Assembly (NCBI GenBank): GCA_000708835.1 | Contig: DF236950.1 | Span: forward strand, 287,355 to 351,354 | Direction of reading: 5' to 3' | From: Klebsormidium nitens | Lineage: Eukaryota; Plantae; Klebsormidiophyceae | DNA length: 64,000 nt | Shown here: positions 1 to 64,000 of the stretch, in pieces | How positions within the stretch are numbered: the stretch's first letter is position 1 | Layout of the letters: every line of letters begins with the position of its first letter | Notes under the pieces: model-generated | Told to the model about the DNA's origin: nothing | The model's database searches: none | What the model saw: only the letters and a program-made list of their open reading frames with translations | Translations under genes and position numbers: made by a program

Positions 1-829
1 TATGTGGATGCACGTGTACTGCCAGACGATTGATTGCATCGATCATGTCATTGCATGTATATACTGAGATTCTCATGGTGACTAGTTAATCAACGCTGGT
101 CTGCATGGCATGCGCATGAGCACGAGTGATCGAGTCGGAGCGATCTAGTATAACTCAGTGCAACCAAGGATTTCGGAGCCAGTGGCATGCGGATGGCCAA
201 TGATGCTGAATTAACTGAGTGTCCTTGGGCGCGTAGCTCGAGCTCAGCTGGGTGCCAAGTCTGTGCATGTGATGCATTCAAGTCACTTGTATAGTATGCA
301 CTTCAAATCAAGACGAATTCCGCACAATGATCTGCAGCCGAGCCTTTCGAGCTCCCGCATTGATTGAGCTAGATAACGACGACTCCGTTCGATCACGATC
401 ATTGAGTGTAGCCCTCACACACTTCAAAAGAAATCATGGTCCTTTTCCATCTCCAGTTTTGGGCGATCCGTAAAGTCATATGCCAGCTTTGAATCAGTGA
501 GTTTGCTCAACAATCCTCGCGACCTGACGGCGAACTGCTGCACAACTTCACCGGCCGTTCAGCACATTGTAAGGGGCCTGCAAGTCTAATGCAGTCAATT
601 GGTAGTTTGGCATTGTTGCCTCGTAAGAGGCACACCGTCGTGACTTTACGTTGAGTGGTACCGCCGCAAGCACCCATTGCACGATTCATGTCCAGCTTCT
701 CAAAACGAACCCATCCTGCATTAGACAGCCAGCAGGATGCCAAACGGGATCAACAATGGTGGGCGCTGCACCGGCCAGCTGCGGAGACTTTCTAGCCGTC
801 TGATGAGGCCCAACGCTTCGAAATCCTCG

Positions 830-3800
830 CTAACAGAAGAACATGGTTTCCTGTAAAGCTTCCTTGATCGCTGGCAAGCGGTATGCGGCCCGCCCGGCCT
901 CCCGGCGACCCGAGCTGCCGCTCGAGACGCTCCCCCGGTCGTTCTCCGCTGAGTCCATGTAGAACCGAGCCCGGAATGCCGCCAAGTGCGCGTAGTATGC
1001 TGGCGGGGCTGCGAAAATGTCCGAGAGGTAAGTAAGAGACTGTATTCAAAACCATGATGCTTGCGCTTTGCTTTTAGAACTCGAAACGAATTGGACGTAC
1101 AAACGCTCTATTGTGCATCCGACTAATGGAGTCTATCCCTTACAGGGCGAGAAACTCGACGCCTCGTTTGGTGGACGAGACGCAGTAGCCCCAGTCAAAC
1201 CTGCCTCCTTTCTGTCTCCTAGAACCAGTCCTTCAACGCTCTTATTCTTTCCTCAAACAACTCCCCTTTCATTCCAGCTTCAATGCACCCTCTGAAAGGC
1301 TTAGTCTGTCCAATCACCCCTACAAGACGCGCCCCATCTGTGCGCCTCAACCGGTGATGTTGTGATTGTTGCAGATATTACATTTCCAGAGGTTTCCCTA
1401 GGTGCGAAGTGCTTCTCACCTAGGGAAACGGAGCGCGTGCAGCGCGCGAACGTGTAGCAGAGGCTGTTGGTCAGGTCCTGGATGGCGTCAGCGGTGAACT
1501 TGTTCTGGTCGTACAGCACGTGGTAGTGGCACGGCCGCGACGTCCCCTGGACGGACAAACCGGAACGGAATGACACGGAACCAAGACAACGCCACCTAAA
1601 CAAGCGAAGCAAGCCTGGTATGGCACGTTGATGCAAGAGTGGGGCGAGAGGCGAAGAAGTAAGTGCGCCTCAAGAAGGGAGGGGGCCCTCGAGCAACGCT
1701 TAGGAAGACTCATCAAAGAACTGGCGATGACGAAATGTCAAAGCCACTGCGCCAGTGGATGCAAGCCTACCGTCAAGGTCACTGGGCTTCCCGTCGAGGT
1801 CATCAGGAAGCCCGTGACTTATCTCCGTTGTTCTCACCTTCAAGCCGGTGTGGCTGTTGAGATAGAAGTCGAACTGGCTGGGATGAGTGATCACCCGGTC
1901 CACCACAGTGCCTATACACGCAAGAGAGGCGAGCGCAGTTAAACTTCTAGACCTGCAAACACAGCTTCTATGCAGGGACTTTGCTCGAGCGACGAGTGTG
2001 GCACTCCCATGTTCTGGACAGCTTTGCGTCTAGTGTAGGATAACCTGCTTGCTGGGGAAAAGCCCCCGAATGCACAGCACTCTTTTCTTCCGACCTGCCA
2101 GGGACTTGCTCCGCTGCCAGTGTCTCTCACGATCGTCACCGCTGTGGAAAGTCGGTCGAACTTGGCACGAAGCTTCAACCCGGACTGCTCCAGCCAAAAA
2201 ATGGGCGGTAATTTTTGTGAACTCTTACCAGCGGGAATGTTTCCCGATCTGTCCGCCTGGCGCTCGTCGGCGCAGTACAGCCGCGTTTTGTGGCGCTTCT
2301 GGCATACAATCCACGTCACATTGGGCTTGTAGCCGGGCTCCAGCTTCGCACACGTCTGCAGACAGAAAACCCTCTGTTCCCGGACAGATTGCAATGCTTC
2401 TTCTCCGAAAGAAGCAAACAATGGAAGGCGCATTGAGCAGGGGGTGGTGTCAAGGCATCTAAGATCCGGGGTCGGCGGGCAACAAGTGAGAGACATGGCA
2501 ATACAGTAGAATAATGTATGCAAACGCGATAAGCACTCAGGAGGCTATGCCCTTCAACTTGACACTTCCTGAAGATTGCAAGACTTGGGCCTAAAGACAC
2601 AGTTCTCTCAATTCAAAGACCCCCGGGATACAAAGACTGGCTGCAAAACGGCGCTAGTACGAGCAATGAGTTCTGCTATCGCGCAAACGACATAATCGTG
2701 CAAAGGGGAGAATTGGCTCGGCCGCCTCCGTCAATGGCCTTCTGAGGGATTCTTTTTCTGAGTAAACGTTGCCGCCAAGATGCCAGGAGGAATAAGGCGC
2801 CGACGGTCAAAAGAAACAGGAGCAACGACCGGGAGGCACTTACCTTCCACAGCGCTCTGAGCTCGTGCAACAGCACCTGGTAAAACTGGCCCTCGCTGAC
2901 CCCGTCTCTGCAAAGCAAAAACTCGCGGCTCGAAGAGGCTCTTTCTGAGGTGCAGAAGCTGGCCCGTTATGGGGGTGGAAGAAGCTCGAACTGATCCGTT
3001 AGGAAGCGGTTAGGAACCACAGAGCACCACCTGTTGGCACGCACTGAGCATGCACTCATTGCCCTGAGCGTGTCTTAGACTCAAGTAGCATTGGATCCTG
3101 AGCACTTCCTTATTCGCCGCGCTCCTTAGACAGATCGAACCTTAGTGGACTGCAGCACCCGGACGTATGAGACCAAGCGATGTTCGAACAACAGCCCCCA
3201 ATTGCGAAAGCTTTGTCCCCAAAGCCTCGATGAATCGGAACCAGCAACGTCCAAACGATTGAGGCTCCAGATCAGAACAAGGGTGACCGAATAGGCTCAT
3301 CTTACCGGTACATGATGATCCTCTGGGGCTTTTGGCCCGTCTTCCGGTAGAAGGCTATCAGGTGATCCCTGCGGCACGAGAAACGTCACTCCCTAAAAAC
3401 GTCACTCTATGACGGAAGCTCCGCATGGTATGGCGAACATTTCTGAAGCGCGGGTCTCAGCAAACATGGTTTGCAAGGTTTGCAGGTCCTCGCCGCTTTG
3501 GAGGCTGTGCAAGCAGCAGCTCTTGCTTGAGGAGCTAGCTTTCTGGGTCCAGATTGTTTTTAGGGTCAGGGCAGATTCAACCGCCCTGCAGAAGGGACAA
3601 CAAGTCAACATTCCGGTACCGGACTTGCTCGACCGTTGGATGGGATTCTGGTTAGCACATCTGCGGAGTAAGGGGCACGGTCTGCTAGGAATATAAGCCC
3701 CTGCTTACCTGAACATGCCCTCGGCGTTCTGGATGATCTCCTCTGTGCCTGGCTGCGCGCTCACGAGTGCTTCGTAGCGGTTCACATACGGCCAGTCCTG

Positions 3801-6800
3801 GCTCGCCACGATCTGCAGTAATAGAAGCAGGGAAACACGGTTTGCCCCGGAGATCTCAAGAGACAAAATAAATCGAGATGGAACTCTGACCGCAAGGGCA
3901 AAGCGAAGGGAACAAGAAGCAGAAAAACCAGCCTTTATCGAGCAGAAATGAACGTGCTTAGAACTTAAGGACAATGAAATTTAGCAAGAGCAGGTTAGAT
4001 TGGATAAAGAGGCAACTCAAAGAGCATGTTGGCGTTTCAAGCGGCGAGTGCTCGGATGGCTGCCAAAGCGTCGCCGACTGGAACGTGAGCGGACCAGTGC
4101 ATATCCTACGGCTGCAGGAGCGAGAAAGATCAAGGGAAAGGTCAGGGGGCACGGGAAAATTCAATGAGAAGGTCAAAGAAGCGCTCACCGCCGCAACGGA
4201 GGTGCCCTCGTCCCTCTCGCCAGGCTGTGGGTGCTGCAGACAGAAGGTATCATTGCGCGTAAGACACCGTCGAAGAGTTGTTCTTGGGTCAGTGAAAAAC
4301 TCCGTCGTAAACATGTACATACATTTCGCTCCCTGGGCGATATCCCAAAGCGACCGAAAGGAACCGCTGCGAGTCAGGCCGCCAGCCTCCACCACAGTTC
4401 TTGGACGAAGGCAAATAGCAAACCGACTCCTGAGGCAAACCACAGCGATCTGCGGCTGACGCACCGTGACGTCAGCCCCGAAGATGATGGTGGGCACGTT
4501 GTCCTCGTTGATGAAGGGCAGCTTCCCTTGCAGCTCCTTGGACAGCAAATTGTTGATCGCGGGCGCCTCGCCGTCCCCGGCCTTCACCTGCGCAGTCACA
4601 AATATGTACCGCACCTGTCCAGTCTGTAACAATCTACACTTCTTTCATCATAGGTCAAGTGTGCAATTGAATGTAATTTTCCCCAGCTACATCTTCCCAG
4701 CTTTGAGTTTTGAACACGTTGATACGGTAATAAACTGGGTATGACCACTCTGCCTCCAGCTCCGGGCACCCCGTTCAATTCTCGAGCCAAACAAAATGAA
4801 GACACTCGCATCCATTCGCCAGTCAACGACAACTTAAACACTACAACAAAAATCTAGATTCAGTTCTCCGGCAGCCCAAAGCTGATGGTGGCAACGTTCG
4901 ATATATTGAGCATAAGAATCATCATGGGGCTCTTAAGGTGCAATCCTTTGTTTCTTACTTCGAGAATCGGCGCATTTAAAGAATCTTTTTCATTCGATTT
5001 CTCAACTCGCGGCACGGCGGATCATTGACCGGCCGATTTATAGCAATATCAGTCCTTGCCATTCTAGCCTGCCAAGATGTGCGGAGGGGAGTAGTCCCTG
5101 CTCATGCAACTCGAAACAAGCTTTCAGTTGCCACGAACTACAAACCGTGAATACTTCACCAGTTCGTGGGGAAAACAGACAGGCACGTTGACCGGACGCG
5201 TCCTTCTCCTGCATCACAAAGCACGCTCTAAGAAAATCGAAGTGGGGCGTGTTCTGGACGCGGACGTCCACACCGAGCTGTTTGCGCACCTTGACGTTGA
5301 TCTTGAGCACCACGTTTGCCAGGTACTGCGGGTCGCTCTTCTGGACGTGCCTCGCGAGGCAGCACTGCGTGACCACGCCAATTTCCGTCTCACACACGCG
5401 CTTCAACGTGCCTGCACGCACAGCAGCAACCGAAGGTACAGATGTCACCGTTTTTTCCTCGACCTTGGGTCTGTTAAGCCCCCAAACCCAACGGAAAGTA
5501 CGGGGCCAGCTGATGAATCAGGCACGAGCAGAACAGAAGCGACATCGAGACAAGACGGCCGGGGCAGTGCAGGGTCACAATTGCGACACCTCGTTGAGAA
5601 ATCGATGGCCCAAGCTTCGATTTCATGCAGAAGGTTATGCTCGGGTTTGTTGTAACGGATCCTTCACGCGAACGCCTAAGGACCGACCTTTACCCGCGAC
5701 AATGTGGCACTGATTGGTGGGTATGGTATGATATCTGGATCAACATCCTCCAGGCAGAAACTTGAGAGAAGGTGAATCGACCAACAGATCGAGTATTGAG
5801 GGTAAATCGAAACTACACGAAATAGACGGTCGTTCTCACCGTACGGCTGCGCCTCCTTGCTGGGAAAGACGCAAATGAGCAGCTGGAGGCCCTGGGGGTC
5901 CGTGCGGTGCGCCTGGCTCGTGACGGCCTTGAGCGCAGCCGTCATTTCGCGCGGGCTGGAGAAGGCGTTGTCGCCCACCAGCCAGTCCTCCACCGGCAGC
6001 AGCGTCGCGGGGTTCATGTTCTAGAGGACGACAAATTCGTGTGGGTTCGTGCGATCATTTGTAAGGAGATTTTCCTCGAGTAAGGTTTGCTTCGTGATTT
6101 GACACCCGTGCTCCGTGTTGCAACCAATACGTCGGCAGACTATCATCCGAAATTCCTGTACGGGAAGGACTTGGTTGGTTCGCTTGTTGGACAGTTTACT
6201 CTCGTGACCATGGGTTTTAGGGTGAGCCCATAGGTTTTAGTGTGAGCCCATAGGGTTTAGGGTGAGCGAGGGGATGCCAACAAGGGGGTCTGAGTCGTTC
6301 TTCGAGAAGTCTGCCAGTCAGAAAACAAGTTCAGGGAGCAGATACGCAGGAAGGCCAACGTTCTAGCCGCCAAAATCTTTGGCGCTCGTCAAAGACGGAA
6401 GTATCAAGTGAGTATCAGGTACTTAAACATTGATTACGGTCCTCACCATGCCCATCTCGTTGCACTTGCTGGCGAGCCTGGATGCGAAGTTGGCGACCGC
6501 GCTTTGCATCCTCCGGGACACGAACGACAGCACGGCCCATCGGTCGATGTTCACCCCCGAGTACAAGCACTGCCGCCAGGGCAAAACGGCATGACGTCAG
6601 CAGGGAGTACGGGTCCAGCCCAGCCTCGTATTTGCAGGAAAACCAGTCACCGACGTTCACATCTCAATCCAAAAGCCAAGTCATGAAGCGGGTTTCGAAA
6701 GAGCGCTCGAGAGAAGCCGCCCGTCTGGCAGGGCCTACGGTTCAGTAACTCAAAAAATACGCGTGTCGAAAGCCGCTCCTGCCGCGTCCTAGAGCGAATT

Positions 6801-9800
6801 AGACGACATCATTGGAGCCAATTGGTGCGGGCCCGCTTACTGTGCTCCTGAGGTTCCAGGCGCCGTCTCTCGGCTGATACAGCTTGTCCTTCTGGTTCAT
6901 CTCCTTGTAAACCACCTGCGAAGAGAAGCACAGCACAGAAGTCAGAGCTCGCACCTTGGAGAGGGCTGTTGCGAAGACACACACCAAGTTCGACGATTCC
7001 TTCTGAAAAATTTGTAAGGGGTTACGAAGCAAAAGACAGAAGTTTTTCAAAATCACTCTGACCCTAACACATTCATATGAAGACGTATATGTTTTGGACC
7101 TAGTCTTCAAGAGCAAAATGAGAGCCGTGAAACCCACGAAAGTGGAGCTTGCTAGGAGACATAGTGGAGCAAAGTGGAGCTTGCTAAGAAAAACACACTG
7201 AATCACGCAACACAGAGATGCATTCGTCCGGACCACTCGCAAGACTTCAGAGAAGATGCTGACGAGCTTGCACAAACGAAGCTTATTCCTTTTATTCCTC
7301 ACCGTGGGAGGATTGAGCACCCGGCCCGGCACATCGCTCATGTCCTTGCTGATCGTTAGCCCGAACTCGCGAGCATACTCGTCACGGCCGTAGTCGTTCC
7401 TGGCCACCATCTGCAAAAGGAGCAGAAGCGAAAGCATTGGCGCGAAGAAAGCACGCACGTGCACCTCTGAAAAAGCAAGAGCGTTGACGCTTGAAATGGC
7501 AAAGACCACCAACTTGGTATGAAGGACTTTTGCAAGCGCACAGGTTGGATGTCAATCTGACACCCTTTTAGATGCAAGACTTTGCTGACCAGTCCGTTGA
7601 CTTCGACTTTGGGGCACATAAAAACAAAAGCTTGAACCAACCAGAACACAGTCACCAGGCCTGCTCATGACATACTCTGTCCTGTGGGGAGAAGTCGACA
7701 AAAATGGAGCTGATATTCGGTACGTGACTCACGCTCTCGGTGAGGCGCTTCCGCTCTGCGGGCTTCTGTTGGACAATCCTGAGCAGCTCCAAGACCTGGC
7801 TGTCGCTCAGCTTGCGCGGGTACCGCTGACCGCCCACGATGCGGCACACCTGAAAGAAATAGACGGCCTGGCATGTTGCGAATTGACTCTACTAACTGAA
7901 GGCAAGCACACTTCGCTTCCTCTCAAGGCCTTATTTTGACTGGTAGTCTACGCACTTATCAAATCTGCAATCGGAGGCGACTGCGGCCACTGGCCGAGCC
8001 GATCGCCCTCAACTCTCGTCGACTTGATGAGGGAGCAATCGGATCTTAATCAAGAAATCCAAAGCGCGCCATTGGCCCCGCAGAGGCGTAACTTATGCAC
8101 CATTCTCTTCCTTAAAGGAAGTAGAAGAGGAGTTTGCAGAAGACTCGCTGCACCCATTCATTCCAAGACAAGCGATCGAGCAGAAACTTCAATCCAACCG
8201 GTAAATAAACCTTCCAACAAGTGCAAAAGGACTGAGTTTCGCAGTTGCTTACCTCCATGGGGATGAGGACATCCTTCTTGGCCCCCACCTCGAAGCACTG
8301 CAGGCCGGGGTGCCTGAGCCTGTAGTTGTAAGCCTGCAGGAAGTACCCCTCCACGGAGATCTCCTCGCCATTGTACAAGAACCTGAAACAGCGAGCAGCG
8401 TCAAGTTGCTTTCTGGTCGGCTGCTGATTGCTTGGAGTCTAGTTTTGTCATGGTCTTGAGCATAATGTGGGTTGGTTGATAGAGAAGTGAGAATTGATGA
8501 TCCCGACAAATAGGTGGTTCAAACATGTCTCTCGAGGCTCCAGTCGAAGAGTAGAAGCCGGAGGCGATTCTCATACAGAAGAGCAATTTGAGCAGCTGGG
8601 TCACACGTCAAACTACTCTTCACACGCGCTTAGTGAGCCTCTATCTATATCATCATTAGCCTCCAAGACAAGGTCGACAAACGCTTGACCGTCGTGGCCT
8701 CACTTGAGGTCCCTCGCCGCCTTGCGGGTGATCCCCATGATGCGGTGCCGGCGGCGCATCTCCCCGCGGTGGGTCACCTCGAAGCGCACGCCAACCAGGG
8801 CCTTCCCCAACTGAAAGGGACACCAAGCAATCATAAGAGTAGGTGAGTAACAAAGACAAAACGTCAACCACGATTGACAGCCCGGCTCAGATTGTTGGGG
8901 TTGGCAGGTTCAGCAGCACCAGACTTGAGCATTCCACTAACGGTCCTGTTTCACCAGGTCCCAAAGTATTGGCTTGCAGCGATCCTAACACGCAGAGACA
9001 AGCTAGCTGCTTCACCCAGGTTCGTAGCCCACCCCTGCAAAGTCAAAGGCGCCTTTGCAGCATCTTCGAGGATGGTGAAGGAAAGTGAATTTTGCCCCAC
9101 CTTGACCCTGTCTGCGTCTCCTAGGGTGGAACCGCTCCACCTGGGCACGACCTCCGGGATGTAGTCAATGACGTTGATCGGCTTGTGGAACGCGCTGGCC
9201 GACATGTCTGCAAACAAGGCTTCAGGTCGCTTCAAAAGCAGCACGCCGACTGTCAGCGAGCCATAAATGGATGGACAAACACTCTGCTTGTTCCGGAAGT
9301 TACTTGGTGCTCCAGTTACTCATATTCTGGACGGAATTTTCAAGGAAGCCTGTCTGCCTCCTGCTTTTCTCTTCCTCAGGAAAGGACTACTCAGGATAAG
9401 CTGAGTGGTTCTACAAAGTGCTGCGATCTTTCTTACCCAGGTTCAGCATGAGCCCGCCTTGAGTAGGCCGCATGCTCTGATAGTAGCCCCGCCACGCAAC
9501 CAAGCCTCCAGAGAGGTTCACAGGGCGGTCCACGTTCTCGTTGAAGAAGGAGCGCCCCACCAGTACATTCCTGCAAGGACACAGTCCGCTTAACAGCCTC
9601 GGGACTATCCTGAAAGATCGTCCCATCGAAGTAAGACGACTTTGCCCGAAAGGCCAAGGAGAGCCACAGTGAAGCCAATAACAGGAGACACCTGTACGCA
9701 TTTCTGCATGATGCTTGATTCTCGCAACGAATCACCTCATGCGACTTCCTTGGCAACACTTCAAGCGAACGTCGGAGCACCGTCAAGCGAGCAAAAAGTG

Positions 9801-11954
9801 CAAGTGAGACTTATCCAGTACTGACGTGCTTATGATCCTCGAACTGTCACAACTAAGCGCGTATTGTCTGAAAGATTTGGCAAGTTGAGAGGGCTTACGA
9901 AAGCAGCGCCATTTCCCGCATCACAATGTCGAGCACTTGGATGGACGTCTGAGGAAGCTCCAACGACCTTGCTTCAAGGAAGCGCTGCAGCGAGGGAGAC
10001 GAGGTCAAACAGGTTGAGATTATGATAGATCAAAATAGAAGATTATGCTTGCATCTGTTTCTGCACTGGTACAGACAGAAAACATGTCAACATGCCCTGC
10101 CTGCATATACCGGTAGCAAGGAGACTGAAACGCAGATGGTGTCACCTACCTTAAAGGACTCCATGTTGATGTTGGCTACTATCGACAGCGTGACCTTGAA
10201 TCTTCTGAGCTCCCTGCAATCAAACTTTGATTTGAGAAACTTTTAGAAATGAAACGTTCCCCCTACTGAGGCTTGTAATCAGGAAAGAGGACGTGACTTC
10301 TTTTTGATTGATGGAAGAGAATATCAGATCAGAGTTGGTAAAGTACGAAGATATACCTTGCAGGCTGCCCAGGCGGCGGAGGGGGCAATGGCACCTCATC
10401 GGGGGGAGTGATGTCAGTGAACTCCCGGGAATGGAACGGCAGGGGCCCTGCGAGTGAGATAGTCAACCATACAGTGCTTCGTACACTCATAAAATGATCA
10501 AAGTTCACTTTGAGACACAAGCAATAGAGAATGGATGTGCAACCTGAAAGACTCTCCAGCAGATCTTGAAGGCACAAAAGCATGTCGATTGGCTAGAAAT
10601 CCCTACTGACAAGTGAGAGAAATGAAAACCCTAAATATAAAAACCCTAAATAAGAAAACACTTCAAGCTTGCGAACTCCTCACTTGCTGTGTACAGGCTC
10701 TTGCTTCCGTCGAAGGTGGGGAGTGCGTTTGCCAGGGTAGTGCTCCTGTGCGTCCGAACAAGCTCTCTGATCACAGCGCGGCGGATGGCTGTCTTGTCCG
10801 TGTCGGGACTGATGACAACCTGACAGACAAAGCCAGGGATATTCTCAATGTCCCTTGAACAGTCTGAGATATCTGCAGGTTGATCTGAGCAGTTGCACTC
10901 TATCAATGGCCAAAATGAAACTGTGGTTTTTCAAAGGAACAAATCAAGCACAGAAGTTGCTCAAAGATAGGAAGCTACAGCAAACATTTTAGAATGTAGT
11001 TGCTGTTAACATTTGAGGAGTCCTTTGGTTGGGGCAGCCAGCCAGAGGAAGTGGGAGATTGTTCACTTACATCATAATGGAAGAACGTCTCTTTGGAGCA
11101 GGCGGCCTTGAAGAAGTTAGCCTGCACAGCAATCAGAGTTGCCCAAGAGCGACTCAGATGCTGCATGAGTCACCTGACAGAAGTGCTGTTGAAAAGGGGG
11201 GGGTACGCTTTCAGCAATGAATTTTGCTCTTCATCTCCTTTACATGCGTGCTCTGACATGATAGTGGTCAAGCACAACCGACATATCCTGAGAAGATCGA
11301 TTGACGCACCTTCAAGTCGACCCGCCTTCCAAGCGTCCCAAAGCCCGGTCGAAGCGCCGGTTCGATATCCTTCCCCGTCGTCGGCTGCATAGTCGTGCGA
11401 GGTGTCCCCGAGCTCTCAGCCGCACTGCCAGCCCCGGATTGCTCCTTCAACTGAAGCTTCCCAATGCCTTGCGCCGCAGTCACTTCCGCTGGCAGCATCA
11501 CCCGCAGACTGGGGGCGCTAGGCTGCTGTGGGGGCCTAGGCCCTACTGGCGCACCTGTGGCAGGGGTCGCTGCCTGAACAGGTGGCCTGGGGCCTAGCGG
11601 GTTGTAGGCCGGGCGAGGGAGCATTGCAGGCCCGGGGGAGCCTGCTGGCCTGGCCCCCACCGGCTGCTGAACCTGTGGCGGTGCGCCATTGAACCCCGGG
11701 GGGGGCGTTACAGTGCCAGCGTCTGCGGGGGGTGCTCCTTGCTGAGGCCCAAGCAGAGGAGGGGTGTAAGCCCGAGGCGCGCGTGAGGGAATGCTGCGAA
11801 TGGAGGCCGACGAATTGCTTTGGGACAATGGTGGGGCATAAGGGCCTACCACTACTCTCCGAGGTGGGGCAGGGGGGCGGGGTGCATTGTCCTGCTCATC
11901 GGTGGGTGCGCTGCCACCAGAGGCCCTGCCAGCTCCCTTCTTCTTTGGGCCCAT
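830..11954 (-). CDS. AGO: Argonaute protein (eukaryotic AGO; N-ext, N, L1, PAZ, L2, MID, PIWI), about 25 exons
   Basis: Spliced exons read ANFF..HYD (11070-11120), [55 protein letters not shown] (8252-8384), and [34 protein letters not shown] (5301-5412). PIWI exons read [59 protein letters not shown] and [24 protein letters not shown] (TAG 830-832). Junctions checked are GT-AG and keep frame. Start taken as MGPKKK (ATG 11954); an in-frame upstream start is possible. Confidence 0.97.
1392..1429. repeat. 13-bp perfect inverted repeat spanning the donor site of the last AGO intron
   Basis: GTTTCCCTAGGTG (1392-1404) is the reverse complement of CACCTAGGGAAAC (1417-1429). The exon/intron border lies between 1420 and 1419. 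Confidence 0.95.
6204..6267. repeat. 20-bp tandem repeat (~3 copies) with telo-box-like and site II-like motifs in an AGO intron
   Basis: GTGACCATGGGTTTTAGG / GTGAGCCCATAGGTTTTAGT / GTGAGCCCATAGGGTTTAGG / GTGAGC. The minus strand reads AAACCCTA-TGGGCT. Confidence 0.85.
7139..7187. repeat. 16-bp direct repeat AAAGTGGAGCTTGCTA x2 in an AGO intron
   Basis: Two exact copies are visible in the sequence; function unknown. Confidence 0.7.
10625..10652 (+). repeat. Duplicated telo-box AAAACCCTAAATA x2 in AGO intron 3
   Basis: Exact 13-mer at 10625-10637 and 10640-10652, each containing AAACCCTAAA. Confidence 0.8.
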
Positions 11955-12355
11955 GCTGTCTCGGAATGCACTGACCACAGCACTTAATGTCCTGTTTTGG
12001 CAACTAGGTATGTCAATGCACGCCCCTGCATTCCATCAATTCGCAATGGAAGCACACTGCGGAGATCACATTGGGCTGCCAAAGAGGGAAAAGGTTACCC
12101 TGATGCCAGTGATGGATCCTCAAGGACCTGCCTCCTGAGCTAGCTGGAGGCTAGAGCTACCATCGCCATGGATTTGGTGGTGGAAGTCTGAACGTAAGTG
12201 CCTTCAAGTCTTGCCTGCTCATGCATGCACTGGGCCCAACGAATTTGTGCATTGCGCCTGACGGGAAGTGAACAACTAGGATTGGGATGACTAGCGATGA
12301 CTGCAAACTAGTTCAAAGAATCAAAAGTCGGTCGCTCGCGAGCCTCCGGCCTAGC

Positions 12356-12375
12356 NNNNNNNNNNNNNNNNNNNN
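12356..12375. other. Assembly gap (20 N)
   Basis: Run of N upstream of the AGO start. Confidence 1.
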
Positions 12376-13795
12376 ACTTTGTCTAGGGTAGGAGGATCCT
12401 AGACCGAGACCGGACTCTTATATCTTCGGACTGTTGGCGTTGCCGACCCATTTATACCGGGCTCGTGTGTGAGCTCCTCCGGCATGACTCTGACCGTCTC
12501 GGAGTCGAGGCTCGCGAGTGGGTCGCGCCTCGCGAGTCGCAACTTGGCAAAGTTGCAAATTTCGCAAGTGCTGTTCCACTTCGCCAGCCGTCCGATGCGC
12601 TTTGTCGGGCGCACAACAAGGACCGTACACTCAAAAGATTAGAACAAATCCAAGGAGAATCTAGGGCATATGGGCTGGCAGCCCGGCTGGCCCCGGCGTT
12701 CATCGGTTCATGTCATCAGGAAGGGGCGCGTTCCCAATGAGTGACCCAAACTTGGACCCATTGAAGTTTCAAGAGCCTTCCAAAACCACCCAAAAATCCG
12801 ATTCTGGCCATAAAAGATCGGCGGCAATCATTCTATGTTATATCATAATACAGTACCTATGCGGCACGGTGTCCTCACGTTGCTGATGACTGGGTGTTTC
12901 GTGGCGCGGCCGCCAAGATTTAAAAGTAGGCAACTTGTTATTGTCATAAACGCAATCGCGGTGGCATGAACAAAGATACTGGATAACGCAACTCGATCAT
13001 GGGCTCTGGCTACGACTTTGTAAAAGGAGACGTCTTATATACTGTCGCTAGTATCAGTAATTCGATAGCGGGTCAATGCATACTGCAATCTACTGTCCAC
13101 CCACACCCGTCCGCGATCATAGTTCTGCACTCACAAACTTTGTACGAAGGTATTAGGTTTGATGCCCATTTCAACGATCGGTCAGACTAAACATATTTTC
13201 ATGCAAAATCCACACTATTTAATGGCTAGCTTTGCGCCTCTAGGTTTACCTAGGGCCGACTGGTAAATCGCAATATGCTCAGCCGCCATGATGGGCCATT
13301 CGACTGGTAGAATGTAGGCTACATGGAGTCTGTGGCGGTGACTTCGCTACGGTCTAAAGAACTAGCTGTTATGTAAAACTCCGATGCTAGCGCTGTGAAG
13401 TGCAACATGATTGCACTCATTCCAGACGGACAAGCATGCATATAGCTCGAGCTACCTGAATGGTACCAACAACTCGAGGGTTTCTGTATAAGATAACCCC
13501 CGTTCAATTTCGTTATTTGAATGAAAAGTCTTCAGTGCTGTCTGTCTAAAGTAAGTCCTACCGCACAAATCTGAATCATGTCGGTCACACCTTGTTCGTA
13601 AAGGAATATGAAGCAACCAGCTGAAAGTATATATCTACAAATAGCAGGCTGTGACTACGTACTGAATAATGGTGTCTATCAACCAGAGCGGGAGTCATTG
13701 TTCCGGAAGTAACGAGCTTGGTTCAATCTGTTCAGCAGATTGGAAAGAAACGGTCAGCGATTAGTAAGAAGCTTGGAAACCAGAGCGAAGTACGT

Positions 13796-16700
13796 TCATA
13801 TGCATCTACGGTCTTCCTGATCGCGGGCAGGATTTACAAGCATATGTCCGCTCATCTGCAACGTAAGGGGGTGGCAGATAAAGTTGTAAACTGACTGCCG
13901 AAACGTCCTTCGCGGACCCCTGTGTGTGCGCCCGCGGATATGTTCATTCTCGAATGACCGAGAGAAAATCTCATCTTGCACAAAGAACGCACAAAAGAAC
14001 CTGCCCACTTCGACATTGAGGGCGAGCGAAACTGACAAACCATCACAGGGTTCGATACAAAGTTGACCTGCACAGCGCACGGCGGCGCTCACCTTGATAT
14101 GGTGCGGCAAGATCTTGACGTCATGCGGCGCAAAGAGCCACGAGTCAAGCGGGTACTGGAGGAAGTTCTCCAGCTTGCTGGTGTACACGTCAGCATACCG
14201 CTGCACGTTGTACGCAAACGCGGACTCCTTGGCGGCGTGGGTCAAGAACGCGGACCCGAAGTACGCGCTGAACATGGTCTTCATGGCCGCCTTTGCCTCC
14301 CGTCGCGCGAGCTGCAAAGAACAGGGTTAGACGTATAGGATACTATAATCTCTTCCGTAGGCGTCCGTGCGTTTGCCTTGTGTTCAGACCTCCCACTGAA
14401 CACAGCAAGAAAAGGAGGATGCAGCCTTAAGTTTTCTTCCCCTCCTGTGTCAGCTTGTTAATATTCTGAAAAGCGAAGGGAAGACCCGACGAAGCAACTC
14501 TTCCGTTGATGGTTGAATTCTTGGATCTCGTTTCCAACAGCCGGATCCTTGTTGCTCTCACAGCAAGCGTAAGCACCGTCCACCTCGTGCAGAGTACGAA
14601 CTCTTTCGCATCCCCAATCACTTTAAAATATCAAAACAGCGGCCAACCACATCCTCTGACCATTCGAGATCAATAAAAGGAGAGATTCTTTGCTCCGGAC
14701 GCACTTGCAGCTGTTTCAGGAACTCAGCGTCGGCGGGAGTGCGCCCGGTGGCTGGGAAGCCGTGGAACCGGCCCAGCAGCTCCTGCAACGCGTGGTACTT
14801 GGCCTGCTGGAACCGGTACTGCGGCCGGTTCTGAGTGTCAATGTCGTGCTGCAAAGAGATACGTAGACTTTGAAACAATGTAAAGAGTGCGTGATTGTTG
14901 AGCGGGGCGAGAGTGTCGAACGTTGGGCAGAGGGCGTAGCGGAAGAATTTGATAAGTAAAAGAACATGTGCGTAGCGCGTTACGGGTTGACTCGCTCACA
15001 GTCCTCTTCTCTCAAGTACTTTTCTCACCAATACAACGTGCTGCATCCGACATGTTGCTATGAATCAAGTTCGAAGCATAGACTCTGCGAATGGGACCAG
15101 ATGGAGTTCCGCGAATCGCAGCAACCGATTCCGCAAAGCGAGCTCGCTCTTCAGATGAAAGCCATTTGAACTCTGCCGAAAGTACTCACTTCGAGCTCCC
15201 GGATGATGGCGGCCGTCCGCCAGCCAGCACGTGTCGGCCCCCTCAGATCGCTGTACAGGTGGTCGCCGAAGTAGAGGACCTGCACGCAAGAAAGGGTGGA
15301 GTTAGCCTTAGCCCCCGCAAGCCATCCAGCATGTCAGGGAAGTTGTTATTTGGCCCCGAGATTCCTCTCAGGTGTCACCGGGGCAGGGGTGGGCCGTGAC
15401 CTGTTCCATTCTCTGCAGACATCGTCTCAGAAAGGCCCAGTGTCTCGTGTTGAAACACTCCTGTTAGGTAGGGAAACACCCTGCTTCTACCGATTTAAGC
15501 CAGCCTTTCGCTCGTTAATTTTGCTGCTTCCAGAGTGTGGCTTCTAGGTGACCGTCTAGGGGAGCGTCGACTCGGCTGGTCGTCAACATGCAGCTTGGCG
15601 ACTTTTCTACTGCATAAATGCATTGTTGACATGTTCGTGCAAGCGCGATTGAACAGCATATGAGGCCGGCCTAATGCACCTATTACGTGCACTCCAATCC
15701 TGACAAAGGGAGGCATGCATCCCTCGACTCTTCAAACAAAAAGGGGTGAGTTAGAAAGGGGCCGAAGAGAAAAGACTCCTTAAAAGGTCAACGGTAGGAG
15801 GTTTTGAGATTTGAGATCCTGTGCGCTCACGTCGGAGCCTTTCCATCCGCTGATGGTGAGGAAGTCCTTGAGGCAACCGTGGTAGTAAACGCTCCCGGGC
15901 TTGAAGTCGCGCACCGTGCGCCACGTCAGGCTGTCCTTCTTGTCATTGTAAAACCTGCATAAGCAGCGGGGAGATCAGCCCGCGTGCATCGCGACAACGA
16001 AAAGCAAGATTAAAAAAACCGGTAAAAAGTGCAAATAGCGGCGAGCGGCAAAGAAAGGCCGACGGAGAGTACACGTGATCGAAGAAGCTCTTCCTGACCA
16101 GTGTTGCGAATGCTTAAACGGATTAAATGCATCACGCATTTTCAGCACACTGAAAGTATCATCTCCGGCTAAACGACCAAGCACAAGTCGTAGTCACCCT
16201 GAATCCTCATGTGCGCAGAGACAAAGCACGGCATACCATTTGAGAAGTCCCCGATACTCACCTGAACGGTCGCTCGGACGTGTACCAGTTGGGCTTGTCC
16301 GCCAGCGCAATGACGACGTCAAAGAGCTGCCGCCAGCTCTGGCCGTCTTGCCCGTCGTCCTGCGCCCAAGAACAAAGTCTGCTTTCGTTTAAAAAACCGT
16401 ATAGCAGCAAAAAGAGAGCGTGATCACACGATTGGTCGGAAGGAAGTACGTCTCGAAGCTGAAGGGCGGGAGTGGTGCATCAGGGGATTCTTCGGTTCGC
16501 AAGACGTGCTTGGAAGGTACCAAGAGGCTCGCAGCACTTTTCCCTACATTTCGTCCACCTAATTTAGTTCCCAAGATCGGGAATGTCCATTCCAAGGTGG
16601 ACGCAATACCTGGAAAAGGTAGCGCATGCCGCCGTCCACGAAGAAGAAGGGCGAGTTGGTCAGGATGAACAGCTTCTTGCCGCTCGCCTTGAGCCGCTTC

Positions 16701-19700
16701 AGCTGCTGGATCACGCCGGGCTGGCACAAGAGCGGATCGAGCGGAATGAGCGGAATGAGCGGAAGGAGCGGGGCGAGCTGAGCGAAATAAACGTCGCACA
16801 TCTCGTCGAAGATGACTCCGACCATGCGGTTTACGGCACTGTCCTCTAAGCAGAGAGCAAATATCTGCAGACTAACGAAGTGTATCCTCCTCCAAATTTT
16901 GCGAAACTGCCTCTCCGTGTGCAGGCCTCACATAGCACGGCAATCGATCAACCAAGAAAGTGCCAGAAGCGGCGAAAGTGCCTTCGAAACTTGGAGTTAT
17001 GCAGATGGTAACTTACCTGTTTCAATAGAAACTGGCTCGGCTTTTCTAGGATTGCTCGATGCATTAGCGCGCTGCGGTGCACGTAATCAATGGACTTCTT
17101 GACGTCTTCATAGACGTACCTGCAAGAAAAGCGTAAGAAGTACTGGACGTGAACAGCGGCAAATGCGAAAATTGGCCATTTTTGGAAAGACGTCACTTTC
17201 ATTGAGCGATGCACCACAAACTCTCTTTGGAGTTTGTCCCAACCCTTGAGCCAGGAAATGAAAATGGACGTTGAAACATGGACTCACAGAAATCCAGCCT
17301 GACCTGGGCAGGAAACTCGATCAGATCTCGCTTTTAAGTTCGAAAAAGACCCCTTGCCCTGTTGTCAACATTCCGGTAGTTGAGACGGGGAATTTTGAAC
17401 GACTTTCTGACTCAGCGGCTGACTCAGCGGACGGGTATGAAGAACTTACATGGGGTCGAACTCGATGCGGGAAGAAACGAAGTGCTGTATAACGTCCGAT
17501 ATAAGACAGGCCTGCGGAAGATCGTACGAGTCGTTTAAAGTTGCCATGATATAGTGGTATGTGCGACGCAAAGAGCACGAGACGACCGATCGAGAGGACG
17601 ATAATCCAAGACTCTTGTAGGTTTTCGAATAAGCTCTGAAGCACTGACATGAGGTACACACCAGAACAAGTTGACATTGGTCGTTTGCACTCCTCCAACG
17701 AGAACTCTACGTCTCCAAGGCTCAGAATGCGTCTCCAGCTTTACTGATAAGGCAAAGCCGCCGTTGGCATCTTAAGAAAAGGCCGCCTGCTTTATAACGG
17801 CAAAGACTTCAAGCTCGTACCTCGGACAAGCAGAAGAGGTCCATCAGCGAGACGAGGTTGTGCATGTAGTCGCTCGGGATGGCCTGCCGCCCGTATGCTT
17901 CCTCGATCTCCTGTCGTGACAAGGCGCGACGGCCAAAGTAGGCGGCGCCCGGCTCAACCGCGTGGAAGAAGTCTAGCTTTAAAAGATAACCCTGAAGACA
18001 AGAACGCTGGATTCAGTTGACTGAGTTTCAATTGAAGCAGACAGGCAAGGAACTAGTGTTCCCCAAATTGCTAAGTTCAAAGGTAGGTTGTTAATGAGTC
18101 CTCATACTTACTGTGAGCCTGCAAGGTGATCCAATCAGAAACCGGCTAAAGAGGCCAGGAGGCTGGTAGATGGCATCACAGGTCTATCGTTTGATTAATC
18201 GGACTGAAACGGCTTCTGTGGAGATAGCAGCTTTCGGGGTGCCGCTTCAAACAATGACACAGATGCTCGGTGTCTCCAGAGGCATTTCTTCATACTAGCG
18301 ACTCTTGATGCGTTGTCGAGCAAATTAAGAGCCGTGGTGTAAAGTCCTCATGTTGCAAATGAAGGAAAGTAATTCTTACCCGTCGTTTGTCATAGTAGAG
18401 GCCCCTGATGGGGAACTTTTCGTCGTATCGGAAGCTGAGTATGTCTCGAGGGTATCGAAACTGCGAAAAGCAGATACAATTGAACGTGAGATGCTCCAAA
18501 CAAGAAGACAACGTTATGCAACGGCTTTGTCAGGAGCTCCGAATCAACCTTCTATCTCCAGTCGGAATATCGTTCCACGATGTACACCAATAATATCTAA
18601 AAGGTCATCCGAGAGTCACAGCACGACTATAAAAGAGTGCCAGAAAGTGGTAAAGCTCACTTTCACGTCAAAAGGCCTAAAGTGAAAACGAATGGTGCCA
18701 AGCTTACCTCTTTGACGAGGTGATGGACAGCGAGATTGTAGATGAGCGGCTGCAGATGCTCAGTATAGTGAGCGATAGTGTAGTCGTAGTCAAATCCGTA
18801 CACTGAGATCTGATCCAGCCGCAGCGAGCGGTTCGGGTAGATGGCTGCACCAGGCAGATACTTCGTGAACACCTTTGCAAAAGGATGACGCCTTGAATGC
18901 GTGACACTCAGAAAGATGCCCTCTTGCAAATGATGGCGCCTTACAGTGACATTAGAAATAAATGTACCATTGCAGGTCGGCTAGGATCCACTGTTCCCCG
19001 ACCATGCAAAAAGTCCGTTGATAAGTGTCCAGGGAGGTGATCGAACCGGCAAAGACTCGTCAAGGGCAAGTGCAGGAGAATCACTGCACTTACCATTGCA
19101 GCTTCTTCAGAGGTTTGATGATTCCAGCAATTAGTGTCTGTGTGCAATGAGTGTCCTTTTCACTCCGCCTGACGCAGCATCATCAACTTGAAAGTCAATC
19201 GAACGAAGTAGGTCTGAAAAATCGAGGAGGGCCCACCGGTCCGCGTAGTGTGTGATCAGGCTATGCCAATCTTAGAAATTGTGATGCAGGCTAGAAAAAG
19301 GACTTTGAAACTTTGAGGGATGTTGCGACTGTTGCTAAGCAAATGCGTCAGTGTGCCCGTCTCTGACCCGCCTCACCAGAGGGATTCATCAGGGGCGTAC
19401 TGCTCAGCGGCAGCCCCTGGACAGCTTGTGCCGCTTCAAACGCGTCTCGGAGTTGCCGAAGCCCCTCCAGAACTGCCCCGGTACTCTGTCTGCCTTGCGA
19501 GTAACCTCCCCCCCAGGCCGGCCCAGATTTCGCCCCCGCTTCTAGTTGTTCTCCCTTTTGAGAATGGCTGGATGCTGAGCTATTTTCACCTGATGCTTCA
19601 GCGGCTTCGACGTCATGCAATATCAGATCTTCCAACGCAACGCGGTCGCTCAGTTCTGACACTTCCTCGGAGGCGGCATGTTCGAATCGCTCTCTGCCGG

Positions 19701-20559
19701 GATGCAAGGGATGAGCTGCTTCATCACCCACTAGGCCACCGGTCCGATCTGCATTATAAGCGCAGAGAGATTTCTGGATTGTCATCCACTATTGGCTTTT
19801 GAGTTTGTACTAAACAATAGAAACGAGTCCAGCGGATTCATGTCCTGTTAGTGATTTGAATAAATGGAAGAGAGTCGAAAAGCCTCCAGACACAGTGTTG
19901 GTCGTGCACCACTCTATCAAACCACAAAATGATAGCGGTCAAGCGATCAGTGTAGCTGTAGTCCAATTGGCGACAAGATCTGCAAGATCTGCAATTGCTT
20001 GCCCCACAACGAAATTCACCGCCTTTGCAAATCTAATAGTTTCTAACAGATTTCTCACAATTGCCCCAACAAACTGCTGGTTGGTGTGATGCAAAGGAGA
20101 CCAGCTGATCCTTGATTGAATTCAGATTGTCTGTGATTGGCATGCTTCACCTCTGGAGTTGATCCCAGGACCCAAGCCTCCGGGTTGCTCCATTGAGGGC
20201 GCCAACTCTTCCGCCAGGACTCTCTCCGGTCTAGTGTCATCCTCTGTAAGCGCTTGCCCCGGGATTGATTGCTCAGCAAAGTTATCTGGTGCGAAATGGT
20301 CTGGTACTGCAGAGCAGAGGCCAGTGGTCCCATACTGCCTGCACTGCATACTCTGCAGTAGAGCCCCATTTAGACTAGGCTGCTGTCGTATGCTGGGAGA
20401 GAATGCAGAAAGCGTTCGTGCTGCAGACATCAACAGCCCATCGCCTAGGAATGGGCTGATCGGAGTGCTAAGCTCTTGCACCCGATGCCTCCCCACTTCA
20501 TTGATCAACCTATTCAAACTAAGCGAGAAACCGCCAAGCGATCTGCGGAGGGCTGCCAT
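13796..20559 (-). CDS. HAD-superfamily 5'-nucleotidase, cN-II/NT5DC family, with an N-terminal organellar transit-peptide-like region; about 12 exons
   Basis: HAD motif I YGFDYDYTI (exon 18711-18844), RGLYYD, LLKLD, motif II KLFILTNSPFFFVDGGM, LFDVVIALADKPNWY, motif IV LYFGDHLYSDL, and C-terminal RYADVYTSKLENFL..PHHIK. The last exon 13796-13855 ends RRCI*. The first exon MAALRRSLGGFSLS is Arg/Ser/Leu-rich. Confidence 0.93.
16730..16774. repeat. 9-bp tandem repeat GAGCGGAAT-like x5 next to a 3' splice site of the nucleotidase gene
   Basis: GAGCGGATC GAGCGGAAT GAGCGGAAT GAGCGGAAG GAGCGGGGC. Confidence 0.85.
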
Positions 20560-21558
20560 ATCGTCTGAAAGAATGGATCATCTCTGGATTTGAAATAATC
20601 AATTCAGTACACGCACATTGCAGGCGATCACCAATGCAGATTTGGATGAAAGTTGTCACGAAACGGGACCTTAGGCTTTGAGATCTTCATTAGCGTCTGA
20701 ACAAGGTACTCAAGAACTCAGCATTTGGAGGCGTTATGGACTGCTTGGAGTAGGCCCGAGCTACCGGTACTGCAGCAGCTAGGCTTGCAAGCTGGAGCAG
20801 TGTAGTCTGCGAGATGAGTGAGACAACTTGAAGTTGAAGTGGAGAGCAGAGCTAGTGGCAGTGCGCTGATTCTGAACCAGAGCGGCGGTAGATCCATGCA
20901 AAGCTAGCTGCTGCTGACTCTGAGTCTGAGTCTGAGTCTGGCCTGGGCAACCGGACTACTGGCATTCACCAGCCGAAACAGCGCCGGCCGACTTCCGAGA
21001 GTCTCGGGCACGAGCTGTCTACTCTCGACGGTCAAGAGTTGTCCTGAGTCAATGAAGGTAACAACCAGGGCGGCTCTGGTTGACACGCGTCAGATGGGAG
21101 GAAGCAGAGTCAGCCCTTTAGCCAGCCCAGGAAGTTGCCAAGCTGGCACTTGCTGCAGCATTGGCATGCAGCTGGTACGGCCATGGCGGCCATTCCGGAG
21201 AAGAATTGGTGAAGACAAGGGCGCAGACGTATGTGCAAACGAGGAAAAGTGCATGAAAAAGCTCCTCCTCGTTTGCAGTAGGTAGGCACTGTCAGGAAAG
21301 TGACAAGAACTTACAGCTGCCAGAACTTACGGCTGCCCACAAAGGGCCTTCAAAATTTTGTAAGGAGGAAGGGTGAAAGAAGCTGCAAGTAACTGGCAAC
21401 TTTGATTTCGTGAAGGTGAAGAGTTTCCTTCATAAGGTTGCGGACATAGGTTCTGCTCCTGTTCTGCTTGTCGTTGTGGCATTGTGATTGGCAAGATCTC
21501 ATAGAGCTGGACCGGGTGCGGTACAGATCTCAGCAGCTCTCTTTGAGAACTCTGTTCT
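20560..21558. promoter_or_regulatory. Divergent (head-to-head) promoter region between the nucleotidase and UGT80 genes; contains a (CTGAGT)n microsatellite at 20914-20940
   Basis: Start codons at 20559 (-) and 21559 (+) face away from each other about 1 kb apart. Promoter function is inferred from position only. Confidence 0.6.
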
Positions 21559-24500
21559 ATGATGGCAGGGAGTGTGGGACACAACGCACCTACTAAAAAA
21601 GCAGAGGAGGAGTCACCTATTCCCCCCAATGCGACATTGTCTGAGCTGATTGGTGGGACGCCCTCAGAGTTTAGTTCTGGTGAAGGAGGAGGGGGTCCCN
21701 NNNNNNNNNNNNNNNNNNNNNNNNNNNNNNNNNNNNNNNNNNNNNNNNNNNNNNNNNNNNNNNNNNNNNNNNNNNNNNNNNNNNNNNNNNNNNNNNNNNN
21801 NNNNNNNNNNNNNNNNNNNNNNNNNNNNNNNNNNNNNNNNNNNNNNNNNNNNNNNNNNNNNNNNNNNNNNNNNNNNNNNNNNNNNNNNNNNNNNNNNNNN
21901 NNNNNNNNNNNNNNNNNNNNNNNNNNNNNNNNNNNNNNNNNNNNNNNNNNNNNNNNNNNNNNNNNNNNNNNNNNNNNNNNNNNNNNNNNNNNNNNNNNNN
22001 NNNNNNNNNNNNNNNNNNNNNNNNNNNNNNNNNNNNNNNNNNNNNNNNNNNNNNNNNNNNNNNNNNNNNNNNNNNNNNNNNNNNNNNNNNNNNNNNNNNN
22101 NNNNNNNNNNNNNNNNNNNNNNNNNNNNNNNNNNNNNNNNNNNNNNNNNNNNNNNNNNNNNNNNNNNNNNNNNNNNNNNNNNNNNNNNNNNNNNNNNNNN
22201 NNNNNNNNNNNNNNNNNNNNNNNNNNNNNNNNNNNNNNNNNNNNNNNNNNNNNNNNNNNNNNNNNNNNNNNNNNNNNNNNNNNNNNNNNNNNNNNNNNNN
22301 NNNNNNNNNNNNNNNNNNNNNNNNNNNNNNNNNNNNNNNNNNNNNNNNNNNNNNNNNNNNNCAGAGTTTAGTTCTGGTGAAGGAGGAGGGGGTCCCGGGG
22401 CGGCAGTTGCAGGCGTCGCCGCGAGTGGCTACGAAAGTGCTAAGTTGCCTGAGAGTTTGATCAGCGGTGCGAAGCAGGCTGCTCGCGAGTCCAAGGCCGA
22501 CGAGAACAAGGACGTTACCCCTGTGCCTGAGCAACCCCCTAGCCAGCCTGCGACTTTCTCCGACGCCGTGCCATATATCACCACACCCCTAGAAGCTCAG
22601 ACTGCCCCCAACGGGACGATGGCAGGGGACCCCAAGGCTGAGCTGGCGGCGGTGCCGGAGGGGATCCCACTTGCAAACGGTCAGGCGACAGGGATGCAAC
22701 TGGCAAGGCCTAAGCTGCAGCGGTCAGAATCGAAGATGGTGTCGGCGGTCAAGAACTGGAAGAAGGGAACAGAAAGGGTGAGCTGTTCATTCATGTGCTG
22801 AGTCTTATTGCTGAGGGAGGAAAGTGAAGTCTCTTGCAGGCTTTGTCTTCCCCAATGTGAAATGCCATAAAATGGACTTTTGTGTAGAAATGGCTCCCTG
22901 ATGACCAGGCATCAAACACACCAAGTCAGTGGTGTATAGCTCTGGGTCTTCATAAAGAACGTGCTTTCAAATGTAGCGGACTCTTGTCGCTTGGTTTTCC
23001 CTACACGCAGCGCCTCCTCAAGTTGTTCTTGTGGTGGAGCTGTACTTTCTAGGAGAAAGTTTGCGAACTTGGAAGAATCTGCACGATCAATTCTCACATT
23101 TTTCTTGTCTTGATTCAGATTTGGGGGGCATTTTCAAAAAAAGAGGTTTTCCCCGAATTGGGCGCCTTTTCAATGTATCTTTTCTTCTAAGTACCTGTTT
23201 TGTAACATGTTCAAAGTAACCAAGTGATGACAACATTACGCCCTTTTTGTGCGATTGCTTACAACTATCAGTAGATCTGGTTACTACAGTCCTTGTGTCT
23301 GGGCAGCATTTACTGATCTCTGTGGTTAGTTGTCTGAAGGAACCGCTTCTACTTGAAGAGCACGGGATCTTTACATCTTTCATCTTTCGCCCTGATCTTA
23401 CCCAAACACATTGTTGTCTCGACGCTTGTTCCTTAAACACCCATTCTCTTAAGCACTGATACCTGGGGCAGACGCATATTTCTATCTTTTGCTCTTAAGC
23501 CATCTTGGCTTTCAAGCGATATCAAAACCACATTTTCTCTTTAAAAAGGTATCACATTCTAAAGATGTCAGGGTTTCTCGCTTCCCAGGCGAAGATCCTC
23601 AAGAGGCTGGCGGCAGGGGCAACAGTTGCAGATGACTACGGGGTCTACTTTGACGATAAGAACCTGTCCAAGCACCACAACTTTGATGAGACGGATCAGT
23701 GTCAGTGGACCAGGCCGCAGTACGAGACGCTCAACGACGGCATGTGCCAGTCCCTCAGCATCTGCATCATGATTACTGGAACCCGGGGGGACGTGCAGCC
23801 GTTTGTCGCCATCGGACAGAAGCTCAAGGTACGGCGCCGGAACAACTTTATCTGCCAGGGTTGATTCCAAGTATTTCTGGGATATACAAATCGTCAAATC
23901 AAGCTGTTCAAGTCTGTGCAAGCTAGGTAAATTCGGCTGCACCAAGGATATGGTTCTTAAGGATCTGAGCCTTATCAACTCTCATCTGGCGGAGCAAGCA
24001 TTTGTGATTTATACACAGCAGGGGCGCCTCCTTAGCTAACCACTCTGGTTGACCTGCAGGAGTATGGTCATCGGGTGCGTTTGGCAACACATTCCAACTT
24101 CCGCGACTTTGTTGTCAAGGACGGGGGCCTTGAGTTTTACCCGCTAGGTGGAGACCCGAAGATCCTGGCCGCATGTGAGTGGGGAAGCTCGTTCATCTGG
24201 AGGCTGATTCCTTTCATCCACCGACTCGGCCAACAAGCATTTGCTTTGGACACATTGATTGCACATGTTTCAACCAATCGAAGGCCCCGTTTCTATCTTC
24301 GAAAGCAGTGTCGGCTGTTTCCTGAAGTGAGACAAGTGTGTGTTCACGCACTTGACGATCCTTATTGGTCGGCCAATCATCATGCAAGTCGTACTTCGAG
24401 AGTGTCCAACACGTCGTCACGCCTGTTCCATCCTTTTAACTCTTGGTTGCCGAAGCTTCGGAAGGCGCTTAACCTTATCGCTGCGGTTATCCAAAATCGC

Positions 24501-27500
24501 TCTCACACCAATCAATCAATCAATCATGCATTGCATCCTTTCTCAATCGGCGGTGTTAATAAAGTGCTCTCTCCGGATTCTCCGCAGACATGGTGAAGAA
24601 CAAGGGCATCATGCCGGCCAACCCCACCGACATCCCCGTCCAGCGCGCCCAGCTCAAGGCCATCATCAAATCCACGTACGCGGCGTGCATCAAGCCTGAC
24701 CCGGAGGGCGGCAAGCCCTTCACGGCAGACGCAATCATTGCAAACCCTGTTGCATACGGTGAGGCGCCCAGCTGCCTCAAGGTGGCGCTCAAGCTGATTC
24801 GAGATGCGTTTGCCATGGACCCCTGAGCATCTTAAGAGTGCTTCCTGAGAGTCAGTGCTTTCCGGAAGTCAGTGCTTCCATTGATTCGCTGCGTGCCTGC
24901 CGTCTTCCAACGTCATCAAACGGGGTTCTAGCCTCAACGACTTGCCTTGACATCGGATACCTGTACACTGCGCGACGAGTTTCGGCGATGGACAGTGCTC
25001 GTTACAGGTCCCAATTTGATAATCAAAAGTATTGTGCCAAACTCCCGTCCATCAAACCAATGATTCACTTGTGGCTCCGTCAAGCCGCTCTGGCAAGTGT
25101 CAGCTAATACGCGCGAGTTCCTCGTGGCAGGCCACATCCATGTCGCGGAGAAGATGAAGATTCCCCTTCACCTCTTCTTCACGATGCCCTGGAGCCCCAC
25201 CACCGCGTTTCCCCACCCCCTCACGCGGCCCTCCACTTTCTCTTTGGAAAGCAATTACGTAAGTACTGTCGACCTCAGCGTGGAATCCACCGGGTTAAAA
25301 AAGTCCGTATTCAAGATGCATATGGTGGTTCCGGTGGTGCAATCAGTGGCAAGCTCATATCGTTCTGAGCTCGAAACGGCAAGCTCGCTCCGTTCTGATC
25401 TTGGAATGGCAGGCTCCTCCCGTTGTGAGCTTCGCATCTAAACTCCGCGGTTCCCAAGGCGGTAGGCTCGTAGGAAGGTGCTCGCTGCAGATATTGTCAC
25501 GGCGAAAGGCCGCCGGTTTTGCATCCAGTGGCAATCTCCGCAGTCCTCTGTGCCGTCCATTCCCACATCAAGGCGCGCACAGCCCCCTATTCTCATGCAT
25601 CCAAACTTTTTCCCTCCTCCGCTTCGACCCAACCCTGACATATGCCTTGCTTACCCCCACAGATTACGAATACGACAGTTGACCACTTGAGGTTGAATGC
25701 TAAACACGCGCCTTCTCACCTCCCCAGATGACGTACACAATCATTGACTACTTGATGTGGCTCGGCACCAAGGGCATTATCAATGCGTTCCGGCGCAAGC
25801 AGTTGGGGCTCAAGCCGGTGGGCCTCATGGACCCCGGTTCGTCGCTCATTCACCAGAACAAGGTGCCCTTCGGCTACATCTGGAGCCCGTCCCTCGTGCC
25901 AAAGCCCAAAGGTGGGGACGCCTATTTATAAAACTTGGAATCATTGCGTTAACATTCGCCAACCTCTGGGAACCCGTTTGCAAGGTGCCTCAATACCTAC
26001 AACGAAGAAGAATGTTGAGAGGAGCCTTTTTCGCTTTTGGAAGCTTCTATTTCTGAGTTAGAGCTTGTCTTCGGCTGGGCTTTAGGGCTTGAAATGGTCG
26101 TGAGGGGTTTGAGGATCCCGTCATCCGTCATCGTCGAGCCAACAAGCGGCAATTCGTGTTTCTGTCTGTTGTTGAAAGCTGGCTTAGGTTTGCAAGTCGG
26201 CCAGGGATGTCGGAAAGGCGACCACGGATGAGGGTCGCCCAGTGAAGGTTCGTGTTCTGGTCGGGACTCTGCTAAACGATTGTCAAGTCGCCGATTTCTC
26301 CTTTTGTCTCCTTCAAAAGCTGTTCGTTTGGTCGCCCGATTGGAGCATCTGCGGTTGTTAGACGAAAGTGGTGCACTCATGGATTACCAAGGAGACGGAC
26401 TAACTGTCCGCTCAGCTGGCGATTCGCGAATGCTGTCACGTTTTTGGTACATAAGTGTTCTATCTTGGATTCTCCTCAAGGGCCGTTTGTTCGCTGTCAC
26501 GTGCAGACTGGGGCCCGCACATCGACGTTGTCGGGTTCTGCTTCCTGGACCTGGCCAAGAACTACAAGCCTGAACAAGAACTTGTGGACTTCCTCAAAGC
26601 GGGGCCCCCGCCCGTTTACATCGGGTTTGGCAGCCTGGTGAGGAGGTCTCTTCATTCCGCGCTTTACCAGACCAATAGGAACACATTATCTTTTGGTATC
26701 TCGACCAAAACCACCGGGCTTGACAGGTGGCACGTTCGTTGTAACTCTTGTGTGCAAGAGTTCTTAAGGTCCCTGTTTTCGTCGTCTTTGCAAGAGGCTT
26801 TGCCCTTTTTTCGTTACATCTGACAGCCTCTGGTTTCGCTCCCAACATTGCAGGCGGTTCCGCACCCTGAGAAGACGGTCCAGATCTTCTTGGATGCTCT
26901 CAAGAAGACGAACTCCCGGGGACTCATTTCCAAGGGCTGGGGAGAGCTGGGCGAAGGTGCGTTCACGCACGCTCGAATCTTGTTCTACAATAAAAGCACA
27001 CTCAAAATCCGCGCTGAAGGCGCACCGTTGTTAGTGTTTCAATCTTCTGCAAACTCGGTTCATACCCTGGCGCGATGATATACTCCCTGTGTTCGATCTG
27101 GTCCAAGTCGACCCCTTGTTTACCCCAATGCCGCTCGCAAGAAGAAGCGGAGACTGCAAGGGAGCGTGTATCATGATACAGTGTCTTTGCTCTGGTTAGA
27201 CGATAAACAGTAACCAGACATTTTGCTGAGTGGCGGTAGAAACGTTTGCCAGCGCCCCTCCGCGAAGGCATAAGACGTTTTCAACCCTTCAGTGGTCCTC
27301 AAGCATTGGGCCTGAGCATGTACTTATTTTAATAGTCTCAGTCGCGTGGGGATTCAAAGGCTCGAAGAAGTGAGCACCGTGCTGGCATGTCTACAGGGCT
27401 GGACATTCCGGACACGTGTATGCTGTTGGGCAACGTGCCGCACGACTGGCTCTTCACGCAGTGCCAAGCGGTGGTAAGCACTTACACGAATAGAAACGAC

Positions 27501-28812
27501 ATCGTAAACGCTCCATCTAGACATGACAGCCTGTTCTACACGACAGCGTGCCTTATTCCTGCTGCAGACTTCACGAAGGTATTGTCTTCTTGAGAATGGT
27601 TTGGGTTTTTTTGTTGTCTTAAATGAGCAGGCCAAGACCAGCGAGTGGGAGAAACTTTTCAAGTTAAGGAAAGCATGACAATGTGCATCGCTCTGTTGAT
27701 GGGACAGATGCAGTCAGGAGTGCTAAGAAAGCCTCCACTTGCTGTGTTGGCGGTTGTCCAAATCTCTTCTTACAGCGTCAAATGCGCAGAACTTGTGAAA
27801 TGTTGCTGAGTCGAGGTGGGCATTGACTACTAGTTCAAGGATGGAGGGCATGAATTTTGTGGGCCAAATGGAAGATCGCAAGGCAGCTTTCACAACCGGA
27901 AAGTCTGGGGTTTGGACAAGCGCATACTTTCTCGGTACGTCGCTTCTTTGCTCTTCGCATGGGACGCTTAGAAGAGTCGTGGGCTTCGAAGCCTCTTCCG
28001 AAGCTTTGCTCCGCCCGTTTTCTTGCAGATCCACCACGGGGGCGCAGGAACGACCGCGGCCGGGCTCAAGGCGGAATGCCCGACGACGGTGATCCCCTTC
28101 TTTGGTGACCAGCCGTTTTGGGGGGAGCGCTGCCACGCGCAAGGAGTGGGGCCCAAGCCCATCCCCATCGGGCGGGTCTCAGTGGACAACATCGTCGAGG
28201 CCATTGACTTCATGAAGAATCCGGAGGTGGGTTTGAGGGAAGGAAAGGAGGCGGGTGCTCCCGTTCCTGGAGCCGTTGCTAGAAGTGCGTTGTAATCTGC
28301 TCTGAGAGAATCTGTTGCGAAAGCAGCTGGCGCTCCGTGGTTTGCAAGACCTTCGACGTTTGGGTGTCTCATCGCCGGCAGATGCCGCTTTGGGCTAGGC
28401 TGAACGGACGCAATGCCCTCGCAAGCACGCCTCGTTTGTTTATCCTGACCTTTCACTGTTGCTTTCCCCGGTACGTACCAGACCACATGGTTCTACGAAA
28501 TATAGGACAAAATGTTGCGCTGCTCGAGCAGCTCGCTTCCGTGAGCTGCTCCAGTGATGCATTGCAGAGAGAAGAGGATGTCTCCGGAATCTCTGAGCCT
28601 CTTGCGTGCAGGTCAAGGAAAACGCGCGGAAGATGGCGGCCAAGATGCAGCAGGAGAACGGCGTGGAAGGGGCCGTGAAGGCGTTCCACAAGCACCTGCC
28701 CAAAAATCTCCGGTCCACGGAGATTGAGTGGGGACTCAGCAAATCGCGGAAAACTCAGTCGGGTCTGTTGTCTGCGTGTGCGTGTACGTCAACACCGAAG
28801 ACGGTGGATTAG
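21559..28812 (+). CDS. UGT80: Sterol 3-beta-glucosyltransferase, UGT80A/B type (GT1/GT28-N); about 11 exons
   Basis: Exons read [124 protein letters not shown] and [23 protein letters not shown]. The last exon ends TPKTVD* at 28812. Start is ATG 21559 or 21562. Confidence 0.96.
21700..22361. other. Assembly gap (662 N) flanked by an exact 35-bp duplication
   Basis: CAGAGTTTAGTTCTGGTGAAGGAGGAGGGGGTCCC occurs at 21665-21699 and again at 22362-22396. Confidence 1.
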
Positions 28813-30119
28813 CGGGCCGCAGGCTCCCGTCTATGCTTTGCAAAGCGTCCACTCCAAACACGGTGCATGATCAGCTGGCACTACGCTCGTGAGCATGCAA
28901 CGCATCAGCCGTTCATAGCGGCAGGCCTCAATAAGTGCTCTTTGAAATCTCAATTGGTCGCAAACTGAGGTGGAGAGTCCTGCGGAGATGTGCATATAGA
29001 TACTTCGGTAAACTTGAATTGCTTGCTAATCAAGGACTTTGTTGGTTAGTGGTCAGCTAGCAATAAGCTCGATCGGATAATCGAGCCAAGATTCTACACT
29101 GGCAAGAAAGTTATTAGGGTTGACCCTCTAGATCTGACTAACTGAAGCTTTTGAGCGGGATGCATGACCCGGGGAGTATGTTTGGGTCACTCCACCGAAA
29201 CCGGCAACACTCAGTGTTGCTACTGTTATTTTTTGTGGCAACATCATTTGACCACGAAATCTGCTGCAAAGTGGCAATAGCTGTCGTACTGTTCCGAACA
29301 CAAGATGTTGATCGATCTAAAATGTCACCTCAGCATATCACTTCTCAATCGGCTTCCCATGACATACATAGTGCTGTTCTATGACTCTCGTCCGCATGCC
29401 GGTCGAGCGGATAGCAGGCAGTGGTTCACCATGTATTCCAAAGCGTTTGACAACACGTACTTAATACGAGAGAAAGGCCTGATGCTTTTGAATCAATCAG
29501 ACTGAGATCGTATGCTCTGGCCCTGTACTGATTGCTTGATACTGTAGTAGACTGCAACAGAGGAGCTATCCACTCCTACCGCGTCACTGGTCAGCTTGGT
29601 CACGTCGGACTCATGCCTTCGCCCGCGTTGTACAGGTAGGACCTGCCTGTGCGCAGTGAGCGGTATAGGTAGGTATGCCCGAGTTGGTACCGGACTCGGG
29701 TACTTTTCCATGTGGCAGTAGTCAGTGACGATGTCGACACGGTCACTGTCCAGTGTCAGTTCGAAGATGTTGACATAGTCACTGTGAGTACTTCAGAGTC
29801 ATGGCCCATGCATGATGCGCCATATGGGCCATGGGTGATCCCGCTTCCCAGTGTTTCGGAACAATGGTACCTACACCGATGTTCACTGTTCTTATTAGGT
29901 ATGATCCTGAGTTGATAAGTCTGCAGAGCGCCTCTTCAAGCACTCATGAGTCATATGCTGAACTGCACGCAGCTCGACCTACCGCGTTGCATCTATCAGC
30001 ATAGACCTTGCATCGTCTAGCTTCACTCATTTGCCCAAGCTTGTATTGAAGACTGCAGCAAACTTTGAGCACCAGCAGCTCACAACGTCCACCCAAAGCT
30101 CCTAGGAGCCGTTGGCGCT

Positions 30120-33100
30120 ATGGCCTTACTCTCGCTTGCAGTTCCTCGGCTCCAATTGGTGTCTACACTCCTTGCGGTTCTCGTCCTGTTCCTAGCTGGC
30201 AGCGGGGCTCCAACCCCTGTCCTAGGGGCAAGTGACGATAAGGTGCAAGCTGCGGATGGCGCAGCCCTCCCCACAAGCTCACGTGGTTTGGAGCTGTTTC
30301 GTCAGCATGAGGTAAGCAACAGCGCTGAGCAGATTGCTGCGCTGTGCACTGAAAGGTACCAATATGGAGGACTACAAAGTCTCTTGGAAGCTTGTGAAAG
30401 GTTCCCATGTCACTCATGAGCCTTGGATAAAGTACTAAGCGCTCTTCAGCCAGCACGCTGATCACAGACAGGACTTGCTTATTGTGCAAAGAGCCACTTT
30501 TGGCTTCTGTATTGGCTGTGCATGTGCTCTTCCACCTGCATGGCTTCCTTCCAGCTGCTACTAGTAGTAAAAACAGTGAGCGCAAGCACGCTGGCTGGCC
30601 CCGGTCCTAAAGAATGTCCTACATTTAAAGCTTGGGCACCAGCAAATGCCCAGTCTGATATTTAGAGGGTGAGGTGGTTCTTTTGGCCCTTCGTATTTAA
30701 GAGCTCCACGTTTTCTAAAATCTGTTGATAGAGCTGAAAAGTACTCAGGCAATGGTGTTTGTAATGGCTGGCTGCAAAGCTGGAGGCCCTTCCGCCGTAA
30801 TTCAGTTTGATCAAGCTTGTATTGAACATGCATTGGGAGTCATGATTTCGAGGTTTTGATGCAGGGAATGAAGCCTCGTGCGCAGCTCTCGAACAGACGG
30901 CTCTTGCAGTCCATCCAATGTCCTGACGGTCAAGTCCAATGTCCCAGCGGCATCAAAGAGTGAGGGGTGTGGCTGTAGCCATGCTTTTCTTTCTATCTAA
31001 CCAAGGAAACGCTGCACTGTATCTCTATGTTTTATCCCACAACCTCGCACAGCAGAAGTGTGCTTTGCTCAATGCTTTCGTGGGTCATGTCACTCAAAGC
31101 GCGATGGATACATCAATTTCGCTGAGGATTTCCTCACGTTTTCGTCGTTGCAGTGGGCTGACCCCATAGCTCCGCAACCGACCCCGTACTGATCCACTCA
31201 GCCATAATTCTTCAGATTAGGAGACACTGTTCCGTCGACGTTCCTCGTGGCTAGTGCTGGCTCCATCCTGTTTGCTTCTTTTGTGCAGATGCTTTTATTC
31301 GAGTGGGCAGAACTGCAACGGCTATAACGGTAAGGTTGTCGAGAGAGCGCACTTTCTGTCCTCCTCAATCTTCCTGATCTCCCCAAAGAAGCGTGGTAGC
31401 CATGTGTTCTTAGGATCACCTGCGACAGAGACTTGAAGTCAAGACCTGTGTTGCTGGCGCTTTTCCACATGAGGTTCATATCAACAAGAATTGGATAAGA
31501 GTGTGGACAAAGGAGGTCTATCCAGCGCAATCTCAAGTACTGCCGTACGTTAGTCGGACTGGACCGCGGCAATCGGACTTGTGCTACCTTAACGTTCTTC
31601 TGTCGAGGCTGAACGCCGAATCGGTTACCTAAGGTCCAAGGAGTGTTCCTCGAGTCTGAAGCGATTGCTTCCCATAGTCTGCGCGATGCTCTTGAGTTTT
31701 TTTTTTCCTGATTAGATTAGGAGCATGCAGGATTCTTCGAAGCACGATGATCATCATTGAAAGAGGTAGATTCCAGTTTCCCTGTGTACCCCGATTTGCA
31801 AACACTTGTCATTCTTGTGGCCGCATTTGCAGACTGTTCCGACGGCAGCGAAGAGGACGACTACTACTGCGCAAACGTGTCCACCAGCTGCGTGTTCCCT
31901 CGGCTGAAGTGCCCCAGCCACAAGTGCTCCACCCAAAGCGTCATCAACGGCAAGTCGGGGGCAAACATTGTGAGCGCTCTCCCCATGAATATTAGACTGC
32001 TGCCGATGCGGGGGCAATGCGCCAAGACGCATCACTTCTTCATTTTCAAGAGTAGTAAACCACTGACTCTATGCAACAAATCGTGGGATAGCGCTTTCCC
32101 GCCTCGTTCTGCATAGAGCCAGTCGAAGGGGATTGCCTGAAGTGACTCAACATGGATTGTGAGGATTGTGTCAGATTTTGCTCTATAGTTCATAAGCAAC
32201 GCAGCGTGAAGCAATATCGATGAAGCACCCTAGTCTCTCTTTAACCCACAAGTGACACTGCTTGGCACTTCTATTTCTCCTCCTAACCCCGTTGCTAACC
32301 CGCATTTCCTCCTTCTCTGCAGTTCTGGTGCGATCGTACAAGTGAGCCCCTACTCTTCATCCGATCCCTCGCAATCTTTCGATTGTTTCGCACGGCTTGT
32401 CGAAGCGTGTAGACTGTGGTCAGAAACATTCTGATGTTCTGGTCATTCAAGCTTGAGCAGTCGTCTACGAAAACTGTTGCTGGTTACTTCTCCTGTCAAA
32501 GACGCTCTCTGAAGCTTGCCAGTCGTCCGCAAAAGCATAGCTGAACTTGTGCTTCCGCCGAGGTGATCAAAAGTGCACCCGGTTGGAACTTTTCTTGGTG
32601 TAAACATTTCTGAGTCCATTTGTGTGCCGCAGTATCTCTAAGATCGCATCCTCCTCCTGTTGATCCTACTTGCCAGTCGTAAGTCATAATTCTCAAGAAA
32701 GATATCAGTAAGCAAAGATAATAATAAGCTCCGACCAAACACTAAAAAACCCTAACCCAAAAAGATACCTGCTCCGCACCCATACCCGCCCTAACCACCA
32801 AACCAACCCTACCCGTCCGTCCCAGTCCGATTACCTGAGTATTATCTCGGCTTACTACTGTTACTTTCGTGAGTTCGAGTCGAAAGTCCCTTGCGCACGC
32901 GCCTACTCTAGTTCTTAAACCTTCCAAACCCGCGCGCTCCTCCAGCCGACTGCTTCGACAACAGCGACGAGGACCCCGCCTTTTGCGCGTCCTACGACTG
33001 CGCGAGCCAAGGCGCTGCGCGGTGCCCCGGGTCGATCCCCCAGTGCATGCCACGTGTCAGCACGAGGGTTGCCTACTTTTCAGGACGACCGTATCCCGGG

Positions 33101-34941
33101 ACGAACGGCCGCGGACAGACCTTTGGGCCCATTCCCGATGACGTCCCCACTGCCATGTGCGACGGGGTGAAGGATTGCGAGGTGGGCTTAGCATGACCGA
33201 CTAGATGAGGATACGTTGACCCACTTTTCTTTTCTCGGAGATGACCCGACGATTGCAGACTTCATTGCCTTGCAAAAGCTCGGATTTTCAGCCGTTGGGT
33301 TGCTGTCGCATGCTTTGCACGCTTCGCATGCTTTGCATCCCTTGATACAATCAGGTACCGACACAGGGAATGTTTGGAGTCAATTCGCCGATTAATTTAA
33401 CCAAAGCTGCCTCCGAAGCCCCATTCTGCGTTGTACCAAATCTGAGACGATCTCTTGGCCGGTGCATCGAACCCCCTCCTCACAACTTCGAAAGCCCTCC
33501 ACCACTTGGAAGCTCTGAAATTCGACGCCGAGTGACGGTCACGCCGCTTTGACGAATCAGAAAAAACCTACTCGAACTCCTAAGGAGAATCTTTACATGC
33601 GTTTAAATGACACGTGGGCCCTCCGCACCGCAACTGGGTGCAAGGCATCGAGTGATTCTGCGTCCGCCCCTTTCAGCTTAAAACAGGTTAAAGCTGGTAC
33701 AAAACTGGTTTCAACCTGGGTTAAAAGTGGTTTTCAACTGCCCTCCAGGACGGCAGCGACGAAGACTTCGAGCGCTGCTTTGGCCCGGGCCCGACCCGGC
33801 CACCCCCTATCGGACAGGGTGAGTGCATTCATAGGGGTTTAGGCCCTTGACCAAGGCTGGTTCTGGGCTTGTTCTGGGCTGCTTAGAAACTGGTCAAATG
33901 CCCAATGACCAGACTTGGGCGATAAACAGCCTTCGAACACGGTTAAAGCGCGGTTACGTGTCCAATGACATAACGCAAGAGTCAAGTCTAGTAGTCAGTC
34001 GTTTTAGCAGCCAAAACTTCCTGTGCATGTGGTGCCACACCTCACGAACCGCACCTTTCCAGACACTGCTTGCATTGCAGACTGGTCTTGGAGGTGCTTT
34101 CCGATTTGAGGTATTACTGGACCGTAGGTTCACTGAGGTTTTCCTTGAACGAGCTCGTCATGGGACTCTGGTAGCGGTGACTGTTTGCGCGCTTACACTT
34201 CGTAGTAGCACTTTCGATGCACCCTTTGGAAGTTCCAGTATGTCTTTGACAGAATTAACAGGTATCACCACTTCGATCTGCCGCCAAAGCAATGAACCGG
34301 CACTCGTTGTACAGCCGTCTCAGTTTCTCATCTTGTCGCACATCAAACTGCCGTCTCGTTATTTTCATCCAAGCTCCAAATCCACGATTTAACCGTGACC
34401 TAAACCCCGACCTCTTTTTCAAGCAGAACCGTCCCGTGGCCAAGTTTCAAACCCTCGGTGTTTCCTCCGCTAAACCCCGGCCTCTTCTCTTGGGCAGAGA
34501 CGTCCCATGCCAGAACTCGAACCCTCGGTTAACCCCTCCCCTAACCCCGGCAACACAGGTGTTTGTGGCTCGGGGCCCGCGTACTTCTTTCCCGTCCGCT
34601 GCTGGTTCAACAACGACCCCATGGGCCGCTACGTCTGCTGCGATGATGCGGGCTGCGATGGATTCAGCGCCTATGAGAACCTCGTTCCTCGCTGCAAAGT
34701 CAACGGCTACGCGCCTAAAAACTTTGGGCTTCCCGACGAGACGACCACATTCCCCAAGGAGACGACCACATTCCCCAAGGATACCCCCTGCCCCTTGGTG
34801 GGCGGTTTCGCCAGCAACAGCTGCTTCAGTTCCGACGGTTCGTACCACGTCTGCTGCGCCAACCCGGACTCGTGCGCCGCGCCTGGGGCAAACGGCGAGC
34901 CTCGCTGCACCAACGATAACTACGTTTTCTATAACCCGTGA
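30120..34941 (+). CDS. Secreted 390-aa protein: signal peptide, RRLL site, 3 LDL-receptor class A (LDLa) repeats, Pro linker, 2 copies of an unrecognised 6-Cys module
   Basis: Exons 30120-30311, 30865-30959, 31289-31329, 31833-31969, 32323-32341, 32946-33181, 33749-33818, 34559-34941. All junctions are GT-AG with matching phases (0,2,1,0,1,0,1) and total 1173 nt. Splicing creates CNGYNDCSDGSEE, WCDRTTDCFDNSDE and MCDGVKDCEDGSDE, which match the LDLa consensus C-D-G-x-x-D-C-x-D-G-S-D-E. Confidence 0.88.
34738..34779 (+). repeat. 21-bp coding tandem duplication (ETTTFPK x2) linking the two 6-Cys modules
   Basis: GAGACGACCACATTCCCCAAG occurs twice in tandem. Confidence 0.85.
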
Positions 34942-36585
34942 TTGCACAACCGCCAGGTTAGGATCAGATTGAGTGTACAGTGGTGTTGCTCGTCGAAGTA
35001 GAGTTCACGTCGTCCGCCCTGCTAGCAATTTTGCTCACATGCCACGCTGTTCCGACACATAAATGGTTGTATCGTTTTCGAGACACAGGCTAGAGCTAGG
35101 CATTGCCTTCCCCTCCTTGCGTTGTCAGGTTTTTCGTTGTAGCTGCGCTGGTTGATGAGACGTGTGTGGAGGTAGTTGCAGGACAATCAGGCAACCATTG
35201 TGAGTCCGCACCCAGGTAGACTAGAAAGCAAAGGTGTACTTTGCAAGCTTTAGTTTTTCCTGCAATCGAAGGTCTACCCCTACTTCTTTTCAACCTCGTC
35301 CCCGCACACACTTTTGCAGCATGCTTTCAGCTATTTTCTACATGAAATGCATCAGACTTAGAGTTTGAGTCTCGATCAACGGCACCCCCGTACTTCTCTG
35401 CGATGATCATTGTGACATGTCTTCGAAGACATGTCACAATCCGATAAACTGTTGAGATGCGGAGCTCTAATCTGCTTCCGTGCGGTGTGGTTCTTCCTCT
35501 GTACTTCGCGTGCGGGGCATGAATCTGGTCTGATGTTTAGTAGTCTGCAAATGTGCAATAAATCTACGATTCCTTCTCATCATCATGTTGAAAGACCTGA
35601 GTGCTCACGTTCGAGTGGCTTGATTTGTCGACGTTTTCGAGTTCTAGCTCGAGCTCGTGAGATTTCATTTGAGCAGAATGTTGTGACGTCCTTGACAACC
35701 ATCATACATCTTGCTTCAGAGGAAAAATGATGCACGAGAACGGCTGTCCCCATGCTGCTTCTAGCAATGCATTCTGGTGGTTGCTCCAGACTTGCGAAAG
35801 GGGACCCATGGGCGACTCATCCTAGCTCAAGGCTTCGTATCACACTTACGGCCCCGGGCGCGGGCCCGTTTCAATATTTTCATGGTCGATGAGTCCCAAT
35901 TTGTTTTGATTCTGAATGACTATAGAACATGACTTACTGCTGGCACACGACAATCTGGCGTAGTATCAAAATGCACGCTTGATTATGTCCATATAGCGAC
36001 GGTAGCTACGAATCTACATCGCAGTTGCCTGTGCGTGAAATTATTACATGTGCACCGTCTATCCATGGCGGCAGGCAATTATAGTATCTTTTATTAAGTT
36101 TGAAATTTGGGCGTAGTGACATGCAGTGACGCATGAGGCATGTCTAGTCATCGGTCCAAGTCGATCAGTTCAAGCTGGTGACATGCTATGTGGTTCTAAC
36201 TGCCCGCGGCATGCCGCCTGAGGAGCTAGTATGTCCTCATACATGTCACGTGTGCACCAGGGTGGCCGGCCGAACTTATGTGTGCGAATGCAAGCCTAAA
36301 GTTTTCTCAATCTTGTGTCGACCTGAACAAAACTAATACGCAGATTGCCAAGCGCGAGCATTGCAAGTCCGTTGTTTCTCGAACAACCCAGACCACCAAT
36401 AAATACTCCCAATTGCCAACGTTCTTGTGTCAAATTGTCCAAGGTAGACTCTACCTAAGCAAGCACGACTATCCTATTCTCATCAATACATAGAGTGCGA
36501 TTATACCAGAGGCGCAAGCCCCACTTTGACTCGGCACAACACTTTCGGACTCAACCATCTGCAAACATGCAGTAAGTACGTTCTC

Positions 36586-39500
36586 CTAAGTAACCACTTT
36601 CTGCTCCAACTGCCTCAACTGTTGCTCCATCTCGTCAACCCGCTGTGCCATTCCCCGGTGCTCCTCTCTCACTGCGAGAAGCTCCTCCTCCAACTCTTCC
36701 TTCTCCTCTTCGATCGTCTCCAAGCGCTCCAGCTGCCGGTTCAAAAAGTCCTCGGCCTGCTTCTGGGTCGCCATCGCCACTTCGTGCTGCTTGCGCTCCT
36801 CCTCTAGTTGCGCGCGCGCGCGCTCCTCTGCCTCTCGCAGGCGCGTCTCGAGGGCCTTCACCTTCTCCGAGCTCGCGCCCGTATCTTTCGCGGCCTTCTC
36901 GAGATCTTGCACCCGGGCCTTCACCGACGGACTTCTCACGAGGGGGGTTCTCTCCGCTTCCAACTCGCGGACCCTTTTCTCCGCCACCTGCAGCTTGGCC
37001 GCCGCGTCCGCGACCCGTTTCTCCGCTTTTCCAACGGACTCCCGAAGCTCTGAGCCCAGCTGCTGCGCCCGCGTCTCCGCCGTTGCGATCTTTGTCTCCG
37101 CCGCCTCCAGCGCTTCCTTCAGACCGCCCGCGTTATCACTCTGTTCCGCCAACGCCTTCTGCAGCTTTTGGATCTCCGTCTCCAAGTCTACCCTCTCCTT
37201 CTTCAATTCCGACAACTCCGCTGCCTGCTTACGACCCTCTTCCGATGTGCCCTCAGCTTCTGTCACCTTATCCACAGATCCATTCCGAGCCCCGACTTCC
37301 GCCTTCTCCAGCAACTTCCGAGTCTCCACTAGCTCGGCCCTCAAGTCTTCCAGTTCTGCCAAACCCTCCCTCGCTTCCGCCAACTCTCTTTCCAGAGCCT
37401 CGACTCTTTCCGCCGCGCCCGCCTCCTTCTTCAGCCGCTCCACCTCCCCCTGTAGCAGCGTCACCTCCTTCGCCGCCTCGTCGCACGCGTTCTTCCAGAC
37501 GGCCGACTCCTTCTCCAACCGCTCCACGGCCTCCCGCTTCTCCCGCTTTGCATCGTCCACCTCCCGCTGCAAGCCCTTCCTCACTTGGACCGCATCCGCT
37601 ATATCTTTCTGCAAACCCTTCACTTTGGTAGCGCTTTCCGTTGCCCCTCGTTTCAGCGTTTCAAGCTCGCGCTGCCAGCCCTTGGCCTCCTCCGTCTCGC
37701 GCTCCAGCTTTTTTATGAGCCCGTTGCTGCTCTGGAGCTCGCGCTTCAAGCTGTCGAGGTCCTTGAGCTTGCCGCGGTTGTCCTCGATCTCCTTTTGCAG
37801 CTTGATTGCCCGGCTGGCCGCGATGCTCAGCTCCTTCTTCACACCGTCCAACTCGCGCTGCGAAAACGAACCGGCGACCATTACATGCTAACCGGAGTGT
37901 TAACTTGTCCGATTTTTGATCATCCATTCAGATTCAGATCCTTAGGAAGAGCATGCGTGCCAGGTAATGTTCATTGTTCGTGAGCATCGCGCTTATTGGG
38001 ATCTTAGGATTTTGTTGCCTCTTTGAGACCAATCTCGTCCAAGAGGAACGAATTACCCTTGAAGCCGGAAGGGCGAGGCAGCACGGATGATGTTCAGACT
38101 GCAAACGCCGCAAGAAAAGCCCACTTGCTGTCCTGCCAGGCCTGCACCTTTTTGAAGGCCACAAGGTTGTACGTTAAAGACGGAATGAACATAAAAGGTT
38201 TACGAAACTTGGTAGATGCTTTGTCTTCGCGAGGCAAGCGGATCACTTGTTGCACGCACCTGGACGGTCTTCCTCTCCTCGGCGTACTCCTTCTCTAGGT
38301 TGCGGACCTTCCCGCGCGCGTCATGCAGCTCCTGCTTCACCGCGTCTAGTTCCTTTTGCCGTGCCCGGGGGCTCTCTTCCTTCGCCAGCAGCCGCAGCTG
38401 GCCCCGCGCCTCCAACAGTTCCGCCCGCAGGAAGTCCGTCTCATCCACCTTGGCCTTGCTCTCCGCCGCCTGTGTCTCCAGCTCGTCGACCCGGATCTTG
38501 GCCGCAAAAAGCTCCGCCTCTAGTTCCCCCTTGAATCGAGTCGCCTCTTCAGAATCAGCCTCCGCCCGCCGCAGCTGGTCCTGAAGATCAGAGACCCGGT
38601 TCTCATTGTCGGCAGTGACCCGGTCGAGCTCCGAGCGAACGATTTCTAGCTCTGCGGCCCGCCCCGAGCTCTGGAGCAGCTCGATGTTGAGCAACTCGAT
38701 CGTGCCTCTGGCTTCTTCTAACTCTTCCTGCAGGGCCGCGACCTCCGCTTTAGAATCGTCACCTTGGTCCTGGCTCTCGCTAGCCACTTGGGCCTCCAAC
38801 TCCGAGACCCGTTTCTCAAGAACCGCGCGCTGATCGCCGTCCGCTTTCTGGGCGCTTTCCGCGCTCTCAACCGTCTTCCGAAGCTCGCCCACCTTTCCTT
38901 CCAACTCTTTCATCGCCGCTCGCTCTTTTTCCAGCTCCACGAGCGCCGCCGCGGCCCTCTCCTTCGCGCCCGCCTCCGCCGTTTCGAGCTCTTTGCTCCG
39001 CTGCTTCGCGGTCTCCAACTCCTCCGTCAGCTTTTCTAACCCGGCCTGCTTCTCGTCGACCAAGTTCGAGAGCCGTGAGGCTTCTGACTCGAGGTCTGAC
39101 AATCTGCTGGCCACTCCCTTGACCGCCTGGGCCACTTTCACGTCCTTGAGCATTCCCCCGTTGGGTTTGTTCTCAGGAGAGGTAGGCGGCTGCGAGCTTG
39201 ACCTCGGCAGGACTGACTTTGGGTCGCGCACGGTGTCGCCCAGCTTCTCTTGCAGGAGCTGGAGGGTGTCCGTCTGCGAAGCACGCTCTTGCGCAACAGC
39301 CGCCTGCGGAAGACACGAGGCTTTGTGGATTCGGAGTGTACTCAGGGGATCACCAACACTTCTTCAGCTTTTTGATCTGTGCAGAATCTTGCACTCAGTT
39401 GTTGCCCCTCCCTGTTACTCTGTTCTTGGATCCGAGGATCTTCCAGAAAGAGAACCAGGAAATCAACCTTGTTTGGGCCCTGCTTCCAGATATAGAATCT

Positions 39501-42500
39501 GCCGAAATCAGGAGTCGGATCCTCAAGAAGTACTTCCGACGTTGGGTCCACTTTGACGAACGTACTTTTACTGAAAGATTCACAAGAGCGTACGACTAAC
39601 CGTAAAAACTCAGAAAAACGCATGTAACAAAGCAAAAGTTCTTGGTCCAGTCGCTCTGACTATTTCAAGGATACAACACCAGAAGTCTATCTACAACGTA
39701 AGATTTTCGACTCAGCAAGAGTGCCGTTCAGGCCTTTGGATGCCAATTCACGAGGGTGCCGAGTCGAACGCACGCAACTCGCCGAGCCCTGCTTTCGACA
39801 CAGATTTACGGCATGTATACGTCAACTCGTGAAGGTGGGCTTTTCTGCTCCATAAACTTTCTTACAGCGACAGAGATTAGAGAACCTCCGGGGTAAGGTG
39901 CAAGGCCGGAGGCCCATAAGAAGCTATCGCAAAAACAATGGGAACTGATGAGCCTTGTTGCATTTAGATTGATTTCACTGCATTGGCTTTGGAAGGCATG
40001 AAACGGCCGTACTAAAGTAACAGTCTGCAAACCAACTCCCCCTCTGCATAAGGTCGGGGTAGATTGACCACCGATTGAAGAAAATCACCGTAATCGAGTA
40101 GGCGTGACTTCTTGAGAGATCGACGGGCAAGTCGTTCTCGAAACTGCGACGAGACAAACTTCCAAGAAGACACTTGAGTCCGCAGCACCCGGCGGCTTGG
40201 AAGGAACCTCGTCTTGTTTACAGGAGCAGGGATGTAGATCATAAGGTTTAGGATCAGTGGGGCACAAGTTCGGTCTGCAGGAAGCTGACGACTTTGAACA
40301 AGTTCCCGAGAAACAAAATAGACCTCACCTCTGCAGTCTTGAGGGCGACCTGCAGCTCCTCTATCCGCTGAAGCGCCGCCTGATGCTCTTCGCTCACAAT
40401 CTTGAGCTCCGTCTTCAAGTCCACCCTCTTGTGACGCAAGTCATCCACCTGCAGAATCACAGCGGAGAATCAGCTTCGTACGTCAGATTTGCCCAGCTTC
40501 AGGGCCTGTGTATGAATATGCAATCTAATTTACGTCATCAGACCGTAACATACAGAGTGTATGCCTAGCCCTAACGCTGGCAACATTTCTCCTTGCGGCA
40601 ATCTCAGTTGAGTGGTTAACCTTGGTTAGTCCCAACCAGCTTCTGCCACGACCTTCGATGCATTCCAGACACCTTCCTCAAAGCACTTCAGAATGTTAAA
40701 GCTCTCTGCATCCTCATCGCGAGCAGTCACAAACATTGCTACGACGACTCTCGACGCACCTCGTGCTGCAGCGCCGCGTTGGCCTCCTCCAGCTGCGCCA
40801 TCTTCTCCGCGCGCTTCTCCAGAGCGGCCTTCACGTCGCTGTCGAACCGCGCCTGCAGCTTGCTCAGCTCCTTTCGAGCCGCAGCCGCCAGAGCGCGCGC
40901 CTTCTCAGCCTCGTCCAGGGCGTCGCGCTTCTCTTTCTGAGCCGCCTGCATGATCGAAAGGTCACCGGCAGTTGGCACCGGAGACCGTGCAAGATGATGG
41001 TGCTAAGGCAGATCGAAACACTTGCACTCCGGAAGTGCTTTTCGGTAGGGTTCTCGAAAGAGTCGGCTCCGACTCTCCTCCTCTACCAATTCAGGCTGAT
41101 GGTGTGTCTTAGGTCGAGACTAATCGGTCTCGGGATGGTATCTCAAGGCGGCTTGCAGGCCCAGGTTCGAAACCCCTAACAGCAACGGAAACTTGTGAGA
41201 CCCACAGTAACTTCGAAGAAGATGCGTGATCAGAGGAGGCGGGGAGCACAACCCTTCTAAGCACGGTGTTTCGGTTTGAAAGAGCTCAAGACAACAGTTT
41301 ACTATCCACTTAAAAGACAGCCACTTACCCTCACAAAGGACCTTCGTGTGACTCGTAGGTACCTCACCGAAATTTGGATCGTTAGCCGGCTAAGCACGCA
41401 ATGGTCCCAGCAAACCAAATAGCACTGACCCAGCAGCACAGACAGGCGCACTCTTGTCGCGCTTACCTGCAGTTCCCTTGCGACACCGTCCTTCTCCTTC
41501 CCCGTTGCGCCCCGCTCACTCTCCATCTTCTTCAGCTGCTCCTCGAGCTCCAGTCCCCGTGCTTTCAAAGTTTCGGCCTCCATCTCGACGCTCTTCCGAG
41601 CCCCGTCCGCCGCTGCAACGGCCTCGTCCCTTGCTGACGTGGCACTTTTCAACTGGCCCTTAAGGCCCTCAATCTCCCGCTGCGACGCTTCTTGCATAGA
41701 CGATGCGTCCTGCAATTGCTTCTCTAAGGCTTCTACTTTGGCGCGCGCGGCCGCGACCTCCGTGCGCAGTGCACCGAGCGCCTGCTCGTGTGATGACGTG
41801 GCGCTCTGGAGGTCGCTCCTGAGTTTCTCTGCTTCGCGCTGCAGGCGTTCCACCTCTGCCAGCCGTTCCTTCGAAGCAGTCTCGTGCTTCTCCGCCCTTT
41901 CCGTGAGGTCCCTGGAGACGAGCTCCTTTCTGCTGTCGCTATCCTTCTTCAATGCAGCCAGCTCCGCTGCCATTTTCTCCCTCTCTGAACCAACCTCCTT
42001 CAGCACCTTTTCCAGCCGCTCCACTTCGGCCGTAACCTTCGCCTTCTCAGCCGTGACCTTATCCACCTCGGCCAGCGCTCGTTTCCGCTCTTCGCCAACT
42101 TTCTTCTGCCCTTCGCCAGCACCGGCGTTCTGCGCAGCCTCGTGCGCCAGCCGTTCTTTCTCCGCGGTCCTCTCGCTCAGTTCCTTCTCCAGCCTCCGCA
42201 CGTCTCCCTTCAGCCGCTCAACTTCTGCACTTTTCGCCTGAGCATCTTTTACTGCCACTCCCAGCTCCGCCTTCGAAGTCTCCAACCCCCTCTCCCTCTC
42301 CGTTAGCGACTTCTCGAGCTCGTCCGCCCGCTGCCCCTTCTTCTTCCACTCTGTGAGCTCCCGTTCCAACGCCTCTTTCGCGACCTTGAAAGTACCCAGC
42401 TGCCCGACAATCTTCTCTGCTCTTTCCTCCAGCCTCGCCGCTCTCGCCCGGTCCTTGTTCTGCGCTTCCGACAGCTCCTTATGCTCGCCCTCTAGACCCT

Positions 42501-45500
42501 CCAATCGCCGAGCAGCACCCTCACCCTCCGACCTAGCTCTCTCCAGCTCTTCCTCTTTCTTCTTCAGGTCGTCGCGAAGTTCCTCCAAGCTTTCGTTCAC
42601 TTTCTGAAGCTCGGCGCTCAACGCCTTCTTCTCTTCTACCAAGCTCTCAATCTCCTTCTGCAGCGACGCCAGATGCACTTCCGTCCCTTCCTTCTCCTCC
42701 CGCAGATCGATCATTTCGCTCTCCGCCTTGTCGAGCGCACCCGCGATGCGTCCCGTCGTCGACTCAGCCGCGTCCAGCATGGACTGCAGCTGCTGCACCT
42801 GGATCGCGTAGTTGTCGCAATCCATAGAAAGTTCCCGCACCTTCTTCTTCAGCGCCTCCGTGTCCGGGCGGCTCGACGGGCTGCGCTCCTCGTACGAGCG
42901 CAGCGCCCTTTCTGCCTTCAGCGCACGCTCTTCCGCAAGCGCCACCTTCTCCTGTGGAGAAAGAATCGTGTGTTCAGTTGCTGCAAGCTTTCAAAAGGGC
43001 AAGAATTCCCTTCGCATGAACTTTTGTACACGAGAACAAAGGAATCCTATGCACAGACCGATCTTCCTCAATCGAGACCAGCAACTAGTAAGTACTGAGC
43101 CAGCCATCTCCGAAGAAAACCTGCTTCAAGGGGAAGCGGTCACAACAAGAGAAACTTTAATACCAGATCAGGTAGGCCGTTTGGGACTGTTCTGCGAAAC
43201 AGTCAGAATCTCCCAGAAGCCGCTCATTTATGCAGCTGCTCTAAACAGGCTGGTACAGCGCTTCCTCACCTCCGCGGCCTTGACGGCTGCAACCCGCTTG
43301 TCCACCTCTTCCTCCGCCTCTCTGGCCCTCTTCTTTGCGAGCAGCGCCTCCTGCTTGGCATGGTTTGCAGCCGCCTCTAGTTCCTCGACACGCTTCAGGC
43401 TCTCCGCTTCCACAAAGGCCCGGGTCTCGCGCTCCTGGTGAGCAGGAAGGTCACTTCGTTGACCCTCGAATCCTAATATGCTTCTCACAATATTAGTGCC
43501 AAGCTTAGAGACCATCCCAGGGCTGCGGAGGAGTTGCAAGGCTCTAAATACAACTTCGCAGTGCGCAACTAGTGCCAAATGAGTGGGCTCATCAGCGCCC
43601 ATGCCAGAAGATGCATCTTTCACCAACAAGTAGGCAACGAGAGTTGGCGCCCTGGACCTGCTTGCGGATAAAACGGGTTATTACCAAAGGCTTTGAAGGA
43701 ACTATTGAAGGGCTCCTCACCTGTTCGACGAGCTCCATGAGCTGGTAGCGCTGATCCCGTATCTCCTGATGCAGGTCCTCCGCTTCCTCTTTGGCGCGCT
43801 CCTTCTCCTCCTCTAGCTCCTGCACGAACCGATGAGGGCACATTCAGGGCTTTTCAGCATTTTAAAACCCTTCGTTCAATCCGACACGCCTCGTCATCAG
43901 AGTGCCCACAAGAAGATCTTATCCATCTAACTCCAACGTCAGGGGGCTTAAAAACTGCCGACGGCCAAAAGTTCTCACAAATTGACCATCATACACCAGG
44001 ATATGCACCACATGGAACTGAGCAGACAAACAGGACCCAATGTGTTCCTTCAGGCAGTCAATCTGATGATCTCGCATTCTCAACCACGTTCGACAACTTC
44101 CTACCTCGACGAGGCGCTCTAGCTTTCTCTCCATGTCCTCCCTTTCCTTGGTCAATGCCATCTCTGCCATTCTTGCGGCCTTGAGCTGACCCTGCCACAC
44201 AACGCGTGCGAAGACAACAATGAGATCTGGACTTTGAGCACAAGCAGACACATCTTAAAGAATGTATAATCAGCCAAGGTAAGAATAAGGAGCGGATGTA
44301 TAGATTGACTATAGTCGCAACTGGAGGTGAATGCGATTTCCCTTATAAAGCGTACTTAGAACCTTGTTTCGAGGTTGGAAACGCCGGCTGATATCCTGCC
44401 CGAGAAACCGGAAGACCTGCAAACACTCGGGCCTCCAACCCTTACGAGCACAAAAGCGTACCTCTGAGTCTGCAAGCGCTTTCTTGGCCTCCCGTAGCTT
44501 TGAGTCGGCTTCCCAATCGCTCTCTCGGGAGACTGTAAACGCCGGATGGACAGGTGACCATCCAGCGGCCGTTTCCCCCAACTCGACGAACTGCTGGAGA
44601 GCGTCGCTGCCGTTGCGGCTGGACTCGAAGTTGAGCCCTGCTATGGAGAGTAAGGAACATCTCAGGAAACCCGATTGTCGAAACCTCAGGAACTGCTTGA
44701 AGTCTGCTTTGCACAGGTCGTGGAGACTCCGCATTAGAACCTGAACGAAACCAGAACCCAAAATGACCGTTAACAGTAGCAGACATGACCTCAAGCTCAA
44801 AGCTAGTCCTTGTTGGAAGGAATACCTATTGTAGAAGCAAACACCTCCCTCCGACAAGCCTACGGACTCACATAAAACCCTTACCGAATGAGTGGGATGG
44901 AGACAGAGGAGGGAGCCCCGGAGGCCGCATGGGCGGCGAGCTCCCAAAGTCGCCGTTTCTGAGGAGCCTCTCGAGCTCCTGCACCCGCAGGCGCAGGTGG
45001 TCCCTCTCGACCTCTGCCTGTGCAAGGCGTGGCATATCGACGGTCCCACCAATGATGTTGTTTGCCGCGCTTCGAGCCAATTCGTCTCGGAGGCGCAGCA
45101 CCTCATTGTCGAGGCTCGAATCCTGAGGAGCGAATGGATGCAGTGAAGGTCTGGCCATCTGCTCGTCGTTAACCCTCCAAGACGTTGTTGGAGGTTCGAG
45201 AAGCTGCGATCTTTCAAAACAAGGGCAGAGAAACGTGCTCTGAGAAAGTGCAAAGACCGCTCAGGGTCCAGAAGCGGAAAAAACTTCCAAAATTGCAGAA
45301 TCGGCCCTATGTTGCCTGGTTTTGGGACTCTGAAGCCGTCTTGGAGCAGCACTTGGACCATGGAGTGACCGCATCTATTTCTGCTCAAGCTTACATAAGA
45401 ACGCGACACAAGGAGTTTGCAACAGAGCGCAGGAAGAGACCGGCACTAGACATATCAGGTCGCTTACTCGATCTTCGCTCCTGTCTGTTCCGCTGTCAGA

Positions 45501-48500
45501 CAGACGGTCATTGGAGCTGACCCGCTTCAAGATTGGGTGGTGCTTCCGGGACAGCATAAGTTGCAGGGCGTCTGAGGACCAAGACGGCGCAGGTTTTGTG
45601 AGAAGGTGACAAGAGGGTACACACGAGGGCATGTTGTTGCCTCGTGCCCAAGTGGAGGTCAAAAGAACCGGAAGATGCACTTAACTTGAACAGGCATAAT
45701 AAGGGAAAGGTACTGCAGCGACGCTGACACAAGTTACTGCGAACTATGAGGTCAATCAACCACAGATATGCATATCTGTCCTGATCTCACCGTTTTGGTC
45801 TTGGAGCGCCTCCAAGTCCGCCTCCAAGCTGGCAATCCTCTCTTCAGCTTCGCTCGGGTTCAACGGCTGAAAGGAAAGTGAGAGAACAAATCAGCATGGA
45901 TTTTGGCTATGGACAGACAGGACCGGCTGAGAGTGAGAAAATACCGTGCCTCCTGGAGAGCAAGATTCGAACTTTCAAACAGAAAGTTCCAGAATGAAGG
46001 ACTTCAAACAGAATCTGCATTAGGGGGAAGTCAAGCAGAAGGTAATAAGTCACGACTTTTGACACTGAAAGTCGCAGCAAGTTGGCTTCCAGAGCAACGG
46101 CGAGTGTGTCAGAAAACAAAGACCGTGGAATGCAACTCTTAACAGCTTCAACTCGTTATGGCCAATTGTACCAGGCTACCTCGGCATAGTTGGAGTAAGG
46201 CAGCTGCACTCACTGTGGCTGGTGTTGCCTGAGACTTCATCTGCTCTTTCAGAAGCAACTCTTCCAGGCTGTCTCGTTCCTCCGCCAACTGCACACAATA
46301 AAAGATCATTTCTTGCTCTGCTCTGCCCTTAATCAGAATGAGCCAAATCTCTCTTTAGATAAGAACTTCTAAACGAAATATCTATCTTAATCACAATCAA
46401 TGCCATCAAAAGTCAAAAGCTAGTACAAACTGACGTAGTTAAGCATTGCTCTTCAGGCACCCGCCCACCTGCTTGTTGATAGCCTCCAGTCGACCGATCT
46501 CTGCAAGGGCACCATCAAGGTCCATAGGGCTAAACGAGGTCCGGACGCTGCCTTGGTACGAGCTCTCGCTTCCAAGCTGCGCCGACAACACAAACATCAA
46601 AATCCACTCTCTTGCAAGGGGCAATCGCGGGTGACTGCTTGTAGAGGCAGGCATACTACGTGCTTCAGATTGGCGGGACACAGATCTTGTCAGATGAAAA
46701 GGCTGCAAAGCCAGCCATTTGTTGACAGACTTTGCAAGACAATCTATGCAGAGGTGGGTGTGAGGAAGCTTACGTTGCTCTCAGAAAGGCGTCGAACTTC
46801 CGACTCCAGGTTGTCTGAAAAGGAGAAACGCACTTGTTAAACCTCCCTCCTTTGAAGGAGAAAGTGGTGTAGGTCCAGCTAGTATAAAAATTGTGCAACA
46901 AGAAAAACCAGAGCATTCAACAATGAGACGTCGCTTTTGTAGCTTGTCAACAAAGCCAGAGGACACATTCATATAAGGTTGCCTACCATTGTTCCGCTTC
47001 AGAGTAGCCAATGCTTTCTGATGGAGTTGCAAGGTTTCCTCGGTCTCTGCCACTTTCTCCATCAAAGTGACGTTTGCATCTTGCAGCCTGCGATTCATGT
47101 CAGATGTTCCGCATAAGAAACATGACCAAGCAGGAATTGACTACTGAAAGGACTAAAATCGGCAGATGTCAAACTTGGTGACGATCTGCTATCACAGATC
47201 TTAGAGACAGGTTCCCCATATACTCAAGCAGGGTCAGCCATGAGCACTTCATTGCATTCCCAAGCATCGTGTTTGGCAATTGTTGAAGCTGACCTCTTAC
47301 TTTTGTTATATGCTTTTCTCATCACAGGCATGTCAGTCCAGCATTCTAAGTTAATCAAAAAATGCTCACATGATATTCTCCTTCTCAACTTCAGCAAGTT
47401 CGCGCAGGGCCACGCTTCGAGGGCTGCTAGGCATCTGGAAAGAAGCAAGGCCAAATTGGTGCCGGCACCTCATCACTCGAATAAGGAGATAGACCTCATC
47501 GATCCTCATTGTCTTTGCTCCCAGAAATCTTCCAACTGCAGAGCTAGGCTAGCCTCAGTACCGGCACACGCTTTGTTGTGCAGATGCAGATTATATGAGG
47601 AAGGCAAGTCGAACTTGAGTGAGACAAACACACATAAGGACACATGTAGACACATGGTGCTGGGCCTACCTGCTTCCGAGCAGGAGAGCGAAAGGAGGCC
47701 GAACTCCTGCAAGTGCAATAGCCACCACTTAAGCAGGATATTAGGGTGGGGCCCTGAAAATTGTCAGTTGTTCGCTCAGGGCCTCTACTTGCATTGGCCC
47801 ATGCTTTATAACTGCTCAACAACGAGAAGAGTGCTAAGAGTCATCTACAGTCAGTATGTGAAGCCCAAATGGCAATACAACGCGAAATGGCGGATACCCC
47901 CACCTGGTCTTGTCCTTCCCTTCAGTCATGTCTGCTGTGATCAGCTTCGGTCGAGAGCCCTGGAACGGCCTGCCACTGATATCCAGCCCCTCATTCCGCA
48001 GCAGCTCCGCAACAGTGGGCGGAATCTGACAAAAAAACCCTTGCAGAATAAGAGCTAAATGCAATTGAGCAAACTTATTTCCGGGGATCAGAATAGACAG
48101 ACAAATGTGACGGAGTTAGTTTCGCACCCACAAGAGCGAAGACAAGGAATCGTCCACATGACCGATTGACATGCACAATGCTGGAAAACAATGCACAATG
48201 CTAAAAGAAACTCAAGACTGTATTTAAGAGAGACTGAAAGCCTGTTAAACCACAACGCATTTGAAGTGTCACAGTTAAGCAAAAGGTTGTCTTTCTTACG
48301 AACAACGAAACCGAATCTTTTCAGATCTAAAAGTCGAAAAATGAGTTAGCCAGCAATGCTGTCTTCCAGCATCAATCAAACTACAGCACGTTTGACAGGC
48401 TTGACGGAGTGCCAACAAACAAAGGGGCAGCAAAAAGCATACAGAACAATGCCAATGTCTTACATCAGTCTACATTGCCAAAGCAAGAAGTACCCAAGAA

Positions 48501-48549
48501 ACTGCGTTTTCAAACTCACCTCCTCCTCCGAGAAGATTGTCCTACTCAT
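36586..48549 (-). CDS. Very large (~1900-2000 aa) Glu/Lys/Ala/Arg-rich coiled-coil protein, family not recognised
   Basis: Long heptad-rich exons at 36586-37880, 38250-39305 and 41455-42950, plus many small in-phase exons (e.g. VDDLRHKRVDLKTELK, ELEEEKERAKEEAE, LQDANVTLMEKVAETEE, PRSVALRELAEVEKEN). Putative first coding exon MSRTIFSEEE (ATG 48549, donor GTGAGT). The 5' part of the model is less certain. No motor, TM or other domain was recognised. Confidence 0.8.
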
Positions 48550-50452
48550 GATGCCAAGTCCTGGAATCTCCGCCTCTTTTTATGAGTGACCTGGTCTCAA
48601 CAGAGCCACCTTTCTTGCTTCAAGGATAGCAACTCTTCTATTTATTCAAACTATCTTTCATAACTGCCTAACTTGTAGTGTATCATCTGCACGGGGGATA
48701 TGAAGAGAGGATGGTGCAACCTCAATAGGGTGTAAAACCTTCTGCGCCTGGTTACAAGTGTCAGCTGCTGTATACAAATCCAACATCCCTGGCTCGGAGA
48801 GAACCCCAAGCTAATCAAGACTTGCCGCTGACCAACTTCAGAGCGTCATTCTCGCAGCCCATCGGAGGAGGGCGCCAAACATTCTGGTGTACCACCATTG
48901 AGGACATTTTCGAAAAGTGTGGCTGTTCCCTCCAAGCTTCATGGCCACATGCAGGCCCATAAACACGCGCATCCGCAGGAGGCTTCAGCAACTTCTTGAT
49001 GCAAGTTTCTGCCTGGACTTGTGACTGGAGCAGGCTGAGGAGACTCTCCAAAGTGGCGGGAATTTGCCTAGTGGACTCGCCGCTCACCGGAACTTGAGCG
49101 GAGCGCGTAAGCGGATCGGAATACCGGAATCCTGTAAAGGGGCGAAAATTTGCCGGTCAGATATTGAAGCAATGAAGGGTCTACCGTTCGTTCAGGATGT
49201 TCGGGCAAGACTCGTTCCTGCCGGGCCCTCGTTAGACTGAGGACTCCGAGAAGCAGGAGCTCCAGCAGGGCTGCCTTCTGCTCATCATGATGCGCTTGGC
49301 ATTGACATTGCCCCGACATTGCATTGTTGCGGATGATGACGTTTGCGCTCAAAGGGACTCCGGACGAGCTAGCGGCGCAAGAGAGACTGGAGAGAGAACA
49401 AGTCAACACATGACTGCCCAGACAGCGCGTACTTGGAACGGGTGCTGACCGGAAACTTAGACGTTGACGCGCCCAATGCATCAAAGTACTTATGTAAATA
49501 CCATTATATGTTGGCCAGTGACATTCGATGCAGCTTTCGCTGACTGAAATGAAAGAGCCGACAACGAGACGCCACAAGGGTCCTTCTCGCAGTTGGTAGC
49601 CCGGTGTCGTCTATAGCTGTCATGGCGCCGAGCCTGGCGCAGCTTGTCTCTTGTCCTTCCCTTCTCGCCTTTTGAGAGAAAGTATATTCGGGGGCAACAG
49701 AAAGGAGAGCTGCGAGGCCACGAACGCAAAAGTTGGTGACATGCAGCTCAGAGCTGAATAACTCAGTCTCGCCTCGCTTGAAGCTACATAAACCGACCTG
49801 GACTACTCTGAAACTTCCGTTCCTGCATGCCAAGTTCTCTTGTAAGTTCCAGCGTGTCCACTTACGATTGCAAACCAGCTTGCGGTTGACAGCCTGTAAA
49901 TCAATGTTCTCAAAAGCTGAGAATTCACGGAGGCATGAAAGAGAAGATTGTCAGCCTATTGTCAATAGTACCTTTCACCATTTCACCATGAGCAACTCAC
50001 TGGATCAGGGGTGCGGCACCCTTGGTGTGGAAAACATGCCAGGTGTGACGTACAATCATGCAAGACAAATGTGGACGGAAGGTGAGGCAACCAAGACAAC
50101 TGCAAAGGTCGGCGCAACGTCAACGTGTTGCAGTTCGTCAGCTGGCAGCTTGAGAATGAAGCAACCAGAACACTCAGCGAGCAAGAGAGCGTTTTCAGGA
50201 CCAAACTTGACCCGTTTGAAAGACATGATCCACTGCCAGGGCCAGATTGGACGGCTGGAAGCTACACGCTACACGTGAGTCCAGCGTTAGCGCTATGGAA
50301 AGCGTTGCATGCTAACGTGACTCGATGAAGTCGCTGAAAAGTTGATTGATGCACATAAGACACTGCCCTCAAAAACGGTTTGAAAGCAGCATATGGGGCA
50401 ACGTAGAACAGTCATTTCTTCTCGACCAGCTTTTTCCTCCGTATCAGCAGCT

Positions 50453-52838
50453 ATGGCGGGAGCTCTGCGCCTTAGCGGTCCGCCCTTCATGCTCGCGCTC
50501 ATTCTGGCTGTGTTCTGCCTTTCGGGAACTTCTGCAAACCGGCGCCTTCTGACGGACCGGTCGAGCGACTCGTGCGCATGTGGCGATCCTATGGACCACT
50601 GCGACTTCTACATGGACGGCTACAAGGACAAGTGTCCCGTCTTTGACATCGGCTCAGGAACCGGTGACCAGGTGAGCTTCTGTTATGACTTTGCGCTTGA
50701 GTCTGCTGGATGAAGGAATGGTACAGGCATGGTTCAGCCGTTCTTCAGTTGCATCAGTTTTTGGTTTGCACTGTGCTAATGCGGTAAATCCAGCTCTTCG
50801 AAGATTGGCTGGACACCAAGAGAGTTTTCATTTCCCTTTAGGCTTTCCATGCTTCTCTCTACGAAAGGAAGGACCAGAAAAGCTCGTGGGACTATCAGGT
50901 TCGATGCTTTTTGGATGGCTTCGAACGCTTGTGACCGTTCGACGGTGGTTGAAGACTGCTGCACTTTCGTGCGGAACCCGAGAAAATGGCCACGAAGGCG
51001 AAAGGCCACTTCTCATGCGTGGTACTAGGACAGGGCTTTTGAAGACAACGGTCATGTCAGCAATTCAGAGCTTCTTCCGGTGCATGTAAAGGCTTACCCA
51101 AATGAGCAAGTCGTAACTACGCTGGCTGGGTCGAGATTCATCAAAGCCACAAACAGATCGATCTGCTCTGTCCACCTCCGGGAGAAAAATACAGCATAAT
51201 TGGGCAAAACCAAAACGTGTCCCTTGTCTCTCAGGTGTACACCAACATGAGCCTGTGCGACAAGTACGGCAACGCTGTCACGACGGCCAACAGCCAGTCG
51301 TGCCGTGTCATGAGCTCCTGCTGCTCCGGGGATTCGAGCACGAGCTGCGGCAACCAGTTCTACGCCAACCAGAACCACGTGGCGTGCAGGACCATCCAGG
51401 GGCCGGTCCAACAGTTCCAGGTGAGGCGCTGCTTTAATATACTCTGCCAGAATGTGCGTTGATCCGCTAACGTGCGCGGGCCCCTGTCGACTGATGCGCG
51501 TTTTCTTGGAAGCATAGAACGCGAGCCCTTGACTTTCCTCACTGGAGCGGGTGACGCCTGAGCCTGTAATTCAGAAACTCACAAGCAGATTCTTCAAAAG
51601 GCAGCTTGAACGTTTCGAGAGCAGGGAAGAGATGTGCTCACTTCATCTTCGAATCGAGTCCTGGCAGTAACGTTTCCCGTCTCATTCCGCAAAACAGGGA
51701 CCAGAAGAGCAAGTTCTCTTGGAAGAACGTATCAAGCTTTTGGAGGGAAAGGGACTTTCGTACGTGCGCGCTTTGCGTTTGTGCAGATTGAACCCAAGAA
51801 TTTCGTGCATTCACAAAGCCGTTTTTTGCGGCTCTCATTCGTGCTGACGAACTTCTGCGTCATTTTTACCAGGGCCTGTGCATCAAGCTGGTCCTCACTT
51901 CCGTCGAGCTCGGCCCGAACGCCTTCAACCTGAACAAGGGGGACGGCAACAAGGACTACCCCGAGAAGCGCCGCTGCGTCATCTTCCAAACCGCCTGCGC
52001 GCCCTCCTATTCCCCCCCAGAGTCTTACTCTCCTTCCTACTCCCCCCCAGAGTCTTACTCTCCTTCCTACTCCCCCCCAGAGTCTTACTCTCCTTATTCC
52101 CCCCCGGAGTCTTACTGGCCTTCTTACTCACCCCCGGAGTCCTACTCTCCCCCCGAAACTTACTCTCCCCCTTATTCGCCCCCCGAGTCTTACTCCCCTC
52201 CCTCGTACTCTTCCCCCGAATACTACTCGCCCCCCGCATACTATTCTCCTCCGTCTTACTCCCCCCCCGAGTACTACTCGCCCTCTTCTTACCCCCCGCC
52301 CAGCCCTTACGGGTATCAGCCCCCCCCTTATTACCCCCCCAGCTACACCCCAAGCTATACGACGCCGCCCTGCACCATATCCTATTACCCCGACAGCTAC
52401 GGCAACATGCAGCCCGTCACTGTCTGTCTGGGCGGAGGCACCCAGACGATCGGGCAAACGGTGAGGGCCTCCGAAACTAGGAGTCAGATCAAAGTCGCTT
52501 GCACGTCGTCTGATCATGGTGCTGCGAAAGCTGCCGTTCCAACATTCGAGCTCGGTTTCACGCTGTATCAACCGTTTATCTTTGCGCTTCGTACCGGGAG
52601 AAGCGGGCTCGTGCCCTCAGAGCAACAGGTGGCATCTTGGTTGGGAGCTTCACGTTCTGAGCCCTGGCTTTCGAGCGAGTTAAGCGGGCTGTGTTCATTT
52701 TTAGCCTGAGGATTGGTAGAAGGTGCAACTGCCCCTGGGTCTTTGTACGTAACCGTCGCTGTCGCATGGGTTGCAGCGCTCTCAAGCTGTTTCTTGTGCT
52801 GTTCGCAGGTCGGCCAGGGCTACAAGAATGACCCGTGA
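50453..52838 (+). CDS. Secreted chimeric extensin-like/HRGP protein A (340 aa): signal peptide, NRRLL, ~140-aa 13-Cys domain, Ser/Tyr/Pro repeat tail
   Basis: Exons 50453-50671, 51235-51420, 51873-52460, 52809-52838, all phase 0 GT-AG. The tail reads SYSPPESYSPSYSPPESYSP..EYYSPPAYYSPP..PYGYQPPPYYPPSY. Confidence 0.87.
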
Positions 52839-54955
52839 AGAGACGGTACGTCCTTAAGTTTCCCCTCTTTTCCCCGCTGTACTTGTATATATGAGCTGCC
52901 TTTGACTCCTCTGTACGCACGTTCTATTTGTAAAGTGAAAAGACGCCTGGAAAGAAATCTTCTCCTGTCAAGGAGCGAGTGTGTAGCCTCAAGGCTAAAA
53001 TGTGGATAACGGTTTCTTGCGTCCCCAAAGTTGTACATTCGTGCAGGTTCTTGCAAGCACATAGCTACCCGTACGGTCGTATAGTCGGACCTGAGACCGA
53101 CGCACTTGTTCTTCTGTGTTTGCAGGTTGTTCCGACGTCTACGAGTAGACAGTTTTCGCCTTTACCGAAGATCGTCAGTATACTACCTAGCTGAATTGCA
53201 CCTCCTTTGGTCGCTCCTAGACGTTCTAAAGCAGTCTCGTGACGTAATTCTTCTTCGCAAGTTGATAGGCGGAAAGCTAGTCTCGCAATACAGCTGAATA
53301 AAGACTTCCTCAAAAGGTTCTGACTTCAACCAGACGCATCTTAATACGCCTCCACTGAATGAATCGCCTTCAAGTGGTGGAGGAATTTTGGATTGTTGCT
53401 TTCGTAATGATAGATCTGCAAGTTGACTATGTCCCTGAGCTGCATGCGCTTGAGCACATGTGTTAAGCTACCGCTAACATCATTGCTGTGGCCGTACATC
53501 TACAGAGTTCCAACCCGTGGAACCTTCGTGACTCATTACGTTAACATGAAAAGCAAGCAAGCGTGAAATCTAACAGAATCGGTTCACCCTCACTCTCTTG
53601 CACTCAACGAGATATAAATTTTCCCGCAACTTGCAGATTTTCGCAAAAAACTTTCTCAGATTTGTCTTCTATAATTTCGACTCGTTCAGTCTCCGCAGCG
53701 ACATCCAGCGTCCGGTCAATACTACTTTCATACGCAAATACGTCTTCTTAATGGCTTCGAGGTTTCGACAGCCATTTGCCTGAAGATGGTAGATTTCCTG
53801 TCACATGTCGAGCAGCACGCACGACTGCGAAAATCCAGTACATCGTAGGACTAGCTAAAGCTCCTCTTGATGATGCAGAGTCGAAATCATGCATAAAGTC
53901 AGACGAACTGAAGTGCGTGGAAGAAAATCTCATACGTCACCGGTCATATGTGTCAAGAATAACGCATGGAACATTCAGAACGCCCACAAGGCTCAGAATC
54001 AACACGATGGAGTGTATTCCAATACTCACGGTGACGATCATGATAAAAATCCTGGCGCTTTCAAGCTCGGCACGTCAGCTTGAAGTCATCGGTTACGAAG
54101 CTCGAAAAGGGCGTGGCGTCATTTGCGGGCGTGGAGGCATTTGTGGGCGCATCCAAAACCGGAACGGAGCCATCATGCAGATTTTGAAAAGCGCGCACCT
54201 TGACCAGGCTTGACGAAACGCGTCGCGAGCCGTGACCTGCTACAGTAAGCGCATTTCTAGAGATCCGCTTCGATGATTTTCGCTCAACCTCACCGCGCGC
54301 GCATGTCCATTCTCGATTGGAATGCAAAAGTAGAATCTATTGCATGGCGCATTGCGCACAATCGGACTCTGTGGGTTGCTTAGGCAGTGTCCATGCACCC
54401 GAAGGTTGACGGTCTGGCCAGCTGTGTGCCACGTGTTCACCTGATTGTCTGCCTTAATCCAAGACGACTCACCACGGTGCTCTTCGTCCGTGCTGAATTG
54501 TCCTGCAGCTGACCCGAACTCGTTATTTTTTCCCATGCTTTTTGAGTTGCAAAGAAGCTTGGAAATCAAATGGTGGCCGCGTCCGCTTGTGCCAGCTCAT
54601 TAGGTCATTGTTCGTCAACCCTGGCTTCAATTTTCGTGATGTCCGGACGGGCCACCAGCCGTTGCTTGACCAGAGCTGACCGTTTCAGCGGCGCCACACC
54701 AAAAGCCAGAAGGTCAAGCCCAAAGGGCTACTGCTGAGGGATGGGGCCCACGGTCCGAGACCGCCCATTGACCGCATCTTTCAGATTCCCCGCCTCGAAG
54801 ATTTCTTCTGGGGGCCAGTAATCTAGGCTTCACTCTACTTACAAGCAGCAGATTGCCGAGCTGATTTCAAGGCACCCAACAGAGCGCCAGCTTATCTGGA
54901 AGCAGCATCTTTCTCCGACGGTCTTTTTCACCTCTAGCGCTTGTCCTCAGCAGCC

Positions 54956-57121
54956 ATGGCAGGACCCTGGCGGTTCCGCGCCGCGCCCCTCGCGCTCGCG
55001 CTCATCCTGGCCGTCTTCTGGGCTCCGGGCATTTCTGCAAACCGGCGCCTCCTCCACGGAACGACCCAGCAGAGCAGCACGTGCTCGTGTGGCCAGCCGA
55101 TGGACCAGTGCGACTTCTACATGGACGGCTACAAGGACAAGTGCCCCGTCATTACGTTCGGCCCGGGGAGCTGGGACATGGTAAGCCCTTTCTTGCATCA
55201 GCTCTCGACTACTGATTATGTTTCTAAAGGTCTGCTAAGCTGGAATAACTTTCAGCTGATTGAGGAAAGAAACGTGTCTGCTCCTTGAAGATGGATTTCC
55301 CAACTTACGTTATGCCCATCACAGGATTCAGCAAAACAGCGGTCGAAAAGAGGTGTGTTTGGTGTTCCTGGGTTTTTAGATGACATGAAGGAAATAGGAT
55401 CTCTTCTAACAAACCTCGAAATGGAGAACGATTGTGCCCCGTTCAAATGCAGGATCGTGGTGGCCACCTCGAAATGTAGTCAACTTCTTTTTTAAGAGCA
55501 TCTGATATCATGTATGAAGCTGACCGACCACCAGAAATATATCAGGACTGACTTATCAGAACTCTGCTTCGCCCCTGATAACGTGAAGTCTCAACATTCT
55601 TTCGTAGAACCAAGCAGACTAGGAGGCATGAGAATCTTTCTCAGAAACGCCTGTGAAAAGTTCCACACTTTTCTCCTTTGCATGTCTACTCGAGCATGAG
55701 CATGATGGACAAATACGGCAACGCGGTGGTGACGGCCAACAGCCAGTCATGCAGCGTCATGAGCTCCTGCTGCTCCGGGGACTCGAGCGTCAGCTGCGGT
55801 AACCAGTTCTACGCCAACCGGAACCACATCGCGTCCAGAACCGTCCAAGGGGCCGCTCAGAGCTTTGAGGTGAGAGGCTTCGTCTCAGAGGGCCCCTCCA
55901 ATGAAAAGATGGACAGAAAGGCACCTGAAGCCTTTGTCAGTATGTTCCGCTCGCATGCATCTGTAACCGAGTCCTTCCGCTAACCGCGAGTCAGCATTTC
56001 AGGGACTCAGGGACGAGTACTCTGCGAGATGTTGGCGAGATCCTCGTCGGGGTCGGAAAGACGTGCGATCCAGATCCAGCAGTGTGCGGAGACATTTCTA
56101 AAGCTCGAGCTTGCCAACTCTCGCGACTCGCCGCCCTTCATGCTTTCCGGCGAACGAAAGAACACTCGATCGCAGATTTCAGCTTTTGTTGTCTTGAAGA
56201 ATCCTTGTCAGGCTCGTGACTTTTGTCGTGTCCTTTTTTCCAGGGCCTGTGCATCAAGCTGGTCCTCACCCAGGTCGAGCTCGCGCCCAACGACTTCAAC
56301 CTGAACCAGGGGGACGGCAACAAGCAGTACCCCGAGGAGCGCCGCTGCGTCATCTTCCAGACTGCCTGCGCGTCGTCCTACTCCCCCCCCTCTTACACCC
56401 CCCCTTCCTACTCCCCGCCCTCTTACTCTCCCCCGTCCTACTCTCCCCCCTCTTACTCGCCCCCTTCCTACTCCCCCCCTCTTACAGTCCCCTTCCTACT
56501 CTCCCCCTTCTTACTCGCCCCTTCCTACTCCCCCCCTCTTACTCCCCCCTTCCTATTCGCCCCCGTCTCAGCCCCCCCCTTCTTACTCCCCGCCGTCCTA
56601 CACCCCCCCATCGTGCCCTTCCAGCAACTGTCCCCCGTCCCAGTCCCCCCCCTCTTATTCCCCCCCAAAGCCCTACTCGCCTCCGTCCTACTCCCCAAAA
56701 CCGAAGCACCCTCCGCCCAGCCCTACTCAGTACGAGTCGCCTCCCGGCTACAGTAGTCAGAGCGCCAGCCAGACGGTGAGCGTGTTTAAGACGCTTTCGA
56801 CACATCGACTTTTTGTCGTATCAAGCAGGGGTGGTCTTATTTCAAGGTACATATTGTGGACGTTGAACAGATTTCTGATAGGATCATTCATGCTCTCAAC
56901 CGTGATGCAAACGTTTCCTGAATACCTGCATGACAGACGTCTCGGACCTTTAATCGCGAAAATTGAAAGGGTTTTCCACATATAGTTCGCGCGCCATTCT
57001 TGTCCCACAGTTTCGGAAAGCATGTGACCAACGAAGTAGGTCTTTGTGGACGAAGTCCGGATCCTGCGGTGCTGACAAGTTACTCTTTTGTTCGCTGCAG
57101 ATCAGCCAGTATGGAAATTGA
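54956..57121 (+). CDS. Tandem paralog B of the chimeric extensin-like protein with a (SYSPP)n tail; disrupted in this assembly (recent pseudogene or sequencing errors)
   Basis: Exons 54956-55180, 55684-55869, 56244-56775, 57101-57121 mirror paralog A (exon 2 is 186 nt in both). The intron 1 acceptor reads CAT instead of CAG, and five single-C losses in poly-C runs at ~56470-56550 shift the frame. Confidence 0.75.
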
Positions 57122-57865
57122 TCACGATGGAAAGGAAAGGGTAGGGTGAGTCCACGAAATTTGTTTCGTCGAAGATACGTTCTTAAAGGTTTTGCTTTTG
57201 AGCGCGACCCCCTTCCCTTGACCGAATTCGAATCGACCCGCGACTAACAGTCTCCCTTGGGCAGCATGGCAAAGATTGTTGAACCAGGAAGATTCTGTTT
57301 TATCAGCTAGTATACCGTTACGTTCGACGTTTAATTGACGTACCGTAGGGCGGTCTTCGTCGTTTGAGGACTCCAAAGCGCTCACTAGGTTCTTACCGAA
57401 TGGACTAAACCAGTGCAGCACACAGGTACACGGACAGGCTGACTAATCAGATTGCTTATCTTCAGGGAGCCCAAGTCAGCGCGTGAGTCGGCGTCGACCG
57501 ATTCCTAAGCATAGGTACGTCGTAAAATCCGCGGAGGTCAAAATGACTGCGGCTTGAACCGTCCAAGCTCTGAAACTACGATGAAGAAAGTCTTTGAGAA
57601 TGTCTCCTTTTGATCTTAAGGTACAAGCAAGAAACTATCAATGTTTGTATGCAGTGCTGTTAGCAGTACGCCGGAAGTGGGTACGTACCAGGCCGTTAGC
57701 GGTACACCTAGAATTGGCAACGATAGAGAGCAGGCCGATAGAAGGCTGAACCCATAGGCAATTGCATCTTTGGCCGGCCCGTCAAACATCTGACATCGAA
57801 ATCGAAATCAGGCAAAGACGATCCCTTCAAAAGTTGCGTGTTTTCGTCCTGCACATGTCATGGCG

Positions 57866-57905
57866 AAAGTCGTATTTTCTGAGTCGCCAAAGTCGTATTT
57901 TCTGA
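57866..57905. repeat. 17-bp direct repeat AAAGTCGTATTTTCTGA x2 with a 6-bp spacer
   Basis: Copies at 57866-57882 and 57889-57905, between convergent gene ends. Confidence 0.75.
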
Positions 57906-58615
57906 CGAGGCAAGGACTAAGTTTTGTGTTCAGCCCACCGGGCGCACCGCAATCCTGAGTTGTATGCATGAATGCAAAGAAATTGTGACCAGATACTCAA
58001 TTACTCTACTCTTCATACTACTTGCATGGTACATCCAAGCAGCCGTAGCGTCATCCAGATTAGTTGTTGGACCTTGCGTCTGCAAGCTGTGGCATGTTGA
58101 TTCCTTGAAGTCATCACTTCATGCATGGCTCGTGTGTGGTCGCTGGCTAGAACAATAAACTAAGGAATGAAAACCTGCGATGAAAGTTCAACTCGAGTAC
58201 GATGCAATGGAAACTTGAAACTAGATCTGTTTGATTCACCTAATCTGGGTGATGTTGCAGCATGCAATCCGAAATTATACGCATCAGCGCACATGTTTTT
58301 TCGAAATACGAATTGTATCCTTTAAGATCGTACAAAGGTATGATTCTGGCAAGATGAGAGGCTTCTCGATATGACACATCAGAACAACATGCATGGCTAT
58401 GGCAAATCTTCCATGGCCGCATTCAAGCATCAACTGCGGGAGATCAAGCCATTCAGACCCAGCTACACAAAAACAGGAGAGGCTTTAGTCGTCGCGATCA
58501 ATCCCAAAGATGCCAGCATTACAAGCAGATCAAATACTCAGTGCCAACTCAATCCATGCCTGGCCCACTGGCTCCAGGTGACTACAAGGGGGCTAGTTAC
58601 GCAGCCCATGTGCCG

Positions 58616-59326
58616 TCAAAGCCGGGCGGGCGGGCAGCCCGGGTGGTTGTGGCCACTCACGGCCACTTGCCTGCCGCGTAACTTTGACTCAAGGTCCTCG
58701 ATCCAAAGTTCTTGTTCTTTAAATCCTTGATCTATTGTGCTCAAGGTGTGCTGCAGATTCTCTAGCTCAAATCTAGCTTCTGCAAAACGCTGTTTCTTGG
58801 CAGCTTCAAGACTTCTGAGTTTCTGGGTCTTTCTCTCAAGTTGACCCTCCAACTCCAGTTTCCGATCTTCAAGCTGAAAGCGGACCCTAGACACTTCGAG
58901 CTCAATTCTCCTTTTTCGAGCCTGCTCTTGCTCAGCCTGCTGAGCCCTCCCCTTTTCTCTGGCTTGCTCAATGGCAGCCGCGACAGCACACTGACTGCTG
59001 ATGACAGATTGTCTCTCCCAATCGTAGCAGGTATTACACAGGGGGACTGCTTGGGGAGCTGCCGGAAGCTGGCTGATGTCAGCAAAGTGGTGGATCCCTG
59101 GCGTGAACGTGGTTATGACGATAGCAGCTGGTTTCAACTTGCAATGGGAGCAGCGTGAAGCCAAAGATTTACGATGGAGACGGGGCACAATGGGTGGATT
59201 CTGTTCATTGGTGGGTGCGGCAGTGCTGTCTGCGCAAGCGGCTAGCTTTGACTTTTTCAACCTAGCTGCGTTGGCAGCTTTTAGAGCTGCCAACGATGCC
59301 CTCTTGGCCTTGCTTAATCTAGGCAT
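58616..59326 (-). CDS. Orphan protein (~236 aa as a single ORF): basic N-terminus, CxxC-x34-CxxC putative Zn finger, coiled coil
   Basis: Open frame MPRLSKAKRASLAALK..CSHCKLKPAAIVITT..LCNTCYDW..EQAREKGRAQQAEQEQARKRRIELE. It lies head-to-head with the LPP gene. A possible GC-AG intron starts at 58670. Confidence 0.5.
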   Translation of the reverse strand: MPRLSKAKRASLAALKAANAARLKKSKLAACADSTAAPTNEQNPPIVPRLHRKSLASRCSHCKLKPAAIVITTFTPGIHHFADISQLPAAPQAVPLCNTCYDWERQSVISSQCAVAAAIEQAREKGRAQQAEQEQARKRRIELEVSRVRFQLEDRKLELEGQLERKTQKLRSLEAAKKQRFAEARFELENLQHTLSTIDQGFKEQELWIEDLESKLRGRQVAVSGHNHPGCPPARL

Positions 59327-60122
59327 GATGCCACAGAGTGCCCAGTCTTGCAAGTCCTTTAACCCTTTTCAAGCAAAGAGGTGCTGGCGCTGTATACAGC
59401 TCCTGTGCGGCGCACCAGTGAAACTTTAGCAAATCAGCATGTTCGAACTTTCTCGACCAGTACTCTGTTTGATGTTGAGGGCGTGATGCAAATTTGAAAT
59501 GCATTAAGAGAGAGCAACTCTGTGAGAGAGCAACTAACTCAGCAAACAACATTGACGAAGAAGAGAAGATTCAGATCTCCAAGAACACAACTTCAACTTC
59601 AAGGTTCGAGACTTGGTTGAACTTCAACTTCAAGTTGAAAGCAAGCGTCGCGTTGGCGATGTCAAGCTCAAGTACGTCTATGCCAGTGTAGCTGGCCCAT
59701 TTCAAATTCAAGCAGATTGGCGCGAGCGGTCAGCAGAATGCCTAGCCTTAAACCCAAGGGTTTCAGGTTCCTGGCTGATCAGCAGTGTGGGAATTCTAAA
59801 TCATGGATGATGGTTTGATTAGATAAATTTGACCCCTTGCATGCGAGCTCATTTTGGACGCTTCTGAAGCATTGTTGCCGCAATCGGACGGTGATTGTAG
59901 GGGTTGAAACCTCCTCCATGCCGTACGGTTTAGGTTACAGTAATGATGAATTGGGGTGTGCCGGGCGACGGCCGCGCCGCGGCAGCCGCGCTACTACTTG
60001 TAGCTAAGTTTGCAGAGTACGTGCCGCGGCCGCATTGCAGATCAGCCATTTGCTTCTCTCTCAGGCTGACATCAGCTGTCTTTTCCTGTCGCTCTGCGGT
60101 ATGTTTCAGCGGCTGGCCGCTC

Positions 60123-63100
60123 ATGGCAGCAGCAGCATTGCACAGACAAGCACCTGAAGCAAGTCTGAGATGGCGATTTGCTTCCGGTTCACATGCCTCT
60201 ATTTCTCAAGCACCTGATGTTGCCACAACTGCCTTCAATGAGTGGTCGTGGTGTGCCACTCCGTCTGCGAGCGCAAGGAATGTTGTTGAGTCGCATGGCT
60301 GGCTGGAAAGAGCTCTGAAACTACAGTTCAAAAACCAGCTGGCTGCTTCTCAGTCACTGGCCCCACAAAGACCACTAGCAGCAGGCCAGGGCAATATGAT
60401 TCTCCGGAAAAGGCAAAGGGTGATTGCCAATGCAGCAGACAGTGGCGCAGTGGAGATGGAAAGCACATCAGATGTTGGTGGGGGTATGCCGATGTCCGAG
60501 AGAACCAGACAGGTTCTTAGCATCGTCAATGAGAGTGTGAGTATGCCTTGTCTTGGGTTCTGACGGTGAGGGACACTCAGGTGTCTAGAGTGATGTTCCC
60601 AGGAATCTGTTTTGTGGTGGTCGACTCAACTGGAAAGAAGACTACAGCAGTGGCATTGTTACATTTGTGGTGGTGGTGTCAAGGTCTTGCCGGCATGGTG
60701 GCAGGAAGTCTCTGAGGATAAAGTGTTGGCCTTCATTGGCATTGCTGCCTGGGAGAAGATTCACGCACTGTATTGTCCTGAACCTGGGCTCTGCTTGATC
60801 GGATATCGTTGGCAGATTGAGTCTAGGCCTGCACTTTTCAGACGATGAATCACTTCGCAGATTCATCTTGAAGATACTTTCATACAACATCTTGTAATAA
60901 ACATCTCTCGCACAATTCTTAACCACTCGCACATTAAGATGCTGCTGCAATTGCAGCTTTCTGCCCCAAGTTGCCCTGAAGGATTCACTAGAATGAAGAG
61001 ACCTTGTTGTCCTCAAAACACGCACTAGCTGGGCGAGCACGCCCTTGGAGATAATCAAGGAGCTCAATAGTAGCCTCTGTTGGCTCATCAGGGCACAATT
61101 TGGCTTCAAAACACATCATTTGCAGTGGTGTCCCCAACTGCTCTGCATTGTTGGGGCTTTCTTTCAGATGGACCCTTGACTTGACCCTTGAATCTCCCCA
61201 TTTCTGGAAGCCTACTCACGACGTTCACTTCTGTTCCATTCATTTGTTAGTTCCTTGGCGTCATAACTCTCAAAAGTGTTTTAGGCAACCCAGGTGGCTC
61301 CTTTATGTCCTGCAGACTAAGTGGGCAGTCTCTGCTGCTGCAGCTGGGTTCCTTCTTTGGAAACACAATGAGCGGGCTGCATGGTGCATCCTGGGGTCCA
61401 TCTTCAACAGCGTTACGGGCAAGATCCTCAAGCGACTGATCAATCAGGTGCGGCATCGCTTCCTGGTTGACCAATGATGCAAGTGTGGTCAAGCAAGCCC
61501 AGAGCATGCTTCTAAAGAGAGACGCGTGACAGGGATAGAACTCGCTTTGATTCTCTCTACATGAAATGACCTGTTGCCACAGGTCAGAAAGCCTGATACC
61601 GCATATGCTTTCTGGAGTCCCCATCCCACATCTTGCGACAATGAGGTTGATTGCTTCTGACCACAAGACATTCACTTGGAATGAGTGCACTGGCTCCAAA
61701 TGCTGGGACACTGGACGTTGGAGAGGCACCAAGTCCAATCGTTCTGAATAGGACTTGAGTCTGCTGAACGGTTGTCTTTGGAATCTCACTTTTCTCGAAA
61801 CATTGCTTTCTGCAGAGCCGGCCTCCATTGTCCAGAAAAGTAGACCCTGGCATGCCTTCCTCACACGCCCTCAGCCTCGCCTACTTTGGGACTTACTCCT
61901 CTCTCACAAGTGAGCTCTCAAACCTTTGCGACTTTACAATCAGAACCGCCCTGTTAGAGACGACTTAGAGCTCGTTCGAAGCCAGTCGGTTCACTGACAC
62001 CCTGTTGTCGTCCATATCCACATGCGCTGAGGCTGGGGTTGCGCTTGGGACGCCTTCACAGGAAGGCCCTTTTATTGATGTTGCTCGGATATGCAACTTG
62101 GACAAGTCGGATCAACCAGCGTTTTCAACGATGTTTGTGCAGAGATTTTCAAAGCACATATACTGGGCATCTCTTGTTGATCACTCGTCTTCTAAGATTC
62201 GCGACTTTCAGCCACGAAAGTTTGCCGTGCTGGAATGTTTCAACCCCGCCATGACCATCGTCTGGCAGATTTGCATCGCGAGCAAGCCGAACTTCACGTT
62301 GTCAAAAAGCTCAATCAGGCTTGTATCATTCTGTAGGTGTCGTATTTCAGCAGAGAGCTCCCCTTCTCAGCCCCCGTTGGCGAAAGGCTTGTCAGGTTCG
62401 GTGACTTACTGCGTGCAGACAAGGGAAAAGGGTCTGACCTGGATTGCAACTAAACATTCTATCGGCCGCCTCTGCAGTTCTTCTATGGCAAGGTCTCAAG
62501 CCTTCCGCTGTGATAGCCGCCATCTGTGCGCAAGCGCTGACCGCCTTCTTCGTAAGTTGAATGTCTGACATGGTTGGCCTTCCAAAGCTCGTAGGGGCAT
62601 CTGTGCAATGGAAAGGACAGGGTCATTCCTGCCAAAGCCGCACCAACCAATCAGTTCATTCATTAAGACCAATACTTGTTCAGTCAGGCGTGCTTTCGAC
62701 TCGTTCCGTTCCTAAGTCTGTACTTCATCATCCAGGTTTTTCTCCATCGCATTCGAGTACTTTTTCGAGGCCTCTCGACCGTAGACGTATCTTGAGTCTC
62801 TTTTCGATCCTTTCCGCAACCAACGGATTTTCCTGCTGCCTTCAACCCAATTTGTTCGAGCACAGTCGCCCGCTTGATTGTGCGTACTGTCCACATACTT
62901 GCATCGTCGGAACGTGAATCCTTTTGACAATGTTATGTGCTCTGCAGGCATGGTTACGGATTGCGCTTGGGTACCACACGCCCGCCCAAGTATTGGTAGG
63001 ATGTGCTGTAGGCAACGTGGTCGCCATCAGCTGGTTAGCGATTGGCGAACGCAAGGTTCTCCCAGCCATCGCTTCTCCGGATGGCGCTCTCCTTCGGGTT

Positions 63101-63202
63101 GCTCTATTTCTTTCCACCACGCTACTTGTTGTAGCGTTTGTAGCCTATGCATTGCGAAAATGGACGCAAGACTTGCCTTTCTTTGACCGATGGCGGCGCT
63201 AG
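60123..63202 (+). CDS. LPPE: PAP2-family lipid phosphate phosphatase epsilon-like, probably chloroplastic
   Basis: Exons 60123-60536, 61316-61447, 61816-61909, 62478-62551, 62948-63202 are phase-compatible. PAP2 motifs are C1 KRLINQSRP (K-x6-RP), C2 DPGMPSSHA and C3 WLRIALGYHTPAQV. TKWAVS after the long Ala/Ser-rich transit region is typical of plant LPP-epsilon. Confidence 0.9.
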
Positions 63203-64000
63203 GATTTGCATCGTCTGTTTATTGTTCTGTAATTGTTTCATTTCACTGGGTTGATCGAAAAAGCTACCAGACGTATCCAGATTGGATTGTGTGCATTGAG
63301 TGCAGTACTCGATTCTAGGCGCCTGCGCATTCGACACTGCCAGTTCAAGCTGCATTTGTCGGCGCGGCAGATTGATTGGTCTCGTACTGAGGTGCCTGTG
63401 ACTTTCCTATAGATAGTCGTATCATTGAATCAGTTCGTAAGTCGACAGCAGCAGGCGGCAGGGCGGCTCAGTACTTATTCGCCATCTCTGTAGATGAGTA
63501 TGTTATCAAACGTCCTGGCAGAGGCCCGCTAGGCGGCTAGGAATTCTCAATCTGGTTCCACTGTGCTTACATACAACCATTCTGAAGTCCGGCGCGCTGT
63601 TAGTGTTGACCATTGTCCGGCAAAGCACATATTTGTGCCCACAATCGAGACCACTTTATCCAGCAGATTATTCAGGGCCCTACTACTAGTGTTTAGTAGT
63701 GCCAAAATTTTGGTATGGCCGCGGGCGGCCCTGTGACACACGGGCCGGTCGCAGCCGCATCGTGCCGCCGTAGAACATTGTACCAATCAGCCTTCAAGCT
63801 AGCAATATATGCCGAATCAAGCCGTGATGACATATGTACTGAGGCCCCTAGCTCAATCGAGACGCGACCAGTCATGAGACGTGTGTATACTTCAATATCA
63901 TACGTATGTAACTAGCAGTCGCGGATCAAGTGCGCACTGCCATGGCAACTAATCAGATGTTTCCGTAATTTGGGTACGGTAACATGAGCGGCCCATGGTC

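Follow-up and report, generated by a model that had tools for sequence, protein, structure and literature searches.

A strong predicted hairpin on the last 5' splice site of a Klebsormidium nitens Argonaute gene

Local structure in a pre-mRNA can compete with U1 for a 5' splice site, as it does in the stems of MAPT exon 10 and SMN2 exon 7 (TSL2). Splicing was reportedly blocked in Nicotiana protoplasts and in yeast when artificial hairpins of 18-24 bp were placed over a 5' splice site, in work attributed to Liu et al. 1995 (EMBO J) and Goguel et al. 1993 (MCB). Land plants are also known for feedback within RNA silencing, through the miR168-AGO1 loop and the intronic miR838 hairpin of DCL1. 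Attenuation of a 5' splice site by a stem-loop is established for murine leukaemia virus (PMC2794156), and plant pre-mRNA hairpins with an embedded 5' splice site are described for 45ABC of the RBP45 genes, GRP7/8 and PTB2 (PMC13485355). Hairpins that sequester splice sites are an already-known kind of element.

In the 64,000-nt stretch of Klebsormidium nitens DNA analyzed here (the window), the last donor of an Argonaute gene is predicted to lie in such a hairpin. Like 45ABC and the GRP7/8 and PTB2 elements, this is a green-lineage hairpin that holds the U1 motif in the gene of an RNA-binding regulator, and unproductive splicing would lead to a premature stop. Those elements, however, are conserved across many species and act on an alternative site, with 45ABC mutationally tested, whereas the Argonaute stem covers a constitutive donor and is predicted from sequence. 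As with the viral stem-loop, a local structure would compete with U1 and set efficiency, but the viral, MAPT and SMN2 stems are shorter or weaker (few to ~8 bp) and tunable, while the Argonaute stem, with 16 pairs and about -24 to -29 kcal/mol, would resemble an off state more than a rheostat. The artificial hairpins from Nicotiana plumbaginifolia and yeast are said to be similar in length and position (13-24 bp over the donor, short loop); they were engineered, whereas the Argonaute gene is natural and must be spliced. The likeness to miR168-AGO1 and miR838-DCL1 is that of a silencing gene with a cis element able to limit its own output, but those systems act via small RNAs, whereas the stem described here is too short for Dicer-like processing and small RNAs are not indicated.

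The gene at 830-11384 is an intron-rich, minus-strand Argonaute. The features needed below are as follows.

830-11384, minus strand: Argonaute gene, traced extent; 21 exon pieces from homology, collinear with full-length plant and algal Argonautes
1547-1837, minus strand: preceding intron, 291 nt; also contains a hairpin, bulged, at 1777-1820 (sequence, folding)
1420-1546, minus strand: penultimate exon, 127 nt, Piwi domain (GTSRP...CTRSVSL; homology)
1392-1429, minus strand: near-perfect palindrome, 38 nt; as RNA, a hairpin with a 13-bp stem, then an A/G mismatch (1x1), three more pairs and a GCAC loop (sequence, repeat finding, folding)
1417-1429, minus strand: 5' arm, made up of the 10 exon bases before the junction (Val, Ser and Leu codons, then base 1 of the split codon) and of intron +1 to +3 (sequence, repeat finding)
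1414-1422, minus strand: donor core, -3 to +6, TAG|GTGAGA (opening cost and U1 duplex model)
1392-1404, minus strand: 3' arm, intron +16 to +28, exact reverse complement of the 5' arm (sequence; 13-mer unique in the window)
1009-1419, minus strand: last intron, 411 nt, GT..AG (sequence; overall structure unremarkable, z -1.0)
1301-1303, minus strand: first in-frame stop on retention, after Leu and 39 intron-coded residues (reading-frame translation)
830-1008, minus strand: last coding exon including the stop (830-832), aligning to human AGO2 802-858

The homology work was done per exon, with exons searched singly rather than as a joined spliced protein. Nineteen collinear exon pieces cover a 979-aa plant Argonaute from residue 109 to 979 and a Chlorokybus Argonaute from residue 59 to 877; identity to land-plant Argonautes is only ~50%. 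Pfam Piwi is matched by four exon pieces, among them the penultimate exon (1546-1420, Piwi positions 239-283), and the motifs GADVT and RDGVSEGQ are found in the exon pieces. Over its full length, the last exon (1008-833) aligns with Arabidopsis AGO10 929-988 and human AGO2 802-858, and the residues aligned to human AGO2 His807, of the catalytic tetrad, and Arg812 lie in it, as does the C-terminal MFFC. The predicted protein thus has the Piwi domain, catalytic residues and conserved C-terminus of the AGO clade, an N-PAZ-MID-PIWI architecture that appears complete from the collinear exon pieces, and the features of a canonical DEDH-type Argonaute. Runs of N, which are scaffold gaps, lie at 12356-12375 and 21700-22361.

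The last-intron donor reads CTAG|GTGAGA, with final exon base 1420, and the acceptor ...tttcgcag|CC, with the last exon beginning at 1008; the codon split across the junction (G|CC) is Ala. On the Chlorokybus Argonaute, the penultimate-exon piece maps to 780-821 and the last-exon piece to 823-877, leaving a gap of exactly one split codon, and therefore no donor other than the exon end at 1420 fits. With the donor fixed in this way by homology, the stem appears to contain the U1 site of a 5' splice site that is in use. A candidate rescue donor, GTAATA just 3' of the stem, was rejected because it is in phase 0 while the acceptor requires phase 1. The codon at 1421-1423 on the minus strand is Leu (CTA) in an RSVS-I/V/M motif where most homologues have Ile; its C sits in the palindrome, and the substitution and the palindrome could have a common origin.

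The original prediction of a perfect hairpin on this donor, with a stem from -10 to +3 and a further 3 bp at +5 to +7, matched our analysis in every detail. A repeat finder returned inverted arms of 18 nt each (1392-1409 and 1412-1429), 17/18 complementary and separated by a 2-nt spacer. On the minus-strand RNA, -10 to +3 (1429-1417) pairs perfectly with +16 to +28 (1404-1392), +4 A stands opposite +15 G as a mismatch, +5 to +7 (1415-1413) pairs with +12 to +14 (1408-1406), and GCAC (1412-1409) forms the loop. Donor positions -10 to +7, that is most of the U1 site, are within the hairpin, and all 16 pairs are Watson-Crick with zero G-U. The folding check that had been proposed also predicts the stem: the 66-nt fold around the donor has an energy of -33.1 kcal/mol (z = -5.9; 0/200 shuffles as stable), and when 121 to 712 nt are folded, the 13 stem pairs have mean pair probabilities of 0.95-0.99. 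The structure is clearly more stable than its local background, and the intron at 1009-1419 folded as a whole showed no unusual structure. The hairpin alone is at -24.4 kcal/mol at 37 C and -29.1 at 25 C; on heating, the same fold is intact at 65 C (-13.2 kcal/mol) and still at -9.3 at 75 C.

The opening cost calculated for the last donor core (-3 to +6) was 17.5 kcal/mol at 37 C, rising to 20.3 at 22 C. For the 17 other homology-placed donors of the gene it was 1.1-8.6 kcal/mol, so that the last donor is at twice the next highest. It is also the most sequestered among 68 donor-like NG|GTRAG sites in the window (-25.5; runner-up -20.8), and along the gene its fold ranks at the 1.3 percentile among folds of 65 nt, a level that only this donor and one other (d14) reach among the 18. 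Given a modelled U1 duplex of -9.5 kcal/mol against the opening cost of 17.5, U1 would not be able to compete at equilibrium. Three further donors (d03, d13 and d14), however, also have modelled opening costs above their own U1 duplex energies, which indicates that this plain thermodynamic comparison predicts too much inhibition. As a class, the donors of the gene have no extra structure relative to the gene background (Mann-Whitney p = 0.56).

Several other structured sites were seen. At d14 (4440-4478, minus strand; ACG|GTGCGT, exon end 4465), the catalytic G-A-D-V codons pair over 9 bp with intron +3 to +11, with the junction in a 6-nt loop. In the preceding intron, the hairpin at 1777-1820 (minus strand) has 14 bp with one bulge and ~-26 kcal/mol, and as it spans +19 to +58 from the donor 1838|1837 the donor is left uncovered. 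Elsewhere in the window, an 11-bp hairpin at 19068-19098 (minus strand, -20.8 kcal/mol) encloses a donor-like ATG|GTAAGTGCAG, with an ORF resembling a 5'-nucleotidase domain protein (18663-18929) downstream of this putative donor hairpin.

Retention of the last intron stays in frame to a stop at 1301, as originally proposed; translation reaches 1301-1303 after 39 residues. The claim that the lost segment carries the catalytic His and the C-terminus also held, since retention removes the exon aligned to human AGO2 802-858 with His807, Arg812 and the C-terminus. A retained last intron has no downstream junction, so EJC-type NMD is not expected, leaving only a long-3'UTR route or nuclear retention. 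Decay of the retained transcript would accordingly go via a 3' UTR ~470 nt longer, or nuclear retention would take its place.

The intron itself is old, as its position and phase are common to three distant Argonaute loci (L001, L002 and L036) and to plant genomic read-through fragments. A comparable stem was not found at those three loci, where the best local dG was -9.5 to -14.0 against -25.5 here. With three distant loci sharing the position but not the stem, the stem is probably lineage-specific and younger than the intron. L001 is an unannotated, GC-rich eukaryotic Logan contig (SRR23617307, 18.7 kb) whose Argonaute has the donor G|GTCAGC at the same position and no hairpin. Searches for close orthologues returned distant relatives. 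A word search with the penultimate exon and the intron tail gave distant plant fragments only; a metagenome scan gave 39 Argonaute loci, all at <=81% identity in a very conserved exon; and a representative-sequence search with the last exon gave a best match of 67%, all matches being land-plant, Chara, Chlorokybus or Logan models. An alignment query with scaffold and exon pieces gave angiosperm AGO5 relatives only; this query is insensitive, as in simulation it ranks the K. nitens protein below thousands of plant Argonautes, even with the Chlorokybus scaffold. Exact look-up of three ORFs of the window gave no record.

As a sequence, the donor stem is non-random. It had been estimated that such a stem would arise by chance with a probability of ~0.03, and dinucleotide shuffles agree, giving 0.035 perfect stems of at least 13 bp (loop <=40 nt) per shuffled window. 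The real window, however, holds 2, so a hit on a donor is less improbable than that figure suggests. Perfect stems of at least 11 bp likewise number 4 against 0.6 expected from shuffles, and short perfect palindromes in the window are 6- to 50-fold above dinucleotide shuffles. In a 44-nt scan of both strands, the last-donor hairpin is at about the fifth most stable locus of the window. If the 2 palindromes per 64 kb are set against the 1-2 donors that each kb of genes like this one contains, chance alone would place a few per cent of palindromes on a donor (a rough estimate rather than a computed value), and in a genome of ~100 Mb there would be, again roughly, dozens of palindrome-covered donors by chance. 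The location on a donor is for this reason notable, not compelling. A GC-rich hairpin of -30 kcal/mol was also seen at 63713-63760.

Most likely the palindrome was born by DNA-level inverted duplication through a template switch, not by slow shaping at the RNA level. This is indicated by the Watson-Crick-only pairs, the 2-nt spacer, the exact inverted copy of coding and donor sequence, and the palindromes elsewhere, which include a perfect 32-nt palindrome at 35409-35440, a 12-bp hairpin with a 20-nt loop at 21234-21277, and the hairpin at 1777-1820. Short template-switch (quasi-palindrome) mutations are alike in their perfect adjacent inverted copy, tiny spacer, Watson-Crick pairs and local excess; here the event is putative. 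A repeat or transposon origin was considered and rejected, the 13-mer of the arm being found nowhere else in the window. With 1 mismatch in 18 positions, the event was either recent or its product has been maintained.

The explanation we prefer, and hold with about even confidence, is that an incidental and recent, lineage-specific, near-perfect 38-nt palindrome slows splicing of the last intron constitutively. Under this scenario, a template switch would have placed a reverse-complement copy of the exon end plus donor within the intron, at a distance of 12 nt downstream. The 3' arm would be transcribed 12-28 nt past the donor, and the hairpin would close once +28 leaves the polymerase, burying -10 to +7; over so short a distance from donor to 3' arm, it can close almost as the donor emerges. 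U1 would then bind only before the 3' arm emerges at the polymerase exit or after a helicase has opened the stem. Removal of the last intron would as a result be slowed or partly fail, constitutively, and some transcripts would retain the intron, either giving a truncated protein without the catalytic His or being kept in the nucleus. The expectation of inhibition comes from the artificial-hairpin experiments. The effect in vivo could be small, since U1 carried on the polymerase may catch the donor before the stem forms (10.1101/2020.10.19.344200). Moreover, a functional protein needs the last donor, and because the coding sequence looks intact and conserved, splicing must succeed reasonably often. 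No indication was found that the effect is regulated.

It is possible, with a lower probability than constitutive slowing, that the palindrome is a mutational by-product without measurable effect, U1 capture or helicases coping with the stem so that the intron is spliced like its neighbours. The abundance of short perfect palindromes in the window (2 of at least 13 bp, 4 of at least 11 bp) is consistent with this, as are the few per cent of palindromes that would cover a donor by chance on the rough estimate above, the lack of added structure in the donor class relative to the gene background (p = 0.56), and a gene that appears intact and conserved. Against it, the opening cost of 17.5 kcal/mol is far beyond the range of the other donors, and comparable artificial stems are said to stop splicing in plant cells and yeast.

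A selected switch, in which a helicase, a dsRNA-binding protein or temperature would set the ratio of productive to retained transcripts and so provide a feedback on silencing, appears unlikely. The exact position of the stem, its extreme stability for the gene, and a retention product that would be dead or lost all fit a switch, and plants do have conserved hairpins with a 5' splice site inside them in genes for RNA-binding proteins that regulate themselves (45ABC, GRP7/8, PTB2; PMC13485355). However, three distant Argonaute loci do not have the stem at this junction, the stem has no G-U pair or other mark of RNA-level shaping, and the donor it sequesters is constitutive rather than alternative. 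In addition, K. nitens has several Argonautes, two of them AGO1/5/10-like (PMC7994812), and with more than one Argonaute in the alga a switch at this gene alone would not toggle all silencing. The temperature-driven form that had been suggested is disfavoured. An RNA thermometer melts within the temperature range of its organism, whereas this stem, in the model, stays folded below ~75 C and is too stable for melting at physiological temperature. Slightly less probable still is a more specific version, in which selection would have made the stem a gate for the last intron of an Argonaute that is competent as a slicer. Exposure of the donor would be decided by a helicase in the nucleus or by a factor that binds dsRNA, perhaps one with its own link to silencing, and Argonaute output would be set at splicing in a lineage that maybe lacks the miR168 loop of land plants.

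We consider it very improbable that the hairpin is a signal unrelated to U1, such as a site at which an RNase III-like or dsRNA-binding protein would single out unspliced transcripts to be cleaved, or the precursor of a small RNA. Precedents exist in the cleavage of unspliced pre-mRNAs by yeast Rnt1p, the hairpin of the DGCR8 mRNA and the intronic miR838 of DCL1, and there is a weak Rfam match to a miRNA family. That match (mir-587) scores 26.3 bits against a gathering threshold of 80 and reflects only a generic hairpin, the loop is not AGNN, the remainder of the intron is unstructured, and 16 pairs are too short for Dicer-like processing; a known RNA family or microRNA precursor was rejected on the score and the stem length. 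Least probable of all is that an error of assembly or sequencing produced the palindrome, or that it is private to the strain sequenced, since for all the N runs in the scaffold the palindrome is inside a contiguous, in-frame, homology-supported gene with the gaps far away, and its exon arm codes for the expected residues.

Constitutive slowing by a recent palindrome remains the reading we prefer. If the intron is spliced normally, the locus would be mainly a caution that strong palindromes hit splice sites by chance. If the stem forms in vivo, K. nitens would provide a natural plant-lineage gene whose indispensable constitutive donor lies in a hairpin of roughly the same strength as the artificial hairpins that abolish splicing, and splicing of the last intron would reveal to what extent such structures yield to co-transcriptional U1 capture or helicases. 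If retention is also condition-dependent, an early-diverging streptophyte would have a control of Argonaute dosage that acts at the level of splicing.

What the first reader, a model, noticed from the sequence alone, without database searches (positions are those of the whole stretch)
30120..33818. Secreted protein with three LDL-receptor class A repeats in a plant-lineage genome, invisible in the ORF track
Seen: only after splicing 8 exons do three 6-Cys modules appear: CPDGQVQCPSGIKECFYSSGQNCNGYNDCSDGSEEDDYYC, CVFPRLKCPSHKC-x16-CDRTTDCFDNSDEDPAFC and CASQGAARCPGSIPQC-x37-CDGVKDCEDGSDEDFERC. Established: the acidic D-C-x-D-x-S-D-E cluster is the Ca2+ cage of LDLa modules, best known from animal lipoprotein receptors and complement proteins; to my knowledge they are not a normal feature of land-plant proteomes. 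The C3-C4 loop grows 7, 16, 37 residues, and repeat 1 has CNG/SEE substitutions. There is no TM helix, so the protein should be soluble and extracellular. Inference: an undescribed Ca2+-dependent ligand-binding protein (basic peptides, lipoproteins, microbes) in an alga, either an ancestral eukaryotic module lost in land plants or acquired horizontally.
Basis: partly seen in the sequence, partly recalled or inferred. Interest (0 to 1): 0.78.

Follow-up and report, generated by a model that had tools for sequence, protein, structure and literature searches.

The report
Secreted LDLa-repeat protein in Klebsormidium
This expressed gene of the streptophyte alga Klebsormidium nitens encodes a secreted protein with three divergent LDL-receptor class A calcium-binding repeats, and it belongs to an unstudied family found in several streptophyte algae but in no land plant among the hits I could list.

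Summary
Eight GT-AG exons (30120-34941, + strand) encode a 390-residue protein. Spliced transcript contigs from four studies confirm the exons, and the protein is identical to the public record KFL_000010510 ('hypothetical protein', Klebsormidium nitens).

The protein has a signal peptide, three 6-Cys modules and no other hydrophobic segment. PF00057 (LDLa) is the only Pfam family recovered for the three modules. It stays below Pfam's cut-off (13.6-20.7 bits per module against 24.1).

Membership rests on transitive homology. The protein is 45% identical (E 2e-36) to the K. nitens paralogue KFL_000370120, which scores 178 bits on PF00057. The two genes share intron positions through modules 1-3, including a 19-nt micro-exon. 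Profile comparison with canonical modules gives 96-98% probability.

The module is not a one-off in the green lineage. Multi-LDLa secreted proteins occur in Coleochaete, Chara (two species) and Closterium, all uncharacterised. This favours old, vertical presence in streptophyte algae over recent transfer.

Exon 8 adds two Cys-rich modules of a narrow family, mostly Klebsormidium proteins, with no Pfam, PDB or fold match. Function is inferred only: a Ca2+-dependent extracellular adaptor.

The parts
29917..30119 (+). 5' UTR (minimum extent; two contigs run beyond 29900)
   Evidence: Transcript contigs start at 29917/29919 or run over the edge of the laid stretch.
30120..30311 (+). Exon 1: start codon, signal peptide (hydrophobic core about residues 5-30) and a low-complexity stretch to residue 64
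   Evidence: highest Kyte-Doolittle windows at residues 5-17, none elsewhere; joint 30311/30865 in 4 runs.
30865..30959 (+). Exon 2: start of LDLa module 1 (C1, C2; shared CPSGIK motif)
31289..31329 (+). Exon 3 (41 nt): C3 and C4 of module 1
31833..31969 (+). Exon 4: C5-C6 of module 1 (DCSDGSEE), one N-x-S sequon, C1-C3 of module 2
32323..32341 (+). Exon 5: 19-nt micro-exon (FWCDRT plus 1 nt), C4 of module 2
   Evidence: The contigs have exactly 19 letters between the pieces laid on exons 4 and 6. P0004 residues 156-161 match. The paralogue gene has a micro-exon of the same size and position.
32946..33181 (+). Exon 6: C5-C6 of module 2 (DCFDNSDE), C1-C5 of module 3 including the 37-residue C3-C4 loop
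33749..33818 (+). Exon 7: DGSDE and C6 of module 3, then a Pro-rich linker
34559..34941 (+). Exon 8: A-type Cys module (residues 265-about 319), tandem 21-nt repeat encoding ETTTFPK twice (34738-34779), B-type Cys module (34780-34938), stop codon 34939-34941
30919..31870 (+). LDLa module 1 (residues 83-122, spacing 6-6-7-5-10), split by introns 2 and 3
   Evidence: PF00057 18.7 bits over profile positions 2-35. hhalign 97.7%, E 2.5e-12, 38 of 38 columns. Best PDB match is the LDLa module of erythrocruorin linker L1, 2gtl_M.
31889..32986 (+). LDLa module 2 (residues 129-175, spacing 6-4-16-5-10), split by introns 4 and 5
   Evidence: PF00057 13.6 bits over profile positions 19-35. hhalign 96.9%, E 1.5e-10, 36 columns with a 10-residue insert. 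PDB matches 1d2l and 1f5y.
32999..33778 (+). LDLa module 3 (residues 180-250, spacing 7-6-37-5-10), split by intron 6
   Evidence: PF00057 20.7 bits over profile positions 21-37. hhalign 95.7%, E 9.5e-9, C-terminal half only. PDB match is a VLDLR module.
34942..35280 (+). 3' UTR
   Evidence: Transcript contigs end at 35272-35281 in all four runs.

Best explanation
The locus is an intact, transcribed nuclear gene of Klebsormidium nitens (public model KFL_000010510). It encodes a 390-residue, 30-cysteine protein with a signal peptide, three tandem divergent LDL-receptor class A modules, a short Pro-rich linker, and two Cys-rich modules (A-type and B-type) of a narrow family made up mostly of Klebsormidium proteins. 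Shown here: the gene structure, its expression, homology to bona fide PF00057 proteins, the lack of any membrane segment, and membership of a family of secreted LDLa-array proteins found in Klebsormidium, Coleochaete, Chara and Closterium. Inferred: each module folds around one Ca2+ ion held by the C4-[D/N]-x3-D-C5-x-D-x-S-D-E cluster, which is complete in modules 2 and 3. Module 1 has N after C4 and SEE in place of SDE. As in animal LDLa modules, this acidic pocket would bind lysine or arginine side chains of a partner in a Ca2+-dependent way. The long C3-C4 loops (16 and 37 residues) sit between the N-terminal hairpin and the Ca2+ lobe and are probably flexible. The C-terminal A and B modules also occur in K. 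nitens secreted proteins that carry EGF-like modules and Pro-rich spacers. I therefore propose, at low confidence, that they tether the protein in the cell wall or extracellular matrix, making it an extracellular adaptor rather than an endocytic receptor.
For: Gene model and expression. Identity with the public K. nitens protein. LDLa assignment: PF00057 is the only family recovered for each of the three modules. All eight PDB sequence hits are LDLa modules. hhalign against canonical modules gives 95.7-97.7% probability. The protein is 45% identical (E 2e-36) to paralogue P0044, which scores 178.5 bits on PF00057. It is colinear with the first three modules of the Coleochaete proteins (E 4e-16). 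All ESM Atlas look-alikes are PF00057 clusters, which counts only as a lead. Old nuclear history: intron positions through modules 1-3 are the same as in the paralogue gene, including the 19-nt micro-exon. Relatives are encoded on Mb-scale Chara and Closterium contigs. The 21 best local BLAST hits among the fetched proteins are all streptophyte algae. Secretion: there is a single N-terminal hydrophobic segment and no C-terminal one. C-terminal family: 28 representatives among 1.84 billion proteins, most of them K. nitens proteins or unnamed environmental sequences, and one is a stand-alone secreted 161-aa protein.
Against: Pfam's curated cut-off is not reached (19 bits for the whole protein, 13.6-20.7 per module, against 24.1). 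Exon-by-exon scans gave nothing. The AlphaFold model of the LDLa region was unusable (mean pLDDT 32), so neither fold nor disulfide pattern was verified. Module 1 has substitutions at two cage positions, and modules 1 and 3 lack the aromatic residue two positions before C4. Ca2+ binding, ligand and location are entirely untested. The wall-anchor role of the A and B modules is a guess based on the architecture of their relatives.
Confidence: 0.8

Rival explanations
1. The three modules are not LDLa homologues but an unrelated acidic 6-Cys repeat that only mimics the D-x-S-D-E motif.
For: Pfam scores are below the gathering cut-off. Modules 2 and 3 match only the C-terminal half of the HMM. The structure model failed.
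Against: The protein is 45% identical over 180 residues to a paralogue with nine PF00057 stretches and 178.5 bits. Module 1 aligns over all 38 columns of a canonical-module profile. All eight PDB sequence hits are LDLa modules.
Confidence: 0.04
2. The gene is a recent horizontal acquisition from an animal, or an assembly contaminant.
For: LDLa modules are best known from animals. No land-plant protein appears among the 120 listed relatives.
Against: The gene has seven GT-AG introns that cut inside modules, not between them. A paralogue on another scaffold has the same intron positions. Neighbouring genes in the window are also split into many short ORF pieces, as expected for intron-rich nuclear DNA. 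Relatives occur in Coleochaete, two Chara species and Closterium and rank above animal proteins. Spliced transcripts appear in four independent studies of the alga.
Confidence: 0.05
3. It is an endocytic lipoprotein-type receptor working like LDLR, VLDLR or LRP.
For: It carries a tandem array of ligand-binding type A modules.
Against: It has no transmembrane segment and no cytoplasmic tail. No YWTD propeller (PF00058) or EGF-precursor region was found.
Confidence: 0.03
4. It is a decaying, functionless short copy of the 703-residue paralogue.
For: It has only three modules against about thirteen. Module 1 has a degenerate cage (N after C4, SEE), and Pfam scores are weak.
Against: The reading frame is intact across eight exons and all 30 cysteines come in module-sized sets. 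The fully spliced transcript is assembled at roughly ten times the depth of the intron-containing contigs in four studies. It has gained an A-type module that the paralogue lacks.
Confidence: 0.08

Closest known systems
Klebsormidium nitens KFL_000370120 (P0044, 703 aa, 'hypothetical protein')
   Same: Both have a signal peptide and the same first three modules (one canonical, two loop-expanded), 45% identical. Intron positions are the same, including the 19-nt micro-exon. The paralogue has a Pro-rich stretch and a short B-like Cys motif at its C-terminus.
   Different: The paralogue has about thirteen modules and scores 178.5 bits on PF00057. It has a canonical CDG...SDE cage in module 1 and no A-type module. 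Its B-like tail is truncated (hhalign 85% over 21 columns).
Multi-LDLa secreted proteins of Coleochaete scutata, Chara braunii, Chara vulgaris and Closterium sp. (all uncharacterised)
   Same: The Coleochaete proteins P0030-P0032 and Chara P0046 have an N-terminal signal peptide followed by a canonical module 1. The CPSGIK motif is shared with Coleochaete. Their modules 2 and 3 are also enlarged, though partly in other loops, and the region is colinear over about 180 residues.
   Different: They carry 3 to 12 PF00057 stretches, and none of those read has the A and B modules. Some Chara entries carry EGF-like or SRCR labels from UniRef.
LDL-receptor class A modules of animal LDLR/VLDLR/LRP (PDB 1f5y, 1d2l, 8ua8)
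   Same: Six cysteines and the acidic cage C-D-x3-D-C-x-D-x-S-D-E. Short four- or five-residue linkers join successive modules.
   Different: The animal receptors add YWTD propellers, EGF modules, a membrane anchor and an NPxY tail. From established knowledge, their modules usually have 6-7 residues between C3 and C4 and are typically encoded one per exon. Here the loops are 16 and 37 residues and introns cut inside the modules.
Annelid erythrocruorin linker chain L1 (PDB 2gtl_M, 4v93)
   Same: It is the best solved-structure match to module 1 (E 0.005). It is a secreted, non-receptor protein in which an LDLa module serves assembly rather than endocytosis.
   Different: It has a single LDLa module flanked by a coiled coil and a beta-barrel. 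It is otherwise unrelated.

Membership tests
LDL-receptor class A module (Pfam PF00057) | Score at or above Pfam's gathering cut-off (24.1 bits) | tested here: not met
   The whole protein scores 19.0 bits. Modules scanned alone score 18.7, 13.6 and 20.7 bits. PF00057 is still the best family for each.
LDL-receptor class A module (Pfam PF00057) | Six cysteines with canonical spacing (about 6, 4-6, 6-7, 5, 8-10) | tested here: inconclusive
   Module 1 has 6-6-7-5-10, which is met. Modules 2 and 3 keep every spacing except C3-C4, which is 16 and 37 residues.
LDL-receptor class A module (Pfam PF00057) | Acidic Ca2+-cage residues: [D/N] after C4, D before C5, D-E of S-D-E | tested here: met
   The cage is complete in modules 2 (CDRTTDCFDNSDE) and 3 (CDGVKDCEDGSDE). 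Module 1 has CNGYNDCSDGSEE. The N after C4 also occurs in PF00057-positive proteins fetched here (P0030, P0031, P0033, P0034). The SEE is unusual.
LDL-receptor class A module (Pfam PF00057) | Demonstrable homology to accepted members | tested here: met
   BLASTP E 2e-36 to P0044 (PF00057 178.5 bits) and E 4e-16 to Coleochaete P0031 (149.9 bits). hhalign gives 95.7-97.7% against a profile of canonical modules. That profile includes the Coleochaete counterparts of module 1, so the test is partly circular for that module.
LDL-receptor class A module (Pfam PF00057) | Two-lobe fold with disulfides C1-C3, C2-C5, C4-C6 | tested here: inconclusive
   AlphaFold2 on a 4-sequence alignment gave mean pLDDT 32. 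The ESM Atlas's own low-confidence model resembles PF00057 clusters at TM 0.32-0.45.
LDL-receptor class A module (Pfam PF00057) | Ca2+ binding required for folding and ligand binding | not testable with these tools
   This needs recombinant protein.
LDL receptor family of endocytic receptors (LDLR, VLDLR, LRPs) | YWTD beta-propeller and EGF-precursor region, one transmembrane helix, cytoplasmic NPxY | tested here: not met
   No PF00058 or EGF hit. The only hydrophobic segment is the signal peptide.
Unnamed A/B Cys-rich module family, mostly Klebsormidium proteins | About 50-residue module with six Cys including a CC doublet. A-type has the motif NNDPxGRYVCCDxxGCDGF and B-type has NSCFxxxGxxHVCCxNPDSC. 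| tested here: met
   Exon 8 matches 28 representatives among 1.84 billion proteins (best non-self E 1e-55). Alignments A1, A4 and A5 show invariant cysteines. There is no Pfam family.
Hevein / chitin-binding type 1 (PF00187), considered only because of a C-G...C...CC-x3-G-C pattern | Match to the family profile or fold | tested here: not met
   No Pfam hit at E up to 10. There was no PDB profile hit for the A module. No fold match in PDB by Foldseek or VIA-align, or in the Atlas.

The most novel reading that the evidence does not exclude
Streptophyte algae keep an old, expanded family of secreted LDLa-array proteins that land plants lost. Its first modules form a structurally new, loop-expanded LDLa subclass, with 16-37-residue inserts between the hairpin and the Ca2+ lobe, conserved in position between the Klebsormidium paralogues and with counterparts in Coleochaete and Chara. 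In Klebsormidium this unit is fused to a new Cys-rich fold specific to the lineage, giving a Ca2+-dependent extracellular adaptor of the algal wall or matrix with no land-plant counterpart.
Probability: 0.3. Interest if true: 0.6.

Novelty: new variant of a known kind. Interest (0 to 1): 0.45.

Why it matters
LDLa modules are usually treated as part of the animal extracellular toolkit. Here a genome-encoded, intron-rich, expressed family of them turns up in four classes of streptophyte algae, the closest relatives of land plants. Chara and Coleochaete each have eight to ten or more paralogues. No land-plant member appears among the relatives I could list, and none of the papers I could search mentions the family. 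If the absence from land plants holds up, this is a clear case of an extracellular Ca2+-dependent binding module lost around the origin of land plants. It would also give a handle on how the algal extracellular matrix differed from the plant wall. The window gene is the shortest member found here, with three modules, which makes it a convenient one to express and test. Its C-terminal modules are a family without any known fold.

Tried and rejected
1. An exon-by-exon Pfam scan gave no LDLa hit. Every module is split by introns, so this says nothing about membership.

I searched exon 8 by reference and obtained the database's own 390-aa record, P0004, which I then used as the reference. In one search I only located each exon's translation inside P0004.

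3. AlphaFold2 of residues 76-262 on a four-sequence alignment failed (pLDDT 32), so no fold search was run on it.

4. The C-terminal model (pLDDT 64) found nothing in PDB by Foldseek (best E 2.0). VIA-align against 48,161 chains found no Z of 2 or more. The ESM Atlas gave TM 0.38 or less.

5. PDB profile searches with the A and B module alignments gave nothing for A and two non-significant rows for B (best E 0.052).

6. Homology between the A and B modules is only suggestive (hhalign 37%, E 3.5e-4).

7. Ten literature searches found no paper on LDLa domains in Klebsormidium, Chara, streptophytes or green algae. Two of them were badly designed and returned only general algal papers.

8. I rejected the readings as hevein-like, as an LDLR-type receptor, as contamination or recent transfer, and as a pseudogene. 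Reasons are under the rivals and the membership test.

9. I built no module phylogeny. Repeats of about 40 residues with unclear orthology would not give a trustworthy root.
Full report
**1. What is in the sequence**

Reading 29800-38200 on the + strand gives eight exons with GT..AG introns of 329-740 nt. The exons are 30120-30311, 30865-30959, 31289-31329, 31833-31969, 32323-32341, 32946-33181, 33749-33818 and 34559-34941. The C3-C4 gaps are 7, 16 and 37 residues (Cys positions).

The reading frame continues in exon 8 for 126 more codons, to a stop at 34939-34941. The ORF list shows only short pieces, so the gene is indeed invisible without splicing. The motif [DN]-C-x-[DN]-x-S-[DE]-E occurs three times in this gene and nowhere else in the six frames of the window.

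**2. Transcripts**

One search for runs and one laying of contigs on 29900-35899, which is 6,000 letters, gave spliced contigs of 1,040-1,739 nt in four runs from four studies. The runs carry two organism labels, and the contigs are 99-100% identical to the window.

Five joints are listed with GT..AG ends: 30311/30865, 30959/31289, 31329/31833, 33181/33749 and 33818/34559. The 19-nt exon 5 is too short to be laid. However, every full contig has exactly 19 letters between the pieces laid on exons 4 and 6 (for example record 16, positions 668 to 688).

Low-depth contigs (3-6 against 21-63) lie in introns and across the intron 7/exon 8 boundary, so a minor unspliced fraction exists. Transcripts end at about 35272-35281. 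The runs are only guessed to be RNA, but spliced contigs can only come from RNA.

**3. Getting a reference for the whole protein**

Exon-wise Pfam scans were blank, as expected because introns cut every module. The word search with exon 8 found three short relatives.

The protein was still unexplained, so I used the single exhaustive search with exon 8. It returned P0004, 390 aa and 100% identical to exon 8. P0004 contains all eight exon translations in order, and the four split codons agree. Its sources name it 'hypothetical protein KFL_000010510 [Klebsormidium nitens]', with no precomputed Pfam domain.

It also shows that the gene model is already public, though unnamed.

**4. Are the modules LDLa?**

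On P0004, PF00057 is the only family with a hit, at 19 bits against a cut-off of 24.1. Scanned one at a time, the modules gave these results:

| Module | PF00057 score (bits) | Profile positions matched | hhalign probability | hhalign E-value | hhalign columns aligned |
|---|---|---|---|---|---|
| 1 | 18.7 | 2-35 | 97.7% | 2.5e-12 | all 38 |
| 2 | 13.6 | 19-35 | 96.9% | 1.5e-10 | 36, with a 10-residue insert |
| 3 | 20.7 | 21-37 | 95.7% | 9.5e-9 | 20 (columns 19-38, the Ca2+ lobe) |

By Pfam's own rule, membership is therefore not met. Three other lines of evidence say the modules are nevertheless homologous.

- **Solved structures.** All eight hits among solved structures are LDLa modules: erythrocruorin linker L1, LRP CR3, LDLR LA1-2, VLDLR and Tva.
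- **Profile comparison.** I built a profile from 15 canonical modules cut out of PF00057-positive proteins (A3). The hhalign results are in the table above. A3 contains the Coleochaete counterparts of module 1, so that first figure is partly circular.
- **Paralogue.** Residues 71-250 are 45% identical (E 2e-36) to the K. nitens paralogue KFL_000370120 (P0044), which scores 178.5 bits with nine PF00057 stretches.

The structural test failed. AlphaFold2 on four sequences gave mean pLDDT 32. The ESM Atlas look-alikes are all PF00057 clusters but at lead-level scores only.

**5. The Ca2+ cage**

From established knowledge of LDLR module 5, the ion is held by side chains after C4, before C5 and in S-D-E, plus two backbone carbonyls. 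Modules 2 and 3 have all four acidic side chains.

Module 1 has N after C4. This is also seen in PF00057-positive proteins fetched here. It also has S-E-E in place of S-D-E. An aromatic residue two positions before C4 is present only in module 2. Ca2+ binding itself is inferred, not shown.

**6. The family in the green lineage**

A search with the Coleochaete relative P0031, followed by look-ups of names, shows PF00057 arrays in several streptophyte algae:

- Coleochaete scutata: at least eight transcripts.
- Chara braunii: at least ten genes, on contigs of 1-3 Mb.
- Chara vulgaris: at least one.
- Closterium sp. Naga37s-1: three, on contigs of 2.5-5.4 Mb.
- K. nitens: two.

All are named hypothetical or uncharacterised. 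These proteins rank above all but one of the animal proteins in that search. The exceptions are the three Closterium proteins and one short Chara protein, which fall among the animal rows. In a local BLAST of residues 76-256 against everything fetched, the 21 best hits are streptophyte algae before the first animal. That set was chosen by similarity to a Coleochaete query, so the ranking is indicative only.

The first three modules are colinear in Klebsormidium, Coleochaete and Chara: a canonical module 1 followed by enlarged modules 2 and 3.

The paralogue gene (locus L003, scaffold DF236986.1) has introns at the same positions through modules 1-3, including a 19-nt micro-exon. The introns cut inside modules. 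This differs from the one-module-per-exon layout of animal LDLR genes, which I cite from established knowledge.

Together these results argue for an old, vertically inherited nuclear family. It is at least as old as the split between Klebsormidiophyceae and the Chara/Coleochaete/Zygnematophyceae lineage. They argue against recent transfer or contamination. No land plant is among the 120 listed hits out of 551. That is suggestive, not proof. Chlorophytes were not tested.

**7. The C-terminal third**

Exon 8 holds an A-type module (core motif NNDPxGRYVCCDxxGCDGF). It is followed by a tandem 21-nt repeat encoding ETTTFPK twice, and then by a B-type module (core motif NSCFxxxGxxHVCCxNPDSC). Each module has six cysteines.

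Only 28 representatives among 1.84 billion proteins match. They are K. nitens paralogues (KFL_005790050, _000240060, _002360050, _000210210, _008230020) and unnamed environmental or transcript sequences. In those proteins the modules follow EGF-like modules and Pro-rich spacers, or they form small secreted proteins on their own (P0002, P0020, P0023).

There is no Pfam family, no significant PDB sequence match and no fold match. The model itself is only middling, at pLDDT 64. A and B may be related to each other (hhalign 37%, E 3.5e-4). The paralogue P0044 ends in a truncated B-like motif (85%, E 5.8e-6 over 21 columns). An LDLa array followed by a B-like tail may therefore predate the duplication.

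**8. How it probably works**

Shown: the protein has a signal peptide, 30 cysteines in module-sized sets, no membrane segment and no hydrophobic C-terminus.

Inferred: it is a secreted, Ca2+-stabilised extracellular protein. Its LDLa triplet offers acidic pockets for basic side chains of a partner. Its A and B modules tie it to the wall or matrix, or to itself. It is not an LDLR-type endocytic receptor.

I put the identity (a secreted, divergent LDLa protein of a streptophyte-algal family) at about 0.8, and the adaptor function at about 0.3.

**9. Novelty**

The module is known, and the family is already detectable in public databases through automatic Pfam hits. This particular protein had escaped that labelling. 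Three things are new relative to described systems:

- the loop-expanded modules;
- the fusion to an undescribed family of Cys-rich modules found mostly in Klebsormidium;
- the lack of any paper on LDLa proteins in streptophyte algae in the library I could search (ten searches).

Noticed in passing
window 31399-31858, 32323-32712, 33456-34587: Low-depth contigs (3-6 against 21-63 for the spliced form) lie inside introns 3, 5, 6 and 7. One reads from exon 5 straight into intron 5, and one crosses the intron 7/exon 8 acceptor. A minor unspliced or intron-retaining fraction of this transcript is therefore present in all four runs.
   Followed up: partly
window 32745-32779 (intron 5): A 35-nt C-rich stretch is shared with other transcripts. 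Contigs of two runs match only here and continue with unlike sequence on both sides, and one of them carries an A>G difference at 32782. It is probably a short dispersed repeat.
   Followed up: no
L003 1501-7700 (K. nitens scaffold DF236986.1): The 703-aa LDLa paralogue KFL_000370120 spans about 10 kb. Through modules 1-3 it has the same intron positions as the window gene, including a 19-nt micro-exon (YLCDGV plus 1 nt).
   Followed up: partly
L001 5230-6685 (JGI metagenome contig Ga0590115_0000871, 103 kb): Three A-type Cys modules lie in tandem within 1.5 kb of a eukaryote-like environmental contig. No LDLa motif occurs in the 12 kb fetched. This is probably a Klebsormidium-like alga carrying a three-module A-type paralogue.
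   Followed up: partly
window 24075-28300 (+): ORF pieces upstream give sub-threshold Pfam hits to Glyco_transf_28 (N-terminal part) and EryCIII-like_C. This is consistent with a GT1/GT28-type, perhaps sterol, glucosyltransferase gene split by introns.
   Followed up: partly
window 36586-39231 (-): Two long minus-strand ORFs (431 and 343 aa) encode Glu/Lys/Ala-rich coiled-coil sequence with only weak coiled-coil-type Pfam hits. They account for the strong negative GC skew at 36-44 kb.
   Followed up: no
window 34738-34779: A perfect tandem duplication of 21 nt in exon 8 encodes ETTTFPK twice in the linker between the A and B modules. The paralogue P0010 has a single copy of a similar stretch.
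   Followed up: no
window 20001-24000: G+C drops to 0.41-0.44, against 0.49-0.56 in the rest of the window.
   Followed up: no
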